From NCBI GenBank assembly GCA_021613535.1, contig CP075496.1, positions 2,418,001 to 2,482,000 on the forward strand: a stretch of DNA of 64,000 nucleotides, written 5' to 3'. The number at the start of each line of letters is the position of its first letter. Within the stretch, counting starts at the first letter, position 1. The notes under the pieces were generated by a model. That model saw only the letters and a list, made by a program, of their open reading frames with translations. It ran no database searches and was not told the origin of the DNA. Position numbers and translations under genes: made by a program. Shown here in pieces: positions 1 to 64,000 of this stretch. The DNA comes from Adineta vaga (taxonomy: Eukaryota; Animalia; Rotifera).

Positions 1-10
1 TTTCTTCTAG

Positions 11-625
11 GAAGCAATATCTAAAACAGCTGTCGCATCAGTCGAACGTGTCAAACTTCTTCTTCAAACTCAAGATGTCAATCAGAAAATTGCTCAAGGA
101 CAAAAATATAATGGATATGGTGATTGTCTTGTTCGTTGTATTCGAGAAGAAGGTGTAATTTCTCTTTGGTGTGGAAATTGGGCAAATGTTATACGTTATT
201 TTCCCACAGATCATTTTTTTAGCAAACATTAAACTGTGGTATGGCAGGTGCAACAGGTCTCCTATTTGTCTATCCATTTGATTGTGCTCGAACACGTCTT
301 GGCTTTGATATTGGCAAATTTGTTCAAGAACGACAATTCAAAGAAATGAATGATTGTATTATTCAAATCTATAAAGTTGATGACATCCAAGATTATTTCA
401 TTCGTTCTCCTTATTGAATAATGAAAATTTTCAAAAAAGTTGGATGTTTTCGATCTTTATCATGGTTTTCCTGTTGGTGTCGCAGGTATATTTGTTTATC
501 GAGCATTCTATTTGGTTGGCTATGATACTGGTAAGATCGTTTCAATGAAATCTATCAAATATATATCGTAGTGTTGGTTCATCACTTGTTCTTTATGATG
601 AATTCAAACGATGGTTAGTCTTAGC
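11..625 (+). pseudogene. ADP/ATP translocase (mitochondrial carrier SLC25A4/5/6-like) pseudogene fragment
   Basis: After an acceptor AG at 9-10 it reads [22 protein letters not shown]...[16 protein letters not shown], then loses frame (TAA ~230). It resumes as GMAGATGLLFVYPFDCARTRLGFDIGK, then GFPVGVAGIFVYRAFY..GYDTG, then jumps to the C-terminal SLVLYDEFKR. The QALNFAFKD segment and the third repeat (RRRMMM) are missing; the carrier-motif Pro is replaced by Ser. The 5' end lies outside the window. Confidence 0.85.
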
Positions 626-900
626 TAATCAATCATCTCGTGCAAAATAATTTCGAATTTATTCTCAAAACAAATTTATATTCAATGTTATATTACTTGC
701 ATTTTTCTTCTCTTAGTAAATTAAACGATCTGATCATTCCATTGGTTTCTTTTCTTATCTGTTCTTTTCTCTTTTACTTTTAATAATAGTGAATTCATAT
801 CTATAAAAATATTCTCTTTTATTCAATTCAAACATACATTCCTCTCGTATCATGAGACATAACTATTTCTTTTCTTTTCTTTTCTTTTCCTTTTTTACAG

Positions 901-1134
901 ATGACGACTTCAAATCAACAACTAGTTGATCTGGATTGGAAATTTGCAATTAATGTAGCTAGCAGCGAAACTGAGGGTAACACTGGTGCTGCTCGACTTT
1001 ATTTAAAACTAACAACAATGTCGAATAATGGCACGAATCGTACTGATATTCCTCTAAGTGTCACCTTAGAACAATTCTATGCACTTGTCCATCAACTTGA
1101 AAAAGCCAAACTGGAAATGGATGTTTATGCTTAA
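901..1134 (+). CDS. COMM-domain protein (COMMD7-like sequence, COMM domain only)
   Basis: 77 aa ORF LVDLDWKFAINVASSE...LYLKL...VTLEQFYALVHQLEKAK matches the COMM domain pattern and is closest by eye to the COMMD7 C-terminus. A long pyrimidine tract and AG sit directly before the ATG. Confidence 0.8.
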   Translation: MTTSNQQLVDLDWKFAINVASSETEGNTGAARLYLKLTTMSNNGTNRTDIPLSVTLEQFYALVHQLEKAKLEMDVYA

Positions 1135-1404
1135 GAGAAAACAATTCGTTCTTTTTTTTTGACCTTTTTTCTTTTTATCTATTTATTTTTTTCCAACGAG
1201 CATCGTGTTTGTGTTTTTTTTCTTACAATTGCATCACATAAGAGAGACAGAAAGAAAAACGAAAAAGAACCAAAGGAACAAGAAAGAAAAACGTGAACTG
1301 ATAAACAAAGACAGAGAAAAGAAGAAGAAGACGATGATGATGATGAAATAATGTCTCACTGTGCTGAGCTAAGTTTTCTTTTGAAAATAGATATGAAACA
1401 ATGA

Positions 1405-3010
1405 CTAAGCACGTCCTCGTTGTACAAAATCATTTAATTTCGTACAAGATGGTGTACCTTGGCTTTGCGCTTGACGATAGAGTCCATTATCATTCATCAT
1501 TCGAGCACGCCACATCATTGATTCTTTATATTGTTGTTCACGATAACACTGATGCCGTAGATCAGATGTATATTCGTCTATGACTGATGATTCAAATTTA
1601 TCTATTTCAGCATTAGTTTTTGATGGACGAAAATCAGCTTTGACATAATATTCAACATTGGATAAACGAGTAAAACGTTGTTGAGTGTACTTTCTATAAA
1701 AATATATATGGAATAATTGATTCAAAGTTTAAAAAGTGATAAGATTTATACCCAGTACGGTGCAACTGAAATTGAGGTTCACTCACTAAAAATGTACCGA
1801 TAATTGAAATAAGAAATAGAAATAAATAAGGCAGTAATTGCGCAAGTGTGTGAGTTGTCTAAAGGAAAGAAAACAAATGAAAATAAAAATCAATGAAATT
1901 AACAAACATTTTGTGTTTGATTTTGTGTTGAATGAGTTGTGTAATGAAAGGGACTCTGTTGTTGACGACGTCGATAGGTACGATTTGATGGTCCTAAAAT
2001 AATAAAGATGAGTTATGCATCAATACAAGTGAAATTACAAATTGTAACACGATATGAATAGGACTAGATAGTCTTTGGTAATCAAATTATTAAAACTATA
2101 CCTGAGTATCCAAAGAAAATATTGAAAATCTCTTCGGCTGAAAAATCATCATCTTCATAATAATAATATTGTTGTGAACTACGTCCACCACCACCATTAC
2201 TACCACGATGATATTGAGGTTCCATCGCCTGACCATATTGATCATATTGTTCTCGTTTTTTTGGATCACTCAAAATTGAAAATGCTTTGCCAATAGCTAT
2301 ATCAATATTAAAAATAAATACAATAACACCTACAAATTAATCACGATAATTTACCTTTAAAAGCATCTGTAGCACCCGGTGCTTTACATTTATCTGGATG
2401 AAACTAGATAGACATATATAAAATTTAAATTGAAAATCTTTGCTCTTTGTTTCAATTTACTTGAAGTGCTAATTTACGATAAGCTTTCTTCAAATCAGCT
2501 TCAGATGCTGTTTTACTAACACCGAGAATTTCATATAAATCTTTGCAAGTTTTAACTCTAATAATACAATTTAAATAGCATAGATTTTTTTTCGTTAGAA
2601 ATACTTACTTTCGTACAGCATCAACTTCTTCAGAAGTATAATCATTCGAAGAAGTTGTATTGCTATTCGTTGTTGTTCTTTGTCTTGCATGGGATGCATT
2701 TCCATTTGTGGTTGCTTGATCATGATTTGCGGATGATGCTGATTCATGAGTTCTATGATTTGCTTTACTTGATGAAGATGATGTCGAATGAGAATTAGCA
2801 TACATCAGTCGTTCGATGAGATCTAATATCATTTCAATAGAAGAAATATATATTCAAAAATCAATGAAAGAATATACCTTTAGCTTTTTGCGTAGGAAAA
2901 AGACTTTCTGATTTATTAAGATATCGAAGTGCTCGTTCATTGTCATTTGCAAGTATGGCTGTTTCTGCAAGTTCAATGTAATGTAATGCTGAATCTTTGT
3001 TTGCTTCCAT
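1405..3010 (-). CDS. DNAJB12: DnaJ homolog subfamily B member 12/14 (ER membrane J-protein, DUF1977), multi-exon
   Basis: Exons give [16 protein letters not shown]..., a J-domain ([57 protein letters not shown]), a TM segment and a DUF1977-type C-terminus ([14 protein letters not shown]...TPSCTKL). Confidence 0.92.
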
Positions 3011-3641
3011 TGTTGAAGACAGGATAAAATACAGTTAGATAAATAAAAAAGGAAAATTAAATTGACGAGATGACTGGAACAAACAACGACATTGAAAACA
3101 AGACAAACAAGAAACAAACTAAGATGTGTAGATGTTGCTAACCAAGGCCAAATGTGAGAGATACAAGCACCTGTTATATCGAAAAAAATATATAAAGATT
3201 TGTAAGATGTTTCGAAAAACTGAAGAATAAATAAATTATGTCATTGAATACTTGAAATGAATAAATATGCTTATAATATCGCCATGCAGGCAGAGAGCAG
3301 TCAGGTCATAATCTCCATTTCCTAATAACAAAGGTCTCTCTTTCGTATCTGATTGGATACTGTATATCGCCTATTACGTAAATTTTTTGACATTCGAAGG
3401 ATGTCACTACTGATCATACATTGCGATGACAAAAATAAAAAGCATAGCTATCAAAAATGTCTTCTGTTATTTAAAATCGAAATTTTGAAAATATTATTTA
3501 CAGATTCTATTGAACAAAACTTTTTCCATTGGTGTTCATCGTTAGTAAACTTAAAAATCAAATTACAAAACGAAGCCACAATAAAACAAAATTGAATTTA
3601 TAATAGACTAAATAAAAACATTTCTTCCAATACGTAATTCA

Positions 3642-5193
3642 ATGGGTAACAAATCCAATACTCCTACAGATCATTCCGTCACTTCTTCATCTCCTCCTCC
3701 ACCTCATCCTCCTTCATCTCCTCGGACTACAACAAGTACAGCTATCCTCAATGCTCCTAACACAACAGTAATGCCTACTACACCTACTCCTGAAACGACG
3801 TTTGTATCGTATCCAACAGATGATACTCTAATAACAACAACAGCAGCAACAGCAACAGCAATTGAAAGTTTGTCTAAAATGCAAAATAAACTCAACGATA
3901 TAATTCATCTTTTTCTCAGGTACTTCTAAACCAACATTCCATTCTGTTGCAACAACCCTCATTAACAAGGAAGAAAATTCATCAAAACCTGCTGTGAAAT
4001 CAGCTGCTAAGCAATGGTATAAATGGAGTAAATCTGAAAAACTAAAGCTTGAAAAAGGTAAAGTACTTTGGTATATGAATCCAACAGTTCCAAATACCAA
4101 TACGGATATTGTTCCTACGGAAACAATAACAACAACAGTGACAACGCCAACGATAAAAATACCGGAATCTAATACAAAAGACACATCCGATGATACAAAT
4201 ATTTCTGTGTTGCCAAGTTATCAATTACGTTCAACCACTACACACAATCCTCCTGATATTGATCGTGCTCCATCATTTCAACGTGAATTGACAAATACAG
4301 ATGTCTCAAATTTTAAATACTATCATCCAGATGAACGTTCTAAACAATCGGTATGAAATATTTTGTTGCTTTTTTTTCGAATGATAATAATTAAAATAAA
4401 GATTAGATAATATGAAAACATTTTCTATTTGATAGGGTGGTATACATACAAAAGCAACGATGTATCGAATGAATACGATATTAAAACAAACACCGCTACC
4501 AACGCAATCATCTTCCCTCATAGGAACAAATCCTGGTGATATCACGACTACCTCTACAAAACCAATAGAAGATCCATCAACGATACGTACATATGTTTCT
4601 CGTGGTCTACAAACTGATCTTGAAGTACAACCGATGAATTCATCTTCATCACAAATGCGCTATTATGAAAAACAACAATCTCACGTAAGATCAAATCGAT
4701 CTCTATTGATAAAATTACTTCATTTTAATTTTTCCTATTGAAATAGATTGTACCACTTTCAGCACTATCTGATTATACTTCTAATAATACTGGATTGTAT
4801 CATTTAACACCACAAAGTACAAATTATGAGTCCACACTTCCACCGATTAGAGAACCATCACAAGACAATGCTGATCAATTTCAATCATCATCTGTTCATT
4901 CTAATCCTTCTGTACAGACATCAATCTTAAAAAAATCATCAACAGTATTATCTCAAGAAACAACTAATCCTCTTTCCGAACAAACACATGATCAAGTCGT
5001 TGAAGAATTACGTAAACGTAATAAAGACTTTAAAGATGGTACATATCGTGTAAAAAAGGTTCATCTTTTGGAAAAATCTGACCTGCAGCCACCACCACCA
5101 CCACCACCATTACTCAAAGTTACATTTAATCTTCCACCAACAAAAGCTAGTCAAAGTATTACGAGAAGTGAGAAATTATTTTCTAGTAGTTAA
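3642..5193 (+). CDS. Orphan Thr/Ser/Pro-rich low-complexity protein, about 4 exons
   Basis: Four consecutive + strand ORF segments are joined by short GT-AG introns (about 3867-3919, 4351-4435, 4684-4747). No recognisable domain. Confidence 0.65.
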
Positions 5194-5305
5194 TTATTTG
5201 AATCGAAAAAAAATAGGCAGGCAAATAAACACGAAAAGAAAAGAAAAAAGAAGAAGATGAAGACGATAAATGTATTTTTGTTTCTGTTCTATGTTTTCTA
5301 TTCGT

Positions 5306-6329
5306 TTATGAATAAAAGTCATAATTTGTTGAACAATCATTATGAATAGTTGATAATTTATTGATTCCATTGGTTGGATTGTATGTAAAATAAGATGATA
5401 AATTATCAATTGTCGAATGATTATTCAATGTTTCATGTGGAACAGTTTGCGGGGGTGTTGATGAGATGATGCCAGTGGTATCAAATGTTGGAAATGTGTA
5501 ATGATTTGATGTATTATAAAATGAATGTCTGGTCCAATAGGGATTGTTTGGATTGAATTTTGATTCATTTGTTGAATAGACATTTGTTGTTGATGATGAT
5601 GATGTTGGATATGGAGAAAATGAACCTTGAAATGTATTTGGATAAAATGTTGATGGATAAAAAGGTACATAATTTTCATCTGATCGAATTTGTTGTTTGA
5701 TTTTATTTGTTGATGATGATGATGAATAAAATGCTGAATTTGTTGAAGATGAAGAAGAGGAGGAGGATTTATTAACGGATGTTGTTGCAGATATTTTTGG
5801 AGAAATTAATGTTGTACCTTTATTAATTTGTCCATTACGTGATATGAATGGATAAAGTGTTTGAGGATCGCAGACAAAACGGTAAACATAACGTTCACCA
5901 GCTACTTTTTGCATGATACCTTTTTCATAATAATAACGAAGTGATCGTGATAATTTGTCATAATTCATTGAAGGGCGATTTTTTTGTACACCCCATAAAC
6001 GTGCAACCTAGAAATTAGACGAACGAAAGATATTATTGATAGAATCCGATCGAAGTTTTTCTATTTACTTCTTCAGGTTCAACTAATTTAAATTCTAAAC
6101 CTTTTCCTGTCCAAATAATAATCGTACCATTAAGACCATCTTCGAGTAAAGCTAATAAAAATTGCCATAATTGAACTGAACCACGTCGACAATATAATTG
6201 AGAATCACGAACTGATTTCCATCGACGTTCTAAATAAATGAGTCATGAATAAAACTCGTTTCTCATTCAATTTTCGTTTATTTTACCTCCACGACTTCGA
6301 GGTTGTTCACTCGTCGATCCGCAAGACAT
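5306..6329 (-). CDS. ETS transcription factor, PEA3 (ETV1/4/5) subfamily
   Basis: Three exons give [17 protein letters not shown]...[63 protein letters not shown], the PEA3-type ETS domain. The start codon is tentative; an upstream exon with a donor near 7094 is possible. Confidence 0.9.
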
Positions 6330-8389
6330 TCTATTAATACTAAATAATAAAAAAAGAGAAAAAAATGCATTCAAATGATTTTGATGTTTGAGATTTTTTT
6401 CTTAATAAAGGCACTCATCTTAATTATCGTGTCTTCTATACTCGTTATTAGAATTGAAATATAAGAATAAAAGTAATAGCAATCTTTTCTTTTTTTTTCT
6501 GATGTGCACAAGTCAATTAGATATTTCATTCTTCTCCCCACGTCGTAGACAAAAAAACTCAGAATGAGGTCTCTCTTTTTCTTATCATTAGTCAAATATA
6601 TATAGAGGTGTTATATAGAGAACTAACTCGATCATTAAAATAGATATATTATATCTATATTCGTGTTCAATATGACAAGAAAGAAATGATCGCTCTATTA
6701 AGAAAACCAGAAACATAACTTCAATCGTTCTAGTACATCACTCACGTGCACATATCAATCATTTGTCTTCTCTTTTTTCCTAAAGAACAGATCATCATTA
6801 TCAAATCTCATATACAAAAGAACACTTATCGGAAATTAATCAATAATTTCTCACTTTCTATCAACTAATCCATTGGACATGACATGTCACAAATTTTCCA
6901 AAAAGATCTATCGAAAAGCTCATTAGATAATAACCAGCATTGAATATATCTCAAGAAAAGAAGACGATCAAAAATCGTCCGATATTGCTTTCCAACCGGA
7001 TATAGAAACTCAATGTTCAAGAAGAGATCCAGTTTTTGGACGTTATCATCTCATGTCATTGATAATGTTAACAATCATTTATAATGGAACTTACCCTTGA
7101 GCGTTTAGTTGTCAGCAATGATTAGCCGACAATAGTTCGTCACTTTACCGTTCGAGCAGGTGTGCGTTGTGATGATGATATGTTCTCTTCTTTTTGATTT
7201 CAGCTTGGAATATGAAGAAGAAGAATAAGACACTTGAAGGCGACTAAATGCTGAATTGTACGAGTTTTTTTTTCAATGAATTAAATCTCTGATCATCTCG
7301 TAATTAGAAGAGAGAAATAGAAGAAGGAGAGAAAAAAAACTTATCAGATTAATATAGACTATGCACCAATCGGAAGACATCTTGATGATATTTTCATAAC
7401 CAATGATAATCAAGAGAAGAGAAAAAGAAACAAACTTTATGTTCAAATCAACATGAATCTCTCATTAATCATTTCTAACTCAATGTCATTTAACTGCTTC
7501 TCCATTGATAGGAATCTATAGTTTATAAAAAAAATGAAATATAAGAATGTTTTATCTTGTTCTACATGCAATTTAATGTAATAAATTTTTTTCAACAAGT
7601 TCAATCACGGTTGGATATCATCAATAGTTTCAAGTAGATTGATTTGATAAAAGATTTTCATTGTTTCGAAATGAGAAATGATTCATTGTTGACATTCGTC
7701 AAATATTTATATCCATCATTCACTCAGATTATATAAAATTCATAGAAAGAGAATTCTGCTTCTTTTTTTCTTTCTTATTCGATTATTCTTAGAAGTTTTA
7801 ATTTGAGTCTGAGGAAAAGAAATGCTCAGTATGTAGCATAGATGATTTCTAATTTAGATTTTATGAATATATTTTCGATCTTTACATGAAGTTTCAACAA
7901 TTAATTTCAAGATTGTGAGATCATCAAACCAGACATGATCTATGATACAGTTTTACAAGAAAATCTTCATCTGTGTTTTTGCAAAAAAATTTTTAAAGAC
8001 TTCATGGTTAAATGAAACTAAACATCCTGTAAATTCTCTCCATTTCTCATATTACAAAAAGAGGTGTTGTTTGATTCTTGTCATTAAGCTTGTTCTATCG
8101 ACATTTCTATGAGTAAGAAAAAAGAAACTGAAGTTTCATATTTGTCGCTATATCGGTCAAAGAGAAATCGAAAAAATTTCTTGTATATTTTTCTATCTCT
8201 CTCTCTAGAAAATAAATCACCAAACATATTCTTTATGTAAAAAAGAAAGAAAGAAAGATCGGAACAATAACAATATTAACGCCAATAACATACTTATCAT
8301 CACTGGAGAAAAACAGAATCTGATAGAAACTAACTATAAGAAAGAGTTAAAAGAACAAATCATGAAAATCAAAAATCTAATTAGTCTAA

Positions 8390-11205
8390 TTAAAATTCTA
8401 CATGAGTAGAATGTGAAGTTGTTACGGCAATTGTTTCATCACATGCTGATGGAGTTTCAAATATCATCGCATATTCACATCGACTTGGTTCTCGAACATC
8501 AACTGGTTTATGTTCGATTCCACAACGAAATGTAACGGTTAATGAACGCGATGGACCATTCCAACATGTTGCACCATTAGCATATTTCATACGTAAATAT
8601 TTATTATCAACTGGACCAGTCCACGAATCCCAATAACCAATTGTTACCTCACTACCACCACCTTTTTGAATTTGTCTTGCATCTTTAAACATACACACTC
8701 GATATGTATATTCTCGTTCTTCATAATCGTAACATTGATCGATAAATGCAGAATATTCTCCTTGTGGTCCTGTATCAACATTGGATTGTTTCTTTAAATC
8801 TCTAAACGAAAAACACTCGATTACAATCTTAAAGTTTTAATTTATATAGAAAGAATGTACTCAATTTGTTGTTTTATGTGAAGAATTCTTCCATCAACTG
8901 CATTAAATTCATTTCGTGCTTGATCAGCTATTTGTATCAGTCGTTTTGTTTCTTCATCATATTCAGGTGCTGTATCATCATGAATATGTTTTTCATGTTC
9001 AAGTGACTAAAATAGAAATAGAATTTTAAAGCTATATTTTAACTTTCCTATCTTCTTACAGTTGGTATTGATGATGATTGACGATATGTTTCCATATCTT
9101 CTTCGGTATGATGCTCGTGTGATGATGATGATGATGATGGTACATTTGTTGTGTCATCTTGTTGATTATCAGAAGTTTCTAATGATGGTTCGGGAAGTGG
9201 TGTTGGTTCGGGTGGTGGTCGTGTTGGTTCAGGTAGTTTTTTGTATGAATTGGATATTTGATCGAATACTGTTGTATTAAAATCGTCTAAATTTACTGAA
9301 TCAGCACCAAGAATTGTCTGTTTTATAAAAATACAAAATAAAAAATCTTCTTCTACATATTCAGAAATCTTACTCGAACTTCATCAACACTGAACTCATT
9401 TTCTGTATCAAGATCAAGTTCTGTATGTTGTTGTAATTCATCAATAGATACTCTAGAAAACAAAAGCAATGCATTATTTAATCTTCATGAGGAAAAATTG
9501 TCGAAACATACAATGAATCTCCATTTGTATCTAAATCAACAAACATTTCACGTATTTGACGATTACGAAGAATAGCTTCATATTTCGCATGTTGTTCTAT
9601 CAAGAAACAGGCACTTCATTCAATAGTGAAAATAGATAATAACAATGACAAACCTTCCCATAACTTTTGATGTTTATCTTTTGCTTCCTTTTCAGGTAAT
9701 TCAGCTTGACGTTTCAATTCTACAAGGAAAAAAAAATAGTCAATCATAAAGATTCCTTTTCTTACCTTCTTTTCCTTTCAATTCATTTTCAGCAAGTTTT
9801 AAATCTTCTTCAAATTCTATAAGACGTTTCTACATAGAAAACATCGAATATTTTAAATGTTAATTTTTGCTTTCGAAAAAATCTACTTGTCGTTCAGCAT
9901 TACTAGCAATTGATTTCGCAATAATCTCTTTCTTTTTGGCGACACCTGCTTCATGTAATACTCGTTTCGCTTCACGTTCAGCTTGATTTTTCTGTGCCAA
10001 TTCACTAAAACAGAGCAATGAAAGCAAAATTAGTTTCATTCGATGATTTATTTCGATAAGCAAATATAAAAGAAAATTCATATAGAAAAATAGAATGTGC
10101 AAGACAATATTCATCCGATTTAGACAGTCAAATTTGTTTTTGATCAAGAAAACTCTTCCTACAGAAGATAACATACAAAACAAAGGTTGAATAACTTAGA
10201 CACTATATTTCAAAACAGAACGTTTATGTTGTTCGCGAAATAATCTGAATAAATTAGTTCGATAAGAATAAATCAAACAAAATAGAAACACGATGAAAAT
10301 CAAGGATTTCCATGAGAAGAAATTAATCGAATAGGTTTCATCGATTACTGTTCGATTTAGATATTTATCAATTAATAGCCCATGTTCACTAAATAGTCGA
10401 TTGTTTTCAGTTTTAATTGTTGATGTGTGTTGAGTTTTGACGTTTTTAAATTGTTTAAAACTTTTCTTATTCGGAAATTTTGTTTGATAAAAAACTAAAT
10501 TGTTTGGTGAATTTAGTAATAATGAATGAGAAGAACTGTGAGATGAACTAAAATATGAGACGCGAAAAAAGAAATACGAACTAAGTTTATCCAAGAAAAT
10601 CTTCCAGAAAGAATAAAAGAAAATATTCGATATCGATGAAAAATACTTACAAACATGTGTTGTTGCAAACAATATTCGTTTCATATTCATCTGATCCATC
10701 ACAACAATCTAATGAATAACGATATTGTTTTACAATTACATCAATTATAGACAATACATACCACAGATACCATCACCAACGAAATGAGATGGTATTAACG
10801 TTCCAACATAACCTTTATTTTCACAGAAGAATCGTCCATTTGGACAAGCGGATGTACCTGGTTCATCACTACCATCTAAGAATATACACAAAAAACAATT
10901 ATTATTGAATATCGATTCTTATTTTAACTAACCTCGACAATCACAGTAATCATCATTGATAAATTCGTATGGAATGGTTAATGAACCATCTAGACAATTG
11001 AATGGTTTTGATGGAACATACATTGAAAGAACTAAATTTTCAAACAAAGAAAAAAGACGTTTTTGTTTTTCGAATTATAAAAATGAATTTAGTCATTACG
11101 TGAAGTTTGAACACCACGTAAGATAGTTTGTTCGACATTTCCACCACTAATTAATGTCAAAAGGCATGAGAGAAGAAAGAGATTCACGCAGGACGGAAAC
11201 ATCAT
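8390..11205 (-). CDS. PRKCSH: Glucosidase II beta subunit, multi-exon
   Basis: Signal peptide, then [44 protein letters not shown]...DGICDCCDGSDEY, coiled coil, EF-hand-like segments, an acidic/Pro stretch, MRH domain (YANGATCWNGPSRS...EPSRCEY) and a C-terminal HVEF (HDEL-like). Confidence 0.95.
10196..10547 (-). CDS. Candidate alternative terminal exon of PRKCSH (stalk + TM helix + short basic tail)
   Basis: Lies in the only long intron of the gene. Acceptor TTTTAG ends at 10548 and has the same phase as the donor at 10650. The frame is open for about 116 codons and ends with a hydrophobic segment (SLIFIVFLFCLIYSY) followed by basic residues. Confidence 0.6.
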
Positions 11206-12089
11206 TCAACACGAAATAAAAAAACACAAGAAACAATTGTTTGTAGATTTAATTCCTCTCCTTCTCATACATTGCACATCTGTCTTGTTACATTGCTATT
11301 GGTGTCCAAGAATAACGAATCAAATAACTTTCATTCTTTCTTTTTCTTTTTACAAAATGCAAAAAAAAGTGTTTTTACAACATACGATTTCTTTCCTCAA
11401 ATATACAAGCTGTCTTAGTACAAGACTGTTTCGTATGAAAGAAACAGTTTTCAAAGAACTCTTTCTCAAACGACTTGTCCATAAATAATAGAAGATGATG
11501 TTGACGAATGAATAAGCAGAAAAACGGAAGAAATGAAGATAAATAAAACAAGAATTTGTATCAAGCAAACAAAGAAAAGAACATAAAGACTAGACGTTGA
11601 CAAACTATGATATATGTTTTGACTGTTCACGATGCTTGATTAATGCTATCAGTGAGCAACAGTTTCTTGGATTTTATCTGGGTACAGCGGAATTGATTTC
11701 CTGAGGATTTCATGTTTTTCTATTCGAAAATGAATGATGATTAAAAACTGTTTGTTCTATTCAATATACTTAAAAATAAAGCTTAATTCATCTTAAAACT
11801 TCGAATTGTATCTGACATTCATTTGATGAAAACAGCAAGATGATGTTGAGAAATAGTATGATTTTCTGTATACATAGATGTCGTGATCTATAGCTTGAAT
11901 ATAAGGGCGCCACGTATGTTCAAAAGCAAATGCTTTGACAAATAAGAAGGTTTTATCCCACTTGAGAGATCTCATTGGTCAGTCAAAAATTTACGAAATG
12001 TAAAAACCAGACGAAGAGAGAAGAGAAGAGAAGAAGAAATAGAAGACAAGAATCATCTTAGTGCTTTTATCCTTTTTTTTAAAACTACG

Positions 12090-13112
12090 ATGTCGATAAT
12101 TATCAATACCAATGAAATCTCATCAAATTGGAAGACTTTAGCCGTAAATATATTCGATGATTGCTATATTTGATATTATTCATATGTTTATTTAGACAAA
12201 AATGCCTGTTAGTGCAATTAAAAAGAAACAAATTGAAACAGCACAAACATCAGTTCGACCACCGAAGTATTTTGTTTTTAAATGAATAATGACATCTGAT
12301 TATTTAAAAATCATTTAGATTAACCAAAGCAGTTTGTCTCGATTGTGAAATGGTTGGTGTTGGTGAAATGGGTATGGATAATATGCTTGCTCGAATATCA
12401 ATTGTTAATCAACTTGGACAATGTCTATACGATAAATATGTTAAACCAACAGAACCTATCGTAGATTATCGAACAGCAGTTAGTGGAATTACTGAACAAG
12501 ATTTAGAAAATGGTTTGATTAAAATTGATGCAAAAGAATCTTTTTTTTACTATGAAAGATTTTGTAGGAATTCCTCTTGATGTCATTCAAAAAGAAGTGT
12601 CAGATATTATACAACATCGAACACTTGTTGGTCATGCAATACATAATGATCTTCAAGTAAATTTCTTCAAAATTTTATTGAATCTACAGGAAATCTGAAG
12701 ATTACTTTTTCAATTTGTTATTTCAAGGTTCTGTTTTTAAGTCATCCTAAACGACGTATTCGAGATACACAGCGTTATAAAGGTTTTCGTTCATTATTTA
12801 ATGGTGGTTTACCTTCATTAAAATTATTAGTTGAGAAAGTTCTCGGATTGAAAATTCAAACTGGTGCTCATGACTCCGTACGTAATGACACATTTCAAAT
12901 GAAATTTTCGAAATTATTTATCCAACAATTTCTAGGTTGAAGATGCTCGTGTAACAATGCAATTATATGTTCAACATCGTCGCGAATGGGAGAAATCTTT
13001 ACGTGAAAAAAGCTCTTTAACTAGTGAAGAAAAACATAAGAGAATACGTGCACGTCAAAAACAAAAAAGATTACAAACTTCTTCATCTTCTCTTATTAAA
13101 AAAACGAAATAA
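12090..13112 (+). CDS. REXO4: RNA exonuclease 4 (DEDDh), multi-exon
   Basis: N-terminal SSNWKTL, then AVCLDCEMVGVG...LARISIVN...[54 protein letters not shown]. Confidence 0.92.
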
Positions 13113-13353
13113 TTTAATATAAAACATATTATTTGTTTCAAATATGTTTGTTTTTTTTGTTATTTGTAGATATGTCTATAGATTATTTTGACATAGATAC
13201 AAACAAAGATCATTCAAATCGAGGTATGTGAATTTATTTTAAACGAAATTATTCAAATCGTTCTGTGTCAATATAGTTTACTTTATTTCACATTGAATAT
13301 TAAATAGAAATTAGAGTTCATTTATCGATTGAGATTTCGCTTGTATTGATTGA

Positions 13354-15018
13354 TTATACGATGATGAATGATCTTATCAAATGACGAAATAAGAGAAATA
13401 ATAATTCCACAAGTTCTACAAAACTTATCAAGCTAACACCAATCCACAATCCTAGATATTCCAAAGAAAATTCATCATTTATCGAAATGTTTTGAACTAA
13501 AAAACGAACCTGTTTGTCCTCCGATACTTGAAATCAGATCAACCCATGTATACATTGGTGATTCACTAAGGATTTCTGTTGCATAAGGACTTGCTGTTAT
13601 TCCTACAGCGACAATATCATCTAGAAAAGCTTCATTTGGATTTTTAGAACAAGTTGATCGATTTTCATAGGATGTCGAATTGATTCTTCTTAAAAATCGT
13701 TTGATACGTTTCGAAACTTTTTCTATTGAACGAAAATTTGGATAATCTGCGTATGATGATTGAATTGTATATTGAATAAGTTCACATTCAGGTAAACAGT
13801 GTGGACAATATTGAATTGAATCTAAGTTTGAAATGAGAATATATCTATTGATTAGTTTAAGTTTTTGAAGTACATACTTAAACGATGACGATTATTGAAA
13901 CATTTATTTTTTAATGAACATGAGTCATTAGTTTTGATTTTGTTTGTAAGATTTCGATTGAAAAATTGAGAAAAAACCATAAATAATCGATCTGTACAAT
14001 TACATTGGTTTGTAATCAGACGAATTTCGCATAATTTATAGCATAATGCTTGAGAATATCGAATAGAAGTTGAACCAAATATATCTTCCATATCAACCGT
14101 TAAATCATTTCGACATTTTTGAGAAAATATAATCATACGTTGAGAAAAGATTAATTTCGTATAGGTTTTCGAAGCAAGAAACAGACTATTCTGTGATAGA
14201 ATTGGTATTTCATTTTTTCGATGTATAAAAACTCGAAATGCAGCACGATCATCCAAAGATGGATCATATTCATTTTGATGAAGAAATAATTCAAGAAATA
14301 ACTTGTAACCATCATCCGTACCTTCATCATCATCATCAATCGTCCAAATTTGTGTTGTACCATTGTGCGGAATGTCAGATACATGTAGATCATTATCAAA
14401 TGTATAACAATTTCCATAATTTGGATGGAAAAATGGTGTTAAACTACGATTACATAGATATCCATTAAATGTACATTGAATAAGTAAATCATTCAAGACA
14501 TAGCCAGATTTCATTGGTGTAGGATGTTTTTTACGAAAATTTTCAGTTAAATATCCATTCATTAATTCATCGAAAGTATGTTGCAATTCACGATCTGTAT
14601 GATTTGGAGAAGGACGACGAGGGGGTGAACGGAGATGATTTGGAGGTTTATCTGGAACTTTTAATTTTCGAATAGGATTAAGATTACCTAAGAGAAGGAA
14701 ATATTTGTTTTTATTCGTTGGAGTTTAAATTTTATTCTTACAAAAAGTAATGGCTGGAAAATATTTTGGATCTTGATATTGTCGTACACTAAGATTAATT
14801 TTCATGGGTTGAGCGATATATTTTCGAATGACTGTAAGACTAAAAAAGCACATTAATGATGTAAATATAAGGAAAATAATTGACCAAAATATACGTCCAA
14901 AGAGAGAATTAGCAAGACATATTCGTCGAATACCGTGTGATGGAGAATTTGACAACCAATCTTTGATTATATTAAGGAGATTTTTCTCTTTTTTAGACTG
15001 ACTTTCCGACATGTTCAT
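13354..15018 (-). CDS. DEG/ENaC (amiloride-sensitive) sodium channel subunit
   Basis: Pre-TM1 SHG motif, TM1, FPAITFCN, YGNCYTF, Cys-rich thumb (CYKLC..CNC...CPQCLPECE), TM2 SSIGGQTGLWIGVSLISFVE with the GxS filter. Confidence 0.92.
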
Positions 15019-15138
15019 ATTAAAATGAATAACAAAATTTCAATAAAACAACTTTTCTCATCGATCATCATAGACAGGTTGTTGTTTTTTTCTGTATTAT
15101 AGATTATTTGTGATCTAATATATCAAAAGGAAAAGAAC

Positions 15139-17617
15139 ATGCCTGGAGTTCATTTCGAAGCACCTCTTGTTATTGAAAATAGAGATGGGTGGGGACCAAC
15201 TGATGACTCATTTCAATATAAAGATATGCCATATCAACCTTATTCAAAAAGTGATCAATTAGGGAAAGTATGACATGATAATAAACATTTCTTATTCATT
15301 TTATTTAAATATTTATCAATCATAGATCGCTGATTGGACAGGCACAGTTTATGGTGATAAACGGAATTATAGTAAGAGAAAATGAAAAGAAAAGTCAAGT
15401 TTTCAATAATATTTGTTTTATTTAGATCGGTATCGATCACAATATGGTGTAGGCACTGGAATGTATCAATATATTCATGAAGATGATGAAAATACATTTC
15501 AATTGGTTGATTCAACACGTTTACCTAAACCAGCATATCAAAAACGAACACGCTTTCAACAAAATGTAAGAACAATCGATATTCTTTCAAACGTTGATAA
15601 TCATTCGTTTGAGTAGCGCTTCCGTCAACAACAACCGCAAGGTGGTCGTTTTCCTACAATGCAAAAGAATTCTGTTGGTACACAGAAAAAATCAAAAACA
15701 ATGAAAAATTTAGAAATGTAGATTGACTCGAATTTTCTGTTCAAAACCAACTTGCTTTACTTTCTTCTAGGGATCAAATGCGTCAAATGCGTAAATGGCA
15801 AAAACAATACGGAAATCGTGCTGATCCACGTCAATATGTAAGAATTTATTGAAAATCAATATTTGTTTGCATCTATCTTGGTCCTTTTTCTTTCTTCTGC
15901 AAAGCAACAAGCCAAACAACGAGAACCGTCAGTGCGTGTACGTGAAGATTGGCAAGTTATTGAAGAAATTCCATTCAGTACTTTAGCTAAATTTAGTTTA
16001 CCGACTGTTTCCGGACCAGAAGAATTGTCAGTATTTTCAAATCGATTGATATCAATAATTATGAATTTTATTTGGTAGGAGTGTTTGGGGTTCACTTGAA
16101 TATTATGACAAAAGATATGATCGAATCACAACAAAAACTGAAAGAAAATTAGCATTGGTCAATCGTTTAATACATAAGATTACAACTACAAAAGATCCTG
16201 TCATTCGACAAGTATAAATCATACAAATGAACTTTGAAATTTTGTTAATGAAGTTATTCATTTTGTTATATAGATCTGTAAAACACATGGTAATGTTTTT
16301 GCAACTGATGCTATCATTTCAACATTGATGTGTTGTACAAGATCTGTCTATCCATGGGATATTGTCGTTGATGTAAGTTTTTCTTCTCATTAATTATTTG
16401 TTTCAGAAATGGGAATAGAATTTGTATTTTCTGTTGTTTTTAGAAATTAGGTACACGTTTATTTTTTGATAAACGACAAGATTCAACTATTGGTAAGAGA
16501 TTAATAAAGGAAAATTGTTACTTAAGATGAAAATTTTGCTTATTAGATGTATTAACGGTCAATGAAACTGCTAATGAACCCCCACCAGAAGATGGTACAG
16601 TGGATTCAGCCAAAAATCTTGGAATCGAAGCCGTTTTTATCAATCATACTTTTGCTCAACAAGTTCTTAAAATGGTTAGATTTAGTTTCTAGCTGGAATT
16701 CAATTTGTTTATGAAAATAATTTATCATCGTTTTAGAATGAGGAACGATATAAATTTCCCAATCCTAACCCATTTATTCAACCGGATGAAGAAAATGAAG
16801 CAGCATCTGTTGCTTATCGTTATCGTTCATGGGATTTAGGTAATAATCAAGTGATTGTTGTTCGTTGTGAACAAGATTGTATTCAAACTGGACCTAATGG
16901 TGAAGATCAATTTGTTAATATAAAAGCATTGAATGAATGGAATCCTAAGGTATTTTGGAAACTAAAAGATCGAAGAAGATAAATTGATTTCAAACTATTT
17001 CATTCATTAGATTGGCAGTGGTCTTGATTGGAGAACGAAATTAGATTTCCAACGTGGTGCAGTTTTAGCTGCAGAATTACGTAACAATGGATTTAAATTA
17101 GCTAAATGGACAACTTGTGCCATTTTGGCTGGTTCAGATCAAATGAAATTTGGTTATGTATCTCGACAGAACTTTAAAGATGCATCTCGTCATACAATTC
17201 TCGGTATACAAAATTTCAAACCACAAGAATTTGCAACACAAATGGCTTTAAATATGGATAATGGATGGGGTATTGTTCGAGGTAAAATTGATTTCTTCAT
17301 CAAATAAAACCTATTAATTACAAATTCAAACTCTATTCTCTTAGTATTGGTTGATTTCTTTATGAATAAACCCGATGGACGTTATTTGATTACAAAAGAT
17401 CCAATGAAAGTAAATATATTCAAATATATAATTCGTTAAACTTAATTTAATTCATATTTCTTTGTTTTATTTCTAGCCCACTCTTCGAGTAAGATCAATC
17501 TATTTTTCTTTACATATGAATATTTGTAAATAAAACTTATTACTTTTTCAGATCTACAGTGTACCTGATAACTCCTTCGATAGTGAAGATGATACCAGTG
17601 ATGATGATGGTAATTAA
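15139..17617 (+). CDS. EIF3D: Eukaryotic translation initiation factor 3 subunit D, multi-exon
   Basis: GWGP...[89 protein letters not shown], and an acidic C-terminus. Confidence 0.96.
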
Positions 17618-17887
17618 CAACAAGAAGATCAAGATCACAAATAAAAATTGGCAACAGTTCTTATTGTTAATGTTATTTTTCTTGTTATTGTGCTAGTTGA
17701 AAATCTTGCGCAAATATACGAATGACAACAACAAAAGATATACAAGACTTAAAATCTATCTAATTTCTTTTCATATGTAAGAAAGCCATAACATCTATCA
17801 TTCGATATATTTTAGATTTGTAATAAGACAAAAAATTTGTCAATAGAGAAGAAGAAATTTTGTTTTGTGAAAAAGAATATTTATCTC

Positions 17888-19426
17888 ATGGCTTTTGATA
17901 TCGACGATGAATTACCAGATCGAGAAAGTGGTATGTTATACGATGAAATTTCCACGAATGTTTCTCTGTTGTTTGATTTAACTAAACTTTCTTCTTAGCT
18001 CGACAATTCTATCAAAAATATGAACCAAAAGAAGTAATTGGAAAAGGTTTATCGTCAGTTGTTCGAAAATGTGTCGAGAAAGGAACAGGAAAGGAATATG
18101 CATGTAAAATAGTCGAATTTAATGATGATAATGATCATGAACGTGCAGCAACATTACAAGAAATTCAAATTTTAAAATTAGTCGGTGGTCATCCGAATAT
18201 TATTGATATTGTGGCATCATTTGAAACACCCAATTATGTTTTTATTGTGATGGAATTATGTCCTAATGGAGAATTATTTGATTATTTGACGAAAGTCGTT
18301 CGTCTATCAGGTTCGTTTTTCAATGTTACGAAGAGAAAAAGAAGTGAAATTTTCAAATTCTAAATTTAGAAAAACGCACACGACAGATCATGTCAAGTAT
18401 ATTGAATGCTGTAAGTCATCTACATTCACATCGTGTTGTTCATCGAGATTTAAAACCAGAAAAGTAAGAGAAAAATAATGAAGAAATGATTGATTAGTTT
18501 TATCTTCTAAAAGTATCTTGATGGATTCAACAATGAATGTGAAAATAACTGATCTTGGTTTTGCAGTACGATTACGCGAGGACGAAGCTTTAACTGATCT
18601 ATTTGGAACACCAGGTAAATTAAATAATTAATACAAATTCTTTTTTTTCTTTTAAAGACTAATCTTTTTGCTTAAGGTTATATGGCACCTGAATTATTAC
18701 GATGTTCACAACTTGACGATATGCCTGGTTATGGTCTTCCAGTTGATCTATGGGCATGTGGTGTTATCTTATTTACATTACTAAGTGGTTTACCACCATT
18801 TTGGCATCGTAAACAACATTTAATGTTTCGTATGATTATGGATGGACAATATACAATGAGTGGACCAGAATGGGATGATGTTTCTGAAACAGCGAAAGAT
18901 TTAATTCATCATTTATTAGTTGTGGAACCATCAGAACGTTATACAGCTGATCAAGCACTTGCACATCCATTTTTTAATAATGAACGAACACGACGAAAAG
19001 ATTTTATGGCAAAACGTACACTTAAAGCACATATTATTCTTGTTTGGTCTATACACCGTCTTCGAACATTACATTATAGACCACAACCAATACGTGGAAA
19101 AGAATTATTAGGTAATATTGAATATGAAACTTCTGATCTCAATTGAAATTTTGTTGCTTTTCTTATTAGAAAATCCATATCGATTTAAATCCTATCGTAA
19201 AATGATTGATTCGACGGCGTTTGTTCTTTATGGACATTGGATAAAGAAAGATGAACATCAAAATCAAAATCGTGCAACATTATTTCAAACAGAAGAAAAA
19301 TCTGATCTTGTTCGTCATGAAGAATTCATTCAGCAGCGACGTATTGAAGAACAAGAATCGAAATTAATTCGTTTGCAACAACAAACTTCGATTGATGAGA
19401 GACCAAGTGCACTAGTCAATGGATAA
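17888..19426 (+). CDS. PHKG: Phosphorylase b kinase gamma catalytic subunit, multi-exon
   Basis: [67 protein letters not shown], and the C-terminal [15 protein letters not shown] calmodulin-binding region. Confidence 0.94.
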
Positions 19427-20703
19427 AACATCCTATGTATAAAAGAAACACAATGTCAATATTTACATATTTTTTTTCCTAATACAATCATTTCATTTCG
19501 ATCGATAATTATTTCTGTCTATGTTTCTTTGAGTCGAAACTAGCTTATTTATTGGTGTTCTCTTTAGACGGTTCACATTGGTAGCTTCTTTTCTTTTCTT
19601 TAAATATTGGTTGTTCTTTTTTTTTTAAATAAGATGAACATTCGAGACATTCATTCAATATTTCCTTTTCTTCTCAGTATTTAAATAAACATACTTTCTT
19701 ATTGTCAATGTCATCTCCACAACTCATGCATAAGATCAAAATTCGACTTTTTTTTTAAACTCACAAGCTTTACTCTTAAGATAATCCCATTGTTCTGTTA
19801 GAACATTCATATAACACCAGGTACAGTTAACAGATGTTACTATATTTTATCAGTATATGAAACAAAAAGAAACGGATATGAAAGTTATCTCTTACTTTAT
19901 ATTATCGATATATCATTTATCAGAATTAATCCATTGATTTCTATCCGCTATGGAAGATAAATATTGTCTATCTTAATAACAACATCTAATTTCACTGCTT
20001 CATTTATTACATGTAAGCGGAAAAGACACGTATGGAGAATAAGAACTCTACTTCAATACAAAGGGTTTAGTTAAATTTTTTTATCAGATTTGAAAGAACA
20101 TTCATACATAACAAAGACGTACCAGTTCTTGCTGTGTAAAAACGTTATCTTATTGTAAGTATATTTATATTATGGACATGATCTTGATTACTTTGTTTGC
20201 TACGGAAAAATTAATATTTCTATTGTTAGATTTGCATGACTATCAGAAACGAATTCAACTAACGATGGATACATGGACATATTATAAATATCTAAGTAGG
20301 AAATATAAACGTCTAATTCTACAAAGTAATTATATTGTATTGTCTATTTCATAATAAATACACATAGTTTTCGACATCTCTGTCCTCGGACGACTGATAG
20401 TAATTAGTTAGACATTTATTAACAGGTTGCTAATGATATGTGGTTATTATATATTCCACAACTTATGATTAATTTGCGGATACATTGTATCAAGAAATGA
20501 AAGTATTCAAATTTTTTTAATGTTGTTTGACAATTTATAGCATTTTATTTAATAAGATTTCAAAAAATCATTTTGTGTACGCGATGTTTTACTAATCTTG
20601 ATAGATCCTCGTGATCGTCACATTAAATTGACGTTTAAAATGATTAAAGCAACAAGTAAAAGAAAACAATAAAAAGTTGTTGTACGTTTATTTGGATGAA
20701 TAT

Positions 20704-21227
20704 TTAACGACGACGTCGACGTCCGACAATGCCCGATCGCCAAATACCTTGTTTGACTGAATTTGATGGTGTACCTGTTTCTTGTGCTGTTTCATGATGA
20801 CCTCCTTGTTCATCTTTTTTAGCGAATAGCCAAAAACGTTTGCCGCGTAAATATTCCATAGGACCTACAAAACAGAAATTTATTCGAAAAAATGTTGAAT
20901 TTATTGACGTTGTAGACAAATAACATACGATTTGTTTTTCCAGCCCAATCGAAATATTTTTCTGCAGAATCAATAATACGTTTTCCAAGCCATGGATGGA
21001 TTTGTTCGGCATAAGATTCTTCTAATGTATCGAATTCGTCGTTCATTTCTGATTCTCGTCCGATTTCATCAATTGAATTTCGACGACCAATACTAGTCGA
21101 ATGAGTTTGATCTATGTGAACTAATTGTATTTGATTTCTAGAACTAGTTTACAAACTTTTACTTACGAGCAATGATACATATATAAACAAAAATGAATAG
21201 GATCTTCATATGGGTTGCAGCGTTCAT
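20704..21227 (-). CDS. Neuropeptide precursor of unassigned family, 3 exons
   Basis: The spliced product has a signal peptide (MKILFIFVYICIIALHIDQTHS), an acidic spacer, and G-KR / KK / G-RRRRR sites: ...EQIHPWL-GKR, ...RPMEYLR-GKR, FWLFA-KK, ...QGIWRSGIV-GRRRRR*. Confidence 0.8.
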
Positions 21228-22097
21228 GGATTGAAATAATTACTGCAATAACTTTAAATGAGCAATAATAGTTAGAATTTATACGAATTGTGTTTGTAAT
21301 AAAAATTTACTGATCAAGAAAAAATGAATGTGTCAAGCTAGCTGACTTAAATATAAAAAGAAACGTAGGTGAACGATGGTTGTGTGGGTATGAATAAAAT
21401 AGTATGCTAATACATCTTATTTATACTTTAAATTTTATTGAACAGATGTGAGATATGTAACGTATATAATTACATATATAATGGTGAACATATTAATCAG
21501 CTAAATGTGATATAATACAATTAATCAAGTAGTCAGATTTCCGTTTTGTGGGAAAACAAATATTGATAATATTAGTAAGGAGTTAAATGTTGAACTATTA
21601 GATAAACTTTTTCTACATGATTTTTTTCTCTTTAACAGAAGAAATCTGTGCAAAGGTGAAAATAAAAGTGCTTTTTTCCTTCTCATTGAAGCATGATTAT
21701 GATAATAAATTAACATGTTTTGGGTGTTAGGAATTAAAGTACATAAACATTTTATTCTCTTAATGTTGTAAGTACTATCGCCCAAAATTTGATTCTGAAC
21801 AAATAACAATGTTCGGAAAAACGTTTGTCATACAGATTATAAAAGATAAGTTTTCAGGTTACAAGTCTGTATAATATATACTTTGAAATATGAATGAATT
21901 AAAAAGGATTCTTCTTGAGATTTTGTACTAATCAAATTTTATGTATTAAAGAAACATAGACACATGAAAAGAAGATCGATGAGAGATATTGATCGATATT
22001 ATTTTGAATTATTCTTTCGCTATAATATGTACATAAAGGATATAGATATTCTATTTGTAAATTACATTGGTATATCGAAAAAGAAAAAGGGTTTTTT

Positions 22098-23871
22098 TTA
22101 AAGTACATTTAAAGCATCAGCCATAACTTGAATTATTTTATTTTTTGTTTGTTCATGCTAAAAAAAAGAGAAAAGAAAATTAAATTAAATATTAAAAATA
22201 AAATATTGATATACTTGTTGTCGCGCTGTTCCCACACGTTTTTCCATTGCATATACATCTTTGTATAAATTTGGATCATCAACTGAGCGTTTAATTAATT
22301 CATAAGCAACTGTAGTTCGTTCGAATTCAGCTGTACGTTTATCAAAATTTTCTTTTTGTTGGGCTAATTCACTAGATAATGAAGAAATAGAAATGATAAA
22401 TTCAAATAGAAAATCTCTTAAACTTACACTTGAGCATTCGTAAGCATTGAAGTAAATGATGAATCATCTTCAGTACCAATCGGATTAAGTACACGTAATT
22501 TTTCTGTTGTTTCTCTTGTACTTTCAATATCTCGTGTTAGACGATCAATATTACTCGACAAATTTCTAATAAATAGACAATATAGAACATATGAATAAAT
22601 GTATATACAAATCTTACTGAATTGTAATAGCACGTGGTGTAAGTCCATCAAGTTGTTCACACATAGCTTTGACACTTGTAATAGCAGGTTCAAGTACACT
22701 ATGTTGTTTATCATCTTGTAATTGACGAGCTTGTTTCATTAAATGGATTTCACTTTGTAACTAGAATAATTCAATGAAATTTTCTAAGCAAAAAATTCCA
22801 TTAAAATCTACATACTTTAGCATTTTCTTTGAGATAATTTCCATTTTCACAAAGAATATCATTCAATGATGAGACCATCAATTGACTTTCTAATAATTTC
22901 TCTCGAACTTTCAATGCTTCTAATGTACTATCAAGTTCATTCTTGAAATAGAAGAAAACAGGATGATTATACATGAGACGAAAACAAAAACCAATATTCT
23001 TTATCTTACATCCGTTTTTTCTAATGTTGCATAATTATTTTGTATTCGAGAGATATCAGTATTAAGTTTGTCAATTTGTTTTGTTGTATCTGTTTTAATA
23101 GCTGTTTGTTTTTTAATTTCTGTTTTATACTAAAGAAAAAACAACCAATATTTCGTTTTTAGAAAAATCAATCTTACTAAGTCAATTTGTTCTTTATTTG
23201 ACGCAATTTCTTCTTGATAGAAATTAATTTCATTACTCATCTTTTGTGCTTCCATTCGTAATGTTGCCTACAAATTGAAAATCATTGGAAACAGACAACG
23301 AGATGAAATTAAACATACATCTTCTTTTTGAAGACTTTCAATTGAACCCATTGTACGTTTGAAAAGCAGTAGACAATCAGCTAACTGATTTAAATGCATA
23401 AGACGTTCTTCTGGATCTAGATTAATTTGAACAATAGAGACAAACGTTCAAATCAATGTTTACGTACTTGATACAGTAAGTAGCCAAAGACCGTAATGTC
23501 CTTCATCGACCTCTGCTTCATCATTTTCACAATCGGCGATTGTATGAAGAAAATTTCTTTTTAAATAAATGAGAAGATAACAGTAAGATTATTCGAACTT
23601 ACAAAAAGCAAGCAGCTGCTTGAAGACGATCAGTCGATGCTTGTTGTTGAGTAGAAAAAAAGTCACCAAAATAAGTACTTGTTAATTCAAATGCTAAATC
23701 TTGTAACTTTTCTGTCTAAATTATATAAAAGAAAATACATTAGACAATTAGCAATGTTGAGGAAAACAAAAAACTGACCTTTTCAATATCCGTCCATGTA
23801 TATTTTTTCTTTGAATCAGGTAATAGTTGTCGAATTTTATCGACTAATTGTTGTTCTCTATTGGAACCCAT
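22098..23871 (-). CDS. Orphan coiled-coil protein, about 12 short exons
   Basis: Open frame through a series of GT-AG introns from MGSNREQQLVDKIRQLLP to IIQVMADALNVL*; heptad-rich E/K/Q/L composition. No family recognised. Confidence 0.75.
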
Positions 23872-25036
23872 GCTTTTTCCTCAGAAATGATGTAGAAACT
23901 ATCTGAATTGAACGGAGAAGTGAAGTCTTTGTCCCGCATCATTGATGAATTCAATTGGTCAATTCATTTTCGTTAACATGAAATTTTAACAATGATATCT
24001 TATTAGTGACATCTCATGTACAGAAATAGTGTAGTCTTTGTTTTTTTTACTTATAGTGATCAGATATTCATAAGAGCAAACAATGAAAACAACAAATGAA
24101 TTAATTTAAATATCATACGTAACAAAGTGTATGTGTAGTTCATAGATTTGTCGAACAAATTCCAATAGAGCACCCACGAAAAAAGTGTCACACAAAAGAT
24201 TCACACATCTTTCTTCGACTTCGATACTATGAATCAGCATTAAATATCTGACAAGGTTGTAATAAGTCTGACAATGACAATAAATTTATGTTTGCGAAAG
24301 GATTCTCATAGGTATGGAATCATTATAGTTAGACAGTTATGGAAAAATAAACTTGCAATGAAAAAACTATTTTTGGTAATCTTTATCATTTTTGTTGTTT
24401 ATTTTGTTCGTGACACCATAGTTTATGAGGAAATATTTTATCCCATGTTGAAACGGCAAAAAACAAAATAGATGCAGAAGTTTGTAATACAAAACGATTA
24501 TTAGTCATAGCTTTATGTGCTTCAAGTGCTGTATAGTTCTCTTTGCAAAACTATCATTAAAAGCTAGTCAAAGAAATGAAGCAAATATGACTGAAAAAAT
24601 ATATAAAAACCGTTGCTTTTCGAGATACGTAAAGTTATGTAATATCAACTTTGACAACTGTCAAATAACAGCTGGTGTAGTGATAGTTATAAGATTCATG
24701 CTTCGTATACTCATATGATTTTTTCATTTGAATATATATAGAAACGAGAGATTTCAAGTTGTTCACTAGCGCCATCTATAGAAGAAATATTCTTTCGTTA
24801 AGAACTTATTTCTTTTCTCAAGATTGTTAAAAACCTCTGCTTGTTTCTTTAATATCTAAAGTATTAACGAAATATTTTTTTATCTAAATAAATCCATGCT
24901 TATCCATAGTCCACACTCCACATCCACATATCTATCTTCTCAAACTGTTTACTCATCATATCACCAACGGTCAAGTTACTTTACCTACTCAATCATTCAG
25001 CTATTTGTCGTTGTTCAGTTCATACAACTCAAATTC

Positions 25037-26331
25037 ATGGAAAATTCTTCCTCCTCCTCTTCATCATCACCACAAAAAAGTGAACTAGTTGAAAATATGT
25101 TCAAATCATTGAATTCATATACAAGTGAATTACAACAAGGTTTGTTTATTTTTCTTTGTTTGATTTATTTAGCAGAAAATTCATTTTCTTTTTTCAAGAA
25201 TTGGAATTATTAAATCGAAAAGTTTCGGATCAAAATCGACTTGAACAAACTTATGATAGATCTCAAGAACAACGTATGATTTATTAAACTTTTTCTCATG
25301 GTTAATCTTCAAAATTTCATGTCTTTTTAGTACAAGAAGATTTAATTAAACTTCGTGCAACTATCGAAACGAATACAAGTATGATTATTTTGATAATTTA
25401 ATCTATTATTCTTTCATTTATCAGTTAAACGATCTATTCTCGATCGGAATTTAAATGAACGAACGATGATGTCACAATCGTATGATTAGGATTTAAAAAA
25501 AAACACTATATTTCGAACATTGCATGCTAGGAGTGTCTTTTATCTATGAAATAACGAACATAATTCAAGTGATAATTTCATTTTTAGGTTACATTCTCAA
25601 TTAGTCGAAATACGTCATGAACAAAATCTAATTTCGGATCAAGGAAATACAGCAAAATATAATCATCATCGAAATATGTGAGTAAATAAGACATTTTGAA
25701 TAATATAATAATCCTGTACTTTCTAGTGCGAAAATAACTGAGCAATGTGCTAATTTAACGATGGCATTTCGTACAAATTATCATGCTTATGTATGTATAA
25801 GTTATTGATTTTGATTTGGTTAAATAGTAGGTGATTTCTTCTGCAGGCTCGAGCTGATCTTGAAGAAATTCAGAAAAAAACTGAAAATCGTTTAAAGAAT
25901 ATATCTGAAGAAGGTAATTTTTATCCATTACTCTTTTAAAATTATCATTCGAAGAAATTTATTTTTTAGTATCGAATATTGAATTATCAACTGTAAATAA
26001 TAAGAATAAATTTATTGAATTGAACAAAAAACTTGATCGAGAAATAACACATTTTAATTACTTGAAAGAATCTATCGAAATTATTGCGTATGAAATTGAA
26101 TAATTTTTCAAGAATAATTTGTTCAGCTTATTTTCATATTCTATAGGAATAAACTTCAATTTGATTATGAAGATCTAATCAAATTCGATAATCTCGAAAA
26201 ACAATTAGCTGATATACAAATTTCGATTAATGAATTAGAAGCTTGGCATAATCGAACAAGTAATTCATGGATATAGTAGAAATTGATCGTACTAAAACTT
26301 GTTCCATTTAGATTATCCATCAGAAAAATGA
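25037..26331 (+). CDS. Orphan coiled-coil protein, about 10 very short exons
   Basis: [34 protein letters not shown]...LEKQLADIQISINELEAWHNRTNYPSEK* assembled across GT-AG introns. An upstream in-frame ATG at 24896 is also possible. Confidence 0.7.
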
Positions 26332-26433
26332 TCATATTCTTCATTTGTTTTGTGTTTTTGATTAGATTTAGATAAATAATTAGAATATTTCTTTACTTTT
26401 CATTTTGATACTTGTAGATATAAAATAAAAATC

Positions 26434-26976
26434 ATGGCAAATACTTCCGATGAAATACGACAATATCGAGAAGCTTTTTCTTTATTTGATAAAGATCATG
26501 ATGATGTTATTGCACCACAAGAATTGGGTAAATATTTTTCTTTTTAAAAATTTCAAGGAAATTTTGATGATTTTCAGGTGTAATTCTTCGTTCATGTGGT
26601 TTATCACCATCGGAAGCTGATTTACAAAAAATTCAACAACAAGTTGGAAGAAAAATTGATTTCAATACATTTGTACGTGTAGCACAAGATTTCAAAGCAA
26701 ATCATCGAGAAACGGATGATGATATACGTGAAGCATTTCGAGTTTTTGATAAAGATGGAACTGGTTATGTTAGTGTATCGGAATTGAAACATGCAATGAT
26801 ATCATTAGGCGAACGATTATCCGAAGAAGAAGTCGATGAATTAATTCGTGAAGCAGATCTTGATGCTGATGGACGGTAAATGAATGTTTTATTCGAATGA
26901 TGTTTGATTTTTATTATCGAATTCTAGATGCAATTGTGAAGATCTCGTAGGAATCTTAACAAATAAACACCGTTGA
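26434..26976 (+). CDS. Calmodulin-like / myosin light chain-like EF-hand protein, 3 exons
   Basis: [22 protein letters not shown]...[53 protein letters not shown]2 loop is deleted, EF3 is canonical; it is not calmodulin itself. Confidence 0.9.
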
Positions 26977-27250
26977 GAATGAAATATCGTTTAGCAATGA
27001 ACAGAAATCTATACATTCTATTTAATCATCTTTCTCTTTGTTGTCTATGTAATCTTTAGAATTCATATTTACATTCCTCTTCTAATTCTTCTTTTTTTTT
27101 ATTATATTGAATGATAATTCTAATCTTTTATGGTTCGTTTTAAACTATATAATCATTATTATGTATTCACTTGGAATGATGAATCAGATAAATACATTTA
27201 TTCTTTTTTTTTTTTGATTTACAGATAATAAGAGTGTATTGAGGAGAAGA

Positions 27251-29024
27251 ATGTTATCAAAAAACTTTCTTCGGTATGTATACTTATTTCATATAAAATC
27301 TAGTGAATAAGATTATTTCAATAGATTGTTTACTACTTCTAAGAACATCAAATATCAACAAATATTTTCTTGTTATGCTAGTACGGTATGTGAATATGAA
27401 TGGAAGAAATGAATTGTATTTTTCTAATCATAGAATTCGAAATCAAATGGAAATGTGAAAGAATCTGTAGTTGATCAAAATGAAAAGATTGTTCCAAAAG
27501 ATGAACTTTTCTCATTTATTGTTCGATGTATGTTAAAAGTTGGTACACGACCATCTCATGCGGAAGTCTTAGCAGATAATCTATCTATGGCGGACTATCG
27601 TGGTACATAAATAGTCTCGTTCTTGTGTAGATTTTTATAGAAGTTTAATGTTTATGTGTTGTAAAAATAGGTCATTACAGTCATGGTCTAAATCGACTTG
27701 ATATGTATGTGAATGATATCAAGAATGGAACAACGGCAAAAGATGGTTTGATTATTGATAAAGTAGTTTATTTTTTATTAACTTGTCTGAATTAATTAGG
27801 AAATCCTGTTATTTTGAAAGAATCACCTGGAACTGCATTAGTAGATGGACAGAATTTATTAGGTCCGTACGTTGGTAAATTCTGTATGAATTTAGCTATG
27901 GAAAAATCTAAGAAAATTGGTATTGGATTAGTTGCTGCACGTCGTTCAAATCATTTCGGTATTGCTGGTTATTATGCACTAAAAGCTGTAGATAGTAATC
28001 TGATTGGATGGGCTGTATGTTTAATCATCATCTATTGATGTTTTCCTTCTATTCTAAGACATGAGCTATTTTAGTTTACTAATACAAGTCCACTTGTTGT
28101 ACCAACACGTTCCAAAACACAATCGTTAGGTTAGATTTTTCTTAGATAAATAAACCATCAAGAAAATAATTATATTTATCTATTTAGGAACAAATCCAAT
28201 GTAAATGAAAAATTTCTTAATAACAGAATCTAATTTTCAATTCTATGATTCATTTCTGTAGAGCATTTGGTGCACCTGGTATAAATGGTGATAGTTTTAT
28301 GCTTGATATGGCTACATCAACTGTTGCATTGGGAAAAGTAGAAATAAGTCAAAGACGAGGTTCGGATATTCCAAATACATGGGGTGTAAATGCCGAAGGT
28401 TTAATTGAACATTATTTCTATTCTATTATGCGAAACATTTTCTTTTGTTCTATGATATGTAGGTGTTCCAGTTACAAAACCGAATGAAGTAGAAGGTTTA
28501 TTAGCTTTAGGTGGACCAGAAGAATCATCCGGATACAAAGGTTATGGTTTAGCAATGATGGTTGAAATTCTTTGTGGAATTTTATCAGGTAAATCATTCA
28601 TCTATAGAAAGTAATGAGGAAAATCTTGAATATCTTTCAATCTTATTACTAGGTGGTCATTTTGGTCCATGGATTCGTTCATGGAAATCGGGTACAAGTG
28701 AAGCAAATTTGGGACAATGTTTTATTGCTATTAATCCTAATGCATTTGAAGATGACTTCGATCAACGTTTACAAAAGCTAATCAATTACTGTCGAGCTTT
28801 ACCACCATCAGGTAAATGAACTGTTGCTGTTGATTTTGATTTATCAAATTTTGCAATTTGACATTATAGAATCTGGTAAACCAGTATTAATTGCTGGTGA
28901 TCCTGAACGAGTACATATGGCTAAATGTGATAAACTCGGTGGAATTCCATATCCATCTTCGCAAATTCAATTCATACATGATTTAGCACGTTCATTAAAA
29001 ATTGATATACCACAAATTCAATAA
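27251..29024 (+). CDS. Malate/L-lactate dehydrogenase, Ldh_2 (YlbC/ComC-type) family, probable mitochondrial presequence
   Basis: ADYRGHYSHGLNRLDMY, VDGQNLLGP, SNHFGIAGYY, TNTSP...LGTNPI, LDMATSTVALGK, GYKGYGLAMMVEILCGILSG, VLIAGDPER. Confidence 0.93.
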
Positions 29025-29220
29025 ATTCTTCTTTCATATTGTGTTTGTTTTTCGATATCCGTAATTTTTCTGTTTATATCATTCAATGAATCAAATTATA
29101 AACCATGCAATGTAGCAATCTAATGATTATTTTTTTTTGACTTTTGTGTGAAATAGAAACAGAACATTAGTTTAGTTTACTTTTCTTTGTATTCGCTGTA
29201 GATCATTTCAAATCTAATCA

Positions 29221-32200
29221 ATGTCATCTCGTCGTTTACCTCGTAATCAACATATCATTCCAAAACATTATGATGTTCATTTAACAACTGATCTCGATTC
29301 TGGTCAATTTTGTGGTTCTGTTCAAATTGATTTAATTATAGAAGAATATAATCAAATGTCAATTAAACTTGATACATCACATTTAACTATTGATTTATCA
29401 TCCATCTCATTAATAATAATCTCATCGGCAACAGAAATCAAATGTTCTGTTGAATTAAATGATTTAAATGAACTTCTGGAAATTTGTCTTCCGAATGAAC
29501 AAACATTCTCTCCACAAATTCCATATCGTTTAATCATCAATTCATTTTCAGGTCATATATCAACACAAAATCAAATTGGTTTTTACCGTTCAACAGTTGA
29601 TATTCTATCGCATAATAATCAATTGAATGAAATGTCTTTTGTTAAAAAACATTATGGAATAACACAAATGTCACCAACACATTGTCGTCGAGTATTTCCT
29701 TGTTTTGATGAACCATGTCTACGTGCAACATTTGATTTAACACTCGATATTCCAAAACATATGCAAGCTTTATCGAATATGCCAGAACTTTATTCACAAG
29801 ATCATTCGATGAATAGTGAAACTCGACGTATTCGTTTTCAACGTACACCATCAATGCCAACCTTTCTTCTATGTTTTGTTATTGGAGAATTCGATATGGT
29901 TAAAAGTGAACCTGTTCAACGAATAAAAAACGATTCTGAGTTAGTTGAATTTTGAATGTAAACATTACTAAATATTTATTGAATATAGATTGGCTCCAAT
30001 TGAATTAACAGCATATACATTACCGGGAAGAAAACATGAAGCTACATTTGCATTAAATTGTGCACGAAAAGCTTTACATTTTTATGCGGATTTATTTCAA
30101 ATCGAATATCCAATGCCAAAACTTGATCTAGTTGCGGTACCTGATCTATTTTATCCAGCTATGGAAGATTGGGCAATCATTCTTTTTAAGGTTTGATTAA
30201 AAAAGACTAGAACATATATAGAGATGAGAAATGTTCAAATTATTTTTGTTTTAGGAAGAAGAAATGTTAATTAATGAAGATCATGCTATTAGTGTCCAAT
30301 ATCGTAATGTATGTCAATCTGTTACACATGAAATAGCTCATCAATGGTTCGGTAATTTAGTAAGCATTCATTGGTGGAATGATGTTTATGTTATTGAAGG
30401 TTGATAGCAATGAATTGAATTATGTGTTATTGATTTCTATGTTTTTAGGATTTGCTAAATGGTTTGAATATTTAGCAACAGATTATATTGTTCCAGAATA
30501 CAATGTATTTTCGGAATTTTTTTCGACACAATTTGTTCGTTATTTCGATTATTGTATTAATATTCTTCATAATGAAGCCGATGATATTGATGAGAAAGAT
30601 TTCTCTTTTGAAGGTTATATTTATTCAAAAGGTTCATGTTTAATGCGTATGTTACATTTATTCATTGGACAAGATGATTTTCTTGAATCGACTCGATTAT
30701 TTCTACGTCGATATTCATATCGTACAGCAACTGCAATTGATTTTTGGACATGTGTAGAAGAAATAACTAAATTACCCATAAGTATATTCAATAACACATC
30801 AATTTTTTCTCCAGTAACAAATGGATTTTTATTCTTCTAGAACAAATAGTATATAGTTGGTGTAAGAAAAAAAGTTATCCAGTTGTACAAGTAAAAATGC
30901 TTGGTCACGATGAGACGACAGGTAAGAAAAAGAGAAGCATTCGATTTCTATGACAATGATATTTATTTAGGAATTTACGATTTGGAATTGAAACAAATGA
31001 GTTTTTGTCGAGGTCATGAAAAAGAAAAACAGTCCGATGAGAAAAAAATTTCTTGTCATTGTATTAGAACAGGTGATTTAATATGTGATACAAAACATCA
31101 TATGAATCTTCATCAATCCATTGATCAAGATTCAAATTGGATCATACCAATAACAGTCATTAATAATCAATCCGATGACTTTGTAACGAAATATTTACTG
31201 ACGAAAGAACAAGAAATTCTTCATATTAATACGAATTTATCTTTGGAAAAAGATGATGATGAACCATTGATAAAAAAACGTCGTCATTCATCTTTAGCAT
31301 CGACTTGGTTCAAATTAAATATCTGTTCAGGTGGTCCCTATCGAGTGTTCTATTCTTCGGATATGTTAGAAGAATTAATTCAAGCAATGATTAAACAAGA
31401 ATTGAATACATTTGACAGATTTAATCTTGAAAATGATATGTATGCTTTAGTTATGGGTGGATTTACATCATTAGTTGACTATTTAAACTTATTATTAAAT
31501 GGATATGTAAATGAATTAGATGATGAACTTGTTTGGAAAGATATTGAAAGTAATATTATACGAATTGGTACATTATTAGAATATGATAAAGAATTATTTG
31601 AGTTTTATCGAAAATTTGTTTTATTTTTCCATCGATATTTATATCAAAGAATTGGCTTTATGCCGAATGATAATGATTCAATTGCACGTGGACGTTTAAG
31701 ATGTTTTCTATTGGTGATATTAGGTAAATTATTTACAAGAAAAATCTTCTTTTCTTTTCTTTTTGAACAAGAGCGAGAATTACTTTGTTCATCATATTTT
31801 TAGTTCTTAGTATTCGAGTAAATTTCGAAGAGATAGAATAGAAGTTTCATATTGAATAATTATTTCTATGTCATATTTTGAAAACTAGGTACAATTGGTC
31901 ACGATTCAGCTATTATTTCAAAAGCTCGTGAACAATTACTTGTATATTTAAATGATTCTTCAGTAACTGTTCTTTGGCCAATATGTGCAATAGTAGCTCA
32001 TCATGCATCTGAAATCGATTTAAATAATCTTTTGAAATTATGGGAACAACGTACACGTCGTGATGATCGTCTTCGTTGTGCTTATGGTTTATCATATGTT
32101 CAAGATCCAATTCATATCGATCGTGTATTAGATTTATTTACTACGACGAATAATTTTATTCGTTTACATGAACGTATTGAATGTTATAAAGGTTTTTGTT

Positions 32201-32859
32201 TAAGTAAACAAGGTCGATATTATTATCAACGATATATTGAAAATAATTGGTTATTAATTCGAACAAATTATAATGATGAATATCTTGAAGCACTTATTCG
32301 TGAAACATTTGGATATTTTTCTACAAAAGATGAAGCAATACGTATTGAAGAATTCTTTCTTTCAAATGAAACGTTTCAACAAAAATATAAAAGCAATTTA
32401 AAAGAAACACCATCAACACCATGTACTCGTATAGCTGTACATTTATGTTTAGATGATAATGAATTATCGACAATAAATAAAAGTAGTTTACCATCGCCTA
32501 TTCTTAATCAACAACAACAACAACAACAACAACATTATTCAATGATTCCACATAAAGTTCGAGAAGTAGCTTCAATTATTGCTCATACAACACGTACACG
32601 TGCTGCTTTACTTGAACGTGATCGTGAACGTTTACTAACGTTTTTTCAATCTGATAATTTTCCGATTTTATCATCGAATTTCATCGCATCTAGTCAGCTT
32701 CTTTCAGTTAATACCATCAATGTACCAAATGTAATTTCAACATGTTCACCAACGATAACAACGAGTGGAAATAAACGAAAACGACGATTATCATCATTAA
32801 ATACAACAAATTCATCACCACCCGTACGAAATCTATTAGCATCAGATACGAGTGTTTAA
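29221..32859 (+). CDS. M1 family aminopeptidase (puromycin-sensitive/APN-like, no signal anchor), divergent
   Basis: [83 protein letters not shown], and an ERAP1_C-like helical domain. Confidence 0.92.
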
Positions 32860-34157
32860 TATCATGAAAACAAAAGTCAATTAATATTTGATCGTTTGAG
32901 TCTCTTTGTGTGCGTGTATGTATAAGAATTACCACATACGATCTCATTTGTTTTTCTTTCCTTCAATGTCTTTTCTTCTTCTTCTTTTTTTTTACTTCTT
33001 TTTCTTTCTCTTTCTCTGGTGAATCGATGTGCTATGTGATTCTTCGTTATTTTTTGTTTTTGTTTGCTTTCAAAACTTTCTTGCTGTGAATCAAAGATAT
33101 ATTAATAAAAGAGAACCGATATGAGTCTGTATAGAAATATTCAAAAATAAAAAAAACACAAACATATTTTATCTTTCCTAATAAATAACTCTTATATCAT
33201 ACATACATTCAGATGTCAATAACAAGTCGATTTGTAGACTATGTTGAAGGACATAGTATCTAAGAAAAAAAAATGAATCATTCTCTATCGTTGAACTTTC
33301 ATTGCAACCAAAAAACAAAAAAAAACTTCAGGTAAGTTAAAAATAGCAAGCAATTTGCAATATCTTTGATTGTATTTGTTCTTAAAATAGCAAAGAACAA
33401 CAACAATTGAGAATAGATGAGTTAATCGAAAATAATTGCGACATTCGATTATATGTCAATATTTAATCGATTGGTATTTTTTCTTTTTCATTTTCAACTC
33501 AACCAACTTTATTAAAAGAAAAAAGAAAACTAACTAATGTAATGTAATATATAGTGTTTTTTTCTCCTCTTCTTCTATTGACATTTCGGAGTTTCATTGC
33601 CGGATGTAGATTATTCAGAAGATAAGAACTATTTTCTTCTTTTGTGTACATATATATGTATATAAATATATTGATCGTATCAATAACCTTTACATGTTTT
33701 TTTTCCTAAAGACGTCATTTACCTATTGACAAGATACAAAATCTATCAATCACCTATTCGATGCGTTATTACACAAAAGTAAATGTTTATATAAGGTTAG
33801 TATAGATGTTTTCGAGTAAAGTATGAAACGAAAAAGAAAAATAAGAAGACCTATCGAATTTGGTCATGTACGTGTTTTTTCATTCGTATAAATTGTTTTC
33901 CTTTAGTAATAAGAAGTACCTTGCAGGTACAAATATTATTAGAAAAAACAAACTTTATAATTTTGTATATAAATATCCTGCCTCTCAAAAATATTCTCAT
34001 TTCAGTCTTTTGATATCTTCAGTTAAAAAGTTCGACCATTAATTGATATTTGTCAATCGATTTCTCTTTATTCTTACTTATTACGTTCTTTCTTTTATTT
34101 CTCATCTTTGTATATTAGATCAATATTTAAAAGGGTATATGTAACCAAACGACATTG

Positions 34158-37100
34158 ATGATTATGCGACGACATTCGGTAGATCCCGAGAGTATAAAAA
34201 AACAGATTATCTCTGTGTTCACTACATCATCACGCAAACGTCAAAATTCAACAACAACACCAACAAACAATCGAATTCTAAGTTTTACTCGATATACACG
34301 ACGTTTTAGTGTTCCTGATAAGAAATATTCGGATACATCCTATCCTAATGCCGAACTTCATACAATTAAAGAGGTAAGTGAACTGCTGATCATTCTAACA
34401 TGCTTGCTGTCTGCTTTGTAAGCTTAACTGCGTCATCTGATTAGCATAGCATGAAAATTGCATGCGCAAAATTCGTTTTGTCCTCTCTCTTCCTTTTCTA
34501 TTCTCTCGAGGAGTCATTAAATTGGTAATGATCATCGACATTTGAGTGGAAGTACTTCTATTTGTGTAACACTCGAATGTCGAATAAGACACAGCAGAGA
34601 TCAAACAAAACAACAAAAGAAAAAGATGTTTTTGTTTTCTCTATTCGAAAAAAAAAACATTCGAAAAGAAAGTTTATTAAAAAAACATTGATGAAATTTT
34701 ATTCATGCCAATATTATTAATAGAAGAAGAGGACTCCAACAGAACGGAGAGAGAAAAAAAATTAATTAAATAAAAATGATCCGTAAAATGAGAATGCTCA
34801 TTGACAACAATAAATAAAATGAACTACCCAAGTCTATGATTGTACTTACTGATGTTAGTGTCATCGATAAATAGGAATTCTCTCGGTTTTTTTTCTCTAC
34901 GCTCACATTCCTTTCTTCTTCTTCTTCTTCTTCGTTTTTATTCGAGATGAGAAAAATATTTTTAGTAATGACGACAAAAGACGCCAGCAGGCAAACTTTT
35001 TCTGCCTGCTCTAACTGACAAGAAAGAGAGTAATGGTGTTCGGATGTGAAAAAGAAAAATGTATAAAGAGAAAGAGAGAATGAAGGAAAAAAAGCGAGAT
35101 GAGATTTACAAATGCTGCTTAGTAAACCAAAAATATTCAACGCGGGTGGTGCATTCGTCTAGATAGATTTGATTAACGTCTTACGGTAAAATATCCGGTT
35201 TTCTTTTAAATTTTGTTTGAAAATGACGGGTGAGAGACGAAATACTCTCTTTGCACCTATAAATGGATTTGATTTTACAATAAATGATCGAACACGACGA
35301 TATTCGACACCTGATAAACAAGATCTTGAAACAATCTATGAGGTAAATATGAAAATATTATAATTGAAACGAGGAACGATTTCTTTATCTTTCCTTAATT
35401 ATCATGTGGTTCAGAGGTTATTGTCTAATCAATGAATCGAAAGATTTCTATGCTCATTACATTCTTTACTATTCAAATAGAGAAACAAATAAGTTGTTTT
35501 TAGTAATTATAAGATGAAGAAAGGTATATGTATAATATATTTCGCAATAGAAATCAAAATGATTCATATTCAATAAGGAAAAAAGTTGTACTTGAATGTC
35601 AAATTCCTATTTGAGATCATTAATCATACCAGAATCAAATAGTTCTTCTTTGTTTCTCATGAAAATGTATAATAGATCTATCGAAGAAAAGTTCAAATGA
35701 TCTTAATCTTTAGGTTATTTATGAGTATTCATAATCAATCTCGACAATCTCTTAAGATTTGTCGAAAACTATTTAATTTTAAAACGGAAAAATCTCGATT
35801 GATATTCTTTAACTTGATTGTCAATTAGATTTCCTTCGATTTATCCTATTCAATTACTAAATACGTGATTTTTTTCCAATCGAATATATACGTTGTCCTA
35901 CATTTGTCAAGTATTCGAACTAGATTACATTAGCATAATATAGAACTCTATTCTGTTGTTCTACGTATCTCGAAGACAACATCTACAATTCATACAAACT
36001 AAATCATGCCTGATGGAATATAGTTTGTCTTGTAAGCTTTAATAGAACGCTCAGTGTTTAATCTGTGAGAAATAAAGTATTTATATATGGTATGGAAAAC
36101 AACATACCTATATGATGAAATATTCACGTGCATCGCACGAGAACGACATTGTTGAGTGTCGAGTAAATAAATGCATTGTTCACATGAGAATAGAGAGAAA
36201 ACATATTTTTTTCTCTATTTTTATTAAAATGTCAAATATAGACTAAAGACAGAAAGCATCGTTATTATTTCATGTCTGTTATACATTTTTATCGATATAA
36301 ATAGAAAGAACGAATATCAAATGAAAGAAATTTTCCGATCGATACTTCTGGTGAGAATAAATTTGCTTTTACTTTGTTGAGTTAAACGATGAATGTATGC
36401 TCTTTTCTATGCGCGGAAGTGTGTATGTGTGAGATTACTAGTGGAATTTTGAAGAAAACCATTGACGTCATACGTTGAGATATGAGTCACATACTATGAA
36501 TAATAATTGTAGCAGATAGAAACACGTTCATTACGCAACAGTAAAACGTATGTTTTTTCGTACTGAAAATTTCGATTTTTATCTTGTATTCTATTCGTCA
36601 TTTCGTCAATTAGGTTAACCAAAAACTGAAAAAAATATTGATGTTATTTTCATTATCATTGTACGAACAGGTGACGTTGATTGATGACGATTATTGATAT
36701 CCATGTTTCTCGAACATCCTTTTCAATGTGTATATATGTGACCTTCTAACATCAAGACATGACGTGTATGTATATGACTCGAGTGAGCTGTATTCATCTT
36801 TCTTTCTTTATAGAACTGCTTTTCCATCATTCTTTTTTTTTCGTCAATAATATTTCCTTTACTTTCTTTCTCTCTCTCTCTCGCCTTCTTTGCTTTATTC
36901 TTCTCGTTTGTATCGTTGTTGTTAGCAGCAGTAGTAGTAGTAGTATTAGTAGTTCGAGTGCAAGTAATAGACAGAAATTCTTACGAAGTGAGAAGCAAAA
37001 GAACTTTTTTTTCCTTTTTGTCGTTTGTTACATGTATGACAGTCTAAAACGATGTAATGAATGAAGCAACGACTAACATAGAGAGAAAACGGGATGTCTA

Positions 37101-38010
37101 GATAGATGTATGTGCGATATAAACGAAAGGAGAGAAAAAATGCACCCGGTTTTTTTCCCATCACACATATTTTATCTATCCTTTTCGAATTTGCAATCTA
37201 TTGACATCCAAGAAGGAAAAAACGAGAACCATTGGAAGTACGACTCGTGACTTGCTTTATGAATCAATAAACTAAGAACAGGAAAGAGAAAAATGTTGTG
37301 TTCATTCTATTTTCAGATAAAGAACAGCATTTTATTGACATTTTTATATCTTTGAGAAAGAACAAAATGAAAAGGAGAAAAACAATGGTATATATCTCAA
37401 AGGTTTCGTATTACAGTATGCAGATTTTTTTTTGTCCAGAAATTAGAAGACTCACGTCTCTTCTCTGCTTCTTATTTAAAAATTTGATTTTTTTTTCTCT
37501 TGTTCTGCTTAGGTTAAAGGATTTTAGTCAAATGATAATGATAATACGAAATGAGAGAGAGAGAAAGCGAAAGAGAACGAAAAAGGAGGAAGAAGAATAC
37601 GAAGACATCAATCTTCATTCATAAGATAGAGGTGACCCTCATCGATTCTCCTAATTGAACAATTCAGTTGGCTGTATATCAAAATCGATGAAAACGAAAT
37701 ATGATTAGTTTAGCTTTCATTTCGTTCTCTCAATGTTCATCCGTCCATCTTTACTTTCTATTTACGTTTAAAAGCAACAGAATGAAACGTATATCAAAAG
37801 TATAGATTTATATATACATATGCGAATAGCGTATATATATATATATATACATTTTTTTCTCTTTCGTTCGTGCGAGAATAAGCAAGAAGAGGCAAGTACA
37901 AGAATGCGTCATAGTCTCCATCATCATTCATTCAGTCAGTCATTTCTCTTTTTTCTTCTTTTTCTTTTCTCGCCGCATTTATAGACGCGAGTATTGAAGG
38001 TACGGTTGCT

Positions 38011-38041
<31 letters not shown>

Positions 38042-41000
38042 ATTGTAATATAGTTTTTTTTTCGTTTTAAAGAAAGAAAAAAACGAGTGGGAATACGTTT
38101 TCCTATCACACTATTCATCTTATCAGACATTTAATTCTTGTCTATCATATAACTCATGACAACAAGTGACTATCCAGTACGAACGTCAGTTTTACTCGAT
38201 ACGGTACATGAGCATGATCATGAACATGAACATGATATGAATCATGAAATGGATCATAACAGTTATGCTCGACCAATGGTAAGTTTAGAAGAAGAAAAAA
38301 CGAAGAAAATTCTCATTGAATAGAAAATGATTTGAGAATAGATTGAAAAAGTCGAACTATTTTCTTTATATAATATTTAGAATGAAACGAATCCAATAAC
38401 AACAACTGGTACAGATCAAACTGATTTAGATCGATCAATTTCACCAACTAAAAATAATTCAGATGGATCATCGAAACTATCGCGTATTCAAGCTGTATTT
38501 CTCTCACGCAGTAACGCAAATGATAAAAAACCTAATACAACATTAAGTAATGCTGTTGGAGTATTATCTCATCCAACCAATAGTACGTCAGGTCCAGGTG
38601 GAGGAACAAATGGAACTAATGAAATTAGTGAACATTCCAATGTTGTTGCTGCCCTTGCTCAACATGCAAGTGCAGCTATACCTGTTGCTGCATTAGTGGT
38701 ACCATCAAATAAATTCCAAGTGACAAGTGCAAATACGTCAACACTCGCGCCTTCCTCCTCCACCACGTCATCAGCAGCAAAACAATTTCTTATACGTCGT
38801 GTTCGTTCACGTTCTAAATCGGATCCTCAATCTGTACCTGATAAATCACTTTTTTCAAGATTTTTTCCAAAAAAAAGCAAGAAACCTTTACCAACATTAT
38901 TAACAACAACATCGAAATCAATTGAAACACATTCCAATACAAATCATTATAAGAAAAGACAAACTGTAAATAATAATCTCTTAACAGCAAACTATTCCAA
39001 TTCAAATACATATGATGACGATGATGACGAAGAACTTGATGAACGAACTGTTTCAACTGGTTCATTGTCAGATAGTGATCAACGAAATCATAAAGATGGA
39101 AGAATCAACGGTGTACGAAGTTCGAATACGACACGTGGTGGAAGTCGAACAAATAGTGGTAGTGGAAAAAATACAAGTGCCGGTCCAAATGCTCTTTCAT
39201 TACCAACATCAGATTCACAATATTACGCATCATTATCATCGGCACCAACGGGTTATTCAATTTCGTATCATAAACGTATGACAAAGGGTAACGATGATCT
39301 TCGTATCCAAGCAGCACTTGGTCGACTTCAACAGCAGAGTAAACAAAATACGACAACAGGTGATGGCACAAGTCAATTAATGGTATGCTTCTTTATTTAA
39401 ACAAAAAATATATAGTACATGTTCATTGTATTTATTATTTGGCATAACATTCTTTCTTTTCTCTTTCAACCTACTCTTTCATTCATTCATTCATTGTTGT
39501 CTCTAAATGCTCGATAGTATAGTTGCCTAGTCAATTATTATTGGCAAAGATCCAACATGAGACACGACCGAGGAAAAAAAAGTCGGCTAGAAATAAAAAA
39601 AAGAAGAAGGAAAACCGTTCTCTTCTACAATTTTGCTTGCTTATGCGCATGCTTGCTTAATTAATATTCATATTCCGGCTTTTTACGTCTGCTTCAATTG
39701 CTATCGTACTTATTTTATTATTATTTTTTTGTCATTTTAGTCACTCTTTCAAGATCCGAAACGGAGTGGTAAGATTACTTTTCATATTACTTTTCAATAT
39801 TTTATTTCCATGTATCTATGTAGGAGCTCAAAGTCCAAATCATATGAGTGGCGGAACTCGTGTTAGTAAAACACTATCTGGTCAGACAATAATCACCAGA
39901 AATAGTTCGTCAGATCGACCATCGACCTATTGTATACGTCCAACAGTATGTTTCTTTTTCGATTTATATTTTATTTTTCTATTAAATTTATTTTTTAGTC
40001 AAGTTCACCGATAAATGATACAGATGAAACATTTAGTAAGACAACTTCAAAAACGATGTCATCGTATTAATGAAAAGATCATTTTTTTTCAGTCAGCAAT
40101 GATGAAGTTTATACTCATTTTATGAAAAATCATACATGTTATGATATAATGCCGAAAAGTTCTAAACTTGTCATTTTCGATACCCAATTAGCAGTGAAAA
40201 AAGCATTTTATGCACTTGTTTACAATGGTGTACGTGCTGCACCATTATGGGATACGAAACGACAAAAATTTACGGGAATATTAACAATAACAGATTTTAT
40301 TCTTATATTAGAAAAATATTATAAAGAACCTAATGCAAAAATCGAAGAACTTGAAGAACATCGAATTGAAACATGGAGAGAAGTTTTACGAGAATATGAA
40401 AAACCATTATTATGTGTAAAACCAACGGATAGGTAACTATAATATACATAAACATGATGTAAATAGAAAATTTTCTTTCTTCTTCTTAGTTTATTCGATG
40501 CTGTTTGTATTCTCACAGAAAATCATGTTCATCGTTTACCGATTATAGATCCAGTAACGAATAATGTCGTTTTTATTCTTACACATAAACGAGTATTACG
40601 ATTCTTTTATTTATACGTACGTAGCAATCAATTTGACATTTGTTATTATTTCCGAAGTTTCGATTCGATCTTTAGATCTATGATTGGCCACAACCAGCAT
40701 ATATGTCGAAAACATTAGAAGAACTTAATGTTGGTACTTATGATAATATGCATATTGTATGTAAAGAAATTGTTGAAGGATTTTTAGAAATAAAAAAAGA
40801 AACAATTCATTTTTAATTATAGATTCAAGAAGATACAACAATTATTGAAGCACTTAATGATTTTGTCAAATATCGTGTATCAGCATTACCTGTTGTTGAT
40901 AGTCAAAGAAAATTAGTGAATATTTATTCGAAATTTGATGTTATTGTAAGTTTAATAGAATAGGTTTTTTTCCGAATTTTATTATGCAATAAATCGTTTC

Positions 41001-41362
41001 TTTAGGGTTTAGCAGCGGATAAAACATATACAAATTTAAATATGACAATAAAAGAAGCATTATCTTTTCGAAAAGAACGTTTGGAAAATGTTGCTAAATG
41101 TTATAAAAATGAATCCTTATCGACATGTATGGAACGTATTGTTAAAGCTGAAGTACATCGTTTAGTTGTTGTTGACAATGATGATCATGTTATTGGTGTT
41201 CTTTCCTTATCTGATCTACTTTATTATGTTGTTATACGACCAACAAAAGTATCACGAGCAGGTACAATAGCTACAACACCAATGCCTATGCTTGTACCAA
41301 CGATTAGTGTCTCAAATGAAGATGGTCCTGTTGAAGATGAAGCAATAGAAAACACTGATTAA
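34158..41362 (+). CDS. PRKAG: AMP-activated protein kinase gamma subunit (PRKAG2/SNF4Agamma-like, long N-terminus, alternative first exons)
   Basis: CBS exons [45 protein letters not shown]...[42 protein letters not shown] large S/T-rich exon spans 38381-39382. Candidate first exons at 34158-34373, 35223-35342 and 38156-38278 all end in phase-0 GTAA donors. Confidence 0.9.
38011..38041. repeat. (AC)n(AT)n microsatellite upstream of AMPK-gamma exon C
   Basis: Direct reading of acacacac followed by an atat run; another (TA)n run lies at ~37832-37849. Confidence 0.85.
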
Positions 41363-44300
41363 TTCATTTTTTCTTCTTTCTTTTTTCTTTTGAGCAAATT
41401 TATATGCGATTCTCACCCGGTGATTATCATAAGTTTCATTTCATTTTTTTTTCTTTCTTGCATATCTGATTCCTTAGTTCGAAGATTTCTTTTTTCTTTT
41501 TTTGCCTATAAATAATGTATTTTATTGTATAACATGTGTGTGAAGATATGTGCACGAAATATTTAATAGTACATATTCATCGACACATGAAAAGATTTTT
41601 TTCTTTCTTCTTTTCTTTTATATGATCTGAATTTTTTTTTTGTATATGTGTAAGAAGATTGAAGAAAAAAGATTATTTCTTTGTTGATTGTCTTTCAGAT
41701 TTGTATAGCACACTTGTACTGTTTATTTCATTGTATATCTTGTATTCCGTTTGGAAGATGAATCCAAATGTCTGTCATAGATTATATCATCATGTGACAA
41801 ACACAAATCAATTTATGTTTATCTTTTAACAAATAACAGAGAAAAGAAAAATAACATGAAGTATCTATTTATATGTAAAATCAAAAAAGATGCGCAAGAT
41901 TTCTTTTTGATCTCATGAGACTGTAAGATATCTATTTCTGTATCGTAGAAATTATTTCGAAATGCAAACTAAAATTATCACATGTACTTATTTATGAAAA
42001 TACAAAGTACTTAGATCAATGTTTTGCAAAAAATGCAATAGAATAATTTATCGTAGTGTAACATATACATGTCTGCTATTATAAATATAACTGAATCATG
42101 CAAATAGTATTTCAACTATTCAACATTTAATGTTCAAATCATTTTTGTTTTCTATGATAATTTATCGGATTATTTATATCGAAAATGTGTGAACATGAAA
42201 AGATTTCATATTGTTTGAAAAGAAAATTGATTTTGATGGTCAGAACAGAAAACACTCTCATGATTTTCTTGATGACTTTTGTTTATTTTCTCGAAAGCTT
42301 CTCATTAGTATGATTATATATTACGGAAAAAAAATGTCTTCAACAATATTTTACCTTGTTAAACATGTCTCTATTAATTTCATTCTTATATTTAATTATA
42401 ATAGTGCGTAGGTTTGTCTTCTAAAAAAGCTAACTCGATACATCATTGCTTTTCGTTATCAACGTGGGTTAAAATCATGAATTTTTTACTATTTATTTCA
42501 TACGTTATAGATCGGTATATTGTCATCTCTAATAGAATAGATTGTTTTATCAAAACTATACCCTCCTACGCTATGATAAAAAGAGTCTTTTCTTGTACCT
42601 GTCTTTGTATCTGATTATTCATTCTAATGAATGCACATGAAAGAATCAATTTGATATAGACATATAATTTTTGCGGGAAAGAATTTCTAACAGATCTATT
42701 GTATTAGATTTGGAGTCGACCAAAAGTTTGATGAGAATAAACGATGAAAAGTATACTTTTAAAATTATCTTTAATGTCATTTTTGATTTGATAGAAAATA
42801 AATGAAAAGGTTTTTCGTTGTCGTTTTTCTAACTAATTAATTTTTAATTTCCTAAAATGAATTTATTATCGATAGAAGGACATTATTCATGCAGAAAAAA
42901 GACTAACAATCAAACATACTACGCAATCCTTTTTTTATTTTCAAATGAATTTATAAAAAGAATCTTTTTATCTACATTATCCAATGTTATCATAAATAGA
43001 ATAAATCATTTAAAAAGACGCATTTGTTAATAACAGATATAAATAGATCATTATTGTTAGATATGTAATCAATCAAAATGTTTTTCAAAGGTTTGATTTT
43101 GTTCGAATAGACGAAATTTGTATATTTAGCATTGTCAAGTAATGCTTGTCTCTTACTGACATATCTGATCATTGTTCTATTAGAAATTCAACTTGTTCTC
43201 AATCAATAAATAATATTTATCTCAAGGGAAATAGTTTTATATGATTAAATCTCTTCCATTTGTCAACTATGATATCTATGAATTATGAAGTATAGTGTTC
43301 TTTCTTTCTTTGTTTTACTTTTTTCATGAGATTTTCTCATTTAATATTCCATAACATCGAATAAGTTTGAAAATGATTGATCTTTTCTTTTCTTTTTTCG
43401 TTTCTCTTATCTGACTCCTACGCGAAGACTACTTTTCTCTATTTAAGATATTCTTTAGAGAAGTAAAACACTCTTAGGAACGGGCAATGTTGAGTGTAAG
43501 ATATTGTCAACTAACATTCTTGTTTAGAAAAGTAGCGCAGTGCTTTCTTTTTAACATTGAGAGAGAAATTCTATTTTCCAAATGACTACCTTCATTATTA
43601 TATTTCGAATAAAAACTTAATATATTATTAGAGAAATAAATATTTTCTGCCTATTTAAGAGTATTGTGCACAATTAAACGAAGAAAAAAAGTAGTTGTTA
43701 CACATGCTTTCCGGAGTTTTTCTTTTCAAATAAATAGTACTACTCATCTCATTTCTCTTCTCATTTTTATTCATCTTTTCCGACAATAGTTAAGTTTACT
43801 TTTCCCTTTTTTCACTGATACACTATTATTTATACATTGAAGATAAATTCTCTTGACAAAAATAGCATTCATATATTCGATAGCTTTTGTTTTCTAGAAT
43901 CGTTTGATCTTTTATGTAAATATATGTCGTGCATCTTCTCAATTCATATTTGTTAGGATGTTTATGAAAATTCTCTTTGCGTGCGTAATTGAGCACATAA
44001 ATCTCTACGAGAATCTTTTCAGTTATTAAGCAGTCATCACTATTAGAAACAACCGGAAGTTGATAGAGAAGAATAAGAGAAAAAGAGAAGAGAGAATCTT
44101 CATTAAGACAAAATTTCTTCTTCTGATCGGTCGTTTTACCGGGCAGAAAATCCACGCATATACACATAGAGACGCACGTCGAAACCGTACGTAGATGATT
44201 GTTTTACTTTCTGTTATCCGTAGGGAGTCTGTCCGTAGTTTGTCTGATAATTTTAATCTTGTTCTTCTGTAATAATTCAAAGTCAACCAATGTAAAATCT

Positions 44301-44686
44301 AGCTTGAGAATAAGTCTTCAAAACAAAATTCTTTAATTTGTTGGAGAAATAGAATCAAGTGGAAATTTCTTATTACACTTAATTAGATTTACTGTTATAA
44401 TATCATACTAGTATGAGTAACAGGAACAAGATTTTTCATAAAAAATATTATATACAATGAAAATTATTCATGGTGTTGACAATCTCATTATCTTGTTTTT
44501 ACTTCTATCATGATATTTTGATAGAAATATACTAAGTATCACTAGACTAAGAACAAAAATTATAGTATAAATTTAAGTTTATAAAAATGATAATTTTTTA
44601 GAACAAGAACATTTCCATTTACTTGTATTTATTTAGAATAATCAATTTTCGGTAGTATCCAACGTTTCACCTAGAATTATTTCAAA

Positions 44687-45154
44687 ATGAACTGGTTTAG
44701 TGTATCTACATTTGTTAGTCTCCTTTTATTTTCCATTCTTTCTGTCCATTTAACATCATCGGCTAGTTTTCCTAATCCACCTCAAAAACCGCCATCAAAT
44801 GCATCACCAGATGAACAAGCATTGTTTTGGAAATTATTACATAATTATTACGCGATCATTGCACGACCTCGGTAAAATAGAATTTTTCTTCTAAAATATC
44901 TAATATTAATCGATTTGTCATATAGATTTGGGAAACGATCTGATTCACTTTCAAAACATCGATCATTTGTAGAAACTGGCCCTCTTGATTCAATGCCATC
45001 TATTTCTTCGGAATATGAAATGGATCGTAAGTGAAATAGAAACATTTTATATAGTAAAATACATGGATATTTTTCAGGTTTCAATCATCCAGTCAATGTT
45101 GACAGTATCTATACATTCGAAAATTTAGATCAAAGACGACGTCGCCGACGATAA
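44687..45154 (+). CDS. NPF: Neuropeptide F / NPY-family precursor, 3 exons
   Basis: Signal peptide, then (S)FPNPPQKPPSNASPDEQALFWKLLHNYYAIIARPRF-GKR (36-37 aa, RPRFamide). An intron splits the Arg codon of RF in phase 2 (CG|A), the conserved NPY/NPF intron position. Confidence 0.95.
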
Positions 45155-46343
45155 ATGATTATTGTTTTGCCGATTCTTTTTTCCTTGTATCAATCGTTTT
45201 TTTTTCCTTTGGTGTCAATATTCATGAACCTAACGTTTTCGATCACTACTGACAAAAAAAAAATAAGGCAAAACACAGACATTTATGAAAAACAAAAAAA
45301 AAACTTGAATATCATTCTCTGAATATGTGAAAAGCGAAGGAAACAAAAAACATTGTCTTCATTTAACATCTACTCAGATGAAACAATTTCAGCTAATGAA
45401 TTCTGATCATGCGTGATTGAATCAAGATATCAATATTGTGATCTATTACTGTTAACGAATCGAACAACACAGAAATCATTTTTATTAAAATTTACGACAA
45501 GCAACAAGTTTTTCTTTTTTTAAAACTTATGTATAGAGAGCTATCATCATTGAACACTTCTATCTGCTTTCAGCTTTCATGATATAATTCCAGATTTTAT
45601 CGATTCATATTATGTTTCCTGTATATCAATATTCTCATCAGAACTTTTAATATATACTAGAGATAATGCAATAAACTTGTATAAAATGTGAATATATTTA
45701 GAGGTGACGAATTTATTAATACAAATGTCAGTAAACTTCTGTGAGGATGAGGATTATCAATAATAATATAGACCGATTCTTATCTTTAGAAATATTAATT
45801 GTTCGATAAACTATGAATGTGATTCTTGTTAGTCCGTGGACAATTGTTTCGCACTATTCATCTAGAGCAACGCAGAGCAAATTATCAAGTTATTCTTGGT
45901 AACTATTATCGTCATGCAATAGTTTTTCTAAAAAATATGTTTTACTTCTTATTTTGTATGTTTTATAATCTATTGTGATTCATCATAATCTCACAATTAA
46001 AAATCTCTGTGGTAACTCTTGAAAGGACTCCTTAGTGCAAGAATAAAATGAACATGATAAAATAGTATTTTGTTAGTATACAATAAAGCAAATGAGTCTC
46101 TTCTATTGTCAAGGACTTCGTGTATAGTGATTCCTATTTCTTTATAGAGAACAAAATTTAAACTCCTCGATGGCCGAAATTCACTACCTAATAAAAACCA
46201 TCAAATTTCTTCACATATACATTTTAAGAAAGAGTGTAGTGCTCTTTCTCATAGCTATATTTCATTATTTAAAAAGAACAATAAATAGCTTGATATCCTC
46301 AAAAAAAAGAACACATATCGGTATGAGCATTTTTAATTTCATG

Positions 46344-47210
46344 TCAAGTACGAGGATATGCTGCATCATAATGACCTAATCCATATTGATTATATGCCAA
46401 ATAAATTGTCTTTCGAGTCGAAGACAATAATGAATTTTTATGTTCAGCTTTAACATCGATACGTGGTAAATCCAAAACAGATGTAAATATAGTTATATTA
46501 ATATTTAATGTATTTGCAATAGTTAATGGTACAATATCACCTAATGTTGAATCTGAAACGCCATTTTTCGAGAATTTTTTTACTTCTTTAAGAAAGACAA
46601 TTTTTTCTCTATCGACAAATTGACTATAATAATCTTCATTTAATCGCCATTGATCAACACATATTTGTCTTAAACGATCGGCAAAATCAACTAAACGAAA
46701 TTGTGTAGGCAAACGAAGTGAACGACGTAATGGTAAACCAAATTCATCTGGATCATATTTCATTTCATACATCAAACCTTCAGCAAGTGCATAGAATAGA
46801 CAATTTCCATCACCTTTGACTGGCAAACGTTCGATACCATATTTTGATAAATTACGATTTAATTGTTGTTCATGATAGAGAAATTCATCGTCGGAATTAT
46901 TTGTTTGTTGTTGATTTGAACATGAAAATGCATTACGAAATAGTTTATAAGATTTCATCGATGATGGATAGCTTGTTGGAATGCCAGGTGATGATCGAGA
47001 ACCTCTATGGTGATGATGATGGTGTTGTTGTTGTTGTTGTTGTTCAATTGGTGGCAGATAATTTGAAACAACAGAAATAGGTTGATTACTAATAATAGGT
47101 ATATTTGATGAGTAACCGTTATAAAATGATGGTGTATAAAGCCACTGTGGAGTTTGAGAATGTTGCTGCTGTATGGATGGCGGATAGTAATATGTTGTTC
47201 GATGCATCAT
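46344..47210 (-). CDS. OTU-domain cysteine protease (deubiquitinase-like), intronless
   Basis: Catalytic VKGDGNCLFYALA and C-terminal GHYDA motifs; low-complexity Q/H/S/Y N-terminus. Confidence 0.88.
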   Translation of the reverse strand: MMHRTTYYYPPSIQQQHSQTPQWLYTPSFYNGYSSNIPIISNQPISVVSNYLPPIEQQQQQQHHHHHHRGSRSSPGIPTSYPSSMKSYKLFRNAFSCSNQQQTNNSDDEFLYHEQQLNRNLSKYGIERLPVKGDGNCLFYALAEGLMYEMKYDPDEFGLPLRRSLRLPTQFRLVDFADRLRQICVDQWRLNEDYYSQFVDREKIVFLKEVKKFSKNGVSDSTLGDIVPLTIANTLNINITIFTSVLDLPRIDVKAEHKNSLLSSTRKTIYLAYNQYGLGHYDAAYPRT

Positions 47211-47459
47211 TTGACGAAATTTCAGTTGATGACGTAGTAATTTAGAAAATAAAAAAAAACAACAAATGGTAAATTTTTTGCGTCCTTTGCGTCACCAAAA
47301 GGTAAGTTTATGATTGTGATTCATTTTTTTCTCCTTTTCTTCCTTTACGCCTACAACCATTTAAACCTCGTGCTATGAGCCGATCGATAGAGAATGTCGA
47401 TAGATGATGGTTATGACATTACTCAGTCGGTCGTCATACGAACACTTGTCAGTCTGCTT

Positions 47460-47463
<4 letters not shown>

Positions 47464-47490
<27 letters not shown>
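47464..47490. repeat. (TC)n microsatellite between the OTU gene and nadC
   Basis: Direct reading of about 13 TC units. Confidence 0.9.
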
Positions 47491-47494
<4 letters not shown>

Positions 47495-47740
47495 GTGTGT
47501 TAGTTGATGATGAAGAAGAGGAGACGAAGAAAATCGAAAAGAAAGACAAAATCATATGAATAAAAAAAACAACAAAACTACATTTATCTTTTTCTATTCT
47601 TTCGTTCGTTTTGTTTGTATGATATATTCATATACCATTTATCTTTGCCACGTCATCAATTCGCTATGGAGGTATAGAACAATGTTAATGTAAATGGACC
47701 GATTCATTCAATTCGTATAAATCGATATTGAAAATTTCTC

Positions 47741-48592
47741 ATGCAGAATATAGACATAACTCAATTAACCATTGAAATAGATGTTCGTTGTGCTTTAAAA
47801 GAAGATATTGGTGATGGTGATGTAACAGCTCAATTGATTCCAAAAGAACAAATATCGAATGCAACTGTCATTACACGTGAAAAAGCGATTATTTGTGGTG
47901 TTTTATGGTTTGATGAAGTCTTTCGACAACTTGATTCTACTAATGTCATCATTACATGGCATGTAAAAGATGGTGATTGTGCACAAGAAAATCAACTTCT
48001 ATGTACATTAAAAGGTCCATCACGAATCTTATTGACTGGTGAACGAAGTGCTTTAAATTTTCTTCAGTTTCTTTCTGGTATTGCTACACGATGTCGTCAT
48101 TATGCTGATTTAGTTCAAGGAACAAAAGTTCAGTTACGTGATACACGTAAAACAATACCTGGTTTACGTCTAGCAGAAAAATATGCTGTTACACAAGGTG
48201 GTTGTCATAATCATCGTTGGGGACTGTATGATGCTTTTCTTGTTAAAGAAAATCATATTGCAGCATGTGATAATAGTATTAAAAAAGTTGTTCAACGTGC
48301 GCGTGAAATAGCATCGAATAAACCCATTGAAGTTGAAGTAGAAAATCTCAATGAATTACAAGAAGCATTAGAAACAAATGTTGAAATGATTTTATTGGAT
48401 AATATGAGTTTAGATGATATGCGTCAAGCTGTTGAAATAACTAATGGACGTGCTAAACTCGAAGCATCTGGTGGTATCAATGAAACAACATTACGTGCTG
48501 TGGCAGAAACCGGAGTTGATTATATTGCAATAGGAACATTAACAAAAGATATCAAATCGATTGATTTATCGATGCGTTTTCAAACCGAATAA
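47741..48592 (+). CDS. nadC: Quinolinate phosphoribosyltransferase, bacterial type, intronless
   Basis: [85 protein letters not shown]. Confidence 0.96.
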
Positions 48593-49224
48593 TCAAACAT
48601 ACACATTGAAAATTAAAAATAAATAAACGATCGATCAGTTCATTTTTAGAAGATAGATTAATGATTTTCTTTTGATAAATAAATATGTATTCATCGATAC
48701 GTCCTTACATAGATCCTCTTGTCTTTTAATTATTAGCATAATTATTCAATATGATTTTTTCAAAAAACATCTACAATCGTTTCCAAATGAAGGGTGTGGA
48801 TGATAATGAGAGTGTACATGGGTGTGGGTATTTCCTTTTAAACCGCCCACACCCCTATTGTGAAAGACGTTGAGTATAAATAATTGAAAATGACGTGATT
48901 TATTCGTTGTTGAACAATACGATTCGATTGTTTTTTTTTCTAAAATTGAATCGACTGGTTCAGCTTTTTTAAAATATTATTCTTTGTTTTGATGACAAAA
49001 ACCGCATATTTATGAATGCATAGATTATTTCTCTGATAAATATAACGCACGCACGGCAGATGAACGATTCTATGTCTTAAAAATTCGTTTGACACAAAAG
49101 CGTTTCTGACTGATCAATATTCTAACCAATGAAAATTCGGGAAAGAAAAATCTGTTTTCACTTCACTCTCGTTACTTGACGTTTATGAAAGACATAAGAA
49201 AGAAGGTAAATTTGCTTTAATCAA

Positions 49225-52200
49225 ATGCCTCATCATCGACGAAGTAAATCATATCAACTTCGAAATCATGAAATAGATCCTTTATTAACTTATGAAGGCA
49301 TTAAAACCAATCCATTACCATATATTGATAGTGCCATTCATCTTCCAGATGATCATTCTCTTTGTTTAGTTGAACTTTATTATGAACATTGGGATGTGAA
49401 TGTGACAACGGAACAGATCTTTCTACATGATCCATTTCTTTTTTCAAATAATGATAATAACGAAGAAGAAAATACTTATTTGAAAAACATCATTCATCCA
49501 CTAAAATGGTTGTATGATCTAATCAAAAATGATCAATTACAAATTTATTATTCAACTAAAGAATGTACATTAACATTACATTATTCGTTAATTTCTAAAA
49601 GAAATTTTAATTTATTTATATTTTATAAATCTTGTAAAGATAATGAAAAAACAAATCGATTTTTCAAACAATTATTTATATTTGATGATTATCAATCAAT
49701 TTCTCAATTGAATAATAATGATACGAATGCCATGAATATTATTGATTTTATCTATCAAGAAATTCAAGCAACAACAATGTTTAATATCGATCAAAACAAT
49801 TCATTAATTGCAGTAGACTCATTTTTAAAAAATGATGTGATACAATTGAAAGAACATCAAATTAAATCAAGTAAAACGAAAATATTTTTCAAAAAAAGAA
49901 ACTTTCTAATCTCTTTGATTTCTTTTCTTTTTAGTTAATTGGATGCTTAAACGAGAACAAGAATATTCATCTACAATTGTTTATACACCATTACATTGTT
50001 GTCATGATCTGTTGGATAAATTATTTTATGTTCATATTATTGACGGTGTTATATTACATAAAGATGAAATTACTAAGTATGATCGGGAACAATTTTCTAT
50101 ATCAGGTGGTATACTTTGTGATGAAATGGGTCTTGGGAAAACAATGTGCGTATTATTAACTTCACTATTAAATAAATGTCCAGATGATTTCCTGATAAAA
50201 CAAGTTTCACAATCCCTCGATGATCAAAATTTAACCAATTTTAAAAGATTCAAAGCTGATGATTCCATGGATTTACCTTGTCTTTGTGGAAAAATCATTC
50301 AAACTCAAAGAAGAAATTCACGATCAATTGAAAATTCTTCTTTGATCTGTACACAATGTTCTCGTTATATACATAGGAATTGTTTTATTCAAGATGATAC
50401 AGATCAACAACAACCATTTCTTTGTCCATATTGTGAACAACGTCTTCCAGATAGTAATGAATTATTATCTACAAGTGCAACATTAATTGTTGCACCAGGA
50501 GCAATTATTGATCAATGGATCGAAGAAATCTATAAACATTTGGATTGTCCTTTAAAAATTTACATGTACGAAGGTATTGTGAATAAAATTCCAATACCAG
50601 ATCGACGTTTTTTGGCTAAACAAGATTTTATATTTTGTTCATATGAAAATTTACGAAAAGATATTCATCATAATGAATCTTGTTCAAAAGAACAACATGC
50701 AACACGAACACACGTACGAAGATATGAATACTTAATTAGTCCGTTATTAAGACTAAAATTTTGGCGTTTAGGTTAGTTGATGAATTGTCTTTCAATCGAT
50801 ATATATATATTCATTTTATCTTTTAGTACTTGATGAAGCACAAATGTAAGTCGATATCTATGTCATTATTTCTTCTCATTTAGTTTTATTAGGGTTGATA
50901 CACCAAATGCTCCTACATCAATAATGGCTCGATCACTTGTAGCACACCATCGATGGTAAACGATTTATCATGTATTTCTTTTTCATTGCATGTTTTTTAA
51001 ACTTAATTTAGGTTTGTTACGGGTACACCGTTTCATCGTTCAATTAATAATCTTGAAGGAATCGTTCAATATTTATTTCCATCGATTAGTATACCACGTG
51101 ATCAAGTATCTACATTATTGCGAAAGAAAGATAAAATCAACGAAGTATTTCTCTCATGGTTAATGAATTTTCTTAAATTAATTACACGACGAACATCTCG
51201 TCAGTGTTTAAATGATTTACCTGAACAATATGGTATTTGTTTTGAAATTTTATGTAGAAAGCAAAACTTTCTAAATTTATTTAGAACGTGTAATACGCTT
51301 ACAATTTTCTGAACTTGAACGAATGTATTATGATCGTATTTGGAATGAATGTCGTGATGAATTCAAACGAGAATTTCAACATCTCTGGCAAAAAAGAGAA
51401 CGAGAAAGAAATGGTAATGAAAATTGTCTTACCTACTTTCTTATTTGTTCTTTCTATTCTTATTCGCCTAGGAGGTATTTCACTAGAAGAATCTGTAACA
51501 TGGACATTAGATTCCAATAATGAAATTGATATGAATGATATTCATTTCTTGTCATCAACTGCACGTAGTTGTTTACAAACTCCATTAATTAAACTTCGTT
51601 GTTTATGTGATCATCCTCAAGTTGGTGCATATGGTGTTCGGTAAAATTGATTTATCATAGAATTTACTTTCCACCATATATATATATATATTGTTTTCTA
51701 TGTAGACATAACGATCCAGCATTAGTTCATTATTATAATCGTTTTCATTATTCTTCGAATCGAAATTTTTCTATTCGACATTCGAAGAATTTATTAGAAA
51801 GTACTACACCATTAACAAAAGATGATCAACCATTTACAATGAAAGATTTACTTGATTTATTAACAGCACGAGAATTGGAAAGTGGTGAAGATTGTCTTCG
51901 TCTTTCATTATTAAATTTTAATGGTCTAGCAAGTTTATATTTAATTCAATATGAACATGAAATTACTCGATCAATTACAGAAAATAATAATAAAAATGAT
52001 CAATATTATATTCAAATGGCTATTCGAACATATGAACGTGTGATTGAAACAGCTGAAACTTATAAAGAAACATTTCATGCTGATTCATTTCAATTAGCAC
52101 ATGCTTATTACAATCTTTCACATTCAATTACACTTTTAACTAAACTTGACTCATTTAATACAGATTATAGTAAATTCACTAGTTCGGAAGCTTGGGATGA

Positions 52201-54300
52201 ATTCAATAAAATCAAACAACGACATCAAACTCAATCGGAACACGAAATGAGTGATGCATGGAAGAAATTCAATGAAAAATTATTAGATAACAAGGATGTT
52301 CGTAATGATATTAAAGCATTACTTCAAGAAATTTCCACGTATGTTAAACCAATAGAAAATGAAAAACTTGATATACAGTATCATGTCAATCGAGAACGAC
52401 GATTACCATTCACAACATGGAATGGATTTTTATTTAAATTAGTTGAAGAATTTGATAAATTACAACGAATTCGAGAGAATTTATTAATCTATACTGAAGC
52501 ATTAAAACGAACACCAAATGATAATGAGGTTGCAAAGATGAATACATGTTCAAAATGTGGTTTAGATAATGATTCGTCCAATGAATATATTTGTATCTTT
52601 TGTGAATGTGATCCTGTAATGAAAAGTTATAATTGCAGGTAAATATACAAAATTTTTCAGTCATTTTTCGAAAATCTTTTCTTATATTTAAGTCTTCAAC
52701 CAGAATTATATTCTGAAAAACAAATAAATGAAGATGATGGTGCATATGTTGTTTATTATATTAATGAAATTCTTTCCAAAGGATCAATGCGTTCACATGA
52801 ATCAACACGTCAATTAGCAAAATTATTACGAACAGATTGGAATGATTTATTGAAAAAACTTCGACTAGAAAACACATCTGCACGAGCATATTCTCAACAA
52901 TTAAAACATTTATATTTATCTCTAGATGAAATGCTTCAATGTACTTCACGTTTAGAATATTATATTGGTGATCTTAAATCTCGTCCAAAAAAACATTTAA
53001 ATCGTTTTCGTTTTAATGCAGAAATGATTGAAGAAGAACGTCGTGATTTTGATCAACAAGCAATTGATTATTTGAAAAAAGTGATTAAACATCGTCATCA
53101 ATTTAATTATTTTCAAGAACAACAACAAGATTATTATCGTTCAATTACAACAACAAATCTTCTACCAAATCAACGAACAAAATGTCCAATGTGTCATGAA
53201 TTATTTGGTGATGATCGACCTGATGTTTGTTTTTTTCTTTGTGGACATTTTTTTTGCCGAGAATGTACATTACAATGGAAAAAACATATTGCTGATCAAC
53301 GACTTAATCGTTCACGTCTCAAATGTCCTATTTGTATGTTTAAATTACTATTTTCTAGTTTCATTTTCAATTGTATTCTATTTCAGGTCGACGAGATATT
53401 CCTATCAATTCGTTAACTGTTCTTAAATGGCAAAATCAAAATTGTACACAAGAAAAACCATCGATAGAAAGTACTCCTTCAGATAATATATCAATTCCAC
53501 GTATACGTCGTTTAATTGAAACACAAGAACAATTAACTATTCAAGGACGTTATGGTACGAAAGTAGATTCAATTGTTTCATTTATTCTTAATCTTCTCAA
53601 CGATGATATTCAACAATCAACAACGAATGTAACAACAACAATGATTAATTTTAGACCACCAGTGAAAATTCTTGTCTTTTCACAATTTACAGATATACTC
53701 AGTGTTCTAGCTATTTCATTGAAATTAAATGCAATATCTCATTTACAATTTACATCAACAAAAATTCTTCAGCAATTTCGACAAGATCCAGCTATTAATG
53801 TTCTTTTAATGCCACTTGGAAAAGGTAAAATTTTCTTTCAAAAAAAAAGATCACTCATCATCTTTCTTTAGGAGCAAATGGTTTGAATTTAACTGAAGCT
53901 CAACATGTTATTCTTGTTGAACCTCAACTTCATCGATCCGTAGAATTACAAGCTATTGCACGTGTTCGTCGTCTTGGTCAAAAATTCAATACATACGTCT
54001 ATCGAGTATATAGAATTGTTTATGAAAATAAACATTTGTTTTGAATTCTTATTTTTCTAGTTTATTATTAATGATACTGCTGAAGAAGTTGTTCTTGCTG
54101 ATTCTCGAACAGCACAAACCATACCAGTGAATAATCAAACAACAACAGCAATTCGATCGGAACATTCATCGACAAGTCGTGCAGCATCATTTGCAGATGT
54201 TGAACTATTGTATGAAATAAATATGGCGAGAAAAATCTTTGTTAAACCATTACAATCAACAACAAATGAAACAAAATTAAATCCATCTCTTGACGAATAA
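49225..54300 (+). CDS. SHPRH: SHPRH-like SNF2 helicase / PHD / RING E3 ubiquitin ligase, multi-exon
   Basis: GGILCDEMGLGKT, embedded PHD finger, ATLIVAP..IIDQW.EEI, FWRLVLDEAQMV, RWFVTGTP, RING (CPMC..CGHFFCREC..CPIC), YGTKVDSIV, KILVFSQF, GANGLNLTEAQHVILVEP..QAIARVRRLGQ. Confidence 0.92.
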
Positions 54301-54432
54301 AAGAACCTGATTGATCGTTTTTCGCTTTACCGACAGATTTGTGTATATTTTTTCGAATAAAATATTTTCAATAAACCAGATCGATATTTACCTATTTGTC
54401 TAGTCTATGTATATTTAGATAGATAAAATTAT

Positions 54433-55218
54433 ATGGTTTTTCCTATTGATTTTTTTCAATCACTTATTCAAAATTGGCACAAATCATTCATTCTTCTGAT
54501 CTGTTTCGTTTTAATTATTGTATGTCTATTTATTGTCTATTCTGCACCTCGATTTGTGATTGGTTTTCTTTCGAAAATATATCCTGATGTTCTATTTTCA
54601 ATTGATTTACCATCTGATTTACGATATGTTGCATTGACAATTGATGATTTTCCAAATGTTCATAATCTTTCAGTAAGCTTTCAAATACTTGAAATTCTCC
54701 GTTTATACAATGCTCAATGTACATTCTTTACAATTGGATCACATATTGAAAAATATGAAAATTCGCCTCAGATACGAGCATTATTTGAACGTCTAATTGC
54801 TGATGGGCATGAAGTTAGTAATCATGGTTGGCATGATGAACAAGCAATTCGTCTATCACCAACCGAACTTGAAAAACAGATAATTAATACACAAAGATTG
54901 ATCAATAATTATACATCATCAAATAATAGATGGTTTCGACCAGGTTCAGGTTTTTTCAATCAAACAATGATTCAACTTTGTCGTAGACTTGATTATCGAT
55001 TAGTCTTAGGTTCAATCTATCCACATGATCCACAAATACCTCGACCACGATTGAATTCATTTTTTATTGAACATAAATTATATCCAGGTGCTATTATTAT
55101 ATTACATGATCGATTTGTTACAATTGAAACATTGAAACGAGTTTTACCCGAGATACAAAAACGAAATTATCATGTTGTAACCTTAACACAATTGATGGCA
55201 TTAAAAACGAATAAGTAG
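54433..55218 (+). CDS. Polysaccharide/chitin deacetylase (CE4, NodB-like) with N-terminal membrane anchor, intronless
   Basis: VALTIDDFP, TFFTIG, GHEVSNHGWHD, WFRPGSG, LGSIYPHDPQI and IIILHD motifs. Confidence 0.92.
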   Translation: MVFPIDFFQSLIQNWHKSFILLICFVLIIVCLFIVYSAPRFVIGFLSKIYPDVLFSIDLPSDLRYVALTIDDFPNVHNLSVSFQILEILRLYNAQCTFFTIGSHIEKYENSPQIRALFERLIADGHEVSNHGWHDEQAIRLSPTELEKQIINTQRLINNYTSSNNRWFRPGSGFFNQTMIQLCRRLDYRLVLGSIYPHDPQIPRPRLNSFFIEHKLYPGAIIILHDRFVTIETLKRVLPEIQKRNYHVVTLTQLMALKTNK

Positions 55219-55521
55219 CACAAATAGTTATTCTGATACTTCATTTCAAATTCCTTATCAATACTTGAATAGTACTAGATTGATCAATTGTCCTTCAAAT
55301 TGCTTCGCTTTTTCTTTGCTCTCGTTTTGAATAAAATCAATTAACTATTGAACTTTGAGCAGGAAGGTTATCATATATAACATTCATATCAAAGAAAGAG
55401 AAAAAGAAACGGAATGTATTTTGACTTTGCACAAGATTAGAAGAACAAAAACTACAAGACAATCGAATACAGTAAATAATAGCTACTAAGACAATAAAAA
55501 AAAAGTCGAAAGAAATTGTGT

Positions 55522-55968
55522 TTATAATTTGACCATTTCAATAGTTGATCCTTTTTGTTTTAAATGAAGACACAGTGCAGCTAATGCACATCCAGTTATT
55601 CCGAAACAAACATCTAATGATATAATCGAACCTTGTTCTTGATCGGTCGTATTTATATTATTAGTAAAATAATATAAATAAATAATCGAAGCTAATTGAA
55701 AGCTAAGGAAAACAACTAGAAATGTAATAAATAATTTCAAACGATGATAATCATGATAGAGAAGAACATAAATTCCAATAATACAAAGGATTGTTGAAAA
55801 TAAACCATAGGATAAACCGAGACCAGTAAACAGATATGATAATGAATAAAAATAACCTATATGAACACCGATGACTGATATACCACTTAAACCCATAAGA
55901 ACTAACATTATTTCTGAGATGAATGATGTTGGAGACATTATTGTTACGACTTTATGATTATCTTCCAT
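55522..55968 (-). CDS. Small four-transmembrane protein (tetraspan-like topology), intronless
   Basis: About 148 aa from MEDNHKVV with four hydrophobic segments and short loops; no CCG motif, so the family is not assignable. Confidence 0.7.
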   Translation of the reverse strand: MEDNHKVVTIMSPTSFISEIMLVLMGLSGISVIGVHIGYFYSLSYLFTGLGLSYGLFSTILCIIGIYVLLYHDYHRLKLFITFLVVFLSFQLASIIYLYYFTNNINTTDQEQGSIISLDVCFGITGCALAALCLHLKQKGSTIEMVKL

Positions 55969-56320
55969 TGTAGTTCTATTTATTAGATTGAATGATGAGT
56001 TAAGTTTAAAAGCTCGATAGGAGTATGTATGACTCTCTATGACAACGGGCAACTACGCAATTGAGTTCAACCGTAGACGAAGAGGAGAAGAGAGTAAAAG
56101 GTAAACTCAGAGAAAAAAAAAGGGAGCGAGTTATAATGCATTATACGAGTGAACTCGACTTATGTATAGTAGGAAAGAAAGAAAGAATAACATATGACAG
56201 AATGTTAACAAATTCTAGAGAGATTGTTATACATATGAAATAAAAATCAACGAGATTCATCATGTTTTTTATTTATTAAAAAGTTCTAAAGAACTAATAA
56301 GCTTTATTGAGTTTATATGA

Positions 56321-56923
56321 TTATTGTTGAAGTTTATCAAGATATTCATTCCATTGTTCAATTGTCCAACTCGAACTTATTTCCGAATCTTCTAAACCAT
56401 CAACAAAAACAGTTGGTGAAACATGAACAGCATGTTTTCTTGCATATTTAACATGATATTTAACATCCACTGTAAAACCATTGCCAGCATTAGCTTCTGT
56501 TCGTTTAATACGAAATTGATTAATATCAAGTTTAATTTGTGTTTCTTCATTCAATATCGATAAGATCTTTTGATAAATTTCAACTTGAGATTTATCTTCG
56601 ATATGTTCATCGAATAATTCACGTTGTCGTTTAAATAAACTTGTTATCGCATCAAAAAGTCGACTTGGTTGTTCACGAGCAACAGCCATAATCACCGTAT
56701 GGACAAGTGTTGATTGTATATGCCATGGTTGAATTTGATGACGAAATATAAATTGTATTTGAGATTTAAATTTCTCGGGAAGATTATTTTCTACTACTAC
56801 TGTTGACCAAAGACGAGCACTAAATGGACAAACTAGATCAAGAAATAATTCGATTGTATGACGAATTTGTTCATTTGATGATTTATTTAATGCATATGCA
56901 GCATATTTTGGTAAAAGCGACAT
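56321..56923 (-). CDS. Thioredoxin-fold (DsbA-like) protein with DxxC-PF active site, intronless
   Basis: ELFLDLVCPFSARL, IFRHQIQPWH..STLVH, GN.FTVDVKY..KYAR..VHVSPTVFVDG, ISSSWT.EQW. Confidence 0.88.
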   Translation of the reverse strand: MSLLPKYAAYALNKSSNEQIRHTIELFLDLVCPFSARLWSTVVVENNLPEKFKSQIQFIFRHQIQPWHIQSTLVHTVIMAVAREQPSRLFDAITSLFKRQRELFDEHIEDKSQVEIYQKILSILNEETQIKLDINQFRIKRTEANAGNGFTVDVKYHVKYARKHAVHVSPTVFVDGLEDSEISSSWTIEQWNEYLDKLQQ

Positions 56924-57075
56924 TGTATATTCTATAACTGATTACACGACACGAAAAGAACGTGTTTTTAATCCTTGTTTTCTATTCGGGTATATCGCAC
57001 ATAAACAAAATGTATGTGTCATACTACGTATAATAATAGTCAACCAACCGTTTGTTTTTCTTCCTTATTTCTTGA

Positions 57076-58496
57076 GAGGGTAATTTCATGGAAACTCAAC
57101 TACTTTTTTCGAAAGAAATTTTCTTTCAATTTTTTCTCTATCATAAAGTGGCTATACTTTAAAAAGTATTTTCGATGAAAAACAAATGTGTGTATGTATG
57201 ACCCTCATACATATAAACATCGAGTTCTAGACCGTTTTCTCAAGACATGTCAGGATGTTCGGATTGAAAAATAGATTTTTCACTAGTAGTCTTTCATTTA
57301 TTTGTCTTCGTCACAAATGAATACCGAAATGAAAGTCATGCATTGAATGTCTTTTCGAGTCTGAAAGACTTTTTTAATCACAATTCAGTATATTATGTTA
57401 CTTTATTATTTAAGTCCAAAAACAATTGTATTCAAATAGTCAAAAATACTCATTTCTGTAATTTTAAGTCGAAAAATAAAATCATTGATGAATTTAAAAT
57501 ACTTTGGTTTTTCGGTTGACGAGCTCAGAATATGAACAGTATCATCTTCTGTTGAAGAAAGTTCTGCTATTCGTTCTTTACTTAAAGGCTGTTGTGTAAT
57601 AGAAATACCGCGCCAATACCATCTGCAGCTCCTTTCCCATGTCATGTTGCTGTGAATGTCCAGCTTGCATCAAATCCAAAATCTGCCTTGTAATAAAATT
57701 AGATCCGAAATATTGGAATTCTTCTTCATTTGACTGCTAGCACCATCACTAGAAATATGAATAGAACTGACGTACACGTAAGCATCCATGCAGATCTATT
57801 TACCTATAGTTGAAAATAGTTGGTAGTGTAATACTCGATAGGTTGATTTCAACTATTCAGGTATTCAGTTATTCATTCGCGGCAACCTCTATATTCTATA
57901 GTATTTGTTCATACCCTTTGTGAAACAGCACAAGTACTAGTAGTGGGGCCACAAAGTGTGACTGATGAAAGAAATAAGTGAATTGCAACACTATAGGTGT
58001 GTACGTATCTATTCAAATGAAGGAAAATGATGTAAACGAAGAATGATCAGAAGAAGAAGAAGAAGAAGTAGACTGAAGATAAACGATAATGATTTAATCA
58101 ATCAGAGAAAAGAAGCGCCACATCCTCATTCATACTCGATCTCTCAGACCCATTGTTTATTTTAGTTGAACCAGAATTCGATGTTTGCATCTAGAATTCA
58201 GTCGGAGATCGTCGAGAGATATCAAAAGAAGAATTAGTTCCGCTGGAATGCATTTGCTGAAAGTATAGTAACTTATTTCATGAAGACTTGATTTAGAAGG
58301 AAAGAGAGTAATAATGTCTACAATGTATATGTTATATCCCACGGAAATGTCCTAGAACTCGATATTCCTATGCAAAAAAGATTGCATTTTTTTCACCAAA
58401 AATAGTTTTTAGAGCATACCGACGTTTTAATGGAAAATAATTTTAAAAAAAACTCTTTCCAGAAATGCGGTTGGATATCCACATGGACTTATCCAA
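57076..58496 (-). mobile_element. Decayed Sola2-like DNA transposon with degenerate ~160 bp terminal inverted repeats
   Basis: Minus-strand relic at ~57600-57790 reads SDGASSQMK, then after a frameshift KADFGFDASWTFTAT*HGKGAADGIGAV. The left end 57076-57240 (starts GAGGG) aligns by eye with the reverse complement of ~58340-58496, including a perfect 12-mer at 57219-57230 / 58352-58363. Confidence 0.8.
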
Positions 58497-58498
58497 AA

Positions 58499-59759
58499 TC
58501 ACATGGATCCAGCAGGACGATTTCCTGTTGGTATTTCTTCTCGTAAATATCTTACAGTAAATAAAATAACTTTTACACAAAAGAAAATTAAACAAAGGAT
58601 AATAATTATCACAATTAATATTTGATTAAAAGATTTTTCTTTCAATAATCTCCAATGTTTTATTAGAATGCCTGTAAAAGCAATAAACCAAACCAACCAG
58701 GGAGACCATGTATAAGCCATTTGTGAAGGATAGATAAAATTTTCCAGGATCCAGTAAACACAAATACCAACTGTTAGAAAAGCTAAAGATATTGTTGTTG
58801 CCCAACCTTCAGCATGTAAGTCTAATTTTTTCTTTAACCATATTGTAAAATTGAGTGACGAAGCAACAAGTAACCAAGCTGAATAAACTGCATGACCATT
58901 TAAAACAATAAAACGCATTATCCAAATATCATTTGTTCTATAAAGTATGTCAATACAATGAATATCGAAAAGAAAGAATATGAATCTTGAAAGTTTATAC
59001 TTATTCAATTGAATAAAATCCCATCGTGTATGCCAAAGAAGAATATGATCGAATACTGTTGCACCAACTATTGTTGCTAACATAAGATAAATTACAATAG
59101 TTGATAACTAAAACGTTTTCAAAAAGAATTCTATCATACAAGTAGACAAATGTATAACTTACTCCAAATTTTAATCGATCCCATAGAAATAACCAAAATG
59201 CATTGAGAAGCATATTCGCAGTAAAAAGAATGAAAATAGCCACATGCAATGTATAGGGATGAATGTAAAAATAACCAACATCCGTCGTTCGCCAGATATT
59301 AACAATGGAATAGATGAGAAAAGCTAACTAATGAAGAAGATATTTGTAAATATCAATTATTTTACATATGTAAAATCTTACTTGCCAGGAATAGATCAAT
59401 CCCCATAATGAAAATGTAGGTCCTGCGGGTGTAAATTCTGTAGGATTTTCATCACTTACTTTTGCAGTTGATTTATTAAAAATTTCTTTCAAAACAATCA
59501 AATATTACTTTAGGCAGCAATCAAATTTGATTTTAACTTACTATTCGGTCCACTCGAAGCAAGTCCATTGATACAACAAGTAAAAATGAAAGATAATAAG
59601 GCAATAAAAATAGATGCAATGACACCACCTTCATGTGAACTTCCTGGTGCTGTGTCATTACCAAATGAACTTTTAACTTAAATAAAAAGAATATATTGGA
59701 ATGAAATTGAACATTTTTATTCAAGAATAGTTCGAAATCTTACTGAAGAAGTTACTCAT
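58499..59759 (-). CDS. Uncharacterised multi-pass membrane protein (TspO / tryptophan-rich sensory protein-like), about 6 exons
   Basis: Spliced frame MSNFFIKSSFGND...INGLAS..VSDENPTEFTPAGPTFSLWGLIYSWQ...LNAFWLFLWDR...LNGHAVYSAWLLVASSLN. The ORF-track translation at 59533-59724 is the wrong frame. Confidence 0.82.
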
Positions 59760-60354
59760 AAATGAAATATTTGTTTTCGTACAATTCAGTCTGTACGTCA
59801 ATGATGAAGACGGTGAAATGACAAAAAAATATTCGTCATAATTATATAACAGGTAGAAGAGTACTTTTGTTCTCCATGCGACAACGTAATAAAGTCAATT
59901 TTATGACAGCTAGAAGAAAAAAAGAACGAGTTTTATTATGATGTGTGTACAAAAAACGTGATTATAGAAACGTCAAATATAACTCAAATTGAATATTATT
60001 TCATATTTACTATAAATAGATCAGATTTGTACAGTTTTAGATTGTAATTCATTCGTTTCTAGTCAAAATTCAAGATTATATAAAAGTTACTGTAGATGTC
60101 GTGAGTTACAGTAACTTTCATCTATCTTTTCACATTGGTGAAACTATTTTACCTATAGTAGACGATGAAAATTTGTAAATGTAGAGTGGAGGTTCTTTCT
60201 TTCTGTTGATTATTTTTTTTTGTTGCTTATTATTGGATTGTATGGATTTCTTTCATCTTCTTTTACCCATCCTAATTTTGATTCTGATCAACGGAAATTA
60301 TTTGATTGTATTCTTTCAGATTAATATCATTATCTCGTCAGTACCGTTGCTAGA

Positions 60355-61067
60355 ATGACAAATCCAAAAGGTTATCGTCGTGGTACACGTCATTTATTCG
60401 CTCGAGATTTCAAGAAAAATGGACGAATTCCTTTGGCTACCTATATGAAAATCTATAAACGTGGTGACATTGTCGATATTAAAGTTTGTTTTATCATATT
60501 TAAATAGGAAGAATCATTAATCTATTTATTCAGGGCAATGGTGCTGTACAAAAAGGTATGCCACATCGATATTATCATGGTAAAACAGGCCGTGTTTTTA
60601 ATGTAACTCGACATGCTGTTGGTATCATTGTTAATAAACGTGTTCGGTATGAATTTTGAATGACAATTCAATAGAAATGATGTTATTGTGTTTTAGTCAT
60701 CGTATCATTGCTAAACGTATCAATGTTCGCATTGAACATAGTTAGTTGAATATTTTATATCGTTGTCAACAATCTCTTTATCTGTGTTTTGTTTTTCTAT
60801 AGTTAAACATTCAAAATGTCGTTCTGACTTTCTTAATCGTGTTAAACTCAGTGAAAAATTGAAACGAGAAGCGAAAGAAACAGGCAAACCAGTACCACTT
60901 TCAAGCATTAAACGACAGGTAAATTCTTTATTTTATCAAAGATACTCATACTGATTGCAATGTATTTGTTTCTTTAGCCTCAAGGCCCACGAAAACAACA
61001 TTTGGTCCGCACCGGTGGCAATAAACCACAAATTGTCGAACCAATTCCTTATCAATTCGTGGCTTAA
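60355..61067 (+). CDS. RPL21: 60S ribosomal protein L21, 5 exons
   Basis: [81 protein letters not shown]. Confidence 0.98.
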
Positions 61068-61231
61068 AAGAAAGAATAGTTTTGTTCTTGTTGTTGTTGT
61101 TTTTGATCACGCAGATCATAAGCGTGAAGAAGAAAAAGAAAGAAATATCTATTTAAATAAAAACAAAACATCAATTATATCTGATATCTAACTAAAAATT
61201 TAAAATACATCTTTCTCTTTTCATTCTTCAG

Positions 61232-61610
61232 ATGGCTGATAATATCGGTCGTAGAAAAGAAAATATTGTTGATTTAAATAAATATTTAGATAAACGAATT
61301 CGAGTCAAATTCAATGGTGGTCGAGAATGTAGTGGAATGTTGAAAGGTAACATTTTTCAAAGAAGAAAAAAGAAATTCTGTATTCATTCATTCATTCATT
61401 CATTCATTTATTTGTTTAGGTTATGATCAATTATTAAACTTAGTACTCGATCAAACAATTGAATATTTACGTGATCCTGATGATGAATATAAAATTAGTG
61501 AAGATACACGACAATTAGGATTGGTTATATGTCGAGGTACATCGGTCGTTCTTATATGTCCATTAGATGGAATGGAAGAAATTCCCAATCCATTCGTTCA
61601 ACATGAGTGA
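61232..61610 (+). CDS. LSM7: U6 snRNA-associated Sm-like protein LSm7, 2 exons
   Basis: KENIVDLNKYLDKRIRVKFNGGRECSGMLKGYDQLLNLVLD..EYLRDPDD..TRQLGLVICRGTSVVLICPLDGMEEIPNPF. Confidence 0.97.
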
Positions 61611-64000
61611 TGCAATCAACAGACGTTTTTTAAAGTCGGATATGACATTTCTCTATTTTCCTTTTTCTTTTTGTAAACAATAAAACGAAATGCACGGTGA
61701 TATCAATACAATTCATCATGAGTGTACTTCTCAACAAATACAAATCAATAAATTATAATCTAGACATTCAACATGAATGTTTACGATTTGACGTAAGAAT
61801 ATCGATCTTCGTTCAATGATGATGATGATGATGAGAAGCAACTTTGAAGTTTTATGATTGATCATTATTGATGAAATGTACTATAGAAATGAACACGATT
61901 AATTTTTCTCTTTCAGTATGAGTATAAATCAACAATAGATAAGAATTTATGCGTGCGACTTTTACAAAAATATGAAAAAGAAAACGTAATTTCTGCTAGA
62001 TTATTTGGATCAATGAAATCATATAGTTACATGCAAACATTAACATACGGAAAGATTGAACTTAAAATATATTTATCAGGCAATATCATTCCGTAACAAT
62101 CTAGTCAACCCTTTAATTTTCAAATCTAAATTACCATACAAAAAACGTTGTTCTTATGAAAAATTTAATTAGCGATCGTGGTTGCTTTGTTTTAGTATTA
62201 ATCATCTCTCATTTAGCACACTAATTTACATGAACGTAAAAGAAGAACTAATGTGTATTCATGTGTATCTTAATAAGTGTATTCAGGCATGTATAGGTGC
62301 CATTTTTTATTAGAGTAACACATTCTTTCTATTGATTAAAAATTAAAAATGCCAGTTTTGTGAGTAGGAAGAAAGTTCTGGAATTAAAAATATGAAGTAA
62401 CCTTGTAGATACGAAGAGTTAGAAACACTCATATCGAAAGATTTTCAAAGAGCCAATTACGGCGAAAAATTTCATAGAATTATTAATTATTTCATCTCGT
62501 TTTATTCACCTATAAATATTTATTTCTCTTGTAAATTCCTCGTTTCTTTTCTAAGATCATCGTTATTATGTCAAAACAATATTAAAAAAAGATAATTATT
62601 CTAGGTATTATATTATTGACACATTTAGCTTCGGTGAATTTTTTTACATGTAGCTTGAAGATGAGAATAAACTCCTGTTAATTGAAAAGAAAAGGTCATA
62701 TATGTCAAGTGTTCGGATGTAAGAATAGACAGGAAATTGAATGACAGCATATTAAGTTCTATAGATGTTATGACATAGTTATGCATTTTTGAGCGATATC
62801 GAACTTGTTTTCAAGAAGAAAGCCATAGATTGTGGGATATGTGACAAATGTAATAGATTTTACAGAAAGGTCATCGAATTTGACAATAATGGATGACCAC
62901 TTGGCAGATGTTATTCTTTCTCACAATCGATTGATACGACGAAAAGCGAATCTTTTCTTTTCTCGATCAGGAGTACTTATTGTGATTAGTTATTCGAAGA
63001 ATGGATATTTCAATATGCAAATAAATGATAAAAACGTTAATTTCAGTAAGTAAAGATAAAAAACTTGAAAAAAGTTTTGAACTCGCTTGAGAAAAACTCA
63101 TTCTCTTTTTTTATTATATAAATTGAAAGGGACATTTTTCCTCTATTAACTAAATATAAGTATATATAAATACCCGTGGGGAGTTTCGTCTCTCACTTAT
63201 TGGCAATATAACATGAGTTATACTCAAATGAAAAACCTATGAACTACTAGTTCTGAGAAAATAAAACAAAAGTAAGTCGTTCTTTTTTCTTCTGGATTAT
63301 ACTTTCCTAACAATCAGATTAGTCAAAATCTGTTTTTAAATAAAAAGAAAACATTCTGAGACTTTTATTTACTACTCTAATACTCATTAGTTGACCAAAC
63401 GATCTGTCAGTAATACAAACATGATATTCTTAACAAGCAATATGGGAAATATCACTGAGTATTATAGCATACATGATTTCCTTCACAAATTGACGTGAAA
63501 AAGCATCTTTTCTCATCAGAATAGTTCGATTGAGAAAAATCCTTTGTTACCTCCCGTAGTTTTGCCTTTTATATATCGGTTTAATGTAAAAATAACTTAA
63601 TATTTAGACATGTCTAGTGCAGGAGTATCTTCCTATTTATTTCCCTAAACGAATATTTATAGTTGACCTGCACTCAATTATGACATCTTCAAAGAAAGAA
63701 TTTCATCAATTGAAACATGATACTTTATCAGCATGAATTCATTCACAGTAGCCAAGAAGAATAACACCCTCATCTTCATTGACTTAGCAACAAATTAGAT
63801 GTCAAGTTTTGGATTTATAATCGAATATCAACTAGCAATTTTCTTGACAGATTCTAAACGTTCTCCATAACCTTGAAGAATATGTGTCTCTGTCTAGCTA
63901 ATTTTTATATGAGTAGATAAATAATCACACAATAGTTAACTTCATTTCATATTTAGATTTCAAATTATTTCTAGTAAGTATCTTTGTTACTTTAAAGATA

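Follow-up and report, generated by a model that had tools for sequence, protein, structure and literature searches.

The stretch of Adineta vaga DNA analysed here (the window, 64,000 nucleotides) contains a long-form AMPK-gamma gene, one member of an ohnologue pair, with three alternative 5′ units. Each of the cassettes A, B and C in these units carries a conserved LxxIxE-type motif and, on balance, the most likely role of these motifs is to dock the phosphatase PP2A-B56. The 5′ units would be a coding first exon A, a coding first exon B, and a non-coding leader exon, C0, spliced onto the internal exon C. Since the A and B donors are in phase 0, A- or B-type N-termini would arise when exon C is skipped and position 38381 is joined, and inclusion of exon C would stop the A and B frames at the C start codon, giving a C-type protein. 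The coordinates of these features are collected in Table 1.

Assignment to the AMPK-gamma (SNF4/PRKAG) family was based on four tandem CBS motifs, detected by a Pfam profile search in four exon translations, and on strong similarity to known gamma subunits, with exon e6 matching human AMPK gamma-1 chains (PDB) at E 1.6e-48 and yeast Snf4 at E 1e-18. An A. vaga protein in GenBank gave a 100% match, in agreement with the source of the DNA. The gene body (38381–41362) lies downstream of the three cassettes, and these matches bear out the claim of an earlier note on this DNA that the cassettes belong to an AMPK-gamma gene. Two conserved islands (38795–38887 and 39209–39280) lie within the large shared exon e2, and a motif scan of its 334 residues found no LxxIxE-type motif. 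The detectable relatives of e2 were confined to bdelloid-type proteins, and those of the N-terminal extension and cassettes were found among bdelloid sequences only. In an AlphaFold2 model of the A. steineri B-type protein, made from an alignment of only eight sequences, pLDDT was 21–39 for residues 1–425, below 50 for the region homologous to e2, and 56–84 for most of the CBS core (about residues 531–730). The N-terminal 425 residues are predicted by this model to be disordered.

Table 1. Features of the AMPK-gamma locus (positions in the window)
Feature	Position	Strand	Details
Conserved region upstream of A, putative promoter and 5′ UTR	34055–34163	+	Similarity to L019, L020
Exon A, coding cassette	34164–34373	+	Conserved ATG 34164; phase-0 donor GTAAGT at 34374
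Conserved intronic element with GCATG words, 3′ of A donor	34374–34470	+	Ohnologue block and alignment
Conserved region upstream of B, putative promoter and 5′ UTR	34929–35222	+	Similarity to L019, L020
Exon B, coding cassette	35223–35342	+	ATG 35223; phase-0 donor GTAAAT at 35343
Non-coding leader exon C0, 3′ end	37970–37999	+	Donor GT 38000–01; placed from a related-species transcript
Exon C, internal	38073–38278	+	Acceptor AG 38071–72; start codon 38156; phase-0 donor 38279
Stop TGA of A- or B-ATG frame when exon C is included	38157–38159	+	Overlaps C ATG (ATGA)
Shared large exon e2	38381–39382	+	334 codons; acceptor AG 38379–38380; predicted disordered N-terminal extension
AMPK-gamma core exons e3–e10	39741–41362	+	Exon model from three-frame translation: 39741–39768, 39824–39945, 39999–40035, 40093–40432, 40490–40616, 40676–40756, 40823–40945, 41006–41362 (last including stop)

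Two splice patterns were found in assembled RNA contigs. At this locus, the 2944 nt contig X1 covers 35233–35342 as its 5′-most part, joins 35342 to 38073 and 38278 to 38381, and continues into e3. X1 was the only B-containing mRNA contig for this gene, and because it includes exon C it encodes no fusion of B to AMPK-gamma. A local frame check placed the end of the B frame, read through exon C, at the TGA at 38157, so that with B spliced to C in this gene the B frame is a 68-codon upstream ORF. The 38278|38381 joint was also present in contig X5, which ends exactly at 38072. The other pattern was seen in the same RNA run for the ohnologue, on contig C1, whose B-like exon is spliced straight to the big shared exon with the frame kept.

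The idea of three alternative first exons, put forward in the earlier note, needs correcting: B is the 5′-most part of contig X1 but joins exon C, and C is internal, with an upstream acceptor and a leader. C as a first exon is ruled out by the acceptor in the RNA contigs and by a related-species transcript, L006 (Logan SRR22100215), of structure leader-C-e2, in which the first 30 bases align to 37970–37999 and the alignment then resumes at 38073. The C0 leader was not seen in A. vaga's own RNA contigs. Splicing of the phase-0 donors to the acceptor at 38380, which had also been proposed, was seen here for exon C and, at the corresponding junction of the ohnologue, for its B-like exon, whereas B in this gene uses 38073; the suggested check of the RNA junctions returned 38278|38381 but found 35342 joined elsewhere.

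Exon A was absent from all spliced RNA contigs, its splice partner was not seen, and GenBank annotates it as a separate 75-residue protein (P0027). An additional in-frame ATG at 34158 lies upstream of the conserved one; the stretch upstream of exon A is taken as non-coding because it has in-frame stops in other species. Nucleotide similarity to the environmental orthologues L019 and L020 begins at 34055, and identity to the same two loci is about 72% over 34929–35355. A conserved upstream region is present for each of A, B and C0. Between the two ohnologues the exon blocks alone are conserved, the block at exon A reaching 34418 and that at exon B beginning at 35202. The intronic element after the A donor follows a pattern common to the aligned loci (n = 10), GCATG..TGTCTGCTTTGCTGC..TTGCATG.

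Alternatively, A and B in this gene could act as upstream ORFs or as micropeptide genes in their own right, with the C ATG as the start of the sole AMPK-gamma protein. The full-length X1 contig (B-C-e2...), where the B frame terminates on the C ATG, is consistent with this, as are the annotation of P0027 and the fact that the RNA contigs contained no junction from 34373 or 35342 to 38381 for this locus, although assembled contigs drop minor isoforms. The phase-0 ends of A and B, however, are kept in every species, while the stretch of frame that continues into exon C shows no conservation (L006 has a stop after 3 codons) and the tails of stand-alone A models vary between species. Together with the in-frame junction of the ohnologue, these points make the micropeptide explanation rather improbable. 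The A-to-e2 and B-to-e2 proteins of other species are gene predictions.

The three ORFs described in the earlier note, with their ATGs, peptides and GT donors, were all found in place, as was the LxxIxE-type motif reported for each cassette: LHTIKE in A (34356–34373, adjoining the donor), LETIYE in B (35325–35342) and LDTVHE in C (38195–38212), the last followed by a His/Asp/Glu run (38213–38257). The basic Ser-Pro site said to be shared by A and B was likewise located, as RRFSVP (34299–34316) and RRYSTP (35295–35312), and exon A also contains MRRHS, with RRHS at 34167–34178. The order A-B-C-e2 was found again in the ohnologue, in Rotaria sp. Silwood2, in A. steineri and in environmental contigs of sufficient length; it was seen in four named bdelloid species, in D. 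carnosus for B, C and the shared exon only.

Across bdelloids, nothing in the cassettes is better conserved than the motif, together with the R-R-x-S-x-P site in the case of A and B. Among 48 A exons from bdelloid genomes and metagenomes, 46 end in L-x-[T/P/A]-I-x-E directly before the donor and two lack the motif. All 48 have the R-[R/P]-x-S-x-P pattern, and in 38 of them the Ser and the motif Leu are 16 residues apart; the R, S and P of R-R-x-S-x-P were invariant in four aligned A and B exons. The B motif is kept as L-[E/D]-T-I-Y-E in every B exon examined, with K-Q-D-L-E-T-I-Y-E invariant in both A. vaga copies, A. steineri and Rotaria sp. Silwood2, and LDTIYE in D. carnosus. The C motif is kept in all loci examined but that of Rotaria sp. 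Silwood2 (LDTAQE), where Ala at the Ile/Val position should abolish B56 binding. The L, I and E columns are invariant in A and B amid variable flanks, and the motif is kept as far as D. carnosus. Conservation in related species, a check the earlier note had called for, thus extends across the bdelloids with few exceptions.

The occurrence of the cassette motifs is beyond chance. The six-residue pattern is loose, giving about 0.06 matches per shuffled A exon, and three functionless matches might be imagined on that basis, but shuffled A exons had the motif at their end in only 0.1% of cases, and the natural motifs hold a fixed position across the deepest bdelloid split while none occurs in e2. 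The conservation data already contradict an origin by chance, which we regard as scarcely credible. It is also very unlikely that the conservation reflects an RNA-level signal, such as exonic splicing enhancers, or sequence around the 5′ splice site that governs alternative first-exon choice. Such a signal would fit the position of the A and B motifs beside the donor, the conserved GCATG-rich element after the A donor and the low synonymous divergence of exon B (pS 0.20–0.35), from which some RNA-level constraint may add to the conservation of B. The codons for the motif Leu, Thr, Ile and Glu, however, differ synonymously (CTT/TTG, ACA/ACT, ATT/ATC/ATA and GAG/GAA) with the residues unchanged, and one peptide pattern recurs in three otherwise dissimilar cassettes. 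In D. carnosus, as here, the C motif lies well inside its exon; in A. vaga 66 nt separate it from the end of exon C, too far for splice-site constraint to explain it. A whole-cassette dN/dS of 0.34–1.04 weighs against the overall reading, in which purifying selection has maintained the motif across Bdelloidea.

All three hexamers fit the ELM pattern DOC_PP2A_B56_1 ([LMFYWIC]xxIxE or Lxx[IVLWC]xE). The B hexamer is one conservative residue away from LETIFE, and the Tantalus/PRR14 core [L/F]ETIFE binds B56-alpha experimentally, with tighter binding when F is changed to L (PMC7272351). Known B56 substrates, as cited in PMC6317279, include BubR1 (LSPIIE), Repo-Man (LSPIPE) and RacGAP1 (LSTIDE). 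Four B56 loci are present in the A. vaga genome; over the pocket stretch, 40 of 43 residues are identical to human B56-gamma, and the equivalents of Arg222 and Arg226, arginines whose mutation kills binding, are retained. A built-in link between AMPK and a phosphatase through the cassette motifs is likely, judging from these sequence comparisons, and we found no report in the literature of an LxxIxE docking motif on any AMPK-gamma. We also considered exon B as a homologue of the Tantalus domain. Residues 25–40 matched the Pfam profile (PF15386) with 16.4 bits, below the gathering threshold of 32.8 bits, over profile positions 26–41 only (16/57); other B exons gave 12.3–12.4 bits or no match, and A exons gave none. 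Homology was rejected on this sub-threshold, partial match, the short motif being all that is held in common.

A functional L-x-T-[I/V]-x-E motif might have a partner other than B56, either another reader of short linear motifs or an intramolecular contact within AMPK alpha/beta/gamma, in which case it would fit the B56 consensus by coincidence. The motif is tied to B56 by its sequence pattern alone, at least 70% of A exons have Thr at position 3, which is more than the B56 consensus demands, and position 4 may be Ala, as one C exon shows. Against this, the B56-alpha-binding motif that the B hexamer so nearly matches likewise has Thr at position 3, the natural variants all fall inside the published consensus, and downstream of the motif come acidic or Glu-rich residues, of the kind known to enhance affinity (PMC7272351). 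A different partner is possible, though we consider it unlikely.

If B56 is the partner, the motif would dock this subunit of PP2A onto the N-terminal extension of AMPK-gamma. In A and B the motif lies at a fixed distance downstream of the R-R-x-S-x-P site, and RRFSVP and RRYSTP are predicted sites that fit the 14-3-3 mode-1/basophilic kinase consensus R-x-x-pS-x-P. The docked phosphatase would then have the putative phosphosite of the cassette beside it and the other parts of the AMPK complex close by, and the choice of cassette would decide which kinase input opposes it. PKA or 14-3-3 input and action on the AMPK activation loop may also be involved; the His run might sense metal or pH, and the whole might have a role in desiccation. 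At its most extended, the proposal is that every long bdelloid AMPK-gamma isoform carries its own B56 dock, so that the holoenzyme takes its resetting phosphatase along, and that the cassette sets the gating input, through a kinase/14-3-3 site at the fixed 16-residue spacing in A and B or the His-rich run in C. Inclusion of C would make A and B free micropeptide uORFs, possibly acting as B56 decoys, and the switch would help the animals to enter and leave anhydrobiosis. We offer this extended version as speculation and doubt that it holds in full.

Dephosphorylation of the activation loop turns AMPK off, and to our knowledge the recruitment of phosphatases to the AMPK complex is still poorly defined. 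A gamma-subunit docking motif present in all three cassettes and throughout the class would, if real, be a concrete and easily tested mechanism of recruitment, and the animals concerned are noted for their tolerance of drying. With its conserved motif ORF ending on the main start codon, the B-C mRNA would also be a tidy case for studying how a fusion protein gives way to an upstream ORF when an exon is included.

Mammalian PRKAG2 and PRKAG3 and Drosophila SNF4A-gamma also have long isoforms with variable N-terminal extensions from alternative 5′ exons. The A. vaga gene resembles these in having a four-CBS core behind a long, predicted disordered extension whose start is set by the 5′ exon, and differs in that its extension and cassettes have detectable relatives in bdelloids only. 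In the tardigrade Hypsibius exemplaris, induction of anhydrobiosis depends on AMPK and PP1/PP2A (Kondo et al. 2015, 2019, as cited in PMC9224920), so that AMPK and PP2A are linked in another desiccation-tolerant micro-animal; the tardigrade evidence is pharmacological and phosphoproteomic and describes no AMPK docking motif. With the Tantalus core of PRR14, PRR14L and Drosophila Tantalus, exon B shares the short motif (LETIYE versus [L/F]ETIFE) but not the domain. The cassettes also resemble BubR1, Repo-Man and RacGAP1, whose six-residue pattern lies in a disordered region close to phosphosites; here the pattern lies near putative phosphosites in a region predicted to be disordered, and the A variants LDTIDE, LHTIPE and LHPIDE closely resemble LSTIDE, LSPIPE and LSPIIE. 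Unlike these canonical substrates and adaptors, the A. vaga gene places the motif, with its predicted binding, on a kinase regulatory subunit and in triplicate over mutually exclusive cassettes.

The ten-exon gene downstream of the cassettes was identified from its exons, which were queried one at a time and not as a joined model. CBS matches in Pfam came from its last exons, and exon e6 was similar to human AMPK gamma-1 chains (E 1.6e-48) and to yeast Snf4 (~1e-18), so that by sequence similarity the gene is assigned to the AMPK gamma subunit. The base composition of the window is ~30% G+C, and introns are short. No Pfam family was found for e2, the exon shared by all forms; for a full-length relative, disorder is predicted in the region homologous to e2. 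Within this otherwise variable exon lie two almost invariant islands, at 38795-38887 and 39209-39280. One, basic and rich in Ser, holds a third copy of S-V-P-D-K and, after it, a run of K-K-S-K-K-P; the other, rich in Tyr and Ser, closes with H-K-R-M.

The earlier note proposed three alternative first exons upstream of e2, each with an LxxIxE docking motif for PP2A-B56. The three open frames, their peptides, start codons and GT donors were all confirmed in the sequence (Table). There was no basic Ser-Pro site in exon C and no LxxIxE-type match in the 334 residues of e2, and Pfam gave zero matches for exon A or exon C. In GenBank, A. vaga exon A (100% identity) is part of a separate 75-residue hypothetical protein, I4U23_017900, whose model splices 34164-34373 to a six-codon mini-exon at 34511-34528. 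In A. ricciae the tails of the corresponding models are unrelated, and the stand-alone protein therefore looks like a gene-prediction artefact.

Features of the AMPK-gamma locus and its cassettes (window positions)
Feature	Position	Strand	Detail
Gene assigned to AMPK gamma	38381-41362	+	ten exons
Shared exon e2	38381-39382	+	334 codons, first shared exon
Exon A, basic Ser-Pro site	34299-34316	+	RRFSVP
Exon A, LxxIxE-type motif	34356-34373	+	LHTIKE
Exon B, basic Ser-Pro site	35295-35312	+	RRYSTP
Exon B, LxxIxE-type motif	35325-35342	+	LETIYE
Exon C, LxxIxE-type motif	38195-38212	+	LDTVHE
Exon C, His/Asp/Glu run	38213-38257	+	

A HMMER search with the shared exon returned 23 proteins, the named ones all of bdelloid type. 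The motifs of A, B and C are LDTIDE, LETIYE and LDTAQE in Rotaria sp. Silwood2, and LDTIDE, LETIYE and LDTVYE in A. steineri. Didymodactylos carnosus has LDTIYE in B and LEAIHE, then a His-rich run, in C; the 2 kb of sequence available 5′ of its B yielded no exon A. A profile made from four A exons detected 48 distinct A-type exons, all short products, a few of them short gene models with unrelated tails, and most matches read on directly into residues encoded by the GTAAGT donor or intron. The motif L-x-[T/P/A]-I-x-E forms the end of 46 of the 48 (0.1% of shuffled sequences had the terminal motif), and in 38 the R-R-x-S serine is spaced 16 residues from the motif leucine. Conservation of the motif in relatives, suggested earlier as a check, was borne out for nearly all A exons, for exon B of all species compared, and for exon C apart from LDTAQE in Rotaria sp. 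Silwood2. Seeding a metagenome scan with the B motif recovered 17 loci; their B exons are ascertained through the seed, but A and C were observed independently of it. Where a contig was long enough, the order was always A, B, C, shared exon, with about 1.1-1.3 kb from A to B and about 1.5-2.8 kb from B to C.

The motif codons show synonymous differences, and in the window gene 66 nt separate the C motif from the end of its exon, which together argue for selection on the peptide. Synonymous divergence of exon B is low (pS 0.20-0.35), which suggests an extra constraint on this exon at the RNA level. Whole-cassette dN/dS is 0.34-1.04, not clearly <1, reflecting fast-evolving linkers with conserved islands, so the case is built on the motif islands instead of whole exons.

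A search of A. vaga's own assembly (100.8 Mb, 6 contigs) found an ohnologue on contig C1, with 60% identity across the shared exon. Its A-, B- and C-like exons keep the order of the window gene and end in LGTINE, LETIYE and LDTVYE-M. The window gene and the ohnologue are alignable only in these exon blocks. The B cassette occurs in the genome only at these two long-form gamma loci; none was detected near a more distant second pair of AMPK-gamma-like ohnologues (G000:C5:8837747-8837974 and G000:C2:9769894-9770118; 47% identity, first CBS exon). The window copy, its orthologues and D. carnosus all have the His/Asp/Glu run downstream of the C motif (loci compared: 38213-38257 of the window, L012 9270-9350 and L004 around 2616-2675), and the C1-type ohnologue lineage lacks it. 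The run is therefore ancestral and was lost once, in the C1-type copy, which rules it out as a lineage novelty. With high confidence, we read the structure as an AMPK-gamma gene present across bdelloids, whose three alternative N-terminal cassettes each carry a selected LxxIxE-type island.

Splicing was followed at contig level in four runs over 33700-39450. A 2944-nt contig from the cDNA run X1 joins 35233-35342 to 38073-38278 and 38381-39382, and continues into exon 3. In this mRNA exon B is joined not to 38381 but to the acceptor at 38071-72, which lies 5′ of the start codon in C. A related species supplies a transcript (L006, Logan SRR22100215) whose first 30 bases align to 37970-37999, directly after which the window has a GT, and which resumes at the equivalent of 38073. 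Exon C is therefore internal (38073-38278) and fed by a short non-coding leader; its description as a first exon is ruled out by the acceptor and the leader joint. (TA)n microsatellites lie on either side of the leader exon (37833-37851 and 38010-38041), the second within the 73-nt leader-to-C intron.

Of the junctions to 38381 named in the earlier note, 38278|38381 is present in X1 and in run X5, whose contig ends exactly at 38072, as might be expected if the assembly graph branches there. Exon B of this gene joins 38073. A second X1 contig has 2 mismatches to exon B, and its loose ends map to a single place, the ohnologue, whose B-like exon is joined directly, in frame, to the start of its shared exon in X1. 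A local reading-frame check of the B-C mRNA gave 68 codons from the B ATG to a TGA at 38157-59, overlapping the C ATG at 38156-58. This extension of the B frame into C is not kept in a related species (in L006 a stop follows after 3 codons). Given the observed B-C mRNA, the main role of exon B in the window gene may be that of an upstream ORF; a minor B-e2 form would be compatible with the contig-level data. The ATGA overlap at 38156-38159 in the B-C-e2 mRNA has a layout known from termination-reinitiation sites.

No spliced contig with exon A was found in the four runs over this region. Run X6 covers 34235-34479 unspliced at a depth of about 2. Run X7 is unspliced across the e2 donor, and thus represents DNA or pre-mRNA; its piece 34297-34330 was assigned to the ohnologue. 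A search for a transcript-derived A-to-e2 protein with residues 1-110 of P0002, the predicted protein joining the two, matched only P0002, a gene prediction. Closer orthologues conserve 100-300 nt 5′ of A and 5′ of B, plus a region 5′ of the leader, an arrangement that fits three promoters. A conserved intronic element (34374-34470), immediately 3′ of the donor of exon A, reads GCATG..TGTCTGCTTTGCTGC..TTGCATG in most of 10 bdelloid loci. This element contains Rbfox-type (U)GCAUG words and may regulate how the A donor is used.

The final 16 residues of exon B gave a weak alignment with the Pfam Tantalus family, and membership was rejected because the score of 16.4 bits is under the cut-off of 32.8. 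Experiments have established the Tantalus core, [L/F]ETIFE, as a docking motif for B56-alpha: replacing F with L tightens binding, and binding is lost when the glutamates, or R222/R226 of B56-alpha, are mutated (PMC7272351). The LETIYE of exon B is one conservative residue from this core. A. vaga has four B56 loci, with a pocket stretch 40/43 identical to human B56-gamma and both arginines retained; among its matches are the solved B56-gamma chains of 5K6S and 5SWF, in which the pocket belongs to HEAT repeats 3-4. Given the pattern, its conservation, a validated motif that is nearly identical and a partner encoded in the same genome, docking of PP2A-B56 by the cassette island is the best available explanation, and one we hold to be somewhat probable. 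The docked phosphatase could act on the adjacent R-R-x-S-x-P site, on other sites of the extension or on the alpha-subunit activation loop; the simplest candidate would be the adjacent basophilic site, because its spacing to the motif is fixed. Promoter choice, PKA/14-3-3 input and metal/pH sensing, also put forward in the earlier note, stand as hypotheses.

Full-text literature searches for LxxIxE tied to AMPK, AMPK-gamma or PRKAG2, and for AMPK with B56, the gamma subunit and an N-terminal extension, returned no prior description. AMPK and PP2A are both implicated in tardigrade anhydrobiosis (PMC9224920). The A-type variants are similar to the known B56 motifs LSTIDE, LSPIPE and LSPIIE (PMC6317279). 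AMPK-gamma with alternative N termini and B56 short linear motifs are each known separately; what would be new here is their combination in one gene.
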